Of a stretch of DNA of 64,000 nt, positions 1-64,000 are shown piece by piece (position 1 is the stretch's first letter; each line of letters begins with the position of its first letter). The stretch lies in the IMG/VR virus record IMGVR_UViG_3300045015_000053; one strand, given 5' to 3'. Origin of the DNA: a virus. Lineage: Duplodnaviria > Caudoviricetes. The notes under the pieces are model-generated. The model was not told the DNA's origin and did not search any database. It saw only the letters and a list, made by a program, of their open reading frames with translations. Both the position numbers and the translations under genes were made by a program.

Positions 1-2
1 AC

Positions 3-359
3 GCCGTCGCGTACTTGCCGGACAGACTGATGATCCCCCCGAAAAAGGTCGCCAAGATCCCTCTGGGGTTCAGCATCGCTCTCCCGCTCGGTTGGGAGAT
101 GCAGATCCGGTCGCGGAGCGGTCATGCCAGCAAAGGGATCATCGTCGCAAACGGCATCGGAACCATAGATTCCGATTACAGAGGTCCGGTTACCACACTC
201 CTCTATAATTCAACGGACGAATCGTTCTTCGTTGAAGATGGCGACCGTGTGGCTCAGGTGAGTATCCAGCCGACACCTCGTATCGTGTGGGAACGAACGG
301 AGTTTCTGGAACAGACCGTAAGAGGTGAAGGTGGCTTTGGATCAACAGGAAACAAGTAG
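3..359 (+). CDS. dut: dUTPase (5' end runs off window)
   Basis: Motifs RSRSG, GTIDSDYRG, GDRVAQ and C-terminal RGEGGFGSTG; frame open to the window edge. Confidence 0.95.
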   Translation, partial: AVAYLPDRLMIPPKKVAKIPLGFSIALPLGWEMQIRSRSGHASKGIIVANGIGTIDSDYRGPVTTLLYNSTDESFFVEDGDRVAQVSIQPTPRIVWERTEFLEQTVRGEGGFGSTGNK

Positions 360-378
360 GTTCAAAGGCGAGAACGCA

Positions 379-618
379 ATGGACGATGCCCGGCAACAAT
401 TGTCGGACATGATGGTCAAGGACATGATCGCCGAGATCGACGCCGACACCATTCGGCGTTACAAGCTCGGTCAGCGGATCGTTCAGACCGAACACGGCCC
501 CGAATGGACTTACTTCGTGGACGCGAACAACAAGGTGGTTGACCAGAACGGGTTCCTGCTCGACAACGAGGGCTGCCCGACTGGTCAACGCGGGACATTT
601 ACATCTGGAGTTGAATGA
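379..618 (+). CDS. hypothetical protein
   Basis: ORF in co-directional run, phage-like codon usage. Confidence 0.6.
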   Translation: MDDARQQLSDMMVKDMIAEIDADTIRRYKLGQRIVQTEHGPEWTYFVDANNKVVDQNGFLLDNEGCPTGQRGTFTSGVE

Positions 619-869
619 AGGCTTACGTCGCATTGACAATTGCAAACGAGATCGACGGGCGGGCAACGGTGGTAAGGGCCGACAAAGCGTCCGCGTCCCG
701 CGAAAAGCTTGAAGAGTGGATGAGATCACGTCAGTCAAGTTGGCGCGAACAGATCCGTCTCGGCCCGCCCCCGCAACAGGGGTTCAACGTGGGCAACCAA
801 CCCCCTCAGACCATCATCGACTGTGTCTGTCAGACGCAAGTCATCGAAATCGAAGTTGACGAAAACTAA
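615..869 (+). CDS. hypothetical protein
   Basis: ATGA overlap with upstream gene. Confidence 0.65.
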   Translation: MKAYVALTIANEIDGRATVVRADKASASREKLEEWMRSRQSSWREQIRLGPPPQQGFNVGNQPPQTIIDCVCQTQVIEIEVDEN

Positions 870-877
870 GGAGGACC

Positions 878-1621
878 GTGCCTACAGACAAGATCCCGCA
901 CAACCCGCTTGAGGGAGATAGGCCAGAAATCACCCTCAACCTGCACGACGGCAGCGATGAGCAGGTGAGTATCGTCGTCGTTCACAAGGACCGGCCCGAA
1001 TACCTGAACATATGCCTTCAATCCATTGCGACGTGCAGCTACAACAACAATTACGAGTTGATTGTTGTCGATAACGCATCGGGGAAAGAGTCGCAGGAAT
1101 ACCTCGATGACATTCAGGGCGACGTGAAGGTCATTCGCAACTCTACGAATCTGTACTTCTCGGCAGCCGCGAACAAGGGCGCACAGGCGGCAGACAAAGC
1201 CTCCAAGTACCTCGTCTTCATGCACCCGGATGTGGTTGTCCTCAACCCCGCGTGGCTCGACCTGATGATCAGCGTCAGCGAATCCACCAAGAGCGGACTC
1301 GTCGGACTGGAACAGGGTCGATACCTTTTCGGTTCGCAGAAGGTGGACTTCATTCAGGAATGGTGCATGCTGATGACCAAAGAGTGCTTCAAGGACGTTG
1401 GCCCGTGGCCGGAAGAACTACCGCAGATCGGCCACAGCTTCCTGATGACCGTGAAGGCCACTCAGAAGGGTTACCGCCCGCAGATGATGTCTACGGCGGT
1501 TTGCCACCACTACAAATCCTTCAGCTTGGACATCAACGAATTTGAGAGGATGACCGAGAAGGCGATGACGACGATCCCGAAACTGATCTCGGTCGCGCAG
1601 AGTATCCCGGTCGGTCGATAA
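878..1621 (+). CDS. glycosyltransferase family 2
   Basis: VSIVVVH..., ELIVVDNAS, NLYFSAAANKG, YLVFMHPDVVV; GGAGG RBS. Confidence 0.85.
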   Translation: MPTDKIPHNPLEGDRPEITLNLHDGSDEQVSIVVVHKDRPEYLNICLQSIATCSYNNNYELIVVDNASGKESQEYLDDIQGDVKVIRNSTNLYFSAAANKGAQAADKASKYLVFMHPDVVVLNPAWLDLMISVSESTKSGLVGLEQGRYLFGSQKVDFIQEWCMLMTKECFKDVGPWPEELPQIGHSFLMTVKATQKGYRPQMMSTAVCHHYKSFSLDINEFERMTEKAMTTIPKLISVAQSIPVGR

Positions 1622-1629
1622 GGAGTCAG

Positions 1630-2094
1630 ATGGGCAATCCGAAAAGGCACATCATGGGCAGTGACATTTTCATTGCCCGTCCGGTCATGGACACCGAACA
1701 CAATCGAGTCACTTTCACGGTTTGGCAGGGACACGGTTACAACCAACCGGCCGAGCATTACGACGAGATCCAAGTCAACTTCTATTCGGCCCCTGATGTC
1801 ATTTTGCAATACTCGAACGGCAACACCACAAAAGACGAGTGGCGTCGGTACTTCAGGTACAACTTCAAGGACTTGAATCTTGTTTCAAAAGAGCAGGATT
1901 TGCTCGCCGAGTATTTCGTCTACACCTACAGTTACGGCGAGTTCAAAGACGAGCATTTCGCTTACGACGACCCCGAACTCGAACGCGACATTCCGATGGG
2001 CAAGTTCGCCGGCAAGACTCTGGAAGAAGTAGCTGAGTACAAGCGGCTGAACAAGTACCAGTTCAAGTCGAACTTCAAACCCCGCGATTCTTGA
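1630..2094 (+). CDS. hypothetical protein
   Basis: 154-aa ORF with AGGAG RBS. Confidence 0.7.
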   Translation: MGNPKRHIMGSDIFIARPVMDTEHNRVTFTVWQGHGYNQPAEHYDEIQVNFYSAPDVILQYSNGNTTKDEWRRYFRYNFKDLNLVSKEQDLLAEYFVYTYSYGEFKDEHFAYDDPELERDIPMGKFAGKTLEEVAEYKRLNKYQFKSNFKPRDS

Positions 2095-2464
2095 ACGGGT
2101 CAACCAACACCCAACGTCGGCCGATTTTCTCGTAGCCGACTTTGGCACAGGCTTTCTTGTTTCTGGTTTTGCTGCAAAGTGTGTCGCAGGCCGAACGTTT
2201 TCTTTCGTTGAAGCATGCGTTTTTCAGAGCATCTATCTGCTCTTGGGTCAAAGGCTTGAAGTGATCGCCGTAGGCGTCCCAGGCCGCTTGTGCGGCCTGT
2301 GCGACCGGCTTGCTGTTCAGACCGAGTTCGTTGCCGGTTGGCAAGCCGGCCATCTGCGCGGCCACTTCCGCCCCGCTTTTGGCTAAGGCACCGAGCCAGC
2401 CCCACCCTTCGTCTTGTCGCTTTTCACGTTCGATCAGCCACTCTGAGAACTTCATGGTATTCAT
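2075..2464 (-). CDS. hypothetical protein with capsid-targeting-like N-terminus (MNTMKFSEWLIERE)
   Basis: ATG overlaps the TGA of the 2461..2898 gene; Cys-rich C-terminus. Confidence 0.65.
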   Translation of the reverse strand: MNTMKFSEWLIEREKRQDEGWGWLGALAKSGAEVAAQMAGLPTGNELGLNSKPVAQAAQAAWDAYGDHFKPLTQEQIDALKNACFNERKRSACDTLCSKTRNKKACAKVGYEKIGRRWVLVDPFKNRGV

Positions 2465-2898
2465 TTCGGCACCTTGTTTTTGATGAAATCGACCCACGCC
2501 TCGTGGTGGTGGGTCAGCGGCGGGTGTTTGGTGTAGCAGGCCGCGTAAGCCATGCAGAAGTTTTCTTCGTCGTTGTCTTGGTTCTGTTTCTTGTTCTTCT
2601 TGGCACAGGCCGTCCACGCCTTCTTCAGTTCCGGCGTCATCAACTTTTCCCACACCATGTGGCCGATCTCGTGTAGTGTGGTGAACTCGCGGCCGTAATT
2701 CCACGGGCCGGCGACCGTCACGGTCTTCCCTTTGATCAACCCGATGTGTTCGTCGTCGCCCTTCAGGGTGTTGCCTGGGACGTACTTGAACTTGAACCCT
2801 TTCATGAGGTCCGCGTGTTTCTTGGGAAGCTTCTTCAACATCGCCTTGATGTTGCGTTCTTCCTCTTCCGCTTCTAAAAGGAACTGACTGAAGTCCAT
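2461..2898 (-). CDS. putative Zn metallopeptidase (HExxH), capsid-targeting-like N-terminus
   Basis: TTLHEIGH and EENFCMAYA motifs; starts MDFSQFLLEAE. Confidence 0.75.
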   Translation of the reverse strand: MDFSQFLLEAEEEERNIKAMLKKLPKKHADLMKGFKFKYVPGNTLKGDDEHIGLIKGKTVTVAGPWNYGREFTTLHEIGHMVWEKLMTPELKKAWTACAKKNKKQNQDNDEENFCMAYAACYTKHPPLTHHHEAWVDFIKNKVPK

Positions 2899-2903
2899 GA
2901 TCG

Positions 2904-2909
2904 TATATA
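2904..2909. promoter_or_regulatory. palindromic TATATA, putative bidirectional late promoter
   Basis: Exactly 5 nt from the ATG of each divergent gene (2898 on minus, 2915 on plus). Confidence 0.6.
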
Positions 2910-2914
2910 GATTG

Positions 2915-3709
2915 ATGCTAAACTCGTTTTCAAACTGGTTCCGCGTAGATGAGGCCGCGAACGTGGAATATCAGGAAGGTCTTGTCGCTTCGTTCTTTTC
3001 CAAGCGGATCGCCGAAGCCGTCAAGAAGTTCTTCGAGGAGGACCGGCGGGAGTCTCTGCCGTACTACCTTTCTCAGATCGTCACTGGTGACGTGAAGGAC
3101 GATGTCGGCGTTTTCCCAATCCCTTCGCAGATCGGGCGTGTCAGTCTGACGCCCGATTTCAGCGGCTGGAAGGTCGAGTTGAAACCCGCCAACGAGCGAA
3201 CCTATGCGTTCGCCGGCGCGGGGAACATCGGCATCCCGTATGACAAGTCGGTTCTGAGAAACGCCCAGTCTTTTGAAGACCCGGCGGTTGACGGCATGTT
3301 GAGTCGCATGGACGACCAACTCGTTCACGAGTGCAGCCACATTTCCACCTCGAAGATCGGGGACGACGCAACGATTAAGGGCAAGCCCTACTGGGAGAGG
3401 TTTCAAAAGGGAAGCCCGGAATACGCAGAGGCTCAGATCAAGTATTACACCGATCCGGGCGAGGTTCGCGCTCACGCCCGTCAATACGCGAACATTTATC
3501 TGAAACGATACGGGAGCGACTTCGACCGTCGCAAGTTCGAGCAGATGGCGTGGAGCGACAACAAGTTGCACAGGTTCGTAAATCGGCTCAGGGATAAGGG
3601 TGTTCAGGGGCAGTTCCCGCAGTTGAGCGAGAGGATGTCTAAGGCGTATTCGGACTTCATGAGTTCGGTGGAATACTTTGTGGACCAGGGACGGATTATT
3701 TTCAGTTGA
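2915..3709 (+). CDS. putative Zn metallopeptidase-like protein (HExxH), capsid-targeting-like N-terminus
   Basis: LVHECSHI and DPGEVRAHA; starts MLNSFSNWFRVDE. Confidence 0.75.
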   Translation: MLNSFSNWFRVDEAANVEYQEGLVASFFSKRIAEAVKKFFEEDRRESLPYYLSQIVTGDVKDDVGVFPIPSQIGRVSLTPDFSGWKVELKPANERTYAFAGAGNIGIPYDKSVLRNAQSFEDPAVDGMLSRMDDQLVHECSHISTSKIGDDATIKGKPYWERFQKGSPEYAEAQIKYYTDPGEVRAHARQYANIYLKRYGSDFDRRKFEQMAWSDNKLHRFVNRLRDKGVQGQFPQLSERMSKAYSDFMSSVEYFVDQGRIIFS

Positions 3710-3728
3710 GCGACCCTACAATACAGGC

Positions 3729-4436
3729 ATGGGCAAAGCTTCAAAAGCATCAAAAAATCCAAAAGGCGAGAAACCAATGTCTCCTCGTCGCAACTCAACC
3801 GGGTCGTACCGACTCGAATTCCTCAACCCCGCTCAGAAGCTCGCTTGGGCCACAATCGATTCACACGACGTGTGTTTCCTTGTGGGTCCGGCCGGTACGG
3901 GCAAGACACAACTGGCGACCGCTTACGCGATCCAGAGGTTCTTGGCCGGCGAGTGCCGCAAGATCTTCATCACTCGACCGATTGTCGAGGCCGAAGAGAA
4001 GTTGGGGTTCCTTCCGGGGTCGTTCGAGGAAAAGGTCTACCCGTACATGCTGCCGATCTACGACTCCATCGAAAAGTGTGTCGGTCTAGACACCCCGATG
4101 GCCGAGAAGATCAAGAAGTGTCTCGAAGTCGCGCCGCTGGCGTACATGAGGGGTAGAACCCTTGAGAGTGCCGTGTGTATCCTTGACGAAGCCCAAAACT
4201 GCACACGCAGCCAAATCAAACTGTTCCTCACCCGTCTCGGTGCCGACTCGAAGATGATTGTCACCGGCGACCCGATGCAGAGCGATTTGCGTGGCGGTAC
4301 CGAAGGACTCGAAGACGTTCTGGACGATCTCTCCGATCTCGAAGGAATCGGCATCGTGGAAATGAAGGCCGACGCCATCGTCCGTCACCCGCTGGTCGGA
4401 AAGATCATCGAGAGATTCGAGAGGCCGCGTGAATGA
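3729..4436 (+). CDS. phoH: PhoH family ATPase
   Basis: GPAGTGKT, ITRPIVE, LGFLPG, YMRGRTL, ILDEAQN, GDPMQSDL. Confidence 0.95.
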   Translation: MGKASKASKNPKGEKPMSPRRNSTGSYRLEFLNPAQKLAWATIDSHDVCFLVGPAGTGKTQLATAYAIQRFLAGECRKIFITRPIVEAEEKLGFLPGSFEEKVYPYMLPIYDSIEKCVGLDTPMAEKIKKCLEVAPLAYMRGRTLESAVCILDEAQNCTRSQIKLFLTRLGADSKMIVTGDPMQSDLRGGTEGLEDVLDDLSDLEGIGIVEMKADAIVRHPLVGKIIERFERPRE

Positions 4437-4837
4437 ACGCACTCTACGATAAAGGCCGTCAGAAGTTCTTGGAAGGGGCCGTCGCTTGGTTGACCGACGA
4501 CATCAAGTGTTGTCTGGTCAACGGCACCGATTACACCGTTAACCTCGGCTCTGACGAATTTCTCTCCGACATTCCCGGTGCGGCGATCATCGCCACCAGT
4601 GGCAATTTGGCTTCCAAGACAAGCACTGGTGGTGTCGCGGACGCCGCCGACATCAATTTCACAGCGGTTAGCGGCGACCAAATCGACGCAATTGTGATCT
4701 ACAAGGACACCGGCTCGGACGCCACCAGTCCGTTGCTGCTCTACTGTGACAGCGGCGTCGGCTTGCCTTTTACTCCTATCGGATCTGACATCCTTCTCGG
4801 ATGGGAAAACGGGTCCACGAAGATTTTCAAGCTGTAG
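4433..4837 (+). CDS. putative virion structural protein
   Basis: Small beta-rich acidic protein next to a large repeat protein; function inferred. Confidence 0.6.
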   Translation: MNALYDKGRQKFLEGAVAWLTDDIKCCLVNGTDYTVNLGSDEFLSDIPGAAIIATSGNLASKTSTGGVADAADINFTAVSGDQIDAIVIYKDTGSDATSPLLLYCDSGVGLPFTPIGSDILLGWENGSTKIFKL

Positions 4838-4869
4838 CAATTTAGCGTAAGTCTGCTGTAAATAGGACG

Positions 4870-6945
4870 ATGGCAGACATCGATCAAGTAGACGACACTG
4901 GTAGCGAAGAAGCGGTGGGAAGTCCGACTTTGGGCTTTCTTTACATCGGCGGCGGCACCATCTACGTCGGTAGCATTGGTAGTAACGTACCAAGCAACCG
5001 ACTGGATTTTCCGCTGGAGCTTTCTTGGTCCGTTAACAAGACGATCTCCTCCAAGCTCAGTTTCGAGTGGTCGGTAGGGGAACAGCCGAACTATTGGTTC
5101 CGTGTCGTCGGCGATTGCCAGCAGACCGACCAGTGCAGTTCTTCGATGCCGATCAGCACCCCTCAGCGTTGCATGCAGGGGTCTTACTTCATGACGATGG
5201 TGTTGGCGACATCCCCACAAGACGTGTGCCGTCAGCTTTCCAAGAGCAATTTCGTTTGGCGTATCACGGAGATGGGGCGGTTTTCCACCCCTGCGAACGC
5301 CGAAACAGCAAGGGCGATGGCAGACGCGGGGTTGATCGACCTCAACTGTAACACCCTGATTCCGGTTCCGTTCTCGCAGTTCGCCGACTGCTTGCAATTC
5401 AACTTGTCGGGCGACGAAGTCGTCGCTGTCGGCGGTTACATGAAGGTGTACGACACCTTCTTCAGCTACGAAGGCACGGGCGGTTTCGCGATCTCAGGAT
5501 CGGCCGAAAGCCCAGACCCGAACGAACTGGAAGGGAGCGGCGGGTTCCACCTCGGCGGCGGCGCGACCTACACGTCTACTCAGTTCAACTACGTTGGAAG
5601 TGGCGGATTCCACATCGGCGGCGGTGCGTCGAATACGAGCAGTCAGTTCAACGTTTCCGGCAGCGGCGGGATTCACGTCGGCGGCAGTGCGGACGTTACT
5701 TCTACGCAGTTCGATGCGGAAGGCGAAGGCGGATTCCATCTAGGCGGCAGTGCCGAATCCGTAGTCAGGTTGTCGTTCACTTCGAGCGGGTACGGAATTT
5801 TCGGCCCCACTTTTGCGGGCGTCCAGTTGAAGGGTTCTGCGGCCGTCGCCGCACAATACTACTTCAGCTACGAAGGGACGGGCGGGTTCCACATCGGCGG
5901 GTCCGGTGTCGGCGCGAGCAGTCAATTCAACGCAGAGGGCAGCGGCGGGTTCCACATCGGCGGTGAAGTTTTGACGACTTCCCCCGATTACAACCCCGAA
6001 GGTAGTGGCGGGTTTGAACTCGGCGGCGGTGCCGAGTCGTCTTTCAGTCTGGAGGCGTCCGGCAGCGGCGGCGCTCACCTGGGCGGCAGTGCGTTGACTT
6101 CTTTGAAGTTGCCGGCGGTTGGTAGTGGCGGGTTCCACATCGGCGGCGGCGGGTTGGGCAACAGGTTCTTCGGTAGCGGCGGCTTCCACTTGGGCGGCAG
6201 TGCCGTTGTCGATTCGACTTGGAAGGGCGAGTACATTGACGAGGCCGGTTGGGACGCCGTTTGTTTGGATCTTTCTCCGAACTTCGGTGCGGGGACGCCG
6301 ACCCTTTATGTTCCGACCGTATCGACCGTGAATGTTTGCGGTGCGAGGGGCATACCCACTAGCTTGCAAGTGGTTCAGAATTTCTCCGGGTCGAAGTTGC
6401 TGGACAACTTCCTGACCCGCAACGGACTGACCTTCCCGAACATTTTGAAGATCAGCTATCGCCGGTCCAGTGGGACTTGGCACGGCACATACCAGTACCG
6501 TGGTGCGGCCAACGACGTTTCGCGCGAGCGGTGGAACTTCTTCGTGGAGTTCGGTTGTGTGTCGGACGCCTACGGCCTTTCGGTTTCGCCGGTTTGGAAG
6601 TTCGACTTCAACGTGACGCGGGTCAACGAGCAGAGCGGACTCAGCTTCGACACGCGGATCTTGTCGTATTTCAATACCGAACCGCTGTCTGGCTACTTTA
6701 ACAAGAATGGCGTGGACCTGAACCTGGGATTGAATCCGAAGACGAAGGTCTTGAACATCATTTCCTCGAACGCGGTTCTCCAAGAGGTGACGCTGTTCGA
6801 CGGCATCGGACTTTTCTCGCCGGCCGCGTGGGGAACGAAGGACTTCCAGTACCGCGTACAACTGGTCGGCACCTTCAGTCAGTCGCCGAGCTACGACATC
6901 TTCCCGGTCTTCCCGAAACCGGAGGAGTACGCAGTAACAGTTTGA
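4870..6945 (+). CDS. large glycine-rich repeat protein, probable virion/tail component
   Basis: 691 aa with repeated GSGGFH(I/L)GG; TAAATA 5 nt upstream of ATG. Confidence 0.75.
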   Translation: MADIDQVDDTGSEEAVGSPTLGFLYIGGGTIYVGSIGSNVPSNRLDFPLELSWSVNKTISSKLSFEWSVGEQPNYWFRVVGDCQQTDQCSSSMPISTPQRCMQGSYFMTMVLATSPQDVCRQLSKSNFVWRITEMGRFSTPANAETARAMADAGLIDLNCNTLIPVPFSQFADCLQFNLSGDEVVAVGGYMKVYDTFFSYEGTGGFAISGSAESPDPNELEGSGGFHLGGGATYTSTQFNYVGSGGFHIGGGASNTSSQFNVSGSGGIHVGGSADVTSTQFDAEGEGGFHLGGSAESVVRLSFTSSGYGIFGPTFAGVQLKGSAAVAAQYYFSYEGTGGFHIGGSGVGASSQFNAEGSGGFHIGGEVLTTSPDYNPEGSGGFELGGGAESSFSLEASGSGGAHLGGSALTSLKLPAVGSGGFHIGGGGLGNRFFGSGGFHLGGSAVVDSTWKGEYIDEAGWDAVCLDLSPNFGAGTPTLYVPTVSTVNVCGARGIPTSLQVVQNFSGSKLLDNFLTRNGLTFPNILKISYRRSSGTWHGTYQYRGAANDVSRERWNFFVEFGCVSDAYGLSVSPVWKFDFNVTRVNEQSGLSFDTRILSYFNTEPLSGYFNKNGVDLNLGLNPKTKVLNIISSNAVLQEVTLFDGIGLFSPAAWGTKDFQYRVQLVGTFSQSPSYDIFPVFPKPEEYAVTV
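5470..6201 (+). repeat. intragenic ~19-20-aa GSGGFH(I/L)GG repeats
   Basis: More than ten degenerate copies in the translation. Confidence 0.85.
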
Positions 6946-6968
6946 AAACCATGAATTTGGAGGAATGA

Positions 6969-7565
6969 ATGATTGAAACGCTTGCAACCACACTGATCGT
7001 CATCTTCTGTGTGTTGATCTTCTTGGCCCAGTCAGCGGGCATAGCCAGTTTCTTTTTCTTGCTCTCGCAGAACCGCAAGTTGGCGGCTGCGAACGCCCAG
7101 TTGTTGGCCGACGCTGTACAACGCGATGCGAATCACAAAAAGGTCGAAGACTTGTTCAAGGAACTGGTCGAATTGACCTCGAAGGGGGTCAACGCTCACG
7201 CGGCAGTTACGGATCAACAGAAGAAGATCGAGGACTCGTTGAAAGAGGTGGTCAACGGTCAGTTCCAACTCGCGAACCTCACGACCGAGGGCATCAAGGC
7301 CACCACTGAGTACGTCGGCAAGACCTCGAAGGCGATGACGGACAGCGTCTTCGACTTGATCGAGAAGAACACCGACGACGTGTTGAAGCTGAACACCGAA
7401 AACGCCCAGAAGGTGTACGACTCGCTCTACGTCAACATCCAGATGATGAACTCTCTGATGAGTGCGATGGGTTACCGGCCGACCGGACCCGTCGAACCCG
7501 GCCTACAAGACCCGAAGCGGGGACAGAACTATTCCGCGCCACCGGCCCCATCCGAGGGCTTCTAA
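6969..7565 (+). CDS. membrane-anchored coiled-coil protein
   Basis: N-terminal hydrophobic helix followed by a heptad-like region; GGAGG RBS. Confidence 0.7.
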   Translation: MIETLATTLIVIFCVLIFLAQSAGIASFFFLLSQNRKLAAANAQLLADAVQRDANHKKVEDLFKELVELTSKGVNAHAAVTDQQKKIEDSLKEVVNGQFQLANLTTEGIKATTEYVGKTSKAMTDSVFDLIEKNTDDVLKLNTENAQKVYDSLYVNIQMMNSLMSAMGYRPTGPVEPGLQDPKRGQNYSAPPAPSEGF

Positions 7566-7598
7566 CTCCCTAAAATGAAGATATGGCGGGGGTTAACG

Positions 7599-8558
7599 AT
7601 GAACTACAAGAGCTTCACCAGCCGTAGGGCTTTCGGCATCGAGCTTGAGACATCTCAGACGTTGTCGCAGAGCAAGATCAAAAAACTGATTACCGAGAAG
7701 CACCACCGGCCGGTGACGGTCAAGGAGTTCATGCACTCCAAAAACAACCGCAACTGGCACGTTAAAACCGACGCCAGTTGCGGCGGTCCTGGGGAGAGCT
7801 ATGGCCTCGAAGTGGCGAGCTACAAGGGGTCGGGCGTCGAAGACATGATCTCGATTGCAGACACGGCCCAACACCTTCGAGACAACGGTCTAAAGGTGAA
7901 CCGGAACTGCGGCCTGCACGTCCACGCCGATGTCAGCGATTTCACAACTCAGCACGTCGGATTTTTGTTGGCGCGGTGGATCGCCATAGAGCCGTGGATC
8001 TTAAACGCGGTTCCGATCCGTCGCAGTTTCAGCGTTTACTGTCGCGGCCTGCGATACGTTCGGCCGCTCAAGGACAAGATCTACACCGCAAACGAGCTTT
8101 GGGAACACTTCAAACCCGACAACCCCGCCTACACCAACGGCTTGTTCGGGTTGGAACTTCAAATGCCGCAGGACTACCGCCGGGTCGCTTTGAACTTGGT
8201 CAACTTCAACGACGAACACCTGAAGGCGCGTAAAAAGCGGTGTACGGTCGAGCTTCGGTTGCCGGAAGGAACGCTGCGGCGGGTTGATGTGAAAAACTGG
8301 CCCCGGTTCTTCGTCAATTTGGTTGACGCCGCGTTCCGAGACAAGAAGACCGTTCCGTTGACCGCCGAAACACTTGACGAGTTTTTTGACGCCTGTGGGG
8401 TCGGTCACGAGGGCGATTTTTCCATCCTCAGTCCGGGCCTTCGGGAGACTAAACTCTGGCTCCTGCACCGTTTGCGAAAGTACCACTTCAAGCTCGATTC
8501 TAAGGCCATTGACGATTACATCCATCGGATGACTTGGCCCGAAAAACTGGCCTTCTGA
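7599..8558 (+). CDS. putative amidoligase (COOH-NH2 ligase type 2 family)
   Basis: FGIELE, WHVKTDASC, LEVAS, CGLHVH, TVELRL. Confidence 0.85.
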   Translation: MNYKSFTSRRAFGIELETSQTLSQSKIKKLITEKHHRPVTVKEFMHSKNNRNWHVKTDASCGGPGESYGLEVASYKGSGVEDMISIADTAQHLRDNGLKVNRNCGLHVHADVSDFTTQHVGFLLARWIAIEPWILNAVPIRRSFSVYCRGLRYVRPLKDKIYTANELWEHFKPDNPAYTNGLFGLELQMPQDYRRVALNLVNFNDEHLKARKKRCTVELRLPEGTLRRVDVKNWPRFFVNLVDAAFRDKKTVPLTAETLDEFFDACGVGHEGDFSILSPGLRETKLWLLHRLRKYHFKLDSKAIDDYIHRMTWPEKLAF

Positions 8559-8709
8559 ACTCGTATATAATTGACTTGACCGGGTTGACGAATTGTGTCA
8601 TCTTGGTCACCAGACGAGTTTCTGCAAGTTGATTTAGGTCAACCGCAGTTTCTCGGCCTTACTACCGACTACTACCGACAAGTACCGAACACTAACCCGA
8701 AGGACCACC

Positions 8710-9216
8710 GTGAATACTACCGTATCCACCAACGACCAACTTGTGACCGACCACATCCGTTTCGCCGATTCCATTGCGGCCCGGCGTAAGCGGAGAATCC
8801 CGCCCTGCGTCTCGCTCGAAGAACTCCAGTCTGCGGCCTACATGGGGCTGGTGGACGCATCGAAGCGGTACGACGGGCAGCAGGCGTTCAAGACGTTCGC
8901 CGGGCCGAGGATCGAGGGAGCGATCACCGATTACCTCCGCGAACTGCGTTGGGGCAGCCGCCGCTCGCCGGTGAAGACCCAAGCCGTTGGCGAAAGCGAC
9001 CGCAGCAACGAAACGGAAGTGAACGATCTGTTCGAGGTTGCCGGCCGTTTGGCAAACGACAACACCAGAGAGATTCTGAAGTGGCACTTTGTCGAGGGGC
9101 AGACGCAGAGCGAGATCGCGTCGAGGCTTGGGAAGACCCGTTCTTCCGTCAACCAGACGATTCAGAACTTTGCAAAAGAGGCGCGGTCGCGTTGGACGCA
9201 GGAACGCCTCTGTTGA
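8710..9216 (+). CDS. compact sigma-70 family factor (FliA/WhiG-like regions 2 and 4)
   Basis: ELQSAAYMGLVDASKRYD...FKTFAGPRIEGAITDYLRE; HTH TQSEIASRLGKTRSSV. Confidence 0.85.
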   Translation: MNTTVSTNDQLVTDHIRFADSIAARRKRRIPPCVSLEELQSAAYMGLVDASKRYDGQQAFKTFAGPRIEGAITDYLRELRWGSRRSPVKTQAVGESDRSNETEVNDLFEVAGRLANDNTREILKWHFVEGQTQSEIASRLGKTRSSVNQTIQNFAKEARSRWTQERLC

Positions 9217-9226
9217 GGGCCGAACA

Positions 9227-9460
9227 ATGACGGCGAAGGCGCGAGAAGATTGGCGTGCGAACGTCAAGACTATGGACGGCCTTCGCCGTCGTTATTCCCA
9301 CCTGCACCCGTTGATCCTTCAGCGGACCATCGAACGTGCGGAGTCGGCCGGCGAGGTGTTCGACATTCTCGAAGCCATGCCGCTGGCGTATCCCGTGGTG
9401 TGGGACTCAGAGACACGCAGGTGGGTCGAGCCGCCTGACATCTGGTTGGAAAACAAATGA
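9227..9460 (+). CDS. hypothetical protein
   Basis: ORF after sigma gene; overlaps the next start. Confidence 0.6.
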   Translation: MTAKAREDWRANVKTMDGLRRRYSHLHPLILQRTIERAESAGEVFDILEAMPLAYPVVWDSETRRWVEPPDIWLENK

Positions 9461-10074
9461 AGTTGTACGAAAAATTCCTCTCTCGATTGGGCCTCGATCT
9501 GCCCGTCATCGAACACTCTTCCAATTGGTCGTTCTTGTTTCGGACCTACGGTGACGGGTGGCTGACACCCTTCATCACCATGAAGGTCGATTGGGTCTGC
9601 CCCGAAAACCGCGTCGGCTACTACCAACTGCTTTTCCACCAGCCCATTCACGACGGCTACTCCATCCGCCGCTTCTTCGAGGAGTACAAGCAGCTTCGTT
9701 TGACTTGGGACGAGTACGACACCTTCTTCGAGAACTGGGAGGTTCGTCGCTACATCAAGCCGGGAATGCAAGAAAGTCTCGAACCCGTTTACGGCGACGA
9801 TCTCGTCCTCCGCGCCTGGGAGGTGTTCGTCTACACTCACGACAGTTGGATCGCGAAGCAGCCGTCCGAGTTTCGGATGTACGTCGAGAACGTCATTGAC
9901 GACACCAAGTCAAAAGACCAGCGACTGGCCGCGTACCAGAACGCTTTGATTTTCATGTCGAACTGCGAGCCGTCTGCTTTAAGGGTCTGGAAGAACGAAA
10001 TCTTTGAACGGTGGAATAATAACTACGCTCACTGGTTGGGTAAGTTCCTGACCCCCGAAGGAAAGAAAGCATGA
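9457..10074 (+). CDS. hypothetical protein
   Basis: 205-aa ORF, ATGA coupling. Confidence 0.75.
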   Translation: MKLYEKFLSRLGLDLPVIEHSSNWSFLFRTYGDGWLTPFITMKVDWVCPENRVGYYQLLFHQPIHDGYSIRRFFEEYKQLRLTWDEYDTFFENWEVRRYIKPGMQESLEPVYGDDLVLRAWEVFVYTHDSWIAKQPSEFRMYVENVIDDTKSKDQRLAAYQNALIFMSNCEPSALRVWKNEIFERWNNNYAHWLGKFLTPEGKKA

Positions 10075-10439
10075 AAAGAAAAATGTCAGTCTGCAAGATC
10101 TGGATGATCGGATCTCCCGCTTTGGTGTTGGGCATCGCCCACTACTCCGAAGACGACCCGAACGACGCATATTGGACGAAGTTCCAGTTGTTCACTGGGG
10201 AAGAGTATCTCGAATCCGCAGATCCCGGTTTGAAGAATTACGCCGCGAAGAACGTCAAGTACCACGGCGACACGATAATCCTTGTCGGCAAGCAACTTCA
10301 AGTTTTGAAGAAGGTCCACGACTTCGATCTGGGCGAGGCACCTTCCGTCGAAATCACCAAAGAGGAGGCCGACCTCTTGCACAAGGAACTGGCCGTAGAC
10401 GGCTGGCAGGATTTCGACTGGGAAACTTGGGGCAAATGA
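10071..10439 (+). CDS. hypothetical protein
   Basis: ATGA coupling, typical codon usage. Confidence 0.7.
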   Translation: MKRKMSVCKIWMIGSPALVLGIAHYSEDDPNDAYWTKFQLFTGEEYLESADPGLKNYAAKNVKYHGDTIILVGKQLQVLKKVHDFDLGEAPSVEITKEEADLLHKELAVDGWQDFDWETWGK

Positions 10440-10463
10440 CCTTCCGCCTTTAACTGGAGCAGT

Positions 10464-11114
10464 ATGGGTGCGACTTTTGGCGATCAAAAGTCCGTCCTGA
10501 TCGTTGACGAAAACCCCGAACCCGGTCGGTTCGCGTTGTACGCGGACCCGCCGAAGCAGCCCTCTTGGGAGAAGTGTCGGGAGAAGTTCGCGGCGATGAT
10601 CAAACCGGAGACGCCGGGTTTCTTGTTCAGTCACAGCCCGACTCAGGGGACGCATGTCGCGGGATTTCTTTCTAAGTCCGAAGACATACTTGATCTGAAT
10701 CTACGAAGTGTGTATTCTTTGACCGACCGGGAGAACGTCCTGTGGGTCGAGCCGGCACGTTTTTGGATGGACTGCTGGATTCGTCGCTCGCTGCTCACCA
10801 TCCTGCTGCGGTGCGGGATGTACTACGACTGCGGCAGCGACAACTACGAGGATGCGTTGTTTGGCAAGGGCGATGAAAAGGATCAAGCCCGTGAGTACAC
10901 TAACCGGACGAAACCGGCTGTGATGCGGTTCATGTTCGGGTTCACCAAGTTTGTGATGCCCGAAGGGATGTCCGAGCCGACCGGCGTAGTCCAGTCAAAA
11001 ATCTGGGTGGACGTTTTCAACAGCAAGACGACGCAGGAACTGAAATCGATTCTGGTGGCCGAAACACCCATGCCCTGTTTCGGCCGACTCGGAGCAGACG
11101 CAATCTGGGCATAG
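10464..11114 (+). CDS. hypothetical protein
   Basis: 216-aa ORF with GGAG RBS. Confidence 0.75.
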   Translation: MGATFGDQKSVLIVDENPEPGRFALYADPPKQPSWEKCREKFAAMIKPETPGFLFSHSPTQGTHVAGFLSKSEDILDLNLRSVYSLTDRENVLWVEPARFWMDCWIRRSLLTILLRCGMYYDCGSDNYEDALFGKGDEKDQAREYTNRTKPAVMRFMFGFTKFVMPEGMSEPTGVVQSKIWVDVFNSKTTQELKSILVAETPMPCFGRLGADAIWA

Positions 11115-11123
11115 GAGACAAAT

Positions 11124-11441
11124 ATGCTGAACCTCACCGATGAAACTTTCAAGGCCGAACTCGCGAAGCCGGGTGTTCTGGTGGTCGATTTCTGGGCCGT
11201 CTGGTGTCCCCCGTGCCGCGCCATGTCACCCGTTCTCGACAAGGTAGCCGCCGCGTTCCCGAACGTGACCTTTGCGAAGGTCAACGCCCCGGAGAACAGT
11301 GAACTATCGACCGAGTATCAGATCCAGACCATCCCGGCGTTCTTGATTTTCAAAGACGGCAAGCTGGTACACCGCTGGAGCGGTTCGTGCAGTGCCGAGC
11401 AGTTCGGACAGATTTTGAAGGACCACGGTGTAACCGGCTGA
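11124..11441 (+). CDS. trxA: thioredoxin
   Basis: VVDFWAVWCPPC and IQTIPAFLIFKDG. Confidence 0.9.
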   Translation: MLNLTDETFKAELAKPGVLVVDFWAVWCPPCRAMSPVLDKVAAAFPNVTFAKVNAPENSELSTEYQIQTIPAFLIFKDGKLVHRWSGSCSAEQFGQILKDHGVTG

Positions 11442-11504
11442 ACAAACCGGGGAATTTTGTCTATAGTGACCCTGTTCCAGACATTCCCCAGTTACGAGAC
11501 AGCC

Positions 11505-11888
11505 ATGAATACGCCTGCAATGCAGTTCAAAGACGCCGACGCCGCGAAGAAGTGGGAAGAGGGTTTGAGCAAGAACACCGACTCCTACGGTCGCGGCGTG
11601 TACACCTACGCATCGCGGTGGGCGCTGCTGATGGAGCAGAAGCTTGCCGAGGGCAAGAAACTTCAAGAGGTCGCCGAGAAGACCTCGCACGAGGCCGATA
11701 CGGAAGGCATCACCGGGTACATGTACGGGTGCGCCGTGGGCATCCTCGCGACCGTGTGGGTCCACGGCGAAATGCTTCGCCGGTGGCACAACAAGGAAAT
11801 CCAAATCGGGACCGAGGGCGATGAGGCCAACGAGAAGCCCGGAGCCGTTCTCAGCCCGGCCCTGCTCGGCGTCTCCCAGAGCAACTAA
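11505..11888 (+). CDS. hypothetical protein
   Basis: ORF; start chosen at internal ATG. Confidence 0.7.
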   Translation: MNTPAMQFKDADAAKKWEEGLSKNTDSYGRGVYTYASRWALLMEQKLAEGKKLQEVAEKTSHEADTEGITGYMYGCAVGILATVWVHGEMLRRWHNKEIQIGTEGDEANEKPGAVLSPALLGVSQSN

Positions 11889-11917
11889 GAAACCGGCATC
11901 CAACAGAGGACCGAACA

Positions 11918-12748
11918 GTGAGTTCCCCCAACGTGTTCTTTACGTCCGATACGCACTTCGGACACGACAATATCATGAAGTATTGTCGGCGCGACAAGTT
12001 CATGACGGCCGAAGAAGTTCAGATGCTCGACGCTTCCGACCGGGGCGAGATCGACCAGCGGAAGGTCCGCATCAGTCCGGCGAGCATCGACCGGATGAAC
12101 ACCGCGATGATCGACAACATCAACGCGGTTGTCAAGCCCAACGACGTGCTGTGGCACTTGGGGGACGTGTTCTGGGGTCACAACAACTTCGACTTCGCGA
12201 AGTCGATCCGCGACCGGATCAACTGCAAGACGATCCACCACGTCTGGGGCAACCACGACGAACCGGAGATCGTGTCGCTGTTCGCGTCCTCGCAACACTA
12301 TGCCGAGGTGGTGGTCGAACACCAGAAGATCTTCATGTGCCACTACCCGATGCGGGCGTGGGACAAGAGCCACAAGGGTTCGTGGCAACTCTACGGCCAC
12401 GTCCACGGCGGCAAGTGGGACGAAGACAAGTACGGTCTGGAAGCCAAAACTCGTTCGGCTCTCGAAGGTCGCTTCCGTGGGACTATCGACAAGTTTTACA
12501 AGGAAATGGGCCTGAACGTCAGTAGTGCGGTCGATTCGTGGGTGGGCGATCTCGCCCGGCTACTGTCGCAAGACGTGGCCGACGAGAACTGCCACATGCT
12601 GACGCTGGACGCGGGTGTCGATACGCACGACTATCGGCCGTGGAGCATGGACGAACTCCGCGCCGAACTCAAGCCGAAGCTGGAAGCGGCTCGGTTGCGT
12701 CGTGAAGCTGAAAAGGCCGCGATCCCGGCCGGTTCCCGCAAAGCCTGA
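11918..12748 (+). CDS. calcineurin-like metallophosphoesterase
   Basis: FTSDTHFGH, WHLGD, WGNHD, CHYP, LYGHVH. Confidence 0.9.
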   Translation: MSSPNVFFTSDTHFGHDNIMKYCRRDKFMTAEEVQMLDASDRGEIDQRKVRISPASIDRMNTAMIDNINAVVKPNDVLWHLGDVFWGHNNFDFAKSIRDRINCKTIHHVWGNHDEPEIVSLFASSQHYAEVVVEHQKIFMCHYPMRAWDKSHKGSWQLYGHVHGGKWDEDKYGLEAKTRSALEGRFRGTIDKFYKEMGLNVSSAVDSWVGDLARLLSQDVADENCHMLTLDAGVDTHDYRPWSMDELRAELKPKLEAARLRREAEKAAIPAGSRKA

Positions 12749-12769
12749 TCTTGTTCCCAGAGACGAGCC

Positions 12770-13210
12770 ATGCAACGGACGAGAATGACTTTCGCTCAGT
12801 TTGACGAACAGTTCATCGTAAAAGGTGGACTGTTCCTCGCCGTCCACTCGAAACTCGCAACCAACTGCAACGGCGACCGCGTCAAAATCTTCGAGATCGA
12901 TTTGATCTGCGAATGGCACGGCACAGACAAGCTCCGCTACTTCGCCGTCGAGTTCGACACCGAGAAGCAATACGACCGCATCGTAGTATACCTGAAACTC
13001 TGCGCCGACCTCCTTCGGGATTCGGTCCTTTCCAGCATCGATACGCTCGATGAGTTCGAGGCTGCCGGCCCGCGTACCGAAACACACGCATGCCTCGTTT
13101 GTGCGGGGCGGGGTCTGGTTTGGGAACGCATGGTAATTTCGGGGGTTGAAAGCAACGCTAGTTACTGCCCCAATTGCAGTGGCGCAGGCAAGACCACTCA
13201 CCCGGTGTAA
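12770..13210 (+). CDS. hypothetical protein with C-terminal CxxC-CxxC; paralog of next gene
   Basis: CLVCAGRG...CPNCSGAG; N-terminal domain aligns with 13212..13652. Confidence 0.7.
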   Translation: MQRTRMTFAQFDEQFIVKGGLFLAVHSKLATNCNGDRVKIFEIDLICEWHGTDKLRYFAVEFDTEKQYDRIVVYLKLCADLLRDSVLSSIDTLDEFEAAGPRTETHACLVCAGRGLVWERMVISGVESNASYCPNCSGAGKTTHPV

Positions 13211-13211
13211 A

Positions 13212-13652
13212 ATGAAACGCGACCGCATTGACTTCGCCACGTTCAAGGCGAATTTCATCGACCACCCGGACGGCTACTTCTCGGTCTATTCCAATCTGGA
13301 AGAGGACTACGAGGGGAACCGTGTCAGGTTACTGTTGCTCGACATGATCTGCGAGTGGCGGCTCGATGACGGGTGCATCAAGTTTGTCGAGGTGCCTTTC
13401 GACACCGAGGAAGAGTTTAAGCAACTCATCGCGTACCTCCGCGTTACCGCCGGTCTGCTCAATGCCGCGATTTTGGAGCGGATCGGCGAACTGTCCTATA
13501 CTGAGAGCAGACCCGAATCGGAGGCCGTTCCTTTCCCTCCGAGCAGTCTCCCGAAACTGTCCGACGAGAAGCTGGAACAGATCAGGAAACAGGTGGTCAG
13601 CTACGAGCTTTCGCTGCTCGCGGACGCTCTGCGTGAACAACGGGGAGAATGA
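13212..13652 (+). CDS. hypothetical protein, tandem paralog of previous gene
   Basis: Shared G(D/N)RV, D(L/M)ICEW and FDTE motifs. Confidence 0.7.
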   Translation: MKRDRIDFATFKANFIDHPDGYFSVYSNLEEDYEGNRVRLLLLDMICEWRLDDGCIKFVEVPFDTEEEFKQLIAYLRVTAGLLNAAILERIGELSYTESRPESEAVPFPPSSLPKLSDEKLEQIRKQVVSYELSLLADALREQRGE

Positions 13653-13653
13653 C

Positions 13654-14097
13654 ATGTTCGGTTTGTTCGGCTGGCTGTTCGGTCGGAGTTCCAACAAGGG
13701 GAAATCGCCCAAGAAGCCCGTCGAACCCGAACGGCTTCGATTCGTCAAAGCTCTTTGCGAGCGTAATCCAGAGGTCAACAAGTCCCCCGGCCAGTGGTCG
13801 TTGGGTTACATGTACACCTTCTGCATGATTTTCCCTGACGGCATCAAGATTGAAGTCGAATACAACATCGTGCGGCGCGAGTGGGACATGGAAATCTGGA
13901 GTGCCAACGCCGGCACCTTCCTGTACTACTACGACTGCCTCGACCGCAAGCCTTACGAAACCATCGACTACTTGATTGATCGTTTCGGCTTGCAGGCCAA
14001 GCTGAACAGGGCCATCGCAGAGAAGAAAGCCCGCGAAAGCAAGAAGAATGATCAAGTCGCCAAAATCAAGGCGAAATACCTCGGAGATCAGTCGTGA
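13654..14097 (+). CDS. hypothetical protein
   Basis: MFGLFGWLFG start after GGAG. Confidence 0.7.
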   Translation: MFGLFGWLFGRSSNKGKSPKKPVEPERLRFVKALCERNPEVNKSPGQWSLGYMYTFCMIFPDGIKIEVEYNIVRREWDMEIWSANAGTFLYYYDCLDRKPYETIDYLIDRFGLQAKLNRAIAEKKARESKKNDQVAKIKAKYLGDQS

Positions 14098-14432
14098 CTC
14101 GTGACATTGAAGACAAGGCGACAGAACGCGCCAGAAAAGTCGATACCACTCTGTTGCCGTTCAAGTCCTCGGCGACGGACTGGCTGACGTGGATCAACGA
14201 CGCCGGACAGTGGATGTTCATCGAGAAGGCGGTCGTAGCCGCCGCCGCAACCCACTACGGTTACGAGTTCGACGCCGCGTTCAAGTGGGTGGGACAGACC
14301 ATTCTCGACTGGTTGCAGAAACCGGAGAACGCCATCAGGCCGCGTGAGATCTGGAACTTCAACTTCCGTGGTGGGTTCAGTGTGAAGTTCGGCGCGTTCC
14401 AGAACCAGTGTTTTGTGTTCATGCCGCGATAG
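14094..14432 (+). CDS. hypothetical protein
   Basis: GTGA coupling with upstream gene. Confidence 0.65.
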   Translation: MTRDIEDKATERARKVDTTLLPFKSSATDWLTWINDAGQWMFIEKAVVAAAATHYGYEFDAAFKWVGQTILDWLQKPENAIRPREIWNFNFRGGFSVKFGAFQNQCFVFMPR

Positions 14433-14434
14433 CG

Positions 14435-14464
14435 AAGAAGCCCCGGAGATCTCCGGGGCTTCTT
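14435..14464. terminator. bidirectional terminator / perfect 30-bp palindrome
   Basis: AAGAAGCCCCGGAGATCTCCGGGGCTTCTT between convergent genes. Confidence 0.75.
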
Positions 14465-14467
14465 GCT

Positions 14468-14767
14468 TTAGAACGTCAGTTCCGAGGCCGCGAACGACAA
14501 GAGCATGCCGTTGTCGAGTGCGACGAGCCAGTTCGGAACCGAAACTCTGGCCTCCGACACTTTCTTGACTTTCTCTTTGCCGTACTGGTTTTTCTTGTCG
14601 AGCTTCACTTTGAACTCGTGGATGTACGGATAGGTGTATGGCCCGGCCAACACCGTACCCATCAAGTCCTGAAGTGCGCCCCCAACGGAATTGACTTTGA
14701 CCCGCTTGCCCTCGTCGTTTCGTCCCTGGACGAGTGTGGCATCATCGGACAGTTTGGGATGGAGCAT
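14468..14767 (-). CDS. hypothetical protein
   Basis: 99-aa ORF converging on the terminator. Confidence 0.65.
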   Translation of the reverse strand: MLHPKLSDDATLVQGRNDEGKRVKVNSVGGALQDLMGTVLAGPYTYPYIHEFKVKLDKKNQYGKEKVKKVSEARVSVPNWLVALDNGMLLSFAASELTF

Positions 14768-14845
14768 AGCAATTAAGTAGTAACCCGGCTCAGAATTTGC
14801 TCCTGCGGCATACGATAAGAGATCGGCAAAAATCTGGAATTAGGG

Positions 14846-14874
14846 TTTACAAAGTCCGGGGGTTTGTCGATACT
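14846..14874 (+). promoter_or_regulatory. sigma70-like promoter for the non-coding RNA cluster
   Basis: TTTACA-N17-GATACT. Confidence 0.6.
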
Positions 14875-14879
14875 GAAAT

Positions 14880-15135
14880 TGTGACGGGTGGGACGCGACG
14901 AGCAAATAAAACAACGACAAGTTGACAAACTGCTCCGAACGGCCTACACTGACTTGACAAGACACCGGAGACACGCCGTGCCGGGTAGGATCGAATGAAT
15001 GGGCGACGTTCGGTCGCCGGCACGGTGTGCTTATGGCGGTCGGTTTGAAACGGCAAGCACGCAAAAACGGACAACGTTCAACTAAGATTGCGTTCTCCAA
15101 ACTTGTGCGACCCGTATGCCTTCCGACCGCCTCCT
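14880..15135 (+). ncRNA. unidentified structured RNA
   Basis: No credible ORF; stems CACGCCGTGCCGG/CCGGCACGGTGTG and GGCGGTCGG/CCGACCGCC. Confidence 0.45.
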
Positions 15136-15230
15136 GGGGGAGTAGCTCAGAGGCCAGAGCGCAATCTAGGGAGCCGATTAAAAACCGGCAAACGTGATTG
15201 AGGTCGTTGGTTCGACTCCAACCTCCCCCA
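15136..15230 (+). tRNA. tRNA-like RNA with 29-nt anticodon loop
   Basis: Acceptor GGGGGAG/CTCCCCC, normal D and T arms, stem CAATC/GATTG enclosing 15167-15195. Confidence 0.7.
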
Positions 15231-15233
15231 CTC

Positions 15234-15299
15234 GGCAGGATGTTAGTAGCGGACTACATTACACCAACACCAATGTGTCTCTACGATTTTTTGCCTGCC
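15234..15299 (+). ncRNA. tRNA-associated ATG/TTTTTG RNA module, copy 1
   Basis: GGCAGG-ATG...ACATT...AATGT...TTTTTTG-CCTGCC, 3 nt after a tRNA-like gene. Confidence 0.6.
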
Positions 15300-15307
15300 A
15301 CAACATG

Positions 15308-15630
15308 CCCCTGGTGGGGCGATCTGCCGGAATGGGCGACGGCAGACGTAACGCCAGGGGCTTCTTAAATCCAGAACGGGTCAGCGAAAAAGCACCAACG
15401 GCATGTAAGAGTGCCTACCCGTTCTGGACTCGTCTTCCGCCTTATCAGCGGAAGTGGTGGAGGCGACGGTGTCACCAACATCGCTGCCCTTCGGAGAGTA
15501 AACTCCGAGCGACTCCGGTCGCGAAACAAATCTGGTGGATCGCTGGCTACTGCCGGCCCCCGGAGTACAGTCTTCGGACGGGCTTGACCCGGAAACAAAA
15601 CTGATGTGGAGTTCCTGTAAAAAGGGGCTT
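15308..15630 (+). ncRNA. unidentified multi-hairpin RNA
   Basis: Stems GCCCCTGG/CCAGGGGC, TCCAGAACGGG/CCCGTTCTGGA, TTCCGC/GCGGAA; no credible ORF. Confidence 0.5.
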
Positions 15631-15635
15631 CATAT

Positions 15636-15707
15636 GGGGAGCAGGTGTCAAGGGACACGTCCTGGCTAATCACCGGGAAGAGTGGGGTTCGATTCCCCGG
15701 CTCCCCT
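15636..15707 (+). tRNA. tRNA-Ile(AAT)
   Basis: Acceptor GGGGAGC/GCTCCCC; CCTGG-CT AAT CA-CCGGG; T loop TTCGATT. Confidence 0.65.
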
Positions 15708-15736
15708 CTGGCGATGGGGATATACCCCTCGCCTCT

Positions 15737-15827
15737 CACTCGCAACATTTTTGACCCGGTCGGGGTGCGATCCCCGTGGGTATGCAGTAGCGGGTGTACA
15801 TTCATGAAAAGCGGAGGGACGTAATGT
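15737..15827 (+). ncRNA. tRNA-associated RNA module, permuted copy 2
   Basis: CACTCGC..TTTTTG-ACCC[T-arm-like hairpin]GGGT-ATG..GCGGGTG-TACATT..AATGT. Confidence 0.5.
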
Positions 15828-15920
15828 CCGAACACTACCAGAGGGGACCGCCCCTGAGAATGTACTACCCCTATATGGCACCCATGTCCGCATACCGCAT
15901 CTGATCGCGCGGGCCGGGTG

Positions 15921-15955
15921 ACAAAAACCCCAGTGAAACCCACTGGGGTTTTTGT
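15921..15955. terminator. intrinsic terminator, A- and T-tailed
   Basis: ACAAAAACCCCAGTG/CACTGGGGTTTTTGT. Confidence 0.8.
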
Positions 15956-15974
15956 TTTTCAAGATAGATACAGC

Positions 15975-16769
15975 ATGCACACCGTCTTCGCCGAGTGGCT
16001 GTTCGAGCGGACCACCGATCCCGAACGCCGCGCCAGAATCGACAAGGCTTTCAACACCCTGAAGGCGTTCATGGAAAAGGTCGTCAAAGAAGACACCTTC
16101 TCCGACTACTTCCAGACGGACGGCGACTTCTACTACTTCTTTCCCTGCGTCAAGCACCTGCCCGAAGTCTTCAAAGGGAACATGGAGTTCATCGCTCAGA
16201 AGTTCGACAAGGAAGCTCAACAAGACACGAACCCTCTGATGGGCCAGCAGATCGACTACAGCGGCGGGTTCAACTTCCTCGACCACGATCCGCCGCTGTT
16301 CACCTTCGTCTTCCAGACCGACCGCAAGACGTTCATCCAGAACTTTCCGAAGTATTGTGCCAACTGGTTGTCACAGGTTCGGCAGACCTTCAATCACGAG
16401 TACAACCACTACCTCGACTGGCTCGACTCGGACGGGAAGGCGATCCCCGCCAAGAACATCTGGAACGCCGGCGCGGGCGAGGCCCAACGGAAGAAATACT
16501 TCAACTCGACGCACGAGGTCAACTCGTTCTTCACCGACATGGTGATGGACGACTTCGAGTTCGTGCGGGGCGGGATGTTCTCGAAGATGCCGCCGGCCAA
16601 GAAACTCGCGGTGTTCGAGAAGATGTACGGCCGGGACGCTCGCGAGTACGTCGCCAAGTTCTGGACCCGCAAACAGGGCTTCTCCGAGTTCTCCACGGAA
16701 ACCCGCAAGCGGCTGTCGAAACGACTGTACGCCGCCTACCAGCAACTGAAGGCCGAAATCTCGGCTTGA
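15975..16769 (+). CDS. HExxH protein with capsid-targeting-like N-terminus
   Basis: FNHEYNHY and THEVNSF; MHTVFAEWLFE; TAGATA 4 nt upstream. Confidence 0.75.
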   Translation: MHTVFAEWLFERTTDPERRARIDKAFNTLKAFMEKVVKEDTFSDYFQTDGDFYYFFPCVKHLPEVFKGNMEFIAQKFDKEAQQDTNPLMGQQIDYSGGFNFLDHDPPLFTFVFQTDRKTFIQNFPKYCANWLSQVRQTFNHEYNHYLDWLDSDGKAIPAKNIWNAGAGEAQRKKYFNSTHEVNSFFTDMVMDDFEFVRGGMFSKMPPAKKLAVFEKMYGRDAREYVAKFWTRKQGFSEFSTETRKRLSKRLYAAYQQLKAEISA

Positions 16770-16776
16770 AATGTCG

Positions 16777-16791
16777 CGCAATTTCGGAGAC
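16777..16791 (+). promoter_or_regulatory. conserved intergenic 15-mer CGCAATTTCGGAGAC
   Basis: Identical copies at 18750, 48235 and 52365. Confidence 0.6.
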
Positions 16792-16842
16792 TGTTTTCCC
16801 CGTGCTTGTTGGTAGTGTTCACACTCTACCAATGAGGGAAAC

Positions 16843-17151
16843 ATGCTGCACTACGTCACGCCGGAAATGGGCGACAAGGCTCCCGAAAGCGCCAAGACGT
16901 TCGCCAAACTCGCCCACTACGGCCGGCACTATTTCCTCGATTCCACCCTCGGCCCGGACGTGATCAAGGGCATGGGAGTCGTCTACCGTGGGCAGTACAA
17001 GGAAGACGCCAGCGACGACCCCCTCAAGATGGAACTGCGTTGCGAGAAGGGTTCCAAACTCGCGAACCACTACAGCTACAAGGTGACCATCCGGGCGTTC
17101 GAGAAACTTGGTAAAACCATCGACATCGCAGTGGACTGCCCACTGGATTAA
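16843..17151 (+). CDS. hypothetical protein
   Basis: GAGG RBS, typical codon usage. Confidence 0.7.
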   Translation: MLHYVTPEMGDKAPESAKTFAKLAHYGRHYFLDSTLGPDVIKGMGVVYRGQYKEDASDDPLKMELRCEKGSKLANHYSYKVTIRAFEKLGKTIDIAVDCPLD

Positions 17152-17159
17152 GGAGCAAC

Positions 17160-17573
17160 TTGTCAGAGATCGCTGTAGTTTGTACGCACTGTCAGAATCC
17201 GATGAACGTCCCGAAAACGTTCACCGGCCGGTTCGCCGAGTTCCATTGCAAGAACTGCGGCCGGTCCTTCGGTGTGACCCCGACCGACTCTCAGGTCCGC
17301 ACTCTCAGTCGCGGCGCGGAGTCGATGAGGGGGAAGGTCGCCGAGCAGATGGCTAAGGCCGGGCAAGAGATCCTCGGCCTGCCCGTTCAACTGACCCAGA
17401 TGAAAGAGGTCAAGTGGGCGGTCCAGTGCCGAGTCGAAGCTGTCACCCCCACAGGGGTCGCCATTCCGCTCGGAATTGTTCGATTTTCTGATGCGGGCAA
17501 GGTGTATTCCGAGCAATCCGGGTCTACACTGTCCGAGATCATGGACCGCGTAGACCCCAAATCCCGATGCTAA
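17160..17573 (+). CDS. zinc-ribbon protein
   Basis: CTHC...CKNCG; TTG start after AAGGAG. Confidence 0.7.
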   Translation: MSEIAVVCTHCQNPMNVPKTFTGRFAEFHCKNCGRSFGVTPTDSQVRTLSRGAESMRGKVAEQMAKAGQEILGLPVQLTQMKEVKWAVQCRVEAVTPTGVAIPLGIVRFSDAGKVYSEQSGSTLSEIMDRVDPKSRC

Positions 17574-17582
17574 GGTGCTTCA

Positions 17583-18452
17583 ATGGGACGTGAAGTTCGT
17601 CGTGTGCCGGCCGATTTCAACTGGCCGCTCAAGAAGGTCTGGTCGGGCTTTCAGATGCCCGACGAACTTCACAGTCTCCCTTGCTACCACTGCGGCGGGC
17701 AGGGCGTGAACGCGGCCACCCGCGTTCTGTCCGATAGCTGGTACGATCAGGCCGGTTTCGTGATGGTGGGCTACCAGTTCGCACCGCACGTCACGGACGC
17801 AGAGATCGCCGAGATGGTCAAGAAGGCCGGTGGGCGGTGGACGTACCGTTACGGCCAAGACCGCAACGGGAACGTCGCGGAACGCCCGCCGTGGAAGGTC
17901 ATCGGCGACTATCGCGGCTGGTGTCACGACCTCACCCAAGACGAAGTTCAGCTTCTCTTCGATGAGGGTCGTTTCTACCGGCTCAAAGAAACGGGCGTCT
18001 GCCCCACCGCCGCTGAGATCAACGAGGCGTACCAGCACGGCATGGGCCACGACGCCATCAACATGTGGATCTGCGTCAAGGCCCGCGCACAACGCATGGG
18101 CATCTACGGCCACTGCACCCACTGCAACGGTGAAGGCCGACTCTGGCGGGACGAAGAACACAAGCGGTTGCACGAAGAGTGGCAAGAGACGCCCGTTCCC
18201 GAAGGTCCGGCCTACCAAATCTGGGAGACGGTCAGTGAGGGTTCGCCCGTTTCGCCGGCCTTCTTGAAACCAGAAGACCTCGCGCGGTGGATGGTGCGTA
18301 ACGACGACTCCGTCACCAGCGGCACCAGCTTCGAGGGGTGGGTCAAGTTCATCACGAAGGTCGGGTTCGCGCCGAGTGGTGTGGGCGTCGGCGGCAACAT
18401 CAAGAGCGGCGTCGAGACACTTTCCGAACGTGTCGAAGAGGACGATCAGTGA
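17583..18452 (+). CDS. hypothetical protein with CxxCxGxG zinc-finger motifs
   Basis: CYHCGGQG and CTHCNGEG. Confidence 0.75.
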   Translation: MGREVRRVPADFNWPLKKVWSGFQMPDELHSLPCYHCGGQGVNAATRVLSDSWYDQAGFVMVGYQFAPHVTDAEIAEMVKKAGGRWTYRYGQDRNGNVAERPPWKVIGDYRGWCHDLTQDEVQLLFDEGRFYRLKETGVCPTAAEINEAYQHGMGHDAINMWICVKARAQRMGIYGHCTHCNGEGRLWRDEEHKRLHEEWQETPVPEGPAYQIWETVSEGSPVSPAFLKPEDLARWMVRNDDSVTSGTSFEGWVKFITKVGFAPSGVGVGGNIKSGVETLSERVEEDDQ

Positions 18453-18742
18453 AAATCTCCGTCACGCAGGCCGACATCGATCAGGCCGCGAATTGGCAAG
18501 AAGACTTGCAACGAAACCCGGTCGCGTGGGCGATTCGCCGGACGACCGGCATTCCAACCTCGGCCGGGCCGGGCGCGGCGGTGATCGACTACTGCACGCC
18601 GTGGCAGTCCGAGTGCTGGTTGCCGGACGAGATCATCGACTGGCTCGAAAACTTCAACAACGGCGAGGAGGTCGAGCCGATTGAGTTCGAGATCGATTTC
18701 GATCTGGAGGCTCACGAGACGCGGCGGGCCGGTCGGCGATAA
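18449..18742 (+). CDS. hypothetical protein
   Basis: GTGA coupling; MKISVTQADID. Confidence 0.65.
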   Translation: MKISVTQADIDQAANWQEDLQRNPVAWAIRRTTGIPTSAGPGAAVIDYCTPWQSECWLPDEIIDWLENFNNGEEVEPIEFEIDFDLEAHETRRAGRR

Positions 18743-18749
18743 ACTTCGG

Positions 18750-18764
18750 CGCAATTTCGGAGAC
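18750..18764 (+). promoter_or_regulatory. conserved intergenic 15-mer CGCAATTTCGGAGAC
   Basis: Second of four identical copies. Confidence 0.6.
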
Positions 18765-18819
18765 TCGGTCTGGGCGGTTTCTAAGTGGTGGAGACGGTTT
18801 CGCGAACGGGAGACGGGCC

Positions 18820-19131
18820 ATGACGTTCGGCGACGAAGTGATGGTGATCGAACGGCTGGTGCGGTGTGGTTCGGGAGTCAACTACAACTCCCGAACCATG
18901 TATCCGGCCTTGATCGGTAAAACCGGCGTCGTCAAGTTCTACGACGACGAGGCGTACAACACCGACTACCCGACCGGGTACGAGCGTGTGACTGTGACGG
19001 TCGAGATCGACGGGAAGGAACACGACGTGGACGGCGCACACGTCGTCAAGGTGTGTCAGGTGTGCAAGCACATGGGTTGTCGCGGCGGCGAACATACCTA
19101 CAACCAAACCTGCCTTTGCACTCGGAAGTAA
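18820..19131 (+). CDS. hypothetical protein
   Basis: GGGAG RBS. Confidence 0.65.
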   Translation: MTFGDEVMVIERLVRCGSGVNYNSRTMYPALIGKTGVVKFYDDEAYNTDYPTGYERVTVTVEIDGKEHDVDGAHVVKVCQVCKHMGCRGGEHTYNQTCLCTRK

Positions 19132-19132
19132 C

Positions 19133-19363
19133 ATGAAGATCTTCTCACGCATCACCGTTTACCAGATGCTCGACGGGATGGAGAAGCGGGGTGACATCAA
19201 CGGTCGCCCCTACAACTTCTCGCTGACCGTGACCTTCTACAAGCTGAAGGCCGGGTTCAAGTGGACCCTTGATAGCGGGAACCGGGTACGAAACCTTCGC
19301 GGGCCGTTCGCGACCATCGAAGAGGCTGAAGCTGCGGCGAAAACCCAACTCGAAGCTTTCTGA
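19133..19363 (+). CDS. hypothetical protein
   Basis: Tight operon packing. Confidence 0.65.
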   Translation: MKIFSRITVYQMLDGMEKRGDINGRPYNFSLTVTFYKLKAGFKWTLDSGNRVRNLRGPFATIEEAEAAAKTQLEAF

Positions 19364-19371
19364 GGTGTCCA

Positions 19372-20001
19372 ATGTTTGACGAAGTGACCCAAGAGTTCAT
19401 CGACAGCATGGAGTGGTCGCCGGAAACCCCGGACGACATCAAGAAGCTCGTGATCGGCAACCTCAAGGGGCTGTCGATCATGATGGAGACGCGGCACAAG
19501 CAGCGTCCCAAACTGTACCTGTTCATCGCGCGGAAGGACAGCAGCGAGGATTACTGTCGCGGCCACCGAATGGCGAGCTATAGTTCCGACTTCGAGATGA
19601 AGAACTTCCTCACCCGCGACGAACTGATCAAGTTGTGGGCCGAGTACCTTCAGAAGAACATGAACCTCGACTGCAACGAGTCGGGTTACGCCTTCGCCGT
19701 CTTCCGCGACGGAACCAAACTGTTCGATGACCATGTTACGTTCGACGGCGGCGAGCGGTTCGGCTACAACACCGACGAGTATTACGCCAACTACGAACGG
19801 CTCGAAGTCGAAGAGGCCGACTGCAACGTCGAGATGACCGAGATCTACGCTCTGGTACGCGAAGCGGCCAACAAGCTGCAAGGTGCCAAACTCACGCAGG
19901 AAGAACGCGAGAGGGCCGAGAGAGCTAACGCCGATGCTGCCGCCGCGAAGGAAAACCGCCGGTTGCAGTTCCTCCAACTTCAGAAGGAGTTCGGACAATG
20001 A
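19372..20001 (+). CDS. hypothetical protein
   Basis: GAGGT RBS; C-terminal helical region. Confidence 0.75.
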   Translation: MFDEVTQEFIDSMEWSPETPDDIKKLVIGNLKGLSIMMETRHKQRPKLYLFIARKDSSEDYCRGHRMASYSSDFEMKNFLTRDELIKLWAEYLQKNMNLDCNESGYAFAVFRDGTKLFDDHVTFDGGERFGYNTDEYYANYERLEVEEADCNVEMTEIYALVREAANKLQGAKLTQEERERAERANADAAAAKENRRLQFLQLQKEFGQ

Positions 20002-20441
20002 GTCGCCGTCAAAGTGCCTACGAGATGCCGCCGCCCCCACCGCCCCCGCCTCTGGTGCCGATCAGAGGACGTTTCGACGCCGGTCGCGTGCCGGACTACT
20101 ACGCCGAGCGTGGGTGGTGCGAGGAATGGGCCGGTTGGAACAAGTTGACCGTCTGCACGCAGAAGTACCTGCGTGATCTGCTGCGGCAACTGTGGGAGAA
20201 CAAGAAACATCACGGGGAAAACCCGATTGTTTCGATCCACGTCAAGAACCCGTCCGGCAAGGGCAGTCGGATTCACGAGTGCTGCCGCGTGGACGGCTGG
20301 CAGACCGGGTTCGAGGCGGAATACAACCGCGAGATCGAATACTTCTGTGTGACCGAGACGGCGCTCTGCACGGACGGCAAAGACCACCAGTTCTGGCACA
20401 AGTTCAAAATCGAGGATGTCATCTGGGTGATGGTGACGTGA
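19998..20441 (+). CDS. hypothetical protein
   Basis: ATGA coupling. Confidence 0.7.
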   Translation: MSRRQSAYEMPPPPPPPPLVPIRGRFDAGRVPDYYAERGWCEEWAGWNKLTVCTQKYLRDLLRQLWENKKHHGENPIVSIHVKNPSGKGSRIHECCRVDGWQTGFEAEYNREIEYFCVTETALCTDGKDHQFWHKFKIEDVIWVMVT

Positions 20442-20443
20442 AT

Positions 20444-20474
20444 GAGAAGGCCGGGCAAAGCGCCCGGCCTTCTC
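20444..20474. terminator. bidirectional terminator
   Basis: GAGAAGGCCGGGC/GCCCGGCCTTCTC between convergent genes. Confidence 0.75.
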
Positions 20475-20477
20475 TCT

Positions 20478-20774
20478 TTACTGCGATCTCGCACAGTCGG
20501 GACAGATCACGAGTTCCTTCACGATCTGTTTCCCGACCCCTCCGTTGTCGATGCACTCCATGTGATCGAACTTGCCGCGTTTGAATACGGGCTTGTACCG
20601 GGCGGGGTGGACTACTTCTTGGTAAAACGTGACCTTGTGCTGCTTCACCCTCGGTTGGGTGACGTTCCTGCAATTGGAGCAGACGTACATTGTCTCGGCC
20701 GTTTTTGGATTGCCTTCTCGACAGGCCGAAGCCGGAAGGGTAAAGTGAGGTACACCGTATTGTGGGAGTTTCAA
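20478..20774 (-). CDS. small zinc-binding hypothetical protein
   Basis: CSNC and CPDC. Confidence 0.55.
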   Translation of the reverse strand: MKLPQYGVPHFTLPASACREGNPKTAETMYVCSNCRNVTQPRVKQHKVTFYQEVVHPARYKPVFKRGKFDHMECIDNGGVGKQIVKELVICPDCARSQ

Positions 20775-21008
20775 ATGGAAGATATGAGCAAACTCGAAAA
20801 ATTGCTGGACGTACCGATTGTCTTCGGGCTACAAGCTCAGGGACACATCCCCACGATCCAGAAGATGCTCGCGGCCGGCGCGACGTGGAAGGAGATCGGA
20901 AACAAGATCGGCTGGTGCCAAAACACCGCCAAAGAACACTACGAACGCTACCTTCAAAGGGAGAACGGCAATGCAAAGGGAAAGACACCCGCTGCCGATG
21001 GAGTCTGA
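20775..21008 (+). CDS. small HTH-like protein
   Basis: GATWKEIGNKIGW resembles an HTH. Confidence 0.5.
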   Translation: MEDMSKLEKLLDVPIVFGLQAQGHIPTIQKMLAAGATWKEIGNKIGWCQNTAKEHYERYLQRENGNAKGKTPAADGV

Positions 21009-21279
21009 CGAGATGGCCGAAGCCCTCCGGGTTTCGCATTGCGACCGCAAGAGGCAGAACCACAAGTGTCAGGGCGTCGTCACCATCGCCCCCGGCCAAC
21101 TGCGGCTCGACTGCAAACTGTGCGGCGAGGATCGGCACACGCTGGACGAGACGATGGTTCTGGTGCGAGAGGCCAGAGAGATCTGTGACATCGTCGGCGT
21201 GAACTACGACGCACTGGACGCTCAGAAGAGACGTGAATTGTTGTTGGCGGTACTGGATCTGGCTCAGAACGGCCTGTGA
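20998..21279 (+). CDS. hypothetical protein
   Basis: Cys-containing ORF overlapping the previous gene. Confidence 0.6.
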   Translation: MESDEMAEALRVSHCDRKRQNHKCQGVVTIAPGQLRLDCKLCGEDRHTLDETMVLVREAREICDIVGVNYDALDAQKRRELLLAVLDLAQNGL

Positions 21280-21335
21280 CGCACTCAGTCCGGCAGATTC
21301 CACATTGCTGCTTCCTCTGCCGGACTGAGGGTTGT

Positions 21336-21761
21336 TCACTCGAAGTAGAAGTTGAAGTCGGCTCTCAACACGTTGATCTGCTTGTCGGCTTTGCCTTCGT
21401 CCAAAACAAACGTTCCCAAGATGAGCTTGCGTTCGCCTGCGGTCCTGTCTTCCATCTCTTTTTCGATTTGGAACAACTTCTCGATGATCTCGTTCAGATC
21501 CTGCCGCCACATGGTGTGGATTCTGCCTTTGAATGACATCCGCCATCGGTCAATCGATTGCAGGCTGAAGGAGATCATCGGCAGGTTGATCTTATCGACG
21601 CCCTTCTCGATGTCTTCGGCGACCAGTTCACGCGGGAGCAGCGAGGTCGATTTCTCTTCGCTGGCGTAAATCGTTTTGACTTGGTGTTCTTTGCCACTCT
21701 TGTCTCGTACCGTCACTTTTTGAAACAGCTTCATCAGTGCTTCTTCGTTCTCGCGGATCAT
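21336..21761 (-). CDS. hypothetical protein
   Basis: GAGG RBS; typical codon usage. Confidence 0.7.
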   Translation of the reverse strand: MIRENEEALMKLFQKVTVRDKSGKEHQVKTIYASEEKSTSLLPRELVAEDIEKGVDKINLPMISFSLQSIDRWRMSFKGRIHTMWRQDLNEIIEKLFQIEKEMEDRTAGERKLILGTFVLDEGKADKQINVLRADFNFYFE

Positions 21762-21842
21762 TTTTCCTCGGTTGTTTGAACTCCTCGGTCGGCATCTACA
21801 TCTTAGTCACTTGTTTTCTTTTGGTTTGGGGTAGATACCGTT

Positions 21843-22724
21843 ATGCACGACCTCAAGTTCTCCGATTGGCTCAACGTCCAAGAAATGGCGCTCAGGAAAA
21901 TGGAACTGGTGCCGCCGCACAACCCGGACGATCCGAAATCCGCTTGGGGGCCAAAAGGCCGCAAGTACGGTTGGGACGACACCGACCGCAAGCTCGTCAC
22001 GTCCGAGGGCGGCGTGAAGAAATTCACGAAGCTGTTCGCGAACACCGAGTGGGACTTCGAGTTTTACCTCGTGCGGTCCAAAGAAGCCGCGAAGTGGGTC
22101 GAACACGGCGAAGTGACGACAGAGTGGGTTCACGATAACATCCCGCAGATGGCGACGTACCAACCGGCCGAAGACGCCATCAACGTGATCTTCACCAACA
22201 ACACCGGCGCGGAGAAGATGCACTTCTCGGCGTGGACCGCCGCTCACCGCTTGGGCCACGTCATCCAAAGGAGTCCGAACGTCGAGTATTGGAAGGAGTT
22301 CACGGCCGGTCTTCAAAGACAAATGGAAGGCATTCTGAGCCGCCACTACAACCACAAGGCCACCAGAGCTTTCTACGGCAGTAGTTTCCCAGACCAGAAG
22401 ACGGAGAAGTTGCTCGGCCGACTCGCGACGAACATGGGTACGATGCGGTCGGCTCGCCAAAACAACATCCGCAACTACTTCGAGTTCGCCTACGAACTCC
22501 TGGCCCAGTTCCTGACGACCAAGAACAAAGTTCAGTTCAACGGGCAGTTGGAGCGGATGCTCGCGACCAAGTTCGCGTGGGGCAAGCCGAGCGGCGGGGC
22601 GTACCAGAAGTACGACTCCGACAAAGAACAGATCGCGAGCGAGGTGGAGGACATCGCCGATTACTGTAACGAGTACCTCGAAGAAGTCATGCGAGAGTGC
22701 GTCGGCCGAACATTCGTGATGTAA
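21843..22724 (+). CDS. hypothetical protein with capsid-targeting-like N-terminus
   Basis: MHDLKFSDWLNVQE; TAGATA 5 nt upstream; AAHRLGH motif. Confidence 0.8.
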   Translation: MHDLKFSDWLNVQEMALRKMELVPPHNPDDPKSAWGPKGRKYGWDDTDRKLVTSEGGVKKFTKLFANTEWDFEFYLVRSKEAAKWVEHGEVTTEWVHDNIPQMATYQPAEDAINVIFTNNTGAEKMHFSAWTAAHRLGHVIQRSPNVEYWKEFTAGLQRQMEGILSRHYNHKATRAFYGSSFPDQKTEKLLGRLATNMGTMRSARQNNIRNYFEFAYELLAQFLTTKNKVQFNGQLERMLATKFAWGKPSGGAYQKYDSDKEQIASEVEDIADYCNEYLEEVMRECVGRTFVM

Positions 22725-22764
22725 CACAACGACCCAGGTGGCAATGATCCATCTGGGTCGCTGA

Positions 22765-23090
22765 ACTTTTGGGGTTATGATTGGTCCGGCTCGCTCTGTG
22801 GTGCAAACGCTAAACGGGCTTGAATCAGCCCTTTCACTCCCACAGGGAGCTATCCTTGACGACATGCCCTTCCTCTATGGCTCTGCCGGGCCAACGGGCC
22901 ACTTCCACCGCCTAGCGGTCTTAACTAGAGGTTCCGCAACATGACGTATTCTTCCGAGAGATTTCCAACCACTCGTATCCTTTTGCCCTCGGTTGCGATG
23001 TCGTCTTTCCGTCCATTTGGTTTTTCGGTCGAAACCTACTGGCCGTTAGAACGGTTTTGTCTCCTCGGACGCCGAAGCGTTTGAGGGTTT
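22765..23090 (-). ncRNA. candidate structured non-coding RNA
   Basis: ~330-nt ORF-free gap with short hairpins, bounded by hairpin 22730-22762; strand inferred from adjacent operon. Confidence 0.35.
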
Positions 23091-23097
23091 GACTTAT

Positions 23098-23898
23098 CTA
23101 GGCACTCACCTCAATTGTTGGTTTCAGCCACTGTACAAAAAGGTGTGGGTTTTCTCGCACATACGCCGGCATCATTTCGAGCGACACCACCTTGTTGCGC
23201 GACTCGTCCAGCGGCATTTGGCGGTCGAACGGGTCTTTGCCGGCCTTCATCCGCTCGGCGATCTTGTCCACGTCCGTAAATTGCGGCAAGTCGAACTCGA
23301 CGTGCATGTACGATTCGATCTTCTTCTTCACCCGCTCCGCGCCTCCCATGAACCCGAAGTGCCAGCCCCCTTTGTCCATCGTCAACACCGGCGACTTGTG
23401 GCGGAACGTGTGCATGTCCCACCGCTGTTCGTAGATCAGCCCCATCCGGGCGATCCGCGTACCCATCCAGTTGCTGCCGATCCGCAGGTTCAAGTAGTAT
23501 TGGTAGATCTCCTGCTTGAAGGCGATGTCGCCGCGATGAAGGTAGTCCACCGCTTTTTTGACGACTGCCGCGTTGGGGATCTCGTCAACGTCCGACATCA
23601 TCACGGTGTCTTCCGGCTTGGCCCCTATCTGCAACAGCCCCTGCCACGCCATCTGCCGCTGGAACTGTTCGCGTGCGTGTGGCTCGCCTTTGGGCAACTG
23701 CGTCTTGATCACCGCAAGCTTGCGACCCCACTTGGCAAAGAACTCGCGCCGCTCATTGAACAGGAACGGCTTCGGCTTCCCCGAATGGGTACTGTCGGCT
23801 TCGACCAACACGAACTTGTCAACGACCGGGTCCAGTTCGTTGAGCCGGATCGTCAGTAGCTCGAACTCGTTGAAGAATGGGAAGCAGTCGTAGATCAT
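23098..23898 (-). CDS. glycosyltransferase family 17-like (beta-1,4-GlcNAc transferase)
   Basis: IYDCFPFFNE, FVLVEADSTHSG, SDVDEIP, GGWHFGF; paralog at 54474. Confidence 0.85.
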   Translation of the reverse strand: MIYDCFPFFNEFELLTIRLNELDPVVDKFVLVEADSTHSGKPKPFLFNERREFFAKWGRKLAVIKTQLPKGEPHAREQFQRQMAWQGLLQIGAKPEDTVMMSDVDEIPNAAVVKKAVDYLHRGDIAFKQEIYQYYLNLRIGSNWMGTRIARMGLIYEQRWDMHTFRHKSPVLTMDKGGWHFGFMGGAERVKKKIESYMHVEFDLPQFTDVDKIAERMKAGKDPFDRQMPLDESRNKVVSLEMMPAYVRENPHLFVQWLKPTIEVSA

Positions 23899-25334
23899 TT
23901 CAGCCCCTTCACGCGGATCACCTTGTTGTCGTAGACCTCGCGCAACTTGCCCTCTTTCAGCAGCCGGTATGATTCTTTCCAGTGCGAGCCGACGAACGGG
24001 TGGTGGTTGCCGGCTTCAATAGCCTCGGTCCCGATCTTGATCTTCTTGGCGTACCGCTCGTAGCCCCTGATCGGGTAGTGGTGCAACCACATTTCTTTCA
24101 GAAGGCCGATGGCCCCGGCGTAGTCGATGATGTTGTCCTGCCCCATCCCGATCTTGATGCCCTTGTAGGGGCGGTAGGCAAACCGGCCGCTGCACCACTT
24201 CCCGAACTTGCGGTCGTGGCGGTGGTAGATGGGCATCTGCTTGGTGCTGAACGGCTCCTCGATAAGATCGGTCGGCGGATGCTCGTAGAGGCAATCAGCC
24301 AGCACCGCTCCGAAGTTGGGCTGCACCATTCTCAGGTTTTCCATACCGCACCAGAACTCGTCGCCGTCGATGGGAACGACCCATGACGCCCCCCGTTCCA
24401 ACGCCATCTCCCCCATTCGGCTCTGCCACAGGTCTTGACGGTACTCGTTGGACGGTTCGTCAACGATGTGGACGTTCTTGAAAGTGGCCGCGATCTCACG
24501 GGTGCGGTCGGTCGAGGCGTTATCCATTAGGATCACTTCGTCAACGCCGTTGGCGAAGTTGTGTTCGAGGCATTCGGCGAGGATGTCCTCTTCGTTACGC
24601 ACCAGCATGGTGGCGACGATTTTCTGTCGTTGGTGTTCGAGCTTGATCATGCCGGGTGCCTCGCCGTTCGCGTTCTTGTAGTGCAAAGTGGGCAACTTCT
24701 CTTTGTTCAGGCCGTGTGCCTTGAGTTGGTGATCGATCAGGTGTTCGTGGCACCACGTCGCCGACTCCTTCAGCAAGTAGGTGTCCATCAGGTCGGGGAG
24801 CGTCATCATGACTTCCATCGTGTTCCGATCCGCGATGAACAGGTTGTCCGTCAACTCCATGAACACGCTGTTCTGGGGGAAGTAGACCGTTCCGGGCTTC
24901 GGCGAGAAGTCGATGGGGAGGCCGGTGAAGACGTAATCGGGGCGGAATCTAATGACGGTGTCGTACCTGAAGCCGTTCCGCTGTTCGTAGTCCTTTAGGA
25001 GCATCCACGCCCGCTTCAGGATGTGGAACATGCAGAAGCTGTCGTGACCCTGTCGGTTCTTGTGGCAACTGGCGTCGAACTTCCGGTACTTCTCGAAGTA
25101 GCGGTTCTTCAGCACCGCCGATTCGAGTACCGCGTTGAAGTTCGAGATCTCCACCGTCTTCGCGTTGAAGATGGCCTTCGTCTTCTCCGCGTCGATCAGG
25201 GGTGCGTCGGGCGTGCATTCCTCGCGGTCCCATGTGGCGAGAAATATGTCCGCGTGGAACTTGTTTTTCATCTGCCTGACGAACTCTTCGCTGTTGTAGC
25301 GGAGGTGGCCGGAAAGGAATATCGCTTTACGCAT
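23895..25334 (-). CDS. two-domain glycosyltransferase (N-terminal putative GT domain + GT2)
   Basis: YDTVIRFRPD; VRNEEDIL, DNASTDRT, PIDGDEFW. Confidence 0.8.
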   Translation of the reverse strand: MRKAIFLSGHLRYNSEEFVRQMKNKFHADIFLATWDREECTPDAPLIDAEKTKAIFNAKTVEISNFNAVLESAVLKNRYFEKYRKFDASCHKNRQGHDSFCMFHILKRAWMLLKDYEQRNGFRYDTVIRFRPDYVFTGLPIDFSPKPGTVYFPQNSVFMELTDNLFIADRNTMEVMMTLPDLMDTYLLKESATWCHEHLIDHQLKAHGLNKEKLPTLHYKNANGEAPGMIKLEHQRQKIVATMLVRNEEDILAECLEHNFANGVDEVILMDNASTDRTREIAATFKNVHIVDEPSNEYRQDLWQSRMGEMALERGASWVVPIDGDEFWCGMENLRMVQPNFGAVLADCLYEHPPTDLIEEPFSTKQMPIYHRHDRKFGKWCSGRFAYRPYKGIKIGMGQDNIIDYAGAIGLLKEMWLHHYPIRGYERYAKKIKIGTEAIEAGNHHPFVGSHWKESYRLLKEGKLREVYDNKVIRVKGLK

Positions 25335-25336
25335 GC

Positions 25337-25903
25337 TCAGTTCTTGATGAAGAGGGGTTTGTTGATTTTGAATACCGTACCGACCTTCTTGGCGAGCATT
25401 TCGACGTAGCGGCCGTCGTCGGCGATGTCGTTGCCGGGCCACGGGGTCGTCTTCACCACGTCGGCGGCGGCGATCCAGTTGCCCAGGTCGCACTCCGTGA
25501 TCTTCGGCTGACAGCGGCAGACGCTCCAGCCGAACTCGCGGTGGAGCATGTCGCACATGACCATCTTGCAGTCGTTGCTGTCGCGGAAGACCTTCAGCAT
25601 TTCTTCGAGGTAGCCGGGGACGTAGTAGTTGTCGTCGTTGGTCAAGCCGATCACGTCGCCGGTGCAGTGCTTGATCGCGAGATTGCGATACGGGTGGCCC
25701 CAGAATCCCAGAAGTGCGGGGGTTTCGAGCATGACGAGACGTGGGTCGGCGAACGACGCGACGAGTTGTTTGGCGTTGTCGTTCGGGCCGTCAGTCGTTA
25801 TGATCGCTTCCCAGTCCTCGTGCGTCTGACGCTTCAGACAGAGGATCATGGCGAGCAGTCGGTCAACGGGGTACTTCACACGCACGCAGATGGATGCTTT
25901 CAT
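25337..25903 (-). CDS. glycosyltransferase family 2
   Basis: IITTDGP, GHPYRNLAI, LTNDDNYY. Confidence 0.85.
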   Translation of the reverse strand: MKASICVRVKYPVDRLLAMILCLKRQTHEDWEAIITTDGPNDNAKQLVASFADPRLVMLETPALLGFWGHPYRNLAIKHCTGDVIGLTNDDNYYVPGYLEEMLKVFRDSNDCKMVMCDMLHREFGWSVCRCQPKITECDLGNWIAAADVVKTTPWPGNDIADDGRYVEMLAKKVGTVFKINKPLFIKN

Positions 25904-25954
25904 CTGAAAGCATTGTAGTCCGAAACTTTTTCTAGATTTTTTTCAAGTCTGGTG

Positions 25955-25983
25955 TTGGAAATCGAAAACAAGGTCGCTACTAT
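25955..25983 (+). promoter_or_regulatory. sigma70-like promoter of main tRNA cluster
   Basis: TTGGAA-N17-TACTAT, 5 nt before the first tRNA. Confidence 0.55.
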
Positions 25984-25988
25984 AAACA

Positions 25989-26059
25989 TGCGGAGTGGAG
26001 GAGAGGTTCCTTGTGAGGCTCATAACCTCAAGACGCTGGTTCGAGTCCAGCCTCCGTAA
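25989..26059 (+). tRNA. tRNA-Met(CAT), initiator-like
   Basis: TGAGG-CT CAT AA-CCTCA; acceptor TGCGGAG/CTCCGTA. Confidence 0.9.
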
Positions 26060-26065
26060 CTAGAC

Positions 26066-26136
26066 TGCGGGTTGGAGGAGAGGTTCCTTGTGAGGCTCAT
26101 AACCTCAAGACACTGGTTCGAGTCCAGTACCCGCGA
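26066..26136 (+). tRNA. tRNA-Met(CAT), tandem near-duplicate
   Basis: Same D and anticodon arms as previous; acceptor TGCGGGT/ACCCGCG. Confidence 0.9.
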
Positions 26137-26211
26137 CTCAGGCAGACGGAAAGAATTTTGGAAATCTGCCAAAAGGCGTGAACCACTTACGGGTGAAAGC
26201 GTCTATACTAC

Positions 26212-26560
26212 ACGGGCCGACGATGTCCATCCAAAAGGGATGGCTCACTCGACCCAAACCCAATGAAGCCGTAGGGGTGGATTTGGGGTCCAAATAATGC
26301 GAGTTCAATCTCGCGGAAGTCACTGCCATGTTCGTCGTAAACCACAAGCCAGGGAAACAGATGCAAGCGCAGGCAGTGCGCGTTTGCACTGGCATTACCG
26401 TCAACGGACCCGCCGCCGCATGGTGCGAACGTCCGCAAGGTAATGATAAGACCAAGACTCCCTGACTTCTCATCAGAGATCAGTCGGGGATTAACTCCCC
26501 CGGCGATAGCACACAAGAACCCTCGCCGGGGTCAAAGCTCTGGCGAGGGTTCTTTCGTTT
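26212..26560 (+). ncRNA. unidentified structured RNA with own promoter and terminator
   Basis: TATACT at ~26203; hairpin GCGAGTTCAATCTCGC at 26299; terminator AAGAACCCTCGCC/GGCGAGGGTTCTT-T at 26515-26560. Confidence 0.55.
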
Positions 26561-26601
26561 GGGAGACTGAGATGACGTATAAACGCAGGGGCTTTTAATC
26601 T

Positions 26602-26675
26602 GGCCCCGAAAGCTTTAGCTAGATGAGCAACAGCCTTTTAAGCTGTGGAAGAGGGTGCGATTCCCTACGGGGCTA
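26602..26675 (+). tRNA. tRNA-Lys(TTT)
   Basis: ACAGC-CT TTT AA-GCTGT; acceptor GGCCCCG/CGGGGCT. Confidence 0.85.
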
Positions 26676-26681
26676 CTGAAT

Positions 26682-26754
26682 GGCCCGCTTGCTACAACGG
26701 AGAAGCGCCGAGCTTTTAACTCGGTCACGGTCGGTTCGATTCCGACGCGGGCTA
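26682..26754 (+). tRNA. tRNA-Lys(TTT)
   Basis: CCGAG-CT TTT AA-CTCGG. Confidence 0.85.
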
Positions 26755-26859
26755 CTCCAAATGACGTGTAATTGTGTTGTCGTTGTCACCGCGAGTTGCA
26801 TGCCAACTTGCTTGACAAAATCACACTGCAAAAGACTTACGAAGCTGAATGGGAAAGAC

Positions 26860-26933
26860 GGCTGTGTAGCATAATTGGTAGTGCGACGGTTTCATAAGCC
26901 GTGTCAGCGTCGGTTCGACTCCGACCACAGCTA
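26860..26933 (+). tRNA. tRNA with CAT anticodon (Met or Ile2)
   Basis: ACGGT-TT CAT AA-GCCGT. Confidence 0.85.
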
Positions 26934-26990
26934 CTAACGCCTGGATTCATCTCCGGGCCGTTCTTTGACAAGTAGGTAAGCCATAATACG

Positions 26991-27029
26991 GTGACTCACA
27001 CGTCAATTACCAGTTGACGTGTGAGTCAC
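26991..27029. repeat. perfect 16-bp inverted repeat with 7-nt loop
   Basis: GTGACTCACACGTCAA-TTACCAG-TTGACGTGTGAGTCAC. Confidence 0.85.
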
Positions 27030-27036
27030 CTGAAAC

Positions 27037-27108
27037 GGCCCGTTCGACTTCTGGCGAGGTCAGCAGTTTTTCAAACTGTTCAGGCGAGATCGAAACTCGC
27101 ACGGGTCA
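27037..27108 (+). tRNA. non-canonical tRNA-Glu(TTC)
   Basis: GCAGT-TT TTC AA-ACTGT; T loop ATCGAAA. Confidence 0.65.
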
Positions 27109-27174
27109 CTGCACGACATTGCGGATGATAGAACCTGTCAAAAGGTTTAGCGCCTTCTGTAATGCGTGCTACAT

Positions 27175-27246
27175 GGCCCATTCGACTTCTAGTGAGGTCA
27201 CCTGTTTCTCGAACAGGTCAGGTCGGAGCGTAACCGACATGGGTCA
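27175..27246 (+). tRNA. non-canonical tRNA-Glu(CTC)
   Basis: CCTGT-TT CTC GA-ACAGG; T loop AGCGTAA; paralog of previous. Confidence 0.65.
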
Positions 27247-27265
27247 CTGACGGCTTCCAAAGAAT

Positions 27266-27336
27266 GCGGGATTGATGAAGTGGTATCGTGTCACGCTTCC
27301 AACGTGAACTCGCCGGTTCGATTCCGGCATCCCGTA
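27266..27336 (+). tRNA. tRNA-Gly(TCC)
   Basis: TCACG-CT TCC AA-CGTGA. Confidence 0.9.
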
Positions 27337-27393
27337 CTTGCAAGGTTCCATTTTTGTCTATAGTGTGTGGGGCAACTCAAACACGAGGCAATC

Positions 27394-27690
27394 ATGAAAC
27401 GGCAAAAGATCAAGCTCGAAGGCGGTCCACTGGATGGCGCGGAGATGGAGGTCGATGAACACATCTTCAAGTCCATCTTGGCTCAAGGTGGGCTGACGCT
27501 GGAGTGGCCCTTCGAGGAAGAAAAGTTCGATCCGATGAAGTTTACAGTCAGGGCGAACAAACCCGTGACGTATCAGGATCGAGGAATGTCGTCAATCGAT
27601 GATCAACCGATTTACGACTACGAATCGGCGTACCCTCTGTGGTACGAAAACGACAAGGACCAGATCATGGAAATGATCAAAGGTAATTAA
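27394..27690 (+). CDS. hypothetical protein
   Basis: GAGG RBS; LEGGPLDG motif. Confidence 0.65.
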   Translation: MKRQKIKLEGGPLDGAEMEVDEHIFKSILAQGGLTLEWPFEEEKFDPMKFTVRANKPVTYQDRGMSSIDDQPIYDYESAYPLWYENDKDQIMEMIKGN

Positions 27691-27699
27691 GTTGATCTT

Positions 27700-27832
27700 G
27701 TTGTGGTAGCTCAGTAGTAGAGCAGCGGACATGGCGAAAGCCTGTTGTCTCGCAATTTTTGCCCGCAAGGGATGCCTGATGGGATTACATTTTAATCCGC
27801 CGGTCGCAGGGTGCGAATCCTTGCCCACAACA
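27700..27832 (+). tRNA. tRNA-Lys(TTT) interrupted by a 59-nt insert (RNA module copy 3)
   Basis: GCGGA-C[27731-27789]TTTTAA-TCCGC; removing 59 nt restores a 7-nt loop. Confidence 0.75.
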
Positions 27833-27838
27833 CTAGAC

Positions 27839-27913
27839 TGCCGAAGATTCAGTGCTGGTACTGTAGTTCGCCTTTGAAGCGAAATGTCTCAGGTTCGATT
27901 CCTGATTCGGCAA
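27839..27913 (+). tRNA. tRNA-Gln(TTG)
   Basis: TTCGC-CT TTG AA-GCGAA. Confidence 0.85.
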
Positions 27914-27918
27914 CTTAC

Positions 27919-27992
27919 CAGGGCGTGGGAAAGCTTGGAAATCCGCTTGCGTCGGAAGCAAGAGATCGGCGGTTCAAATCCGCCCGCCCTGA
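27919..27992 (+). tRNA. tRNA-Pro(CGG)
   Basis: CTTGC-GT CGG AA-GCAAG. Confidence 0.85.
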
Positions 27993-27995
27993 CTT

Positions 27996-28066
27996 CGGGG
28001 ATTGGTATAGTGGAAGCACACATGCTTCGGGAGCATGTAGCGCAGGTTCGATTCCTGTATCCCCGA
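27996..28066 (+). tRNA. tRNA-Pro(CGG)
   Basis: CATGC-TT CGG GA-GCATG; weak D stem. Confidence 0.75.
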
Positions 28067-28116
28067 CTGAATAGGAAGGAATAGGAAAGCCTTCCGAAAT
28101 GATCGAAGTAAAACAT

Positions 28117-28191
28117 TGTCGAGGATTGAGTGCTGGTACTCTTGTCTGCCTCTGAAGCAGAATGTCTCAGGTTCGATTCCTGACTCGACAA
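28117..28191 (+). tRNA. tRNA-Gln(CTG)
   Basis: TCTGC-CT CTG AA-GCAGA. Confidence 0.85.
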
Positions 28192-28244
28192 CTAGATTGG
28201 CTCTGAGATTTGTGTTTTTCAGAGCCGACTTGCTAAGATAGTGT

Positions 28245-28664
28245 ATGAAGAAATGCACTATTTGTCGGCAAGATAAGGCTCTTGCCGACTTCAACAAAAA
28301 GCCAAGTACAAAAGACGGATACCAGACAAAGTGTCGCAAGTGCAGTAAGCGTCTTGCAAAGGCGCGGTACTACGACAATCGCGACACTGAAATGAAAAGA
28401 ATCAAGGACCGTCAAGAAGATCTTGCTAATCGGTTTTATGAATTCAAGCGAACTTTGCGGTGCGAGTTTTGTCCTGAGACAACAGCTTGCTGTTTGGACT
28501 TCCATCACCGCGACCCGAACTCGAAGGAATTCAACATCGCATTCGCTTGTCGCCAGGGTTACTCTTGGGACAAGCTCATGGAGGAAGTGAATAAGTGTGT
28601 GGTGGCCTGTGCGAACTGTCACAGGAAGATACATCACGGTTTGATTGATTGCCCGCTCGTATAA
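28245..28664 (+). CDS. HNH endonuclease, tRNA-associated family
   Basis: CTICRQ...CRKC; CEFC...CLDFHH...KCVVACANCHRKIH; stop codon inside the next tRNA. Confidence 0.9.
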   Translation: MKKCTICRQDKALADFNKKPSTKDGYQTKCRKCSKRLAKARYYDNRDTEMKRIKDRQEDLANRFYEFKRTLRCEFCPETTACCLDFHHRDPNSKEFNIAFACRQGYSWDKLMEEVNKCVVACANCHRKIHHGLIDCPLV

Positions 28665-28720
28665 CGGTAGTACAACTGACTCTGACTCAGTTAGTGAAGG
28701 TTCGACTCCTTCGTGGGCAT
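28650..28720 (+). tRNA. tRNA-Gln(CTG)
   Basis: ACTGA-CT CTG AC-TCAGT. Confidence 0.9.
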
Positions 28721-28725
28721 CTGAC

Positions 28726-28796
28726 TGAGGAATCATCTAATGGTAGGATGCAAGGCTTTGACCCTTGTCGTGGCGGTTCGAGTCCGTCTTCCTCAA
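28726..28796 (+). tRNA. tRNA-Gln(TTG)
   Basis: CAAGG-CT TTG AC-CCTTG. Confidence 0.9.
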
Positions 28797-28798
28797 CT

Positions 28799-28856
28799 TC
28801 CGACATGTTAGGAGAGAACACGCCAAGTGCGGCAGGTTCGAGGTCTGCTGTCGGAT
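28799..28856 (+). ncRNA. 58-nt tRNA-like RNA lacking a D arm
   Basis: Acceptor TCCGACA/TGTCGGA, T-arm-like GCAGG-TTCGAGG-TCTGC, small CAC-GCCAA-GTG hairpin. Confidence 0.45.
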
Positions 28857-28858
28857 AC

Positions 28859-28929
28859 GCGGGATTCGTTTAGTGGCAAGATCCAACTTTCCCAAAGTTG
28901 AGTCGCCGGTTCGATTCCGGCATCCCGTA
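28859..28929 (+). tRNA. tRNA-Gly(CCC)
   Basis: CAACT-TT CCC AA-AGTTG. Confidence 0.9.
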
Positions 28930-28933
28930 CTGT

Positions 28934-29006
28934 GGGCCATTGGCATGTCTGGCGATTGCAGCGGACTGTTAACCCGCCGAGGTTGGTTCGATTCCAACAT
29001 GGCCCT
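28934..29006 (+). tRNA. tRNA-Asn(GTT)
   Basis: GCGGA-CT GTT AA-CCCGC. Confidence 0.85.
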
Positions 29007-29026
29007 CTCGCTCCAAGAAAGGCAAC

Positions 29027-29281
29027 ATGAGCAAGACAACGTATTACCGGCAGTGCCGACTTCAACGCGGCAATTGCCACCAAGTGAGTTGGATTCCCGA
29101 ACCGTACTGCGTCAAGGACAAAGTCCTGAAGCTCAAGAACAGTGACGGTGTTTGGGAGAACGGATGGGTGGTGAAGGGAGCCGGAACCAACCGGATCACC
29201 GACGTGCCGCACGCCGAAGGTTTGATTCGCGCACACCGGAAAGCTACTGGTGATTCGCTGCCGAAAGGTCCGAACAATTGA
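29027..29281 (+). CDS. hypothetical protein
   Basis: 84-aa ORF within tRNA cluster. Confidence 0.7.
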   Translation: MSKTTYYRQCRLQRGNCHQVSWIPEPYCVKDKVLKLKNSDGVWENGWVVKGAGTNRITDVPHAEGLIRAHRKATGDSLPKGPNN

Positions 29282-29346
29282 AACAGGGGCAGGGTTTAGC
29301 CACCCTGATCGGTCGGGAGTAGCTACCCCGCCCGTGGCCCCTACAC

Positions 29347-29417
29347 GCGGGATTCGTTAAGTGGTAAGACGCATGCTTGCCAAGCATGAGACGCCGGTTC
29401 GATTCCGGCATCCCGCA
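29347..29417 (+). tRNA. tRNA-Gly(GCC)
   Basis: CATGC-TT GCC AA-GCATG. Confidence 0.9.
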
Positions 29418-29544
29418 CTCCGATTTTGAAGGCTCTGGTTCCCCTTGTGGGTGGTAAAAAGATCGCGCATAATCATCACGTTGCTGCGATTGGGCTGTAG
29501 AAATCGAAACCCCCAATGTCTGCGTAGCAGACAGGGAGTAAGTG

Positions 29545-30720
<1,176 letters not shown>

Positions 30721-30783
30721 AGATCTAGTAGTTAAACAGGGGGAGAACTGGCCCCCACCCCGTCGCGAGACGGGGCTACTGAT

Positions 30784-30854
30784 GGCCCTATAGTCTAGTG
30801 GCAGGACGTAACCCTCTCAAGGTTAAGATTGGAGTTCGATTCTCCATAGGGTCA
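30784..30854 (+). tRNA. tRNA-Glu(CTC)
   Basis: TAACC-CT CTC AA-GGTTA. Confidence 0.9.
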
Positions 30855-30903
30855 CAGGCTCGACTACGTCCGACGCTCAGTTTTTCGGACGTTATAATTT
30901 GTC

Positions 30904-31329
30904 ATGGAGAAGACATGTTACAAGTGTAAACAATTGAAGCTTGCGGACGAGTTCTCGAAAGATACTCGGAGTAAAGATGGGTTGTGTGCGGCTTGTAGAG
31001 CTTGCCGAAGCGAGCTTAAAAAGCAGTATTACAACCGCGAACATGATGGCTTGAGGATCAAGCAGCTTGAGAAGCGTCGGAAGCTTCAGGATTGGGTTAG
31101 CACATTCAAGAAAGAGTGTAGTGTTTGCGGAGAGGATCATCCGGCTTGTTTGGATTTTCATCATGATGGCGAGAAGGAAGCAGGTATTGCCAACATGATC
31201 AATCGCAACAATATGACCGACGAAATGAGATCGAAGGTTTTGGCTGAGATCGCCAAATGCAAAGTCTTGTGTTCAAACTGTCACAGGAAGTTGCACTGGA
31301 AAGAAAGAAGAGAAGGCCCATTCGTCTAG
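30904..31329 (+). CDS. HNH endonuclease, tRNA-associated family
   Basis: CSVCG...CLDFHH...KCKVLCSNCHRKLH; TATAAT 5 nt upstream; stop inside the next tRNA. Confidence 0.9.
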   Translation: MEKTCYKCKQLKLADEFSKDTRSKDGLCAACRACRSELKKQYYNREHDGLRIKQLEKRRKLQDWVSTFKKECSVCGEDHPACLDFHHDGEKEAGIANMINRNNMTDEMRSKVLAEIAKCKVLCSNCHRKLHWKERREGPFV

Positions 31330-31385
31330 TGGTAGGACATCAGATTTTCACTCTGACAACCGGAGTTCAATTCTCCGATGGGTCA
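31315..31385 (+). tRNA. tRNA-Glu(TTC)
   Basis: TCAGA-TT TTC AC-TCTGA. Confidence 0.9.
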
Positions 31386-31441
31386 CTCAAAAGAAAGAAA
31401 CGAATCGGTATATACCCCACAGGCCGAACACAAGGGGTTTC

Positions 31442-32113
31442 ATGTTTAGTTTCAAAGAATGGTTTGACGAGTCTCTAAAGTGGGATTACCTCGCGAGCGA
31501 AGCCGAGTTGTATCCCGAAGGGTTCCGTGATTTTGCGAACCGGATGCTCGGCCGCAAAAAGAAGCCGATGGATTTGCCAGACGACGGCACGTTGCCGATG
31601 GCTGCGTCCGAAAAGAATCCGGCCGTCTATCCGGGGATGAACAATCCCAGAGACGCAATCGCAGCCACCAAAGACAAACCGGCGGTTTACCCAGGCGTGA
31701 ACAACCGAAGGGACGCGATTGCGGCGACCAAAGACAAGCCGGCCGTGTATCCGGGTGTGAACAACCCAAGAGATCCGATTGCGGCTACGAAGAACAAGCC
31801 GGCCGTGTACCCAGGCGAGAACGACGAAAAGCTCCCGATGGGACACGAGTTGAATAGCGTTATGCACGTTTACAAGCAGGTGCAGGACGGTATCACACGG
31901 ATCTGGAAGGATGACGCTGTGAGGGCGTTGTTCAAAAACGATCCGAGCGGAACGAATCAAAAGAAGGCCGACGACTTGGTGAAGTCTTGGAACGCCTTCA
32001 AAGATGTCATCAACCAACAGTCCAAGTTCCAACAAGGCAGAGGCAAACCACCAGAATTGCCGATGCCGGCTCGTCAACGGGCGGCTAACCGCGACGATCA
32101 CTGGAGGGGTTGA
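31442..32113 (+). CDS. repeat protein with capsid-targeting-like N-terminus
   Basis: MFSFKEWFDES; 20-aa repeats. Confidence 0.75.
   Translation: MFSFKEWFDESLKWDYLASEAELYPEGFRDFANRMLGRKKKPMDLPDDGTLPMAASEKNPAVYPGMNNPRDAIAATKDKPAVYPGVNNRRDAIAATKDKPAVYPGVNNPRDPIAATKNKPAVYPGENDEKLPMGHELNSVMHVYKQVQDGITRIWKDDAVRALFKNDPSGTNQKKADDLVKSWNAFKDVINQQSKFQQGRGKPPELPMPARQRAANRDDHWRG
31610..31822 (+). repeat. intragenic 60-bp (20-aa) tandem repeat, ~3.5 copies
   Basis: K(D/N)(K/N)PAVYPG(V/M)NN(P/R)RD(A/P)IAAT. Confidence 0.85.
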
Positions 32114-32204
32114 AAATCGCCGCCGCGTCGATTACGCGGCCAGTTAGAAGTCAAAAGCGACATCTGTAAAATGTCATTGCTCACTGACACGAAAGTGTCT
32201 TAAT

Positions 32205-32332
32205 GCCGGGTTAGCTCAGTGGCAGAGCGCGTAAAAGTTGACTCACCACATTTTGCCCGCAAGGGATGACTCGATGGGTTTACATTCCATTCCCAGGACG
32301 AGGTCGCGAAGTTCGATTCTTCGCTCCCGGCT
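32205..32332 (+). tRNA. tRNA-like RNA with RNA module (copy 4) in anticodon arm
   Basis: Acceptor GCCGGG/CCCGGC, normal D and T arms; insert GACTC..TTTTG-CCC-GCAA-GGG-ATG..GGGTTTACAT. Confidence 0.65.
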
Positions 32333-32338
32333 TTATCT

Positions 32339-32417
32339 GTCGTAGGAACCTAAATTCGCGTGGTGCGGAGCGGGCCTGCAAAGCTTGTGGTAAGGGGTTC
32401 GATTCCTCCCTACGACT
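32339..32417 (+). tRNA. tRNA-Cys(GCA), atypical D arm
   Basis: CGGGC-CT GCA AA-GCTTG; acceptor GTCGTAG/CTACGAC, U73. Confidence 0.65.
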
Positions 32418-32496
32418 CTTGATTCCGAAACGATCTGCAAAGCAACAGTTACGACCGTTGTTTTAGGCAGCTACTCATCGTCGGAAGTTCTCACAT

Positions 32497-32569
32497 GCCC
32501 CGTTTGCTACAATGGTGAAGCGCCTGTCTCTTAAACAGGTTACGGCCGGTTCGATCCCGGCACGGGGTA
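32497..32569 (+). tRNA. tRNA-Lys(CTT)
   Basis: CCTGT-CT CTT AA-ACAGG. Confidence 0.85.
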
Positions 32570-32601
32570 CTGATTCATGCTGTCTCTGATTTAGAAAGAT
32601 T

Positions 32602-32684
32602 GACTTGCACGCAGTAGTGGCATCTGCCTCTCGCTCTTAACGAGACGCCGTAAGGCATTCAGGGTTCAAGTCCCTGGCGAGTCA
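32602..32684 (+). tRNA. tRNA-Lys(CTT) with long variable arm
   Basis: TCTCG-CT CTT AA-CGAGA followed by GCC-GTAA-GGC hairpin. Confidence 0.7.
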
Positions 32685-32689
32685 CTGGA

Positions 32690-32865
32690 CCTGTGGTTAC
32701 TGCGAGTTCAATCTCGCAAAGATGGCGGGGACAAAAGCAGTCGTGGAAACACGGGGCTTCCCTGCGGAGGATCAGGTTGCCGACTGAAAGACATTACAGC
32801 GAGTTCAATCTCGCCCGGATGTGAAAAACCAACTGCAAAGACCACATACGCAGTGAAAGTCGGCA
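32690..32865 (+). ncRNA. unidentified structured RNA with two GCGAGTTCAATCTCGC hairpins
   Basis: Identical 16-mers at 32702 and 32799 (third copy at 26299). Confidence 0.45.
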
Positions 32866-32870
32866 CACAT

Positions 32871-32997
32871 TGTGGGGTAGCTCAGTGGTAGGGCGCGTAA
32901 AACTAGATTCGCGCCTTTTTGCCCTAACGGGATGTCCTTGCGGATTTACATTACATGTGAGGACGAGGATGTAAGGTTCGATTCCTTACCCCCACAG
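32871..32997 (+). tRNA. tRNA-like RNA with RNA module (copy 5) in anticodon arm
   Basis: Acceptor TGTGGGG/CCCCACA; GATTCGC..TTTTTG-CCC-TAAC-GGG-ATG..GCGGATT-TACAT-TAC-ATGT-GA. Confidence 0.65.
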
Positions 32998-33050
32998 CTA
33001 GTTGACGTTTGTGGCGAACCCACCGGGGTTCGCCACAACCTTTGATGAAT

Positions 33051-33262
33051 ACGTTGAGTGGCGAAACGAAGAACGCAGAGGGACCACAGAGAACGGTCGC
33101 TCGGCACGCTAACTCGCAGTACAACTTGGAGGACCGTGTCAGCGGTATCCTCTCAAGCTCTGGAGTGTCCTTGCGACACCCCCACTTCAGTGTGGGACCA
33201 TCTACGAGGCTGACCCCTGACAGGGAAGTGCAATGTGAGGTTTGAGTCCTCACCTCGACGTA
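33051..33262 (+). ncRNA. ~210-nt RNA with Leu-type tRNA ends and a large internal insert
   Basis: ACGTTGAG/CTCGACGT pairing, D-arm-like GCG..CGC, T arm GTGAGG-TTTGAGT-CCTCAC. Confidence 0.55.
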
Positions 33263-33266
33263 TAAC

Positions 33267-33339
33267 GGGCCATGAGTTCGGTTAGTAGAACATCCCCCTG
33301 TCACGGGGAAGGTTGCGGGTGCGACTCCCGTATGGCTCG
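33267..33339 (+). tRNA. tRNA-Asp(GTC)
   Basis: TCCCC-CT GTC AC-GGGGA. Confidence 0.9.
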
Positions 33340-33367
33340 CTTTTGTTTTTGTTGATATAATCGGGTC

Positions 33368-33994
33368 ATGCCATACAAAGACCCGCTTCGACAAAAAGAA
33401 GCCCAACGTCAACACTATCTCGCCAACAAGCAAAATTACATTTGCAGTCGGCGGAAAAATCGTGATGAACGAGATGTTTGGCTCGAAGAGTACAAGCGTG
33501 ACAAGAAATGCGTCAGATGCGGCGAACCCGATTCGAGATGTTTCGATTTCCACCATCCCGACGCCTCGAAAAAGCTGTTTCAAATAACCGAAGCTGTTAA
33601 GCAAGGTTATGCTCTTGGCAGGATCAAGGCTGAGATTGCGAAGTGCGAGATTCTCTGCGCCAACTGTCACCGCCTTGAACATTACCAAGAAAGAACGCCT
33701 GAAGATTACGCGAGGTCTTGGGTCGGCGAAAACGTTCTTTGGTTGCGTCAGCAGAAGTCCATGAGAGTCTGCATGAAATGCCAGACCGAAGATTGGAGAT
33801 TGCTAGACTTCCATCATCGTGACGGTGTCGAAAAGAAACAAACTCTTTCAAAGATGGCCGGAAGTGGCTGTTCGATTCAGGCTCTTTTGGAAGAGATCGC
33901 GAAGTGTGACGTGTACTGTGCCAACTGCCACAGGAAGCATCACAACAACAACAAATGGAAAGAAGCGTCTGTAAGAAAAGGCTCTATGGTGTAG
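33368..33994 (+). CDS. HNH endonuclease with two tandem HNH domains
   Basis: Two C..C...DFHH...KC.(IL/VY)CANCHR units; stop inside the next tRNA. Confidence 0.9.
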   Translation: MPYKDPLRQKEAQRQHYLANKQNYICSRRKNRDERDVWLEEYKRDKKCVRCGEPDSRCFDFHHPDASKKLFQITEAVKQGYALGRIKAEIAKCEILCANCHRLEHYQERTPEDYARSWVGENVLWLRQQKSMRVCMKCQTEDWRLLDFHHRDGVEKKQTLSKMAGSGCSIQALLEEIAKCDVYCANCHRKHHNNNKWKEASVRKGSMV

Positions 33995-34052
33995 TGGTCT
34001 GCACGCTTGGTTGTCAACCAATAAGAGTGGGGTTCGATTCCCCCTAGAGCCG
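33980..34052 (+). tRNA. tRNA-Asp(GTC)
   Basis: TTGG-TT GTC AA-CCAA; acceptor GGCTCTA/TAGAGCC. Confidence 0.85.
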
Positions 34053-34055
34053 CTC

Positions 34056-34300
34056 TGGTTTGTCGGTATCAGTCTGCTTCGGCAGTGTCACCGACTTGAA
34101 CGTAGACGATGGTGCCTGTCAGGTTCGTCTAGCCGGTAACTGGGCTGCGTCGTGAAATAATCGACTATGGTCAAGGTGTGGTCCGACGAGGATAATCCAC
34201 CCGTTCGCGAACGGGCAGACAAGTGAATCGGCTTTTCATGCGACGGTGTGAAGAACCGAGGAACAGCCATACTGATATGGGGTTCGATTCCCCTGCGGTC
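34056..34300 (+). ncRNA. candidate structured RNA ending in a T-arm-like hairpin
   Basis: Hairpins CTGC-TTCG-GCAG, CCCG-TTCGCGAA-CGGG, GGGG-TTCGATT-CCCC; no 5' acceptor partner found. Confidence 0.35.
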
Positions 34301-34315
34301 CTCCTAAATACCCGC

Positions 34316-34906
34316 ATGATGAATTTCATGCTGTGGATCGAAGGTGTAGAAAATCGCGGGCCTCAAGGCACACCCAAAAGGGGTCGCGGGCCGCGAGAAG
34401 ACATTTACGAAGTGATGGAAGCCGGGATGCACCACGGCGTCATCGTCGGTCCCATGTGGGAATATGTCGCGAGACTCCACGGCGGCGCGGCGATGAACCA
34501 ACCGTCCGAAGCCGAGCGGGTGAAAAAACTCGCCGGCCAGATTTCCGGTTTCGGCGGATACTGGGAGCGGCCGATTGTTGACGAAGAAAACGTCGTCATG
34601 GAAGGCCAGCACCGGCTCGAAGCCGCAAGGCACTTGGGATACAAGAAGATCCCGATCATGCGAGTCATGGACCTCGGCCGCGTCTTCGGTTACGAACAAA
34701 TGGCTGCGGCGGCAAAAGCCGTGAAGCCGATGGGTGGCGATGCCCTTCAGCAGATTGTCGGTCGCGCCCTCGACACCTTGTACGAAGAGAAGGGCAACGT
34801 CGAAGAGGCTTTGCAGTACACTGTCGGTCGCGGGTACGATGACGCCTTCCACGCCGCGATCAATGCGGCGAAAAGGGCAAAGCTGCCGAACTACATAAAA
34901 GCATGA
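34316..34906 (+). CDS. ParB/Srx-like domain protein with capsid-targeting-like N-terminus
   Basis: RPIVDEENVVMEGQHRLEAARHLGYKKIPI; TAAATA 5 nt upstream. Confidence 0.75.
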   Translation: MMNFMLWIEGVENRGPQGTPKRGRGPREDIYEVMEAGMHHGVIVGPMWEYVARLHGGAAMNQPSEAERVKKLAGQISGFGGYWERPIVDEENVVMEGQHRLEAARHLGYKKIPIMRVMDLGRVFGYEQMAAAAKAVKPMGGDALQQIVGRALDTLYEEKGNVEEALQYTVGRGYDDAFHAAINAAKRAKLPNYIKA

Positions 34907-36255
34907 ACGGCTTTCAAAACTGGTTCGAGTCACAAACGGCAGACCTCGAAGACAAGATCTTCGCGGCCATCAGCGACGACAAAGCTTCCGACTTTGACGC
35001 GATGCTCAAGGAATGGGTCAAAAGCACCAACCCGTCGATGTCCGGCGTGGTCCTGAAACGGGACCACTACGGCAAGAATCGCGGCGAGGGCGTGACCTAC
35101 TTCAGCGGCCAACTGACGCCCTCTTACCGAGAGGTGTCGGCTCACCGCAAGAGCGAGAGCGGGTTTTCTGGGATGGGCCTGATCGTCACGCCCCTGACCT
35201 ACCGCTACCTCCGCTCGCACACGTTGGAGCATTTCGACGGCATCGGGATCGACAACGGGATGTTCACGGAAGCCGGACAGAAGAATTTTTCGTGGACCAA
35301 GTACGAGAAGATGATCAAGGTGGCCCTCGCCCAAGAGAAGCGAGAGGTACTCGGCCAACTGCACTTCTTCACGGTGCCGGATCAGCCGTTCGACTGGGCG
35401 GCGACGATGAAGAAGTTCAAGGAACACGCTTCCGACGTGAAGCGACTTCGGAGTTGGGGAGCGCCGGTTGCCATCTGTATTCAGAACGGGGCGGTCGTCG
35501 CCAACGTGCCGTGGGGCGAGATCGACGTGATCTTCATCGGCGGCAACGACGAGTACAAGACCGGGCCGGACGCACAGGCGATCACGGCCGAGGCCAAGAA
35601 GCTCGGCAAGGGCGTTCACATGGGACGTGTGAACAACCTGAAAAGAATGAACAAAGGGTCGGAATGGGGCGTGGATACCGCTGACGGGACATACGTCATG
35701 CACGAGCTTGCGAAGGCTCTCCACGAGATTGAGACAAAGAACCCGATCCGGCCGCGAGAGGGGATCGTCCAGTACCACGAAAGACTGAGGCGGTTGCTGC
35801 ACGGTACGCACGCGGAAAAAGACTTGCACGTTCCGGGCAGCAAACACCTGACGGAGCCAGAGATCATCGACAATCTTGTTTCGCACATTCTGGACATCCA
35901 GACTAAGAACAACATGGGTGCGAGGTACAACGCGATTGCCGACATGGTCGCCCACATGAAGGGCAAGCCGTTGAGCCGGGACGCGGTTCGAGAGTCGGAC
36001 AGATTCTTGCCGCAGGTTCCACACATCTCGCCCGACGACGATGTGGTACAATATGACGACGCGGGGAACGTGAAGCTCGGACGCGACGGCCGACCACTCA
36101 AGAACTACAAAGTCTTCAGTCAGTTGGCGGATCGCCCGGAGTACCGACCGATGCCGAAGGGCATCCCGTTCGACCCGAAAGACATGAGCGTGTACAACAA
36201 GTACATCAACAAATACATCATGAGGATGCGAGACGCGGGCGTACTGCCCCACTGA
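34903..36255 (+). CDS. TGT/DpdA-like TIM-barrel protein (putative) with capsid-targeting-like N-terminus
   Basis: IDNGMF, VPD, QNG, IFIGG, VHMGRVN, DTADGT; family assignment from recall only. Confidence 0.55.
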   Translation: MNGFQNWFESQTADLEDKIFAAISDDKASDFDAMLKEWVKSTNPSMSGVVLKRDHYGKNRGEGVTYFSGQLTPSYREVSAHRKSESGFSGMGLIVTPLTYRYLRSHTLEHFDGIGIDNGMFTEAGQKNFSWTKYEKMIKVALAQEKREVLGQLHFFTVPDQPFDWAATMKKFKEHASDVKRLRSWGAPVAICIQNGAVVANVPWGEIDVIFIGGNDEYKTGPDAQAITAEAKKLGKGVHMGRVNNLKRMNKGSEWGVDTADGTYVMHELAKALHEIETKNPIRPREGIVQYHERLRRLLHGTHAEKDLHVPGSKHLTEPEIIDNLVSHILDIQTKNNMGARYNAIADMVAHMKGKPLSRDAVRESDRFLPQVPHISPDDDVVQYDDAGNVKLGRDGRPLKNYKVFSQLADRPEYRPMPKGIPFDPKDMSVYNKYINKYIMRMRDAGVLPH

Positions 36256-36262
36256 GGCCACC

Positions 36263-36493
36263 ATGATGCAGTTGATCGACAAGTGGTACAAAGAGTACAC
36301 TGACCTTCTGAAAGAAGCCGACAAGCTGGACATTCAGCGGGACGCGAACTCGACGTACTACAGCCGGATGACGGAAGCGGAAAAAGTTCAGTTCGATGAT
36401 TTGCGTGACCGGGCCTACCGGATGCGGATCGAGGCGTCGGCGGTGAAACGGTGCTACGACCAGTTGGTCGCGCACTTCACATGCAATGCGTGA
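36263..36493 (+). CDS. hypothetical protein
   Basis: GAGG RBS. Confidence 0.65.
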   Translation: MMQLIDKWYKEYTDLLKEADKLDIQRDANSTYYSRMTEAEKVQFDDLRDRAYRMRIEASAVKRCYDQLVAHFTCNA

Positions 36494-36498
36494 GAGCC

Positions 36499-36702
36499 AT
36501 GAAGGAATACCGCTACAAGATGCTGACGGAATACACTTGCGAGCTTTGCCAGACGACTTACCCTCTTGCCAGACCGACAGCCAACGACTGTTTCATCGCA
36601 CTTTGTCAGGGCTGTATCAGGAAGTGCAAGGAAGAAGGCAAGAGCTTGTTTGAGGAACTCAAGAAAGCTCGCGAGGCCAAACGCAATGATCACCCACAAT
36701 GA
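36499..36702 (+). CDS. small zinc-finger-like protein
   Basis: CELC and CQGC. Confidence 0.55.
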   Translation: MKEYRYKMLTEYTCELCQTTYPLARPTANDCFIALCQGCIRKCKEEGKSLFEELKKAREAKRNDHPQ

Positions 36703-37174
36703 CATCGAATCGCAACTGGATCAGTCGCCCCAGAACTGGTGGTTGAGGAAGCACTACGCGGGGTGGCTGGCCGACAATGGCAACGTGCCTCTGGCGCGGG
36801 TGCAGTTGTGGCTCGCGAAGAACGAGAAATGCCCTGGCCCGAAGTGTGTGCTGGAAGGCAAGTGGCACGAGGCGACTTGGTGGTCGGAAGATCAGGCTGG
36901 CAAAAGGTGGACCCTCGATTACAACGAGAGCGTTCACATCAAGCCGGAATGGTGTTTGCCGCACAAGGTCTTCAATGCGACCAAAGGGTATCTGGTTGCA
37001 GACCGGCGTGACAAGGGGTTCCACAACAAGTTTGCCCGTTCTTGGAACGGTCGGCGTGACGCGGAAGCGGCCATGATGATCTTCGCGGTGGAAAAGAAGA
37101 AGAAACTCGTTCAGTTCCGGTCGCTGGATGCGTTGTGGGATTACGACGAACCCTTGAAGCCGCTGTTTGAGTAA
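36686..37174 (+). CDS. protein with TIGR02996-like N-terminus
   Basis: SQLDQSPQNWWLRKHYAGWLADNG resembles the RLVYADWLEE-G motif. Confidence 0.5.
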   Translation: MITHNDIESQLDQSPQNWWLRKHYAGWLADNGNVPLARVQLWLAKNEKCPGPKCVLEGKWHEATWWSEDQAGKRWTLDYNESVHIKPEWCLPHKVFNATKGYLVADRRDKGFHNKFARSWNGRRDAEAAMMIFAVEKKKKLVQFRSLDALWDYDEPLKPLFE

Positions 37175-37179
37175 TTGAT

Positions 37180-37255
37180 TGCTGTGGGGTGACTGTTGGT
37201 AGTCACGCGAAGCTGTTAACTTCGTCTCCCGATGGTTCGATTCCATCCGCAGCAG
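37180..37255 (+). tRNA. tRNA-Asn(GTT)
   Basis: CGAAG-CT GTT AA-CTTCG. Confidence 0.85.
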
Positions 37256-37260
37256 CTTAT

Positions 37261-37349
37261 TCCTGGGTAGCATACGTTGGTTAAATGCAGACGGCTGTTA
37301 ACCGTCAGAGGGGGAAACCTCTCCGCTGGTTCGATTCCAGCCCCAGGAG
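37261..37349 (+). tRNA. tRNA-Asn(GTT) with long variable arm
   Basis: GACGG-CT GTT AA-CCGTC then GAGGG-GGAAA-CCTCTC hairpin. Confidence 0.8.
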
Positions 37350-37353
37350 CTTT

Positions 37354-37655
37354 CTCGATGTAGTGTGAATCGCCGTACCCAGTAGGGCGGCGTGAAAGGG
37401 ACAGATAAGGCGTCCGAAAACGGCGTGTAACGTAGCAATGGGCAAATCGCTTTGTGCGAAACTAGAACTAAGGTTCTAGTTTCAGGCACGGCAACCATAA
37501 AAACCGTGAGCCAGAGGTAGGGTCTGGACAGGCACGCCGCCTAAGACGAGATAATGGTCTTCAGTAACGTCGTTCGGAAAGTATGGTAGGCCAGCACGCA
37601 GCTATGCACATTGCTACCGGAGGCTGAGGTTCAGGTTCGAGTCCTGACATCGAGA
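37354..37655 (+). ncRNA. 302-nt RNA with tRNA ends, ~225-nt D-loop insert and 18-nt anticodon loop
   Basis: Acceptor CTCGATG/CATCGAG-A-CT; D stem GTGT/GCAC; CAGCT/GGCTG; T arm TCAGG-TTCGAGT-CCTGA. Confidence 0.6.
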
Positions 37656-37657
37656 CT

Positions 37658-38058
37658 TTACAACTCGAATCCGTCATCAGGGTTGGTGGTCCGCAGAGGC
37701 GAAGATTCGCCGGTCGGTTGGGCCGGTTTCGGAGCGGTCGGTTCGACGTACTTCTTCTTGCGGTAGTATTCGTCGGCCTGGGCGATGACCTTCATCTGGG
37801 CGAGGATTTTGTTCGCGAGCTTTCTCGATGCGGTCTTGATGCCTTTGGACAGATCGCGAACGCTGTTCGCAACGTCGTGGTATGCTTTGAAAACCGGGTC
37901 GTGCGGGTCCAGGCTCATACCCCGCTCACGAATGAGGGAGTTATAATTGTTGTCGAGGCCGGTGGTCATGCCGTCGAGCGCTTGACGATTTGCCTGAGAA
38001 CGTCGTGGTTCTCTGTGTAAGGTGTGTTGGTTTCGAGCCAGTTTTTGAATGAACGCAT
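37658..38058 (-). pseudogene. frameshifted gene with capsid-targeting-like N-terminus
   Basis: MRSFKNWLETN frame stops at 37966; coding-like sequence continues in another frame from ~37982. Confidence 0.5.
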
Positions 38059-38102
38059 GTCGCTCCTTTTGATGCGATATGTAGGGGTTGACTGACAAAA
38101 AC

Positions 38103-38173
38103 AGGTCGGTGATGTAATGGTAGCATAACAGTCTCCAAAACTGTTCGTCGGGGTTCGAGTCCCTGCCGACCTG
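38103..38173 (+). tRNA. tRNA-Trp(CCA)
   Basis: ACAGT-CT CCA AA-ACTGT. Confidence 0.9.
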
Positions 38174-38176
38174 CTT

Positions 38177-38425
38177 ATGAGAAAGAAAGAACAGACCGTG
38201 AAACAAGAACGCAAAGCGGTGCGAAAGCAACGCAGAGGCTGGTTCATCGTGAAGGCACAACACGACTGTGGCTGCTGCCACAGCGAGATGTACTTCAAAA
38301 GTGAAGCTTCGGCCAAGAAAGCTTGGTCGGCCGCTGGACTTCAGTTGTCGGCGAAGATTACCGACGACAAGGGAACCGTTCACGAAGGTGTGGATACGTT
38401 CTACGGGGTAGTCAGGATTTCTTGA
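38177..38425 (+). CDS. hypothetical protein
   Basis: 82-aa ORF directly after tRNA. Confidence 0.6.
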   Translation: MRKKEQTVKQERKAVRKQRRGWFIVKAQHDCGCCHSEMYFKSEASAKKAWSAAGLQLSAKITDDKGTVHEGVDTFYGVVRIS

Positions 38426-38810
38426 GCAGATCGAGAATCTGATTCTCGACATCCTTGTTCTGGTTCTTGAGGATCATCAGGATCTCTTTCTCGATCCTGA
38501 TGTCCTTCTTGATGAGGCGGCGGATACCGTGCAGGGTTCTCCGGTGGGCGGCTTCGGCCTTCTTCTCGGCGCGACCTTGCGACATCAGGATGAAGGGGGC
38601 TTGAAAGGCGGCAACCATGCTGAGAAGCAGGTTGAGTAGAATGAAGGGGTAGGGATCGAATTGAAGGTTCTTGGTGGCGAGCAGGTTCCAAGAAGCCCAA
38701 GCGGACATTACGCAGAGGGCCGAGATGATGAACCACCATGAGCCGCCGAAGCTGGCGATGTGGTCTGCGATGCGTTCGCTCCGGGTCCGGTCGTCGTGTG
38801 GCGGATTCAT
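38412..38810 (-). CDS. DUF1003 family membrane protein
   Basis: ADHIASFGGSWWFI, FDPYPFILLNLLLS, AAFQAPFILMSQ. Confidence 0.9.
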   Translation of the reverse strand: MNPPHDDRTRSERIADHIASFGGSWWFIISALCVMSAWASWNLLATKNLQFDPYPFILLNLLLSMVAAFQAPFILMSQGRAEKKAEAAHRRTLHGIRRLIKKDIRIEKEILMILKNQNKDVENQILDLLKKS

Positions 38811-38848
38811 CGTTGCCTCCCGTAGTAGTTGTTTGCAAGTATCTAGAA

Positions 38849-38923
38849 GGCCGATTGATCGTAGTAGTGGTAACTCGCTTGTTTTACACGCAAGAGTCGG
38901 GGGTTCGATTCCCTCATCGGCCA
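38849..38923 (+). tRNA. tRNA-Val(TAC)
   Basis: CTTGT-TT TAC AC-GCAAG. Confidence 0.8.
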
Positions 38924-38935
38924 CTGTTAGTTGAT

Positions 38936-39006
38936 AGATCCGTGTAGGTGGTCCTACAGCGAAACTCCAAATCTCGCCAAACCGGGTTCGATTCCTGGCG
39001 GATCTG
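38936..39006 (+). tRNA. tRNA-Trp(CCA), atypical D arm
   Basis: Loop CT CCA AA; acceptor AGATCCG/CGGATCT. Confidence 0.7.
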
Positions 39007-39503
39007 CTTCAAATTCTTCGATTAGTTTGGAGTCTTCATGACTAAGATAAGTCATGAAGACTAAACATTGCAAACGATGTTCGTTGGACTTGCCAACGTC
39101 ATCATTCTCGAAGAACTGCCGTAAATCTGATGGCCTTCAAATCAGTTGTAAAAGCTGTATGAAGGCAATGAACGCCAAACACTATGTCCAGTACAAAGAC
39201 AAGCAGTTGGCGATCAACCGAGAAAACAAACGCATCATCCGCGAAAAGGTTCGATTTCTGAAAGAGGCGAACCCTTGCGGTTGTGGCGAGTCTGCTGTGT
39301 GCTGTTTGGACTTCCACCATATCGGGAAGAAGTCTGACACGATTTCAAGGATGTTGTCCAACACATACAGTTGGGAGCGACTGGAAGCTGAACTCAGGAA
39401 ATGTTGTGTGTTGTGCGCCAACTGCCATCGCAAGCATCATGCGGGCGAAAAATTGAAGTTCAAATGCGTTCCGATTTTGTTGTGATTCCTGGCGGATCTG
39501 CTT
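38990..39503 (+). mobile_element. HNH cassette bounded by a 20-bp direct repeat of the tRNA-Trp 3' end
   Basis: GATTCCTGGCGGATCTGCTT at 38990-39009 and 39484-39503. Confidence 0.75.
39054..39485 (+). CDS. HNH endonuclease, tRNA-associated family
   Basis: CKRC...CKSC; CLDFHH...KCCVLCANCHRKHH. Confidence 0.9.
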   Translation: MKTKHCKRCSLDLPTSSFSKNCRKSDGLQISCKSCMKAMNAKHYVQYKDKQLAINRENKRIIREKVRFLKEANPCGCGESAVCCLDFHHIGKKSDTISRMLSNTYSWERLEAELRKCCVLCANCHRKHHAGEKLKFKCVPILL

Positions 39504-39504
39504 G

Positions 39505-40221
39505 ATGATCAATCCCAACAACCCGTACACCAACATGCAAAAAAGGGTGTACGGCTCGCAGTCGCCGTGGTGGTCGGTTCATCGACGCGATCCCGTTGTC
39601 GGGACGTTCGACGCCCACAACAAACACTCCGACTACGAGTTGTTGTTCAAAGGAATCGACACCAAAGAACTGGTCGCACTCGACTTCGGATGTGGTCCGG
39701 GTCGAAACATCGTGAAGTACGCCGGCCGCTTCCGTCGTATCGACGGCGTGGATCTCGACTACGCCAACCTGCTCAACGCGAAGAGTTGGGCCGATCACAA
39801 CGGGTTGAACGGGTTCAAACTGTACCTGTGCAACGGTGTGGATCTCGGCGGCATCGGAAATGACGAGTACGATCTGGTGATGACGACGATCACCCTTCAA
39901 CACATCTGCGTACACGAGATACGCCAGAACTACTTCCGAGAGTTCTGTCGGGTGCTGAAGCCGGGCGGTCGGTTGTCGTTCCAAATGGGGTTCGGGTCGC
40001 CGTCGCCGAACGCGGTGAGCTATTACGCGAACCACTACGAGGCGACCGCGACGAACAGGGGTTGCGACACCGAGGTGTCCGACCCGGATCATCTAAAAGA
40101 AGATCTGGGCAAGGCCGGTTTCGATGGGTTCGAGTACGATCTGCGGCCACCGGGTCCGGGTGACTATCACCCCCAGTGGATCTTCGTGCGGGCGAGAAGT
40201 CGCGCTCAGGAGGATAGATAG
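39505..40221 (+). CDS. class I SAM-dependent methyltransferase
   Basis: ALDFGCGPGRN, GVDL, YDLVMTTITLQHI, RVLKPGG. Confidence 0.9.
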   Translation: MINPNNPYTNMQKRVYGSQSPWWSVHRRDPVVGTFDAHNKHSDYELLFKGIDTKELVALDFGCGPGRNIVKYAGRFRRIDGVDLDYANLLNAKSWADHNGLNGFKLYLCNGVDLGGIGNDEYDLVMTTITLQHICVHEIRQNYFREFCRVLKPGGRLSFQMGFGSPSPNAVSYYANHYEATATNRGCDTEVSDPDHLKEDLGKAGFDGFEYDLRPPGPGDYHPQWIFVRARSRAQEDR

Positions 40222-40572
40222 GTGTGAACGATTCACGCCGAGCTAAGGAGGCTCATGAGCGAAAAGGACTTCAAAAACAAGCGTGCGCGTAAGGCACTGC
40301 GGGATTTGTGAGAGGTACAGTGAGCGGCTGTCGTTGTTCGAGGCCGAGTTGATGGTGTTGGCGATCAGGGCGGGCAGCATGGTGGCGGCTCTGAAAGAAA
40401 TTGGGATTGCAAAAAGCAGGATAAAGGGCATACTGAGAGCGGCCAGGGAACTGGACGAAAAACTCAGAGACATGTGAACCTTCGGATGGACGGCAGCGTC
40501 CATCCAGTACAGAGATCCGGCGAGAAGCAACAGGATGAAGGGCGTGACGCTCGCTTGTGATTATGAGTTAAC

Positions 40573-40643
40573 GGGGTCGTGGTGAAGTGGTATCATGCGA
40601 CAATGGCATTGTTGAGGTAGGGGTTCGATTCCCCTCGGCTCCA
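40573..40643 (+). tRNA. tRNA-Ala(GGC)
   Basis: G3:U70 pair; CGACA-AT GGC AT-TGTTG. Confidence 0.85.
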
Positions 40644-40654
40644 CTAAAGGTGTG

Positions 40655-40894
40655 ATGATGACGGACGAAGAACTTTGGGACGCTCTCGACGGCTTGTTCG
40701 CCTATGACATGGGCTGTCGCTCGTCGGGCATCAAAGATGATAAGCTTCGAGATCGCGTCAAGGCTGAATTGGAGAAAGACAAGCTGAGACTGTCGCGCAT
40801 CGTCAGAGATCGAATGCTGACGGAAAACCGACTGGCTCAAGGATACGGTCTGGAAGACGTAAAAGAGTTCATTGATTGGTCAGACCGCCTGTAG
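40655..40894 (+). CDS. hypothetical protein
   Basis: AAAGGT RBS. Confidence 0.65.
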   Translation: MMTDEELWDALDGLFAYDMGCRSSGIKDDKLRDRVKAELEKDKLRLSRIVRDRMLTENRLAQGYGLEDVKEFIDWSDRL

Positions 40895-40904
40895 GAAGAA
40901 AGTC

Positions 40905-41270
40905 ATGAGCGTCAGAAGTCGCGCGGCGAACAAGGCAAAGGCTACGAAGCTCGGCATCTCGCTCCAAAAGATCGAGAAGCTCCACCTACCCTACAGCGGG
41001 TGCGGTGACGCGGCCGAGTGGCACAGTCTTCTGGGCGAGTTCCTCGCGACCTACAAGGACGCGAAGCCACGGGTCGAAATCGATGTTGACGGGTACGATG
41101 GGTATCCAGACAACGTGGTGGTTTCGGCCGTCGTGGACAAGACCGATCAGGAACTGATCAACGAGATCAAGTCGAAGGAAGACCTGATCGCCGCTCAGAA
41201 GAAGAAGATCGAAGACAAGGAACGGGCTGAACTCGAACGGCTTGAGGCCAAGTACAGGAAGAAGTCATGA
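40905..41270 (+). CDS. hypothetical protein
   Basis: AGGAAG RBS; C-terminal coiled coil. Confidence 0.7.
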   Translation: MSVRSRAANKAKATKLGISLQKIEKLHLPYSGCGDAAEWHSLLGEFLATYKDAKPRVEIDVDGYDGYPDNVVVSAVVDKTDQELINEIKSKEDLIAAQKKKIEDKERAELERLEAKYRKKS

Positions 41271-41500
41271 TCACCGACGACGACCGCGCCTACGTCGCAA
41301 AGAAGATCGGCGAGTGGGTTGCCACCCTAGAAGCCGAGGGTTTGGCCGACAAGCCGATCATGTCTTGTGCGTGCGGGCAGTGTCCGAATGGGGTCGTCAC
41401 GCCGCGCAGCGTTCTCAGGGACATTGAGAACCGGACGGAAGAGGGCGAGCGGTTCGTTGAGAGTTGGGTGGACTTGAACGTCCGAGGTATTCTGAAATGA
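41267..41500 (+). CDS. hypothetical protein
   Basis: ATGA coupling. Confidence 0.65.
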   Translation: MITDDDRAYVAKKIGEWVATLEAEGLADKPIMSCACGQCPNGVVTPRSVLRDIENRTEEGERFVESWVDLNVRGILK

Positions 41501-41709
41501 CGCCTCCTTTCCCGAATTTCATCGCCGTGGTGCTTGGTCTGTCGATGGCGTCCTGTTTTTTCTTGGGTGGCAACATCCGAAAGTGGATGTTGGGGCATAA
41601 ATTGGATGTGTGGGAAAAGGCCGGGATGCTGTTGCACCCGGTGGTGATTGTGGCGGGTGTCGTGAACGTGTTCTTGGCACTTGGGAATAAGGGGTCACTA
41701 GCGGACTAG
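41497..41709 (+). CDS. small membrane protein
   Basis: Two hydrophobic segments; stop lies inside tRNA-Ala(CGC). Confidence 0.55.
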   Translation: MTPPFPNFIAVVLGLSMASCFFLGGNIRKWMLGHKLDVWEKAGMLLHPVVIVAGVVNVFLALGNKGSLAD

Positions 41710-41758
41710 CTCTGTCGTTCGCAACGACGGATTCGGGGTTCGACTCCCCGTGGCTCCA
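41691..41758 (+). tRNA. tRNA-Ala(CGC), shortened D arm
   Basis: G3:U70; loop TT CGC AA; 68 nt. Confidence 0.75.
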
Positions 41759-41814
41759 CTGCACGCTTCTTGCTGAAATGCGGATAAATCGACGTGCGTT
41801 AAAAATATCGGCCT

Positions 41815-41885
41815 GGGGTGTTGGTATAGTGGTATTACGTCTGCTTTGCAAGCAGAAGACCGGGGTCCGATTCCCCGACGCTCCA
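41815..41885 (+). tRNA. tRNA-Ala(TGC)
   Basis: TCTGC-TT TGC AA-GCAGA; G3:U70. Confidence 0.85.
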
Positions 41886-41887
41886 CT

Positions 41888-41947
41888 GCGAAGATGACAG
41901 TTGGGATTACATCGCCAATGTGAAATCTCAGCGACTTTTTGCTTCGC
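41888..41947 (+). ncRNA. tRNA-associated RNA module, copy 6
   Basis: GCGAAG-ATG..GGGATT-ACAT..ATGT-GA-AATCTC..TTTTTG-CTTCGC between two tRNAs. Confidence 0.65.
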
Positions 41948-41951
41948 GATT

Positions 41952-42022
41952 GCCTTCATAGTTTAGTGGCAGAACACGATCTTGGTAAGATTGAAACCTG
42001 AGTTCGATTCTCAGTGAAGGCT
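41952..42022 (+). tRNA. tRNA-Thr(GGT)
   Basis: CGATC-TT GGT AA-GATTG. Confidence 0.9.
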
Positions 42023-42035
42023 CTTGGAGACACCG

Positions 42036-42350
42036 ATGTCATCCGAAGAAGATGAGGTTGAAGGTGGTCCGTGTCACACGGTGACGGCGGAAGACATGAT
42101 CGAGATACGCCGGCGCATGTGCGGCGGTGATGTCCTCAAGCTAGTCAACCACTACTTGATTTCATACGGCACGCCGTACTCGGCAGAATTGGTTGTGAAC
42201 GACACCAGTCTCGTCTGCGTGACGAAGGACGTGTCGGAAGGCCAAAGCACCGAGTGCTACAACGCCGAAGAGTTGTTGAAGTCACTGGAACGCTGTTCTT
42301 CGACGGAAGACGTGCGAGTGGTTTTGGAAGAAAGCGGTCTGGCTCTGTGA
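42036..42350 (+). CDS. hypothetical protein
   Basis: GGAG RBS. Confidence 0.6.
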   Translation: MSSEEDEVEGGPCHTVTAEDMIEIRRRMCGGDVLKLVNHYLISYGTPYSAELVVNDTSLVCVTKDVSEGQSTECYNAEELLKSLERCSSTEDVRVVLEESGLAL

Positions 42351-42360
42351 ATGGGGGAAC

Positions 42361-42717
42361 TTGAGGACGTTTAACGAGTGGGTTCTGCTGCAAGAAGATA
42401 CGATCTGGGAGAAGCACGGTCGCGATCTCCCGTCCATCTTTAAGTCAACCCATTATGCTCTGCCGACCTATCAACAACTGGAAGAGTTCAGCGACTATCC
42501 CGAACTGACGGCAGAAGAGATCGTTCAAGGTTTCGGGTATACGATTGTGGGTCGTGGCGTGAGCAGTCCCGACAACTGCAAGAAGATCGTTGAGTCGATT
42601 CGGTTGTTGGTGGAGCGATACCCCGACCGGCTGGAATACAAAGAGGCGTTGACTAAGGCCGAAGAAGAGGCCAAGATCAAACTCGAAAAGTGGCGCAGGG
42701 GGGTACGTTTCCCGTAA
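42361..42717 (+). CDS. hypothetical protein with capsid-targeting-like N-terminus
   Basis: TTG start; MRTFNEWVLLQE. Confidence 0.7.
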   Translation: MRTFNEWVLLQEDTIWEKHGRDLPSIFKSTHYALPTYQQLEEFSDYPELTAEEIVQGFGYTIVGRGVSSPDNCKKIVESIRLLVERYPDRLEYKEALTKAEEEAKIKLEKWRRGVRFP

Positions 42718-42730
42718 TGGAGGGATTGTC

Positions 42731-43162
42731 ATGACGCTTCCGACCGGCAAGAACAAGACGAAGCTCGTCCGCGAGGGTGAGGAAAAACGGCTCGCACAAG
42801 AAAGTGAGCAGAAGCGGCAAGAGACGGAAAAGGCTGCGGCCGAGCAGCGAAAGAAGGATGACGAGTTCTCCAAGCTCGTCACGAGCTTGAAGGAACGGAT
42901 CGAAGCAACCGTTTACCGCGCGATCAACGCCGGTCATCGGGAAACCGAGATCATCATCCCGAAGGACTACGCCGAGCCTCGATACCTCGAAGCGTGGACG
43001 AAGGCGGTGGTCGGGCTGCGGCGCAGTTACGGCAAAGAATACAAGTTCGATTTGCACGAACACCGCCTATACTGTGACAACAGGTTCGAGGCCGCGAACG
43101 TGGACGGCGTCAGCTACCAAGAGTGGACCGAAGACGCTCACAGGTTGAAGGTCACTTGGTGA
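42731..43162 (+). CDS. hypothetical protein
   Basis: GGAGG RBS. Confidence 0.7.
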   Translation: MTLPTGKNKTKLVREGEEKRLAQESEQKRQETEKAAAEQRKKDDEFSKLVTSLKERIEATVYRAINAGHRETEIIIPKDYAEPRYLEAWTKAVVGLRRSYGKEYKFDLHEHRLYCDNRFEAANVDGVSYQEWTEDAHRLKVTW

Positions 43163-43204
43163 TTTTGCGGTGAAGTTTGAAAACGGGTCTATAATGACCT
43201 TGAT

Positions 43205-43278
43205 GGTGTGCGTGGTGTAGTGGCTTTGCACGTTTCCCTGTGAAGGAAAAGGTGGCGGATCGTAACCGCTCGCACACC
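43205..43278 (+). tRNA. tRNA-His(GTG)
   Basis: G-1:C73 8-bp acceptor; TTTCC-CT GTG AA-GGAAA; atypical T loop ATCGTAA. Confidence 0.8.
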
Positions 43279-43345
43279 CTAGTCGAGATGACAGACAGGA
43301 GTACATTCACTACTCGTTCTCTTGTCAACTTATTGCTCGGCTTAT

Positions 43346-43413
43346 GCCCCGCCCTGCGGTCAGGTTCGGAGTCTACGAAACTCTGAAGTTCCGTTCGACT
43401 CGGAAGCGGGGTA
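43346..43413 (+). tRNA. tRNA-Arg(ACG), compact
   Basis: GGAGT-CT ACG AA-ACTCT; acceptor GCCCCGC/GCGGGGT. Confidence 0.7.
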
Positions 43414-43416
43414 CTT

Positions 43417-43487
43417 GCCCGGTCCAGCGGTTTACCGGCACTGAGCTTGCGAAGCTCGGTTGCGTGGTTCGACTCCACGACAGGGTA
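43417..43487 (+). tRNA. tRNA-Arg(GCG)
   Basis: TGAGC-TT GCG AA-GCTCG. Confidence 0.7.
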
Positions 43488-43491
43488 CTCG

Positions 43492-43553
43492 GTGAGATGA
43501 ACGTAGGGATTACATTGGTTATGTGAAATCTCTACAACCTTTTTGCTCATCAC
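43492..43553 (+). ncRNA. tRNA-associated RNA module, copy 7
   Basis: GTGAG-ATG..GTAGGGATT-ACAT..ATGT-GA-AATCTCTAC..TTTTTG-CTCAT. Confidence 0.65.
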
Positions 43554-43574
43554 ATTTTCTTCCGAAAGGCGCGA

Positions 43575-43853
43575 ATGGCGACGAGTGGCGACCCTGAGAT
43601 CTGGTTGTTGCAACGCATTGATGAGTTGCAGGACAAACCTAATTGGCCCGCGACCCACAAGAACATCTGGCAGGGCAGTTATGATGTGTGGTTCTCGGAA
43701 CAAGATCGGATCGACGCCTACGAGATTCCAAAAAGACGGATGGCGAGCGCTGTCAAGCAGGATCTCATTCAGAGTAGCATCAAGGAAGTCGGGAAGTACA
43801 AGTTCGAGGTCTGGAGTTTGACCGAGAAGGGCAAGCAGTTGATTGGCAAGTGA
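43575..43853 (+). CDS. hypothetical protein
   Basis: 92-aa ORF. Confidence 0.65.
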   Translation: MATSGDPEIWLLQRIDELQDKPNWPATHKNIWQGSYDVWFSEQDRIDAYEIPKRRMASAVKQDLIQSSIKEVGKYKFEVWSLTEKGKQLIGK

Positions 43854-43866
43854 TGTGGGCAATAAC

Positions 43867-44058
43867 ATGAGCAAGACGATTTTGCCGTGGCCGATGATTT
43901 TGGGGCTAACCGCCGGAATCATGGTCGGAAATTGTTGCTTGAAATTGCTTGAAGACTGGCCTCGCGACAAAGGGTTGTTGTTCGGTTTGGTTTGCGGCCT
44001 CGTGAACGTTGTTTTGTGCGGTTCGTTCCGTGTAATTGAATGGATGGTTCGGCGTTAA
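43867..44058 (+). CDS. small membrane protein
   Basis: Two hydrophobic segments. Confidence 0.55.
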   Translation: MSKTILPWPMILGLTAGIMVGNCCLKLLEDWPRDKGLLFGLVCGLVNVVLCGSFRVIEWMVRR

Positions 44059-44132
44059 CGGCCCATAGTGTAGTGGTTTCTGCACGAGAGTCTGATAAAC
44101 TCTAAGTCGAAGTTCGATTCTTCGTGGGCCGA
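44059..44132 (+). tRNA. tRNA-Ile(GAT)
   Basis: AGAGT-CT GAT AA-ACTCT. Confidence 0.9.
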
Positions 44133-44141
44133 CTGATTGAT

Positions 44142-44211
44142 GGTGTACGACTCCGGTGAGTAGTTGTGGTTGTGAACTATGACAAGGTGGGTTCGACCCC
44201 CATCGTACACC
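44142..44211 (+). tRNA. tRNA-His(GTG), short D arm
   Basis: GGTGTACG/CGTACACC; loop TT GTG AA. Confidence 0.75.
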
Positions 44212-44214
44212 CTT

Positions 44215-44292
44215 GCGAGATGACCTTGTTGGGGATTACATTCCTTTTCAGAATGTGCCGAAAGGCACAATCTCCGACGTTCTTTTGCTCGC
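44215..44292 (+). ncRNA. tRNA-associated RNA module, copy 8
   Basis: GCGAG-ATG..GGGATT-ACATT..AATGT[GTGCCGAAAGGCAC]AATCTC..T-run-G-CTCGC. Confidence 0.65.
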
Positions 44293-44298
44293 TTTATT

Positions 44299-44370
44299 CG
44301 GCCTGTCGTTCAATGGTTAGGACAGTGGTCTGATAAACCGCAAACGGTGGTTCGACTCCACCCAGGCCGA
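44299..44370 (+). tRNA. tRNA-Ile(GAT)
   Basis: GTGGT-CT GAT AA-ACCGC. Confidence 0.9.
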
Positions 44371-44422
44371 CTTCTGTCTGATAATTTTTCCAATTTATCA
44401 GACAACATGGCTATAATACGTC

Positions 44423-44890
44423 ATGGAGAAATACTGCTCGACATGCAAGCAGACCAAGCTTTGCTCTGCATTCAACAAGAACCGCTATCGCAAAGACGGC
44501 CTGCAAGTCAGGTGCAGAGATTGCGACAAAGCCAGATCAAAACAGAGGTATCAGGGCGAGTACAAAGACTACTACATCGCCAAGAGCCAAGAGACGCTGG
44601 CTGCACGACGCCAGTGGTTCGAGGATTACAAGAAAGACAAATGCTGTTCACGGTGTGGCGACCTTCGCTGGTATGTGTTGGAGTTTCACCACCGTGACGG
44701 CGTTGACAAGGAAGACGAAATCTCTCGAATGGTCTTCAACAAGAGATCGGTCGATAAGATCATGCTGGAGATAGCCAAGTGCGATCTGGTGTGCGCCAAC
44801 TGCCACCGTGAATTGCACCACATGCAAAAACAGACGGGCGGTTCGACCCCGCCCTTCCGTACTGACGGGTTTCCACCCAGTAAAAACTAG
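44423..44890 (+). CDS. HNH endonuclease, tRNA-associated family
   Basis: CSRCG...LEFHH...KCDLVCANCHRELH; TATAAT 5 nt upstream. Confidence 0.9.
   Translation: MEKYCSTCKQTKLCSAFNKNRYRKDGLQVRCRDCDKARSKQRYQGEYKDYYIAKSQETLAARRQWFEDYKKDKCCSRCGDLRWYVLEFHHRDGVDKEDEISRMVFNKRSVDKIMLEIAKCDLVCANCHRELHHMQKQTGGSTPPFRTDGFPPSKN
44833..44861 (+). pseudogene. orphan tRNA 3' half inside the HNH gene end
   Basis: GGCGG-TTCGACC-CCGCC-CTTCCGT-A-CT. Confidence 0.55.
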
Positions 44891-44997
44891 CAGGGTATCG
44901 GCTAGTTTCCCTGTCTACCCATAACCTCTGGTACGCTTGCGTGCCGGAAGGCTGAAACAACAGTGTACTGGTCGCTTTGCGGCCGGTGGGGACAAAA

Positions 44998-45070
44998 GGC
45001 GGCGTAGCCAAGTGGTAAGGCACCTACCCGCAAGGTAGGAGATTCGGGGGTTCGAGTCCTTCCGCCGCCT
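44998..45070 (+). tRNA. tRNA-Cys(GCA)
   Basis: CCTAC-CC GCA AG-GTAGG; U73. Confidence 0.8.
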
Positions 45071-45084
45071 CTGAGGATTTCAAG

Positions 45085-45312
45085 ATGAAAGACTTCGATG
45101 AAACCGTCGCGCGGTTCAAGAATCAAGAACTCGACGTAGACGATTGGAACTTTGTCGTCCACTACGAAGGTGCCGGCGACTACGCGGCCTACATCATGGG
45201 CGAAGGCTCTCAGCAGTGCCTCGCCTACAAGACGGGGTTCGCGAGCAAGGAAGTAGTCATCGAGTTCTTCAAGTCCCTCGGCGTCAGCCGGGTACTCGAA
45301 GGGCTTGGGTAA
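45085..45312 (+). CDS. hypothetical protein
   Basis: GAGG RBS. Confidence 0.65.
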   Translation: MKDFDETVARFKNQELDVDDWNFVVHYEGAGDYAAYIMGEGSQQCLAYKTGFASKEVVIEFFKSLGVSRVLEGLG

Positions 45313-45383
45313 CAGGGGTAATTGTTACGGTAGCATTCTACTTTTGGAAAGTAGCAGCGTGGGTTCGACTCCCGCACCCCTGA
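45313..45383 (+). tRNA. tRNA-Pro(TGG)
   Basis: CTACT-TT TGG AA-AGTAG. Confidence 0.85.
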
Positions 45384-45401
45384 CTCGGAAACGCCTATGA
45401 C

Positions 45402-45602
45402 ATGAGGGCCGAGCAGAGAACCTTCACCGCCGAACTTCTGGCTTGGGGTTCTCTCCTGCTGGCTCTGGGCTTTCTGGTGGTCCCCATCTTGATGGGCGAA
45501 CCACGGCACATGTCGAACCCGATCTGCGAAAACGGGTTCATCGTGTTCGGCTTCGCCTGTTGCGCGTTTTTCTTGGTCGTGTTCGTGAATCCTGACAAAT
45601 GA
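45402..45602 (+). CDS. small membrane protein
   Basis: Two hydrophobic segments. Confidence 0.6.
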   Translation: MRAEQRTFTAELLAWGSLLLALGFLVVPILMGEPRHMSNPICENGFIVFGFACCAFFLVVFVNPDK

Positions 45603-45603
45603 C

Positions 45604-46001
45604 CGGGGACAAGTGTTCCGCTTCTGCTATAATTTGGGTATGAGCAGAGCAGAATACCGTCGCGAGTATCGTCGCCGTCGCAACTTGACCGACCCGAACT
45701 GGCGCAAAACAGAAAACGCAGATCAACTGAAACGGATTGAGCGAAATCGCCAGTTCGTAAATGAATTCAAGAAAAACAAAGGTTGCAAGTATTGCCCGGA
45801 GGCGGCTGTTTGTTGCCTCGACCTCCATCACCGAGATGGTGAAGAGAAAGACAAGGCGGTTTCCTACATGGTCAAAATGGGCTATGGTTTGGAACGCCTA
45901 AACGAAGAGATTCAGAAGTGTGACGTGGTGTGTGCAAACTGTCATCGCAAGTTGCACGCTGGTCACGTTCTGAATAGTAGATAACGGGGACAAGTGTTCC
46001 G
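45604..46001 (+). mobile_element. HNH cassette bounded by a 17-bp direct repeat of the tRNA-Pro 5' end
   Basis: CGGGGACAAGTGTTCCG at 45604-45620 and 45985-46001. Confidence 0.75.
45640..45984 (+). CDS. HNH endonuclease, tRNA-associated family
   Basis: GCKYC...CLDLHH...KCDVVCANCHRKLH; TATAAT 6 nt upstream. Confidence 0.9.
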   Translation: MSRAEYRREYRRRRNLTDPNWRKTENADQLKRIERNRQFVNEFKKNKGCKYCPEAAVCCLDLHHRDGEEKDKAVSYMVKMGYGLERLNEEIQKCDVVCANCHRKLHAGHVLNSR

Positions 46002-46056
46002 GTACGCACCCGTGCTTTGGGAGCATGGAGAGCGGGTTCGATTCCCGCGTCCCCGA
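45985..46056 (+). tRNA. tRNA-Pro(TGG)
   Basis: CGTGC-TT TGG GA-GCATG. Confidence 0.8.
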
Positions 46057-46059
46057 CTT

Positions 46060-46224
46060 ATGCGACACCTACTCAACTTTCTGATCCTGCTGACGGCGGT
46101 CATCGGATTGCCATTCGGGTGGATCGTTGCTTGGAACAAGCCCATTGGCAAGAAGCTCCAGACGAGCTTCGTGTGCGGCGTAGTTCTTGTAGCGGCCGTC
46201 ATCCTGTACTTCAGCTTGAGGTGA
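46060..46224 (+). CDS. small membrane protein
   Basis: Two hydrophobic segments. Confidence 0.55.
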   Translation: MRHLLNFLILLTAVIGLPFGWIVAWNKPIGKKLQTSFVCGVVLVAAVILYFSLR

Positions 46225-46227
46225 TTT

Positions 46228-46410
46228 GTGGGTGCAAAATCAACCATAGACATCACGCGGGCCGAGGCGTTGGCTTTCATCATGGACGCTTTGGGTCGTG
46301 CCGACAACGAGACGATTTCGCGTGTTCTTGAAGAATTGAACGACTGCGTTCGTGAGAGCGGCGACTACTCGAACAGTCTCGGCTTGCACAACTTTGCGGT
46401 TCGGGGCTAA
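46228..46410 (+). CDS. hypothetical protein
   Basis: GTG start after GAGG. Confidence 0.55.
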   Translation: MGAKSTIDITRAEALAFIMDALGRADNETISRVLEELNDCVRESGDYSNSLGLHNFAVRG

Positions 46411-46418
46411 ATAACCAC

Positions 46419-46616
46419 ATGAAGAAGACCTTGTTTTCAAAGTGGTTGAAGGTTCGCGAGGCGGTGGGCGGCGCGGTCGGCCCTTACATCGCGGGCAAAA
46501 AGGACAAGACTGGTTCCGGGTGCGGCAAGCACACCGACTTCCAAGTCAGCGGCGCGTGCAGCGACCTGAACACTGAGAAGGGGAACAAGAAGATCCGCGA
46601 CGGCAACATCAAGTAA
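46419..46616 (+). CDS. small protein with capsid-targeting-like N-terminus
   Basis: MKKTLFSKWLKVREA; TAAATA 5 nt upstream. Confidence 0.7.
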   Translation: MKKTLFSKWLKVREAVGGAVGPYIAGKKDKTGSGCGKHTDFQVSGACSDLNTEKGNKKIRDGNIK

Positions 46617-46617
46617 C

Positions 46618-46705
46618 GGATGGGTAGATTAACTGGTAGAGCGATAAGTGTAGACGGAGATCCGTCAAGCATCAAAGTGTGTGGGTTCGAGTCCCACCCC
46701 ATCCG
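46618..46705 (+). ncRNA. Ser-type tRNA-like RNA with no canonical anticodon arm
   Basis: Acceptor GGATGGG/CCCATCC-G-CT, normal T arm; central GACGG-AGAT-CCGTC hairpin. Confidence 0.5.
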
Positions 46706-46714
46706 CTCGACAAT

Positions 46715-46787
46715 CGGGGTGAAGTCTTGTTAGTGAGACGCCTGTCTGGGGGACAGGAAGCGGCCGGTGCAACTCCGGTCACCCCGA
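46715..46787 (+). tRNA. tRNA-Pro(GGG)
   Basis: CCTGT-CT GGG GG-ACAGG. Confidence 0.85.
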
Positions 46788-46793
46788 CTTTAT

Positions 46794-46865
46794 GCACCGG
46801 AGCCTCTATGGTTGGGGTGCCGTCTTATAAGCGGCTAGTCGTGGGTTCGATTCCCACCCGGTGTA
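46794..46865 (+). tRNA. tRNA-Ile(TAT)
   Basis: GCCGT-CT TAT AA-GCGGC. Confidence 0.85.
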
Positions 46866-46877
46866 CTCGGAGGTCGG

Positions 46878-47366
46878 ATGATGAAACGCATCTTGTCCAG
46901 ACTGTTCGCCGCTGCTGTTCTGGGGTTCCTGTTTTGGATCGTCTACACGGCCGGTCATCTCGACGGCCACAAACACGTCGAGGAAGCCAAGCTCGCGGCT
47001 AAGGCGGAAACGCCCAAATCGCCGCCCCTCACCGACTGGAAGAAGTTCTACGATCTGGTGAAGGCCGACAAAGCTGGCTACATGTTGATCGAGGTCGAAG
47101 CATCGTGTGCCGACCGCGAACAATCCGATTTCACTTTGTTTCTCGTAGACGGCAATCGCTGGTACGAGATGCAAGTCGGCGGCTTGTGGAGTTGCGGCGG
47201 GCCGCACCCCGACAAGCCGTATCGTTTTTTCGCCCTGCCCCAACCGTCATTCGATTCGATTTTGAAGAGGGTTCCCTCCGACGACGCCAAGTTCGTCATG
47301 GTGGGACCGGGTCAGCCGAAACTGACCAACGTCAAGATCTCCTATCACGACAAGGACAGGCCATGA
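46878..47366 (+). CDS. membrane-anchored hypothetical protein, paralog of next gene
   Basis: N-terminal TM; TDWKKFY, TLFLVDGNRWYE, LWSCGGPH, VPSDDAKFV. Confidence 0.75.
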   Translation: MMKRILSRLFAAAVLGFLFWIVYTAGHLDGHKHVEEAKLAAKAETPKSPPLTDWKKFYDLVKADKAGYMLIEVEASCADREQSDFTLFLVDGNRWYEMQVGGLWSCGGPHPDKPYRFFALPQPSFDSILKRVPSDDAKFVMVGPGQPKLTNVKISYHDKDRP

Positions 47367-47857
47367 AAAAGGCACTGCTCGCTTCGGCCGCGATCATCTT
47401 CGCTGTCTGGTTCGGTCATTACGTCGGCTACAGCCGGTGCAAGATCGACACGATGGAGCGTGAGAACGCCGAGTCCCGCGCCAAGATGATGGCGACGAAG
47501 CCCATCATTCCTCCAGTTACCGACTGGAAAAAGTTCTACATCGCCATTGAAAGTGGCGATGTCAACGCGATGGAATGGAGTGTTGGCGTTCAGGCCGATC
47601 CCGATTCGGAATACAACCGCTGCACCTTGTTTCTCGTAGACGGGGACCGCTGGTACGAGGTGGAAGATCTCAGTTTGTGGAGTTGCGGCGGGCCGCACGA
47701 AGACGGCGAACTGTACCGTTCTTACGTTCTGCCGCGAGACAAGTTCCGCAAGATGTTGAAGACGGTGCCGTCCGACGACGCGAAGTTCGTGGTGGTCGGC
47801 CCCGGTCGCGCCAAACTGGTCGAAGTCGAAATCAAGTATCGCGAACGCAAACGATAA
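47363..47857 (+). CDS. membrane-anchored hypothetical protein, tandem paralog
   Basis: Same motifs as the previous gene; ATGA coupling. Confidence 0.75.
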   Translation: MKKALLASAAIIFAVWFGHYVGYSRCKIDTMERENAESRAKMMATKPIIPPVTDWKKFYIAIESGDVNAMEWSVGVQADPDSEYNRCTLFLVDGDRWYEVEDLSLWSCGGPHEDGELYRSYVLPRDKFRKMLKTVPSDDAKFVVVGPGRAKLVEVEIKYRERKR

Positions 47858-47885
47858 CGTATACTGACGGCTGGAGGACAAAGCC

Positions 47886-48233
47886 ATGACCCCGGCCGAA
47901 CGCAAACAAAAGATCCGCGACCTTCAATGTCGCGCCGCCGATCTCTACCGGGAGGCCGGCGACCTTCGATGCGACTGCAACCACAACGTTCTGGTCAAAG
48001 AACCGGACGAATCCGGTCACTACGGCAGTGCCGAGTGCGAGGGTTGCGACGAAGACTTCGGGTGGTACTGTCACGCTTCCCCAGATCGTCGCTGTCACTA
48101 CTGGTTCCAGATCGAAGGCGAACGCAAGTTCGTTACGCTTGTCGATGGGACTCAGCACGACGTACCGGCCGACACTGAGGAACCGTATTACGAAGATTGC
48201 ATCTTCTGCGGACACCCCGACGAAAGAAAGTAG
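47886..48233 (+). CDS. Cys-rich hypothetical protein
   Basis: Multiple CxxC/CxH motifs; GGAGG RBS. Confidence 0.7.
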   Translation: MTPAERKQKIRDLQCRAADLYREAGDLRCDCNHNVLVKEPDESGHYGSAECEGCDEDFGWYCHASPDRRCHYWFQIEGERKFVTLVDGTQHDVPADTEEPYYEDCIFCGHPDERK

Positions 48234-48234
48234 A

Positions 48235-48249
48235 CGCAATTTCGGAGAC
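48235..48249 (+). promoter_or_regulatory. conserved intergenic 15-mer CGCAATTTCGGAGAC
   Basis: Third copy; TATACT 16 nt downstream. Confidence 0.6.
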
Positions 48250-48301
48250 TGGCTCTTTCCCAGTTTATACTGAGCGGGAACTTACTTTCTCGGAGCCAGC
48301 C

Positions 48302-48550
48302 ATGAACAAGGAATCGATCTTGGAACGTGTCCGCACCCACCCGGCCGAGCCGTTAAAGGACGACGCCCTTTACGTCTTTCGGATCACGCAGTTCAAGGGT
48401 CTGCTCGACCTCGTTGAAGACACGATGAAAAAGAGCGGCAAGGATCTGCCGACCGTTCTCGGCGCGTTCGCCAAGAACCGGGAGATCGTCCTGAACAGCT
48501 TCCCCTACGTTGGGGATGCGTTCGATGTCCTCATCAAAGACTTTAGCTGA
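48302..48550 (+). CDS. hypothetical protein
   Basis: GGAG RBS. Confidence 0.6.
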   Translation: MNKESILERVRTHPAEPLKDDALYVFRITQFKGLLDLVEDTMKKSGKDLPTVLGAFAKNREIVLNSFPYVGDAFDVLIKDFS

Positions 48551-48559
48551 GGACAAGCC

Positions 48560-49156
48560 ATGCGACGCGCCGTTTACTTGGGAATCGTGTCGGGTCTGTG
48601 CGTGGCGTGGACCCTTTTGATGATCGTCGCCGCAGGTTGGGCGAAGGATCACCCGGTCGCGGGTGTGTTCCCGATTGTGTTGCTCGTGATGGTCCCGATG
48701 GCCGTGGCGATCTACCTGATCCAGTCGGTTTACATCATGTACACACAACCGGAGTGGCACTTCTGGCCCTCGGTTGCGCGGTGCCAACTCTGTCAGAAGC
48801 GGATTTACGTCTGGCAGAACTACGAGCGGCGCGACATGAAGATGAAGGTGATGATGACCTGTACTTTGCCGGTGCAAGTCTGGGGCAGTTCCTTGTGCCA
48901 CACGGCCTGTGAGGGACAGCCTGAAGGTGAAGTAACGGCGAGTCGGGAAGTGGTTACTCGTTCGGCGGCAGACGAGCGGTTCACTGACGAGGAAATGAAG
49001 CAGCCGCACGTTCAGCAGTACCTGTTGGATCGCGTGAACCGGGAAGACGCGGCGCGAGCGGCCGAAGAACGTCGAAGTGCCGAAATGCTCGCCGAAGCGG
49101 AGCAACAGGTGGATCGCGAGTACCCTGCAAAGGGCTGGCCCGTTCAGAAAGACTAA
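48560..49156 (+). CDS. membrane protein with Cys motifs
   Basis: Two N-terminal TM segments; CQLC. Confidence 0.65.
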   Translation: MRRAVYLGIVSGLCVAWTLLMIVAAGWAKDHPVAGVFPIVLLVMVPMAVAIYLIQSVYIMYTQPEWHFWPSVARCQLCQKRIYVWQNYERRDMKMKVMMTCTLPVQVWGSSLCHTACEGQPEGEVTASREVVTRSAADERFTDEEMKQPHVQQYLLDRVNREDAARAAEERRSAEMLAEAEQQVDREYPAKGWPVQKD

Positions 49157-49516
49157 AATGTCTAAGCAGCAAGAGCGAGATGAGCAACTCGCTGAGTTGT
49201 GGCGGGTGTTAACAGAAACACACGAACCGAGCCACCGCGCACGGCGCAAGCCGGGTGAGGAAATATCCCACACAACTGCCAAAGTGGAAGAAAAAGGTCG
49301 CGAGGCCGAGTATCGCTATCACCACGAATGTGCAAGCCAAACAGACCTGAGCCGGGGGCAGGGCGTTGAAGGTCGGGTTGGTGCGGCAGCTATCGGGCTG
49401 CGGGGCGAGCAATCGCCTCAGTCTAATGGTGGCACTTGTTATACGCGACTCAAAGGTTACGGCCTTTGAGTCAGGCGTGTGGCATAGAACAGAATGGGAG
49501 TTACGGGTTCGTGGAC

Positions 49517-49588
49517 GGTCGATTCGTCTAGTGGCGAAGACATCTGCATCACACGCAGAAAACAGGGGTTCGATTCCCTTATCGACTA
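49517..49588 (+). tRNA. tRNA-Val(CAC)
   Basis: TCTGC-AT CAC AC-GCAGA. Confidence 0.85.
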
Positions 49589-49610
49589 CTAACTACTCTG
49601 GAGTCTGATC

Positions 49611-49760
49611 ATGGCGAGCTTCGCGGACGGGATCGGTCAGGGACTCGACGGGATATTCAAGGTCGGCGGGTGCATCATCATCTTCCTTTTGGGTCTGAGC
49701 GTTCTGTCGCTCGGCACTACGGCTTACCTGCTGTGGCGGTTCTGGGGTCAGTTGTTTTGA
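49611..49760 (+). CDS. small membrane protein (49 aa)
   Basis: GGAG RBS; hydrophobic segment; translated by eye. Confidence 0.55.
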   Translation: MASFADGIGQGLDGIFKVGGCIIIFLLGLSVLSLGTTAYLLWRFWGQLF

Positions 49761-49768
49761 GTTGTGAT

Positions 49769-49839
49769 CGGCGATTCGTTCAATGGTAGGACACCTGCCT
49801 GACGTGCAGAAGACGGGGGTTCGATTCCCTCATCGCCGA
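49769..49839 (+). tRNA. tRNA-Val(GAC)
   Basis: CTGC-CT GAC GT-GCAG. Confidence 0.85.
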
Positions 49840-50003
49840 CTTTGACCAGAGGTGTCTTATGCCCAGAAACTCCATCCTCGGTGAAGCTCTCGCCTGTTTC
49901 ATCATGGCGGGTCTTATGCCGATCTTCATTCTCGTCTTTTTGACTGGCGGCATTCCAACTTTGGCTGTCGCCAGTCATCGCCGAGATTGACTAAGATTAC
50001 GGT

Positions 50004-51341
50004 ATGATCACCACCGTAATCTTCGACCTCGACGGCGTTCTCATCGACGCCAAGCCTTACCACTTCAAGGCTCTGAACGACGCTCTCCCAGAGCAATTCC
50101 GCATAACCGACATCGAACACCTGTCGGTTTACGATGGCTTGCCTACTCGCGACAAGCTGCTCAAGCTGTCTCAACTCAAATCCTTCCCACGCGATTGGCA
50201 CCAAAAGACCATCGACGCGAAGAACAAGAACTTCTTCGCATACCTCGCGTCTTTGGCCCCGGACGCTCAGAAACAAGAACTGTTCGCCAAACTGACCGGC
50301 GACGGCTTTAGGATCGCCGTGGTCAGCAATTCCATCAGGCACACCATCGTTTCTGCCCTGAAGCGGCTAGGGCTGTACGAATATGTCTCGCACATTGTCT
50401 CGAACGAGGACATCGCGTCCCCGAAGCCGAACCCGCAACCGTACATGTCGGCGATGTTGTTTCTGGGGGTCGGGCCGCACGAAACGCTGATCGTTGAGGA
50501 CTCTCCTGTGGGCCTCGAAGCGGCCTACAGATCCGGCGCACACGTTCTTCAAGTCGCTGATTCGACCGAGGTCACTTGGATCAACATCAACGCGGCGATC
50601 AAGAACGCCCGCCGCCGCGAGGTGTGGACCGACTACAAGATGAACGTGGTCGTTCCGATGGCCGGCAACGGGAAGAGGTTCGCCGAAGCGGGGTTCGTGG
50701 TCCCCAAGCCGCTGATCGAGATCAACGGCCAGCCGATGATCAAACTCGCGGTCAACTCGCTCAACGTGAAGGCCAATTTCTTCTTCTTGGCTCGGCGAGA
50801 ACACATTCCCCAGTGTGTGTTCCTCGCCTACGATAACCCGGCTTCGCGGTTCGTTCCTGTGGACGGGCTGACCGAAGGCGCGGCGTGTACCGTGCTTCTG
50901 GCCGAGCGTTTCATCGACAACGACAAGCCGCTGCTCATCGCGAACTCGGATCAGTTCGTCGTTTACGATGCTCTCAGGTTCTTCTACACGGCGAAGGACT
51001 ACGACGGGAGCATCCTGACCTTCCCGGCGAAAGAGAGCAAGTGGAGCTACGCGGCCGTGGAAGACGGGATCGTAACGCGGGTGGCCGAGAAGGAAGTGAT
51101 TTCGCCTCACGCGACGGTGGGTGTCTACTTGTGGAACAAGGGCAGTGATTTCGTGAAGTACGCGAAGCAGATGATGGCGAAGGACGTTCGCGTGAACAAC
51201 GAGTTCTACGTCTGCCCGGTTTTCAACGAGGCGATTGCGGACGGCAAGCGGTTCACGATCTTCCCGGTGGAGCAAATGATCGGTATGGGTACGCCAGAAG
51301 ATTACGCAAAAGCTATGTACCCGTTGACCAAGTTGATGTAA
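50004..51341 (+). CDS. HAD-family phosphatase fused to a sugar nucleotidyltransferase
   Basis: FDLDGVLID, VVSNS, KPNP, VEDS; VPMAGNGKRF, PKPLIEING, TEGAACT. Confidence 0.9.
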   Translation: MITTVIFDLDGVLIDAKPYHFKALNDALPEQFRITDIEHLSVYDGLPTRDKLLKLSQLKSFPRDWHQKTIDAKNKNFFAYLASLAPDAQKQELFAKLTGDGFRIAVVSNSIRHTIVSALKRLGLYEYVSHIVSNEDIASPKPNPQPYMSAMLFLGVGPHETLIVEDSPVGLEAAYRSGAHVLQVADSTEVTWININAAIKNARRREVWTDYKMNVVVPMAGNGKRFAEAGFVVPKPLIEINGQPMIKLAVNSLNVKANFFFLARREHIPQCVFLAYDNPASRFVPVDGLTEGAACTVLLAERFIDNDKPLLIANSDQFVVYDALRFFYTAKDYDGSILTFPAKESKWSYAAVEDGIVTRVAEKEVISPHATVGVYLWNKGSDFVKYAKQMMAKDVRVNNEFYVCPVFNEAIADGKRFTIFPVEQMIGMGTPEDYAKAMYPLTKLM

Positions 51342-51367
51342 TATGATCGGGAACTGGAGGACCGATC

Positions 51368-51982
51368 ATGCCGCCGTATCAGCAAGAAGACCGCCTTCGT
51401 CCCTTGATCTCGCGTCTGGTCGAGCCTGGACTCGTGCCGGCGATCCAGAAGTTCCACGACGACCACCTCGATGACATCCTCGCCAACCCCGGCAGCGGCC
51501 ACAATCATCAGAACTGGTACGGCGGTTACTGCGACCACATCGTTCAGTGTCTGACGCTGGCCGAACAACAGTACAAAATGCTGTGCAAGTTCCATTCGGC
51601 CAAGTTCGGCAACGAGCGGAAGTTCGCTTCGTACACGCCCCCGTTCACGCTGGCGAGTGCTGCTCTCGTTCTCTACTTCCACGACGTGGAGAAGATCCCG
51701 AAGTACACCCGCACACCGCACATGTTCAACGACGCTCTGAAGTATAACCAAGAGATCTGGTACTACGGCGTTCTGCCAGAGTGGTACGGGATCATCTTTA
51801 TGCCCAACGAACAGAACGCCCTGAAGTACGTTCACGGCGAACACGACCACTCGAAGACCGAGCGGAAGGCCAAGCCGCTGGCCGCATTCTGTCACTGCTG
51901 CGACATGATGTCATCGCGGATGTTCCACGACACCTACGAGTTGAGGGTTCCCAATGGCTCTGACGTGCTGCCTCAAGTGTGA
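51368..51982 (+). CDS. HD-domain protein
   Basis: HNHQ...GGYCDH, YFHDVEK, HG, CDMMSSR. Confidence 0.75.
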   Translation: MPPYQQEDRLRPLISRLVEPGLVPAIQKFHDDHLDDILANPGSGHNHQNWYGGYCDHIVQCLTLAEQQYKMLCKFHSAKFGNERKFASYTPPFTLASAALVLYFHDVEKIPKYTRTPHMFNDALKYNQEIWYYGVLPEWYGIIFMPNEQNALKYVHGEHDHSKTERKAKPLAAFCHCCDMMSSRMFHDTYELRVPNGSDVLPQV

Positions 51983-52172
51983 CAAGTGCTACGGCGAAAA
52001 CAAACCGCGTTGTCCGCATTGCGGTGCGTACAACTTCTTCGCCGACAACGACACCCTCGGACCAGCCGTGGATGTACTGGTCGAGAAAGTCAAGCTCGAT
52101 GCCAAACTCGCCGAACTTGCGGCGGTGCGGGCTGAGATTCTTGACCCCCTTCCATTTGCCGAGGAAATCTGA
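51954..52172 (+). CDS. small zinc-finger protein
   Basis: CLKC...CPHCG. Confidence 0.6.
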   Translation: MALTCCLKCDKCYGENKPRCPHCGAYNFFADNDTLGPAVDVLVEKVKLDAKLAELAAVRAEILDPLPFAEEI

Positions 52173-52384
52173 TGAGAGACAAACCGTCGCGGCTCCGAGA
52201 GATGGCCGAGGAAGAACGGTCGGCCCGTGGGTTCGGGATCACCGTGGAACAACTTCGTCAGCAAAGGCGCGAACTCGGCCAGTTGTTGACGGGTCCATAC
52301 GCCGGGTGTTCGCCGGATTTCGCCGATTTCATGGAGTCGAGCAAGAAAGTCTCGAAACTTCTTGCGCAATTTCGGAGACAGTGA
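52172..52384 (+). CDS. hypothetical protein
   Basis: TGATG coupling. Confidence 0.5.
   Translation: MRDKPSRLREMAEEERSARGFGITVEQLRQQRRELGQLLTGPYAGCSPDFADFMESSKKVSKLLAQFRRQ
52365..52379 (+). promoter_or_regulatory. conserved intergenic 15-mer CGCAATTTCGGAGAC
   Basis: Fourth copy; TATACT 25 nt downstream, upstream of the RNA ligase. Confidence 0.6.
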
Positions 52385-52429
52385 AAGACGGCCCTTTTTC
52401 AGCGTATACTGATCACCGGAGGTAAGGCC

Positions 52430-53389
52430 ATGAACTTCGTCGGTTTCCCAAGCATCGAGAGTTTTCATCACATCGTTCGTTACGCTGCGGCGTACCCGGA
52501 CGCGATCAAGGCTCCCGTTCGTTACCGGGGCAAGGTGAAACTCCACGGCACGAACGCCGGCATCCGCGTCGTCAACGGCGAGGTGCAGGCTCAGTCCCGT
52601 AGCCAACTGATCACACCGCAGTCCGACAACGCCGGGTTCGCGCGGTGGGTGGACGGAAACAAGGACTTCTGGCCGGTTCTGAACGCGACCCTCCCCGACT
52701 GCACCGTCTTCGGCGAGTGGGCCGGGCCGGGCATCATGAAGGGTACGGCGATCAACCAAGCGGCCGGCAAATTCTTCGCCGTGTTCGCCATCTACACGCC
52801 GACCGAGATCATCGCCGACCCCGCCGAGATCGCGGCTCTGCTCCCTAACCGTCCGGCCGACGTTCACATTCTGCCGTGGTACGGGGAAGAGTTCGAGGTG
52901 GACTACTGCAACGAAGCCTCGATGCGTCGGACGGTGCCGAACCTGAACGCGGTGGTCGAGACGGTCGAGAAGTGCGACCCGTGGGCGAAGGAAGTTCTGG
53001 GCGTCGAAGGCGTCGGCGAGGGCGTGGTGTACTACCCGCAGACCCGCGACAGCGAGGTGTTCAAGACCCTCGTGTTCAAGGCGAAGGGCGAACAGCACCG
53101 CGTCGTCAAGGCGAAGGAAGCCGTGCAAATGGCTCCCGAAGTCGCCGAGAACATCACCGCGTTCGTGACGATGTTCGTCACCCCGGCGCGACTAGAACAG
53201 GGGCTGGCGGCGGTGGGCGGGCAAGCTCTCATGCCGAAGATGAAGGACTTCCTTCAGTGGATGATGGGGGACGTGGTCAAGGAAAGCAAGGCGGAACTGG
53301 AGGCTTCGGGCATGAAGTGGGAACAGGTCGATAAGGCCGTTCTCAAGGCGTGCCGCGAGTGGTTTATCCAGAAGAGTCGCACCGTCTAA
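52430..53389 (+). CDS. RNA ligase, Rnl2 family
   Basis: KLHGTN (motif I), FGEWAG (III), GEGVV (IV), FKAK (V). Confidence 0.85.
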   Translation: MNFVGFPSIESFHHIVRYAAAYPDAIKAPVRYRGKVKLHGTNAGIRVVNGEVQAQSRSQLITPQSDNAGFARWVDGNKDFWPVLNATLPDCTVFGEWAGPGIMKGTAINQAAGKFFAVFAIYTPTEIIADPAEIAALLPNRPADVHILPWYGEEFEVDYCNEASMRRTVPNLNAVVETVEKCDPWAKEVLGVEGVGEGVVYYPQTRDSEVFKTLVFKAKGEQHRVVKAKEAVQMAPEVAENITAFVTMFVTPARLEQGLAAVGGQALMPKMKDFLQWMMGDVVKESKAELEASGMKWEQVDKAVLKACREWFIQKSRTV

Positions 53390-53473
53390 GTACAAGAAGT
53401 ACAACGACACCGAGATCGAGTTAAACCTGTTGTCCGAGCATTTGATGCTCGAAGTCATGATGATGGAGAAGAA

Positions 53474-53782
53474 ATGACCGCCGAAGAGTTCAACGTGTTG
53501 TGTCAGGGGTTGATTACCTACAACCCCAACAACTTCCTCGAAAAGCTGTTCAAGACCGACAACGGGTGGTTCCCGTTCGGCGAGTTGGGCATCGCCTCGC
53601 CAGAGGCGATTCGGGTGACGTACATGCAGACGCCGTGGGCGAACTTGGCGGTGATCGTGTTCTTCCACATGTTCGAGGGCTACACCTACAGCAAGACGTA
53701 CAAGATCACCGATCTGCCGTCCGTGCGGGACGGGTACGCGAAACTCAAGGAATCGTTGCCGGGCAACTCCGTCTGCCAGTGA
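53474..53782 (+). CDS. hypothetical protein
   Basis: GGAG RBS. Confidence 0.65.
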   Translation: MTAEEFNVLCQGLITYNPNNFLEKLFKTDNGWFPFGELGIASPEAIRVTYMQTPWANLAVIVFFHMFEGYTYSKTYKITDLPSVRDGYAKLKESLPGNSVCQ

Positions 53783-53955
53783 CGGGCGCGGGGTTCAACT
53801 CCCCGCGATTCCTTTTCGGGGCCGAAAGGCAGGGCGAGCGAAAGCTGTGACCTCTGGTGGGAGCCGCCAAAGACTGTCGCCTAGTCTGGGCTTGCCTCGT
53901 AGCAGGTGACTATAGAGCAAGATGGCAACTTGCGTGGCCGACCCCACCCCCGACA
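53783..53955 (+). ncRNA. candidate structured RNA beginning with a T-arm-like hairpin
   Basis: CGGGG-TTCAACT-CCCCG, GCGAAAGC hairpin; no ORF. Confidence 0.3.
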
Positions 53956-54003
53956 ACTCTCTGGTATAATGTACAGGAAGTACACATTACCGTGAGGCAA
54001 ACA

Positions 54004-54198
54004 ATGGACGACATTCTCAAGGACATCGCAGCCCAACTCGCCGCCGACCCGAAGCAGGCGTTCGTTGAAGTCGATCAAGACGACTTCTTCACGCCTGCGG
54101 TCATGACCCGTATCGAAGACCAGTTCCCGAACTATGTGGCAAACACAGGTTCCGGTCGCGGGTCCGGGTCTTGGGTCCAACTCCTACCGAAAGACTGA
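54004..54198 (+). CDS. hypothetical protein
   Basis: GAGG RBS, upstream TATAAT. Confidence 0.6.
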   Translation: MDDILKDIAAQLAADPKQAFVEVDQDDFFTPAVMTRIEDQFPNYVANTGSGRGSGSWVQLLPKD

Positions 54199-54201
54199 GT
54201 C

Positions 54202-54462
54202 ATGCTGTTCGCAAACGTGGTCGGCGATTTCATATTGATCTGTTTGGTATTCGCCCTCGTCGGCTTGTTCTGGCTTCTCTACCACATCGGTTACTGGCTG
54301 GCTTACCTGTGCGCCGGCAAACACGGACGCCGGTATATCAGGCGGAAACGCAAGGCCGAACAATTGAAGTTTGCGGAACAAGAACTCGCCAGTCTTCACG
54401 CGGCGACCGATGCTAAGACGGCTGAAGTCAACCGATTGAATGCCGAACTTGACGCCATCTGA
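54202..54462 (+). CDS. membrane protein with coiled coil
   Basis: N-terminal TM segment. Confidence 0.65.
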   Translation: MLFANVVGDFILICLVFALVGLFWLLYHIGYWLAYLCAGKHGRRYIRRKRKAEQLKFAEQELASLHAATDAKTAEVNRLNAELDAI

Positions 54463-54473
54463 TACAATTCAGC

Positions 54474-55268
54474 ATGGTTTACGACACGTTCATTTTCCTC
54501 AACGAGTTCGAGATCCTCGACATCCGCTTCCGCGAACTCGAAGACGTGGTTGACACGTTCGTGATCGTGGAGGCCGGCGAAACGCACAGCGGGAAACCCA
54601 AGCCGTTCTTCTTCGAGGAAAAGGCTCGGTGGTTCGCCCGCTGGCTTCACAAAGTCACTCACGTCAAGGTTCAGAAGATCCCTCCGGGCTATCCCGACAA
54701 GCCCATCGCTTACGCCCGCGAGCATTCACACCGCGATTGTACGATCCACGGCTTGGGCAACGTCAAGGCCGACGACTACGTCATGGTCGGTGACGTTGAC
54801 GAGATCCCATCGGCGAACGCCGTTCTTCGCGCCAAAGAGTTGACCGACATGCAGGAGTCGGTGTGGTTCAACCAGCCGCTCTACTACTACTACTTGAACA
54901 ACTTCATGTCGCCGATCTGGAACGGCACCCGGATGGTGAAGGGAAAGTTCTTTCAAGACAAAGAAAACACTGCTACTATGTGTAAGTCGGTTTGGACGCG
55001 GCCGGGGTGCGAGTTGAAGGACGCGGGGTGGCACTTTTCGTGGATGGGTAGTGCCGAGAAGTTGTCGTACAAGCTGTCGTCTTTCATGCACCAAGAATGG
55101 AACCAGCCGCAATACAATAATCTCGCCAACTTCCAAAAGAGCTTGGACACGGGCGACGATTTCTGGGGGCGGGCGCACAAGGGGACCATCGTGCCGCTCG
55201 ACCAGATGCCCAAGTGTGTCCGTGACAATCCGTCGAGCTACGCGGCTCTACTCAAAGCGAAGTGGTGA
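54474..55268 (+). CDS. glycosyltransferase family 17-like
   Basis: VYDTFIFLNE, GDVDEIP, AGWHFSW; paralog of 23098..23898. Confidence 0.85.
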   Translation: MVYDTFIFLNEFEILDIRFRELEDVVDTFVIVEAGETHSGKPKPFFFEEKARWFARWLHKVTHVKVQKIPPGYPDKPIAYAREHSHRDCTIHGLGNVKADDYVMVGDVDEIPSANAVLRAKELTDMQESVWFNQPLYYYYLNNFMSPIWNGTRMVKGKFFQDKENTATMCKSVWTRPGCELKDAGWHFSWMGSAEKLSYKLSSFMHQEWNQPQYNNLANFQKSLDTGDDFWGRAHKGTIVPLDQMPKCVRDNPSSYAALLKAKW

Positions 55269-55271
55269 ATC

Positions 55272-55619
55272 ATGACAGAGGTTAAAGACAAGCCCGCCGA
55301 GAAACCAATCGTCACTCTGGCCGAACTCTACGAGGACTACGGCAATCTGAGGAGCGATTTGTTCGAGTTGGTGGAACTTTTGCCGGACGGCGATCTCAAA
55401 GATCACATACTCGAAACCGACAAGAGGATTCTGAACATCATCGACGGCAAGGTGAACACGCCGTTGAAGTGCAGACACTGCGAGCAATCGGCCCAGTTTT
55501 GGGCTGAGAAGGCGAGGGAGAAGTGCTTGGAGATGGGGCTTGAGGAAGAACCGGACAACGTCATGTATGCGTTGAAGTGTTACATCGTACAGAACGCGGG
55601 GAGCCACCCGGTTTCATGA
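55272..55619 (+). CDS. hypothetical protein
   Basis: 115-aa ORF. Confidence 0.65.
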   Translation: MTEVKDKPAEKPIVTLAELYEDYGNLRSDLFELVELLPDGDLKDHILETDKRILNIIDGKVNTPLKCRHCEQSAQFWAEKAREKCLEMGLEEEPDNVMYALKCYIVQNAGSHPVS

Positions 55620-55678
55620 GCCGGGAAGGTGGGATGCGCAGCAGGGGCAACTCTGTACCACCCCCGCGACCAACACGG

Positions 55679-55709
55679 CAAAAAGCACGCGACATTCGCG
55701 TGCTTTTTG
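55679..55709. terminator. intrinsic terminator
   Basis: AAAAAGCACGCGA/TCGCGTGCTTTTT. Confidence 0.75.
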
Positions 55710-55747
55710 TCTATACTGGTTTTAACTTGCACACACAGGATTCCAAC

Positions 55748-56362
55748 ATGACCGGCTACACCCAAGAACTCGTTGATCGGAAGCTAGGATTCGAGGACTT
55801 CGCACTCCTCTGTAGTCGGGCCTTCGGCGCACTCGTCACCCTCCGCGACGAACCCCTTTCTGCACCGATCCCCCAAGAACTCAAGCCGAGCAACTACCAC
55901 TTCAAGGAAATCGGCAAGGCGAAAGCCGCACTCCTCAAGCTCCGCGCGATCAAGACCAAGAAAGACCGCATCGTTTGGGGCCGCAAGCGGCTCAAGAAGG
56001 ACATCGCGGCTTACACCGTACACCGCGACGAAGCGAAGTCGAAAGATACTACCGGCCAAATGCGTGCCGTTCTGATGAAGGTCGAGGCGTGGAAGCCGCC
56101 GCACCCCGACCATGCGGAGTTCAAGAAGTTCATGGTGCAACAACTGACCGACTCCATTGCGATGGAGGAACGGTCGGGCGACTTCTACGGCGACATGGTC
56201 ACCAAGCTGGAAGGCACCGGCCCGCTCACCGCTTACGAGCAAGCACTCAAGAAGGCGAAGGACGATCTCGCCTACCACACGAAAGAGTGGAAGGAAGAGG
56301 TCGCCCGCACAAAGAGCCGGAACCTCTGGCTCGGTCGCCTGCGTCGTTCTCTGAAGAAGTGA
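55748..56362 (+). CDS. hypothetical protein
   Basis: AGGA RBS; typical codon usage. Confidence 0.75.
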   Translation: MTGYTQELVDRKLGFEDFALLCSRAFGALVTLRDEPLSAPIPQELKPSNYHFKEIGKAKAALLKLRAIKTKKDRIVWGRKRLKKDIAAYTVHRDEAKSKDTTGQMRAVLMKVEAWKPPHPDHAEFKKFMVQQLTDSIAMEERSGDFYGDMVTKLEGTGPLTAYEQALKKAKDDLAYHTKEWKEEVARTKSRNLWLGRLRRSLKK

Positions 56363-56386
56363 TCCGCCCTTAACTGGAGTTCTGTC

Positions 56387-56548
56387 ATGTCTGTTCTCGA
56401 ACGCATGCGCAAGGTTCGTAAGGTTCCCGATCACCTCCGTCAGTACCGCGATCCCGAAACCGGGTGGCTGTACATCCGCGACGGAGCGTACCTGATCACC
56501 TACTGGGCCAACGGGGAAGTCAAGTCCGTCGAGGTGGTCGGCAAGTGA
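56387..56548 (+). CDS. hypothetical protein (53 aa)
   Basis: GGAG RBS; GTGA coupling to the next gene. Confidence 0.55.
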   Translation: MSVLERMRKVRKVPDHLRQYRDPETGWLYIRDGAYLITYWANGEVKSVEVVGK

Positions 56549-56976
56549 TCATCGAAGAAACCGGCAAGCATGTGCCGCTGTTTGCGGGGACCGGCGTACT
56601 GCGGTACTCCCGGCCCCCTGAATACGGCTTCAGGCTCGTGATGGAATGCGATCAGGCTATCGCCGACTACTACCGCGCCCTGATCCCCAAATACAAGAAA
56701 CCCGCTCCGCAAAGATACGGCGCACACGTCTCGGTCGTCAGGAAGGAAATTCCCGACTTGGCGGCTTGGGGGCGGTACGAGGGCGAGCCGATTGAGTACA
56801 TCTACACCGGCACCGTCTACTTCGGCCGGGTCTACTGTTGGCTGAACGTGTTCTGCACGCGGCTAGAGGAAGTGCGGCGCGAGTTGGGCCTCCCGGTAGC
56901 CAGTGAGTACACCCTGCCGCCGGAAGGCTTCACCAAGTGCTTCCACATGACAATTGGCAATTTTAAGGAACTGTGA
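56545..56976 (+). CDS. putative 2H phosphoesterase
   Basis: Two H-x-[S/T] motifs: AHVSVV and FHMTIG. Confidence 0.6.
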   Translation: MIIEETGKHVPLFAGTGVLRYSRPPEYGFRLVMECDQAIADYYRALIPKYKKPAPQRYGAHVSVVRKEIPDLAAWGRYEGEPIEYIYTGTVYFGRVYCWLNVFCTRLEEVRRELGLPVASEYTLPPEGFTKCFHMTIGNFKEL

Positions 56977-57236
56977 TGACACTTCCACCACTGCCGTATG
57001 CCGACTGGATCACGGCGATCCTCACCATCAGCTACATGCAGTTGATGGCGATGAGGAACGGGTGGGCGTGGCCGCTCGGCATCGCCACGCAGTTCCTCTG
57101 GATCTACATGAGCGTCTCGAAAGAGATGTACGGCATCGTGGTGCTTTCTCTGGTGTTGATGGCACAGTGTGCTTACGGCTGGTGGAACTGGAGCCGCCCG
57201 CCAGAGAAAGAACCCCTCGAAATGGGTGACCAATGA
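56973..57236 (+). CDS. PnuC-like small membrane protein
   Basis: Three hydrophobic helices; WAWPLGI and YGWWNW. Confidence 0.55.
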   Translation: MMTLPPLPYADWITAILTISYMQLMAMRNGWAWPLGIATQFLWIYMSVSKEMYGIVVLSLVLMAQCAYGWWNWSRPPEKEPLEMGDQ

Positions 57237-57407
57237 GATACCGAATCTTGATGGCCGTTTTGTTGGCGTCGGGTGTGGCAGGTTGGATCGCAATGATTCC
57301 CGCGCCGCCCTGTCAGAAAAACAAGTCGAATTCAGGGTTGTCAACCACGCGAAGGTTTGATACCTTCTTCTTGAAGCCTCTAACTGCGGACACCGTTCCG
57401 CTGCAAC

Positions 57408-57734
57408 ATGAAGTATTCAGACCGAATCCTGAAGGTCGGCGAGAAACGCTACCGAAGCCTTTCCGCGACCTTGTACCGCCACGACCTTGAGAACCTCGTC
57501 TTGTGTGGCGTTCCGGCCGACGAATACGCTCACGAGGCGTTGTTGGTACTCGAAGAGGCCGACAAAGAAACGAACTTGACCGAGGCGCGGGTGCTGGCGA
57601 TCTTGGTGGACGTTTTCACCAAGATGTTCTCCCCGCCACGCGAAGACTACCGGCGAAACCGAATCGAGCGAGCTTCGGTCAGCCCGAAGTACGCGGCGGC
57701 GGCGAAGGAAGTCTTTGAGGAGTTGACATCGTGA
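57408..57734 (+). CDS. hypothetical protein
   Basis: PADEYAHEA motif; overlaps alternative ORF 57233..57490. Confidence 0.6.
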   Translation: MKYSDRILKVGEKRYRSLSATLYRHDLENLVLCGVPADEYAHEALLVLEEADKETNLTEARVLAILVDVFTKMFSPPREDYRRNRIERASVSPKYAAAAKEVFEELTS

Positions 57735-57860
57735 TCGTTGGTCCCGTAGCTCAGTTGGTAGAGCAGCGCACTATTTATTGAGTTAACTTGGGGATAAATA
57801 ATGGTTATTTTTTAATTTTCGTAATATATAATTAAAATAATTAAAATAAAAGGATCAAAT

Positions 57861-58292
57861 ATGAAATCATTTAGAGAATGGGTTAAGAAAAATAAGAATG
57901 TAAATTTAAATGAAAATAGTAATGAAGCTGAAATCCAACAATTGGTAGGATTAATTGATGAACCGATGAAACAAATCTTGTCCATTCAAAAACAGTTTAC
58001 TTTCAATCCACATGTTGCAAACACACCAGAGCAAAATAGCCAAATTCACCAAATTGCGAATCAAATTTCTCCCACCATTAAGAAACTGGGAAGTTCGGTG
58101 CTATCAGTCCATGAAAAAACAGGCTATGAGATGATGAAATTGGGAGATTCGTTGTTCAAAAGCGACTCAAATACAACACGAGCTATTTTGGAGTTTGCTC
58201 AAAAATGGGAACAGATAAAACAATTGGCATTATCTGCATCATCATCTGCAAAAAAATTGTTTAAAAGTAAATTCGGCAAATTCGGCGGATGA
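57861..58292 (+). CDS. AT-rich protein with capsid-targeting-like N-terminus, inside the split tRNA
   Basis: MKSFREWVKK; A/T-ending codons unlike the flanking genes. Confidence 0.75.
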   Translation: MKSFREWVKKNKNVNLNENSNEAEIQQLVGLIDEPMKQILSIQKQFTFNPHVANTPEQNSQIHQIANQISPTIKKLGSSVLSVHEKTGYEMMKLGDSLFKSDSNTTRAILEFAQKWEQIKQLALSASSSAKKLFKSKFGKFGG

Positions 58293-58330
58293 AATTTTTG
58301 ATACCGTCGATCCACCCTTTGGAGAATCGA

Positions 58331-58408
58331 ATGGATATCTGGAAGGACATTCCTGGGTATGAAGGCTTCTACCAAGTGAGCAATACGGGGAACGTTAGGA
58401 ATGCGTAG
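58331..58408 (+). pseudogene. NUMOD4 motif fragment (remnant of a NUMOD4-HNH endonuclease)
   Basis: MDIWKDIPGYEGFYQVSNTGNVRNA*, stopping inside the tRNA 3' half. Confidence 0.75.
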
Positions 58409-58555
58409 GTCGAGGGTTCGACTCCCTCCGGGGCCACTTGAAGACAATCTGCGGTCTAATGTTCGAGGCGATGATTGCAATGGTGTTGGTAACCATTGCA
58501 ATCATCGCCTCTTTTTTCTTGGGTATAATCTCACAGCCCACAACCGGAGGACAAA

Positions 58556-59281
58556 ATGGCAGCTTACGAAGAACAAGATGAAGAATTGCCGCTCGACGGC
58601 CCGGACTCTTACGAGGATTCCCCGCCGCGCCCAGATCTTACGCCCGAAGAAGCGTTGAAGATCTACGAGAAGATCCGCGCCCTCGGCGGCACAGAACTCA
58701 ACGAGAAGCTCGACGCCGCCATCAAAACCGACGCCGGTATGCGTCAGGGCATGTGGGGCGTTGCGGCTTCGTGGAACGGCACCGAGCTTCCCGAACACCT
58801 TTCCGAACAACTGACCTTTGAGTTCGGGGAGGGCTACCTCTACGCACGGAATCTCGTTTCGTTGCACGGCGAATGGATCGAACTGGGCGTGCTGACCGGC
58901 TATCTTCCCGACTCCATCATCCTCAAGGACTTCGATTTCTCGATGGAAGGCAAGGCGAAGGAAGTGGGCATCGATTTCGAGAAACTGTGTGACGACATCG
59001 CGGAATTGTTCGTCGGCATCGACAAGGATTGCGGCGGCAACAGATTGTTCGTGTTCCGTGACGGGCTGGAAGAGGGCCGCTGGTGTGACATCATGCGGGT
59101 GACGGGAGCCGGCAGCGTGTACGGCGACTGGGGACGGGGTCGCGGCTGGCGCGGTATTCCGGCCGAAGGTCTGGCCGGGGAGAACCTGAAAGAGATCCTC
59201 AACATCGAAGACCTCGATAACCCCGTCATTCAATTCACACCGCCAGACAACCCCGAAAACTCCAACTCAGGGAACGAGTAA
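58556..59281 (+). CDS. acidic hypothetical protein
   Basis: GGAGG RBS; 241 aa. Confidence 0.75.
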   Translation: MAAYEEQDEELPLDGPDSYEDSPPRPDLTPEEALKIYEKIRALGGTELNEKLDAAIKTDAGMRQGMWGVAASWNGTELPEHLSEQLTFEFGEGYLYARNLVSLHGEWIELGVLTGYLPDSIILKDFDFSMEGKAKEVGIDFEKLCDDIAELFVGIDKDCGGNRLFVFRDGLEEGRWCDIMRVTGAGSVYGDWGRGRGWRGIPAEGLAGENLKEILNIEDLDNPVIQFTPPDNPENSNSGNE

Positions 59282-59583
59282 TGGCTCAAGGCCGAAGGGT
59301 TAGTCCGACAGGGTGTGCTATTGTCATCCTGTTCTGGCCGTTTTTGATCTGGTGGGCCTTGATCGACATGTCGATCAAGGCCGTCTGGGGTGACAAGCGA
59401 GTTGTCGCCCCGCCAACAAAGGCTCAAGTTCAAGACGTAGCCAAAGCCTATCGAGATGCTAAAAAGCTCATCGAGATAAGGCTGAAGGTGTTGAGGAGAG
59501 AAGATGGAAAGCGTGGTGATCAGGGACATCGTGGACTTCCTCAAGAAACACATGAAGCTGGAAGTCAAAAAGAAGACGTTTGA
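59281..59583 (+). CDS. membrane protein
   Basis: TAATG coupling; N-terminal TM. Confidence 0.55.
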   Translation: MAQGRRVSPTGCAIVILFWPFLIWWALIDMSIKAVWGDKRVVAPPTKAQVQDVAKAYRDAKKLIEIRLKVLRREDGKRGDQGHRGLPQETHEAGSQKEDV

Positions 59584-59680
59584 CATGGTGTGTTACGAAG
59601 AAACGCTGGTTGTCAAAATCGGCGAAGAGGTTATTACCGAAGTGTGTTTGAGACAGGAGACATTGCCGGACTGGGGCTAA
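59504..59680 (+). CDS. hypothetical protein
   Basis: GAGGAG RBS; overlaps the previous ORF. Confidence 0.5.
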   Translation: MESVVIRDIVDFLKKHMKLEVKKKTFDMVCYEETLVVKIGEEVITEVCLRQETLPDWG

Positions 59681-59688
59681 ATAGCTGT

Positions 59689-59991
59689 ATGCCTCACACA
59701 TTCCTCGAATACGTCGGCCAGCGAACCGAGAGCTACTTGATTCACACGGCCCAGAAGATCAAGCACGGTCCCGATTACGGGTACTTGTACTGGAACGAAG
59801 AGAAGAAAAAGGTTCACTGGACTGCGGCAGACGGCGACGGGTTCGATCCGAGGGACGAACACCCGTTGACATCGCTGAAGGAAATCAAGAAGATGTTCGC
59901 CAGCATCCCCGGCGTCAAGGACGTGGAGATCGGCGACGAGTGGTCGCCGAAGGGCGACGGGTGGCAACGGATTGACTACAAGAGGAAGTGA
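59689..59991 (+). CDS. hypothetical protein with capsid-targeting-like N-terminus
   Basis: MPHTFLEYVG; TAAATA 5 nt upstream. Confidence 0.7.
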   Translation: MPHTFLEYVGQRTESYLIHTAQKIKHGPDYGYLYWNEEKKKVHWTAADGDGFDPRDEHPLTSLKEIKKMFASIPGVKDVEIGDEWSPKGDGWQRIDYKRK

Positions 59992-60227
59992 TGAAAAACA
60001 CCGTTCGCGAAACCAAGTTGGAAGACTTGGTTCGCCTCGATGAAAAGATCCTCGCCAACATGCTCAAGGACGCGAACATGGACCTCAAGATGGATCGTGT
60101 CGCCGACAAGATCGAAGAGGGCGTCGTGATGACCGCTGAAATGGCTTCACTGGCGAAGATCGCCTGCTACGCGATGGCGGTCGAACTGCGGCTCAAGACT
60201 TTTTCTGCGCCTGCTCACGTTGTTTGA
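59988..60227 (+). CDS. hypothetical protein
   Basis: GTGA coupling. Confidence 0.6.
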   Translation: MMKNTVRETKLEDLVRLDEKILANMLKDANMDLKMDRVADKIEEGVVMTAEMASLAKIACYAMAVELRLKTFSAPAHVV

Positions 60228-60351
60228 CCCATTCGGCGAACGATTTCTTCTGTTCGCCGACCGTGACGGTTTCGCCGCCGGTGTCGAGCGCGAATTTGAT
60301 GCCCTTCTTCTTTTTCTTCTTGCAGTTTTCTGCGAGTGGTTTCTTATTCAT
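60193..60351 (-). CDS. small basic protein (52 aa)
   Basis: TACATA 5 nt upstream; internal SFAEWVKQRE motif. Confidence 0.55.
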   Translation of the reverse strand: MNKKPLAENCKKKKKKGIKFALDTGGETVTVGEQKKSFAEWVKQREQAQKKS

Positions 60352-60361
60352 GGAGGTATGT

Positions 60362-60613
60362 ATGCTCCACTGGCCGATTAAAGCTCGCGAGAATACGGCC
60401 CATTACGGCGTCGGTGTCAACTCGGCGAGAACGCACGTTCTGGTGCAGTTGGGCGAGGACGTACACTACCCGGAAGACGACCACGTTCAGATCCGAGTTC
60501 CGTTGACGCGGGAGGAGGCTTTGAATATGATCGAGCTACTTCAAAGATCTATCGCGGGACTTTCCACCGAAGACCAACAGGACATGTCCCGCGTTCCTGG
60601 GTTCGACGGCTAA
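60362..60613 (+). CDS. hypothetical protein
   Basis: GGAGG RBS. Confidence 0.6.
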   Translation: MLHWPIKARENTAHYGVGVNSARTHVLVQLGEDVHYPEDDHVQIRVPLTREEALNMIELLQRSIAGLSTEDQQDMSRVPGFDG

Positions 60614-60628
60614 ACGCAAAGGGGCAAA

Positions 60629-61090
60629 ATGGGGGTCGATTTCTTTCTCTGCGACTATTGCAGTGACTCGATCTGTGACTGCGGGTCGTGGGAGCGGTGC
60701 AACGAGCATTGCGGTCGCCGCTGGTGCGACATGAAGTGCGCCGCAGCGGACGGCTATCGACAAGATGACGATTGGCCGGAAGACGGCAGTTGCAAGTATT
60801 GTCGAGACGAAGACGCGACGGACAGACAACTCCTGTACTTCCTCATGAGGTGGTATGGAACCAATTTGAAGAAGGCCAAGAAGCTGTACGTCGAACATGG
60901 CGGCGTCGTGCCGAAAGGGAAGAATGCCAAAAAAGCAAAGCCTCGATCACGAAAAGAAGTACATCCAGTTTCTGGAGAAGAGGCTGGCGAGTGCGAACTA
61001 CAAGGCGAACGTGACGCCGGAAGAGTACCAGAAAACGAAGGACAAACTGGCGAAGGCGCGGCTGAAGCTCAAACTACTGAGGTAAAGTGA
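60629..61090 (+). CDS. Cys-rich hypothetical protein
   Basis: Several CxxC motifs; 3' part overlaps ORF 60924..61085. Confidence 0.55.
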   Translation: MGVDFFLCDYCSDSICDCGSWERCNEHCGRRWCDMKCAAADGYRQDDDWPEDGSCKYCRDEDATDRQLLYFLMRWYGTNLKKAKKLYVEHGGVVPKGKNAKKAKPRSRKEVHPVSGEEAGECELQGERDAGRVPENEGQTGEGAAEAQTTEVK

Positions 61091-61326
61091 ACACGAACTT
61101 GAACGACGTAGTTCCCAGGCAGTTGTTCGTAAAGGGCGACTTCAAATCAGCGGCCGGCTTGACCTTACCCTGGAAGGTCGAGTGCGACTCCCTGAACGAA
61201 TGGGACTGGGACACTCTGGCGTTGATGGCTCTGCCGTTGCTGCCGCCCTTCGGCCGTGTCGAGGCGGTGATGAACGGGGGTTTGAATTTCGGCTCTTGTT
61301 TGATGCGGCACCGGACGCCCTCGTAA
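61087..61326 (+). pseudogene. truncated phosphoribosyltransferase-like gene
   Basis: FKSAAGLTLPWKVECDSL...GG resembles the phage OPRT-like N-terminus; PRPP-binding VDDV loop absent. Confidence 0.55.
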
Positions 61327-61715
61327 ACGGCCACAAAATAAGTTGTCCACAATGTGGCAGAAATCGTGCAGGCAACAAGCTATGGAGAGGCACAGGCAAT
61401 ATCAGCGGCAAGTTTTGGAGTAGCATCCGTTGGAGTGCGAAAGTTCGTAACTTGGTTTTTGCTATTGAGCCTCGATACGCTTGGGATCTTTTTGAGAAAC
61501 AAGATCGCAAATGCGTTTTGACTGGCGAGCCTATTGAGATCCATCGATACGGTGAAGTCACTGCTTCGTTAGATCGTATCCGTTCTGACGAAGGCTATGT
61601 TGCGGGAAATGTGCAATGGGTTCACAAACGTATCAACTGGATGAAAAGCGACATGTCAGAAAAGGATTTCATTGATTGGTGTAAGAAAGTGACCTTGAAA
61701 TCGGCAGGTTTGTAA
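61182..61715 (+). CDS. HNH/endonuclease VII-like homing endonuclease (start uncertain)
   Basis: CVLTG, ASLDRIRSDEGYVAGNVQWVHKRINWMK. Confidence 0.8.
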   Translation: MRLPERMGLGHSGVDGSAVAAALRPCRGGDERGFEFRLLFDAAPDALVNGHKISCPQCGRNRAGNKLWRGTGNISGKFWSSIRWSAKVRNLVFAIEPRYAWDLFEKQDRKCVLTGEPIEIHRYGEVTASLDRIRSDEGYVAGNVQWVHKRINWMKSDMSEKDFIDWCKKVTLKSAGL

Positions 61716-61764
61716 TCGAGATCAAGGGGTTCAACAAGTTCAGCTTCCGCAAGGACAAGTCCAC

Positions 61765-62286
61765 ATGATCGTCACGCTCGAAGACTTCGAGATGGACATC
61801 GCCAACTTCGTCGGCCACCGTCGCCAAGAGGAGGCCGAGAAGAAGGGACTGCCGGACAAACACGGCTTCGAGGGCGGCACCGCAGAGGGGACTCACATCC
61901 ACTGCTGCGGTGCCGTCGCCGAGTTTGCGGTGGGCAAAGCACTTGACATCCACTGGGGCGGCTCAGTCAACACGTTCAAACGCGGCGGCGACGTGGGCCA
62001 CTTCCAAGTCCGCTACCGCAGTCAAGAACATTACCAACTCATTGTCCGCGCCGACGACCGGGACGAAGACATCTTCATCTTGGTTCGCGGCACGCCCCCG
62101 ACGCTCGACGTGGTGGGCTGGCTCACGGGCAAAGACGCCAAGAACCCCGAATGGGTACGCAGGTACGGCGGCAGACCCCCGGCCTTCTTCGTGCCGGACG
62201 ACCAGTTGAAGCCGACCGTGGACCTTCTGAAACAGTACCTCAAAGACAAGTTCGCGAGAGTACGGGAATGCAAGTCGTCAACGTGA
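61765..62286 (+). CDS. hypothetical protein, possibly nuclease-fold
   Basis: AEFAVGKAL...DV...QVR pattern. Confidence 0.6.
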   Translation: MIVTLEDFEMDIANFVGHRRQEEAEKKGLPDKHGFEGGTAEGTHIHCCGAVAEFAVGKALDIHWGGSVNTFKRGGDVGHFQVRYRSQEHYQLIVRADDRDEDIFILVRGTPPTLDVVGWLTGKDAKNPEWVRRYGGRPPAFFVPDDQLKPTVDLLKQYLKDKFARVRECKSST

Positions 62287-62594
62287 GCGTGTACGGCGGC
62301 GTCGAGAAGGCCAAAAAGAAGGGCGTCATCTACTGCGGCCGTCCTTCGACCCTCGGCAACCCGTACCCACTGAAGAACGAGGCCGACCGCGCCGCAGTTC
62401 TCGAACAGTATCGCGAGTGGTTGCTGTTTATGGTGGCCGACAACGACGAGCCGGTGATGGACGCCCTTCGCGAATTGAACGAAGACAGCGTACTGGGCTG
62501 CTGGTGCAAGCCGCATCATGTGGCAACCGGGTTATGTCACTGCGAGATCATTATCGAGGTGTGGAAGGATCTGAAAGCTCGGTCTGTGATCTAG
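62268..62594 (+). CDS. DUF4326 domain protein
   Basis: YCGRPSTLGNPY and LGCWCKP...CHCEII. Confidence 0.85.
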   Translation: MQVVNVSVYGGVEKAKKKGVIYCGRPSTLGNPYPLKNEADRAAVLEQYREWLLFMVADNDEPVMDALRELNEDSVLGCWCKPHHVATGLCHCEIIIEVWKDLKARSVI

Positions 62595-62601
62595 ATAAGG
62601 C

Positions 62602-63093
62602 ATGCGATTCAAAGAGTGGCTTCTTGCCGAAGACATCCAGATTTACGGCGGCGACGACGACAGCGAAGCCGCGAGCGGTGCCGCTTACGTTATGGACGAC
62701 GCCGGTCTGCGATGGACCCGTGACAAGAGTTTGTTGTTGGTTGCGGTGGACGGCAAGCGTGGGGAGGACTTCGACGGGAGCGACGTGGTCGGATGCGTCG
62801 TCTACAGTTGGGGTCCAGACCATGAGTCCGAGGACCGCGATCACTACGTTTTCGATTTCGACACAGCCGTAAGACGCGACTATCAGGCGAAACCCATGTT
62901 GCGTGTCGGCCCGCGATTGATTGACGCCGCAATTGCGTACTACCGCAGCTTGGCCTCCGAAGTTGACAGTTCCGAGATCAGAGTGTACGCCGTGAACCCG
63001 AACATCGTCAAGTTCTTGACCGGCCCGCGTTACGGGTTCAGGGTGGAAGAGGAACTTCAGGGAGGGAAGGCGATTTTGTCTTGGCGCAGATAG
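62602..63093 (+). CDS. GNAT-like protein with capsid-targeting-like N-terminus
   Basis: MRFKEWLLAE; VVGCV, AVRRDYQ...VGPRLI, N...F...YGF; TAGATA 4 nt upstream. Confidence 0.55.
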   Translation: MRFKEWLLAEDIQIYGGDDDSEAASGAAYVMDDAGLRWTRDKSLLLVAVDGKRGEDFDGSDVVGCVVYSWGPDHESEDRDHYVFDFDTAVRRDYQAKPMLRVGPRLIDAAIAYYRSLASEVDSSEIRVYAVNPNIVKFLTGPRYGFRVEEELQGGKAILSWRR

Positions 63094-63101
63094 ATAATGT
63101 C

Positions 63102-63482
63102 ATGCGTGTCTTGCGAATTCTCTTCTTGGTTTTGATCCCCGCATGTTGCCTGACGCTGCCGATCCAGCGTCCAGTCCCGCCTAGTTCGACCACAGTAAAA
63201 CGATCTGCTCAGACCCCGTTCAAAGAGGTGACACGCCGGTGTGTCGTTTCCGGTCGGTTCGTGGGTTTCCACGACAGCTTCATCTACGTTGAAAGTCCCA
63301 AAGAGGGGCTGGTGCGGGTGAAGGTTTCGCCTAAGACGCGGATCTTGTTTCACAACTACACGACGCACGAGCGGCTGGAAGCGACCAGCGTCAAAGAGGT
63401 GATTTTGAAGTTGCCAGACGCGGTGACGATTGGCGTTAACGGGATGGCGGAAGACGTGATCTTTGCGGTTACTGAAGACTGA
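63102..63482 (+). CDS. secreted/lipoprotein-like hypothetical protein
   Basis: Hydrophobic N-terminus with Cys; TAGATA 5 nt upstream. Confidence 0.6.
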   Translation: MRVLRILFLVLIPACCLTLPIQRPVPPSSTTVKRSAQTPFKEVTRRCVVSGRFVGFHDSFIYVESPKEGLVRVKVSPKTRILFHNYTTHERLEATSVKEVILKLPDAVTIGVNGMAEDVIFAVTED

Positions 63483-63506
63483 GGGGGCGTCAATTTGACG
63501 CCCCCC
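63483..63506. terminator. hairpin between convergent genes
   Basis: GGGGCGTCAA-T-TTGACGCCCC. Confidence 0.65.
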
Positions 63507-63513
63507 TTGTCGT

Positions 63514-63807
63514 TTACCATCCGAACCGCCCGAACTGGTACTGATACTGGAATCCGAACTGGTTGTATCGGAACCGGAACGTTTCGGAGAAACCGAACGC
63601 CACTGGCGGGTAGGGATACAGGAACGGCTGGACGTAGGGACGCGGCAGCACGACCGGCGGCGCGACGAACGGACGCCCGAACGGGTAGGCCGGGCCGGGG
63701 ACCAGAACGGGTTGTACAACGACCACCGGCGGGCGACGATTGGGTTGTGCCTGTGCGGTCGATGCGAACAGGCAGAGGGCGGCGGCGATAGCTAATAGTG
63801 TCTTCAT
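63514..63807 (-). CDS. secreted proline-rich protein
   Basis: Signal peptide MKTLLAIAAALCLFASTAQA; AAGGA RBS. Confidence 0.7.
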   Translation of the reverse strand: MKTLLAIAAALCLFASTAQAQPNRRPPVVVVQPVLVPGPAYPFGRPFVAPPVVLPRPYVQPFLYPYPPVAFGFSETFRFRYNQFGFQYQYQFGRFGW

Positions 63808-63885
63808 TTCTTTTCCTTTGTTTGGGTCTTACAGGGCTAATGAAGTTTAGTGTGCAATTTGCGCGGAGTTGGCCTAAATAACCGC

Positions 63886-64000
63886 ATGAAGACTTTCTTG
63901 CAACTTCACGAAAACGCTCTCCGCTTCAACGAGTCGGTGATCGATGACGCTTGTGTCAAAAGCTTCAAGAAGAAGCTGGACGAGATCAAGAAGATGATCG
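63886..64000 (+). CDS. partial ORF with capsid-targeting-like N-terminus
   Basis: TAAATA 5 nt upstream; MKTFLQLHENALRFNES runs off the window. Confidence 0.65.
   Translation, partial: MKTFLQLHENALRFNESVIDDACVKSFKKKLDEIKKMI

Follow-up and report, generated by a model that had tools for sequence, protein, structure and literature searches.

The window analysed here, a stretch of 64,000 nt, belongs to a 188-kb IMG/VR virus record from lake water that has a GC content of 0.56 and is estimated to be 37% complete. The same phage is carried on contigs of up to 476 kb, and ARAGORN finds 50 tRNA genes in the record. At one locus of the window a tRNA gene is split in its anticodon loop, directly after U33, by an insert of 624 nt. 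The insert consists of an AT-rich leader, an open reading frame of 143 codons (ORF143) and the beginning of a NUMOD4/HNH nuclease gene. The positions of these features are collected in Table 1.

Table 1. Features of the split tRNA locus (positions are those of the window)
Feature	Position	Strand	Remarks
tRNA 5' half	57740..57772	+	tRNA positions 1-33: acceptor 5' strand, D arm, anticodon stem 5' strand, C32 U33
AT-rich leader of the insert	57773..57860	+	GC 0.16; Shine-Dalgarno AGGA 57851-57854; TATAAT 57827-57832
ORF143, orphan, putative cargo gene	57861..58292	+	143 codons; GC3 0.31; all-helical model
Stub ORF	58289..58408	+	39 codons; NUMOD4 stub from 58332 to ~58398; TAG 58406-58408 inside the tRNA
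tRNA 3' half	58400..58436	+	tRNA positions 37-73: A37 A38, anticodon stem 3' strand, variable loop AGGTC, T arm, acceptor 3' strand, A73
Intrinsic terminator	58465..58511	+	20-bp stem, then T run; closes the transcription unit; conserved in L006 with paired changes

When the two halves are joined they form a complete cloverleaf. All seven acceptor pairs are present (one of them U-G), as are the four pairs of the D stem, the five of the anticodon stem (GCGCA/TGCGT) and the five of the T stem, and the conserved U8, A14, G18G19, T54-T55-C56 and A58 are kept. By direct reading the 3' half is made up of AA at 58400-58401 and the letters 58402-58436. With introns allowed, ARAGORN called a single tRNA, labelled tRNA-Pro(AGG), with the 624-nt insert. 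Run in the same way on 1.88 Mb of shuffled genome, the program reported 3 spurious tRNAs; its call is insufficient alone, and independent support for the split tRNA was therefore sought. Positions 8-31 are identical to E. coli tRNA-Thr (24 of 24), and the 5' half shares 91-94% identity with annotated actinophage tRNA-Asn and tRNA-Lys. An earlier examination of the letters alone (the sequence-only reading) had taken the two halves for one tRNA; the pairing of all four stems, the ARAGORN call and an intact tRNA at the same site in a relative confirm this. As it stands, the gene lacks the continuous anticodon loop of a functional tRNA gene, the loop being broken by 624-627 nt.

The split region is 100% identical on contigs of three JGI samples and of several Logan runs, and the upstream gene led to 12 contigs in all with the same junctions. 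An assembly chimera at either junction is therefore excluded. The exact 5' half had no relatives in viral contigs, the tRNA body with a free 7-nt loop matched nothing in GTDB genomes, the 3' half matched nothing in E. coli genomes, and blastn of 57000-59300 against GenBank phages found nothing. Contig “joints” that skip 628-641 nt were considered as the empty site of this phage and rejected: they are intact tRNAs of other organisms, with different loop letters and unlike flanks.

An uninterrupted copy of the gene was found through the 241-aa protein encoded downstream, which has one relative (66% identity), on the 46.5-kb Logan contig L006. This contig is syntenic with the window. A 195-nt spacer separates the 241-aa homolog from a homolog of the 108-aa gene (75% identity), which is itself preceded by a glycosyltransferase gene, four small genes and an NMN-transporter-like gene; tRNA-Val and tRNA-Trp, further upstream, are spaced as they are in the window. 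The spacer contains an intact 73-nt tRNA-Lys(UUU) and the same terminator hairpin. The 5' half of the split tRNA aligns with the start of this intact tRNA. The 5' strand of the acceptor stem is GGCCCCG in L006 and GGTCCCG in the window, and the 3' strand is CGGGGCCA in both. In L010, which comes from a third run, the site has exactly the sequence of L006. The insert is thus a presence/absence polymorphism, with an uninterrupted target in related genomes from two other runs, and a search for the empty-site tRNA in related phages, which had been proposed as a check, gave an intact tRNA-Lys(UUU) between the same genes. Because the gene is continuous in the nearest known relative, we conclude that the window carries an insertion. 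A profile of the 108/116-aa proteins detected no relatives in metagenome and viral contigs, and a glycosyltransferase profile detected none in viral contigs.

Of the anticodon loop, C32 and U33 are retained on the left and A37 and A38 on the right; the anticodon triplet is missing. The split tRNA is most similar to tRNA-Thr when compared with E. coli and to tRNA-Asn and tRNA-Lys when compared with phages, and its position points to Lys. Before the insertion the tRNA was probably a decoder of ANN codons, as the A37-A38 pair and the tRNA body are typical of such tRNAs, and its isotype was likely Lys, although the body of the L006 tRNA shares only ~64% identity with that of the split tRNA, and its D and T loops are odd whereas those in the window are canonical. 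The label tRNA-Pro(AGG) was rejected. Bacterial tRNA-Pro is identified by C1-G72 together with A73, and the tRNA-Pro(UGG) genes of this phage at 45313 and 45985 begin with C and have G before A73, whereas the split tRNA has G1-C72. In addition, the gene of the relative is Lys(UUU), and the letters AGG align with HNH codons (AAC GTT AGG in the window, AAA GTT AAA in contig L008). No close paralog of the split tRNA occurs in the genome, but its other tRNAs include Lys(UUU) at 26682, two Lys(CUU), three Asn(GUU) and three Thr, so the loss of the split tRNA would be affordable.

The composition of the insert is foreign to the phage. Its lowest-GC 200-nt stretch, at 0.22, is the lowest in 188 kb, where the 0.1 percentile is 0.33; ORF143 has a GC content of 0.34 and the leader is lower still (Table 1). 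What had been seen by eye as an unusually AT-rich segment is therefore the strongest GC outlier of the record. The codon usage of ORF143, which had also been suggested for comparison, departs in the same direction, with a GC3 (Table 1) far below that of long frames of the genome (0.67) and of the two neighboring genes (0.74-0.76). ARAGORN found no tRNA within 57773-58396, and the insert thus brings no replacement tRNA. The dinucleotide TA occurs at both junctions, and collapsing it gives the loop CTAGGAA, as previously described. This repeat of only 2 nt probably reflects chance or microhomology rather than a target-site duplication, because its right-hand copy is part of a stretch that can still be aligned to complete HNH genes. 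A transposon was likewise considered and rejected: the only inverted repeat at the ends is weak and gapped (57776-57791 with 58372-58385), and on the right its arm belongs to the NUMOD4 coding region.

ORF143 is preceded by AGGA 6 nt 5' of its ATG, and a frame of this length arose in only 2 of 5000 shuffles of the insert (p about 4e-4), so the presence of this frame, noted from the start, is unlikely to be fortuitous. Its protein was found only as itself both in a word-indexed search of 5.8 billion proteins and in an exhaustive HMMER search of 1.84 billion protein representatives. Against Pfam and PHROG nothing significant appeared at E ≤ 1 beyond chance-level matches (E ≥ 0.13), and neither ORF143 nor the 241-aa protein had relatives in viral contigs. 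An AlphaFold model shows a helix bundle (pLDDT 72), for which Foldseek against the PDB returned generic helix bundles at best (E = 0.28) and was uninformative; Atlas feature matches were all below 0.8. The suggestion of a virion-packaged protein in the sequence-only reading is unsupported, as ORF143 has no homolog, family or informative fold match in these searches. In sense orientation and downstream of the 108-aa gene, the frame has nothing behind it but the stub, the tRNA 3' half and the terminator. Since it sits in the sense orientation in the old transcription unit of the tRNA, with its own ribosome-binding site and the terminator of the tRNA, ORF143 is probably expressed as cargo that uses this terminator.

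The start of the stub ORF overlaps the stop of ORF143 (ATGA), an arrangement that would couple the two translationally. Residues 17-38 of the stub match NUMOD4 (Pfam, E = 4.5e-11), and PHROG HNH families match as well, so the proposed NUMOD4 fragment with its stop codon in the tRNA 3' half is confirmed. The match covers residues 2-23 of the 49 of NUMOD4 and comprises the first ~22 codons, running straight into the tRNA 3' half. The stub is 83% identical to the N-termini of the two closest full-length proteins, P0004 and P0005 (170 and 186 aa, NUMOD4 + HNH_3), which are encoded on contigs of 35% GC and read ...EIWKDIPGYEGFYQVSNTGKVKS... where the window has ...DIWKDIPGYEGFYQVSNTGNVRNA-stop. The HNH homology stops only a few bases short of the tRNA 3' half, and the other ~150 codons of the nuclease are absent. 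There is no HNH_3 domain and no further NUMOD4 in the whole 188-kb record, and the insert does not contain the intact endonuclease ORF with a catalytic domain that would mark a free-standing homing endonuclease gene.

A second association of a nuclease gene with a tRNA gene was observed in the same genome. At 45604-45620 there is a 17-nt copy of the 5' end of tRNA-Pro(UGG), followed by an HNH gene (45613-45984; PHROG 2255, E = 1.8e-23) that extends up to the intact tRNA-Pro at 45985 (region 45604-46057). The stub in the window is of the NUMOD4/HNH_3 type, and the two nucleases belong to different families.

Parts of the insert were recovered from two lake runs, X8 (2025) and X10 (2019). Low-depth contigs match 57773-57828, 57866-58076, 58114-58378 and 58166-58376, differing from the window at 0-2 positions. 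In X8, two contigs reach beyond the cassette, by 286 nt leftward of 57773 and by 173 nt rightward of 58378, and there they no longer resemble the window. In X8 and X10 the flanks of the window had no matching contig, an observation that is given no weight here. These contigs are short and of low depth, and they hint that the cassette may also lie in another genomic context, with its left edge at the tRNA junction and its right edge inside the NUMOD4 motif. Searches with 30-41-mers of the cassette found nothing in viral contigs, JGI metagenomes or GTDB genomes, and an exact search for the X8 form of the ORF143 C-terminus gave no match. The three variant positions, all within ORF143 (58146, 58183 and 58208), correspond in our reading to D96Y, A108D and W116C, which are too few to bear on selection.

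We also examined the insert for signs of an intron or of another structured RNA. Excision in any register that restores a 7-nt loop, joining the first k letters of CTATTTA to the last 7-k of TTAGGAA, gives the anticodon AGG (k = 0-3), ATG (k = 4) or ATT (k = 5-7). To our knowledge none of the anticodons AGG, AUG and AUU is used with this kind of acceptor stem. Neither 57000-59200 nor the whole 188-kb record contains a match to the group I intron model (RF00028, Intron_gpI) at E ≤ 10, in agreement with the failure to see a group I core by eye. Folding was compared with that of shuffled sequences and no excess was found (z = +0.67 for 57773-57860, z = +0.24 for 58293-58401 and z = -0.87 for the whole element). 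Outside ORF143 and the stretch homologous to NUMOD4 the insert has only 88 + 39 nt, the 39 nt being the spacer 58293-58331, and the final ~65 nt before the tRNA 3' half are a protein-coding remnant.

One complementarity stood out. The D arm (57749-57762) can pair with 58368-58381 at 13 of 14 positions, which by our own estimate has a chance probability of about 0.006-0.01, and the minimum-energy fold pairs these two segments while the acceptor and T arms form. The complement lies in the YQVS codons of the stub (TAC CAA GTG AG), which recur in unrelated HNH genes, and for this reason we regard the pairing as probably due to chance.

The explanation that we consider probable is that a cargo cassette linked to a homing endonuclease entered the anticodon loop and killed a redundant tRNA, and that its nuclease is now truncated. 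An insertion of this kind had been proposed by the sequence-only reading, and it fits the empty site in relatives, the foreign composition, the NUMOD4/HNH stub and the absence of a sensible anticodon. The donor would have been an AT-rich genome, in which ORF143 and a translationally coupled NUMOD4-HNH homing endonuclease formed a unit. A DNA break in the tRNA gene, repaired with the cassette-bearing donor as template, would have admitted this unit after U33; the anticodon triplet would have been lost in the repair and no spare tRNA brought in. The phage would tolerate the loss through its other Lys, Thr and Asn tRNAs. The nuclease gene, reduced to ~22 NUMOD4 codons fused to the tRNA 3' half, may have suffered a later deletion or may have been captured as a truncated copy; alternatively, recombination within the conserved NUMOD4 motif could have produced the truncation. 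That a nuclease drove the insertion we infer from the stub of 22 codons, because no intact nuclease is present; the order of events is likewise an inference.

The truncation is also the point at which other histories of the locus have to be weighed. That a deletion should stop precisely where the tRNA 3' half starts is a priori improbable, which favours the capture of a truncated copy in one step over homing followed by decay. The flawless tRNA halves would fit a recent insertion and also selection for a role at the RNA level. It could be that homing was not involved at all and that a stray fragment from a co-infecting AT-rich genome was joined by end joining into a break in the anticodon loop, leaving a dead tRNA and an incidental stub. 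This would explain why the HNH frame stops at the tRNA junction without a second, precise deletion, as well as the 2-nt TA matches at both junctions; the missing anticodon triplet is to be expected from end resection, and the record has no nuclease domain. We nevertheless consider such a capture, of a fragment that spanned ORF143 and the first 66 nt of a neighboring HNH gene, unlikely. The X8 contigs appear to share the left boundary at exactly 57773, and the right boundary appears to fall near 58377 in both X8 and X10, which suggests a defined unit. Moreover, the recurrent association of HNH genes with tRNA genes in this genome lowers the odds that the link arose by chance. The same contigs could be taken further, to a nuclease-less cassette (leader, ORF143 and the first HNH codons) that is still mobile and spreads among lake phages by way of tRNA anticodon loops, with full-length NUMOD4-HNH enzymes supplied in trans. 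We regard this as rather improbable. If it were true, ORF143 would be a new accessory gene whose benefit, for example in anti-defence, makes up for losing a redundant tRNA, and the near-identical X8 and X10 copies would be further landing sites or the full-length parent.

All splicing readings taken together are very unlikely. Anticodon loops of bacterial tRNAs do host group I introns, some of them with endonuclease genes, and the insert might be a reduced or undescribed self-splicing intron in which ORF143 replaced the endonuclease and whose excision restores the tRNA. The perfectly preserved tRNA halves are consistent with this, and the registers CTAT/...G/GAA and CTATT/...G/AA obey the rule of a U at the end of the 5' exon and a G at the end of the intron. 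However, these are 2 of 8 registers, so that agreement by chance is likely; they yield AUG or AUU, anticodons that we know of in no organism, while all other registers give AGG or AUU. There is no Intron_gpI match even at E ≤ 10, 88 + 39 nt that fold no better than shuffled sequence are far below the needs of a P3-P9 core, and the 3' end of the insert is what remains of a coding sequence, with HNH homology as far as the junction. A self-splicing intron is accordingly very improbable in our view. Still less is to be said for removal of the insert by proteins, whether an archaeal-type endonuclease and ligase or a phage or host nuclease and RNA-repair system, to give a tRNA(AGG) read as I34. The 7-nt loop obtained by collapsing the shared TA, the other A34 tRNAs of the phage, Ile(AAU) and Arg(ACG), a nearby weak 2H-phosphoesterase-like ORF (56464-56976) and an RNA ligase gene in the relative could be cited in its favour. 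Against it, no bulge-helix-bulge was seen on inspection: that motif needs two 3-nt bulges around a 4-bp helix, whereas the only long-range helix close to the junctions (57776-57780/58381-58385) leaves 5 + 16 unpaired nt beside the anticodon stem. Neither a tRNA-intron endonuclease (PF01974) nor RtcB (PF01139) is encoded in the 188-kb record, which holds ~37% of the genome, the G1-C72 acceptor is unlike that of the phage tRNA-Pro, the gene of the relative is Lys(UUU) and not Pro, and the letters AGG align with HNH codons. The protein-spliced tRNA intron that had been suggested is therefore unsupported, and we believe it to be extremely improbable. The tRNA halves might instead clamp the cargo mRNA or mark it for processing, with RNase P and 3' trimming sites and protected ends, much as the laboratory “tRNA scaffold” stabilises inserted RNAs. 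Both halves are intact, acceptor stem and T arm pair across 660 nt and still form in the minimum-energy and centroid folds of 57740-58436, and the D-arm complement could supply a second closing helix. But the fold as a whole is no better than that of shuffled sequences, the complement is ascribed above to conserved HNH codons, and intact halves are also expected after a recent insertion, which leaves such a clamp with very little likelihood.

If a cassette linked to a homing endonuclease did enter the tRNA gene, the locus would represent a late stage of the life cycle of such an element in a phage, with the nuclease nearly gone and the tRNA dead. An orphan foreign gene placed in a ready-made transcription unit would be a route by which huge phages gain genes and lose tRNAs. 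If the cassette were proven in other genomes, it would offer a tractable example of cargo hitch-hiking on tRNA-targeting nucleases. For annotators, the call of an “intron-containing tRNA-Pro(AGG)” at this locus is an artefact.

Selfish nucleases tied to phage tRNA genes have precedents. The tRNA region of phage T5 holds free-standing HNH enzymes. In T4, the GIY-YIG enzyme SegB recognises a T-loop motif and prefers the tRNA-Asn gene of T2L (PMC2330249, PMC13096335), and it illustrates that phage homing endonucleases can target conserved motifs of tRNA genes and carry flanking DNA along (PMC2330249). The locus described here resembles both in the link of a selfish nuclease with phage tRNA genes, in its presence or absence among related phages and in the co-travelling of flanking DNA, and it resembles SegB in that the target lies inside a tRNA gene. 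In contrast, the SegB and T5 nucleases are intact and lie between tRNA genes, whereas here the anticodon loop itself is occupied, ~22 codons of the nuclease are left and an orphan gene dominates the insert. Defunct homing endonuclease genes that were moved in trans are known in T4 mobE and I-TevIII (PMC2790892), and nuclease genes occur at the boundaries of exchange between phages (PMC10448857). The stub is similar to the former in that the remains of an endonuclease gene are retained and may still be spread by a related enzyme that cuts the empty site, and to the latter in that the recombination boundary falls inside or beside a nuclease gene. It differs from mobE and I-TevIII in that the 188-kb record has no NUMOD4-HNH gene that could act in trans, and the contigs from other runs give no more than a hint of mobility.

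Group I introns interrupt the anticodon loops of cyanobacterial tRNA-Leu(UAA), of tRNA-fMet, with I-Ssp6803I, and of Azoarcus tRNA-Ile. A search of the literature for HNH-bearing group I introns in Patescibacteria tRNAs yielded nothing usable. The insert shares with these introns the interrupted anticodon loop, a length of a few hundred nt and an endonuclease ORF inside, but it lacks a ribozyme core and structured RNA, and its excision would leave no sensible anticodon. The locus is best described as an endonuclease-linked insertion in a phage tRNA gene that brings neither a working nuclease nor a spare tRNA and carries an orphan cargo of foreign composition.

Downstream of the split tRNA in the window lies a 20-bp terminator hairpin (58465-58511), and its counterpart was found at 7925-7975 of L006, the Logan contig from a relative that carries an intact tRNA-Lys(UUU) at the equivalent site. 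The arms read ATTGCAATGG/CCATTGCAAT in the window versus ATCGCGATGG/CCATCGCGAT in L006, both arms having changed in pairs. The hairpin is conserved between the two. The intact tRNA-Lys(UUU) (L006 7812-7884) is identical to positions 532-604 of L010, a contig from a third run. Its D loop lacks the G18G19 motif and its T loop reads TGCAATT in place of TTCGAnT. The "elbow" is deviant in the relative's intact tRNA, whereas the split tRNA of the window is fully canonical.

The D arm of the split tRNA (57749-57762) is complementary at 13 of 14 positions to 58368-58381, within the NUMOD4 remnant at the 3' end of the insert, where the codons specify FYQVS. This complementarity is probably due to chance, because the same codons recur in unrelated HNH genes (L007 and L008).

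A second nuclease-tRNA association, different from that of the split tRNA, occupies 45604-46057 of the window. Here a partial copy of tRNA-Pro(UGG) is followed by an HNH gene whose end directly abuts the intact tRNA-Pro.

Features of the tRNA-Pro(UGG) locus
Feature	Window position	Match
17-nt copy of tRNA-Pro(UGG) 5' end	45604-45620	45985-46001
HNH endonuclease gene, 123 aa	45613-45984	PHROG 2255, E = 1.8e-23

An ORF 0.8 kb upstream of the split tRNA (56464-56976) gave weak Pfam matches to 2H-phosphoesterase/2'-5' RNA ligase-like families (E = 0.004-0.05), and in the relative a gene with an RNA_ligase match (PF09414) lies upstream at a distance of roughly 4 kb (L006 2873-3832). Possibly, these are tRNA-repair genes adjoining the tRNA cluster.

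ARAGORN called a tRNA-like gene at 15136-15231 of the window as Ser(GGA); in its intron-permitting mode the call was Pro(GGG), carrying an insert of 22 nt. Its anticodon-stem strands, CAATC and GATTG, are separated by 29 nt containing an inner GCCG/CGGC hairpin, which makes an extended anticodon arm. tRNA-Ile(AAU) and tRNA-Arg(ACG) occur in one genome (15636-15708 and 43344-43414 of the window); the A34 anticodon of tRNA-Ile(AAU) is uncommon in bacteria and phages. The variable arms of tRNA-Lys(CUU) (32602-32685, 84 nt) and tRNA-Asn(GUU) (37261-37350, 90 nt) are long and paired, which is atypical of the Lys and Asn isotypes.
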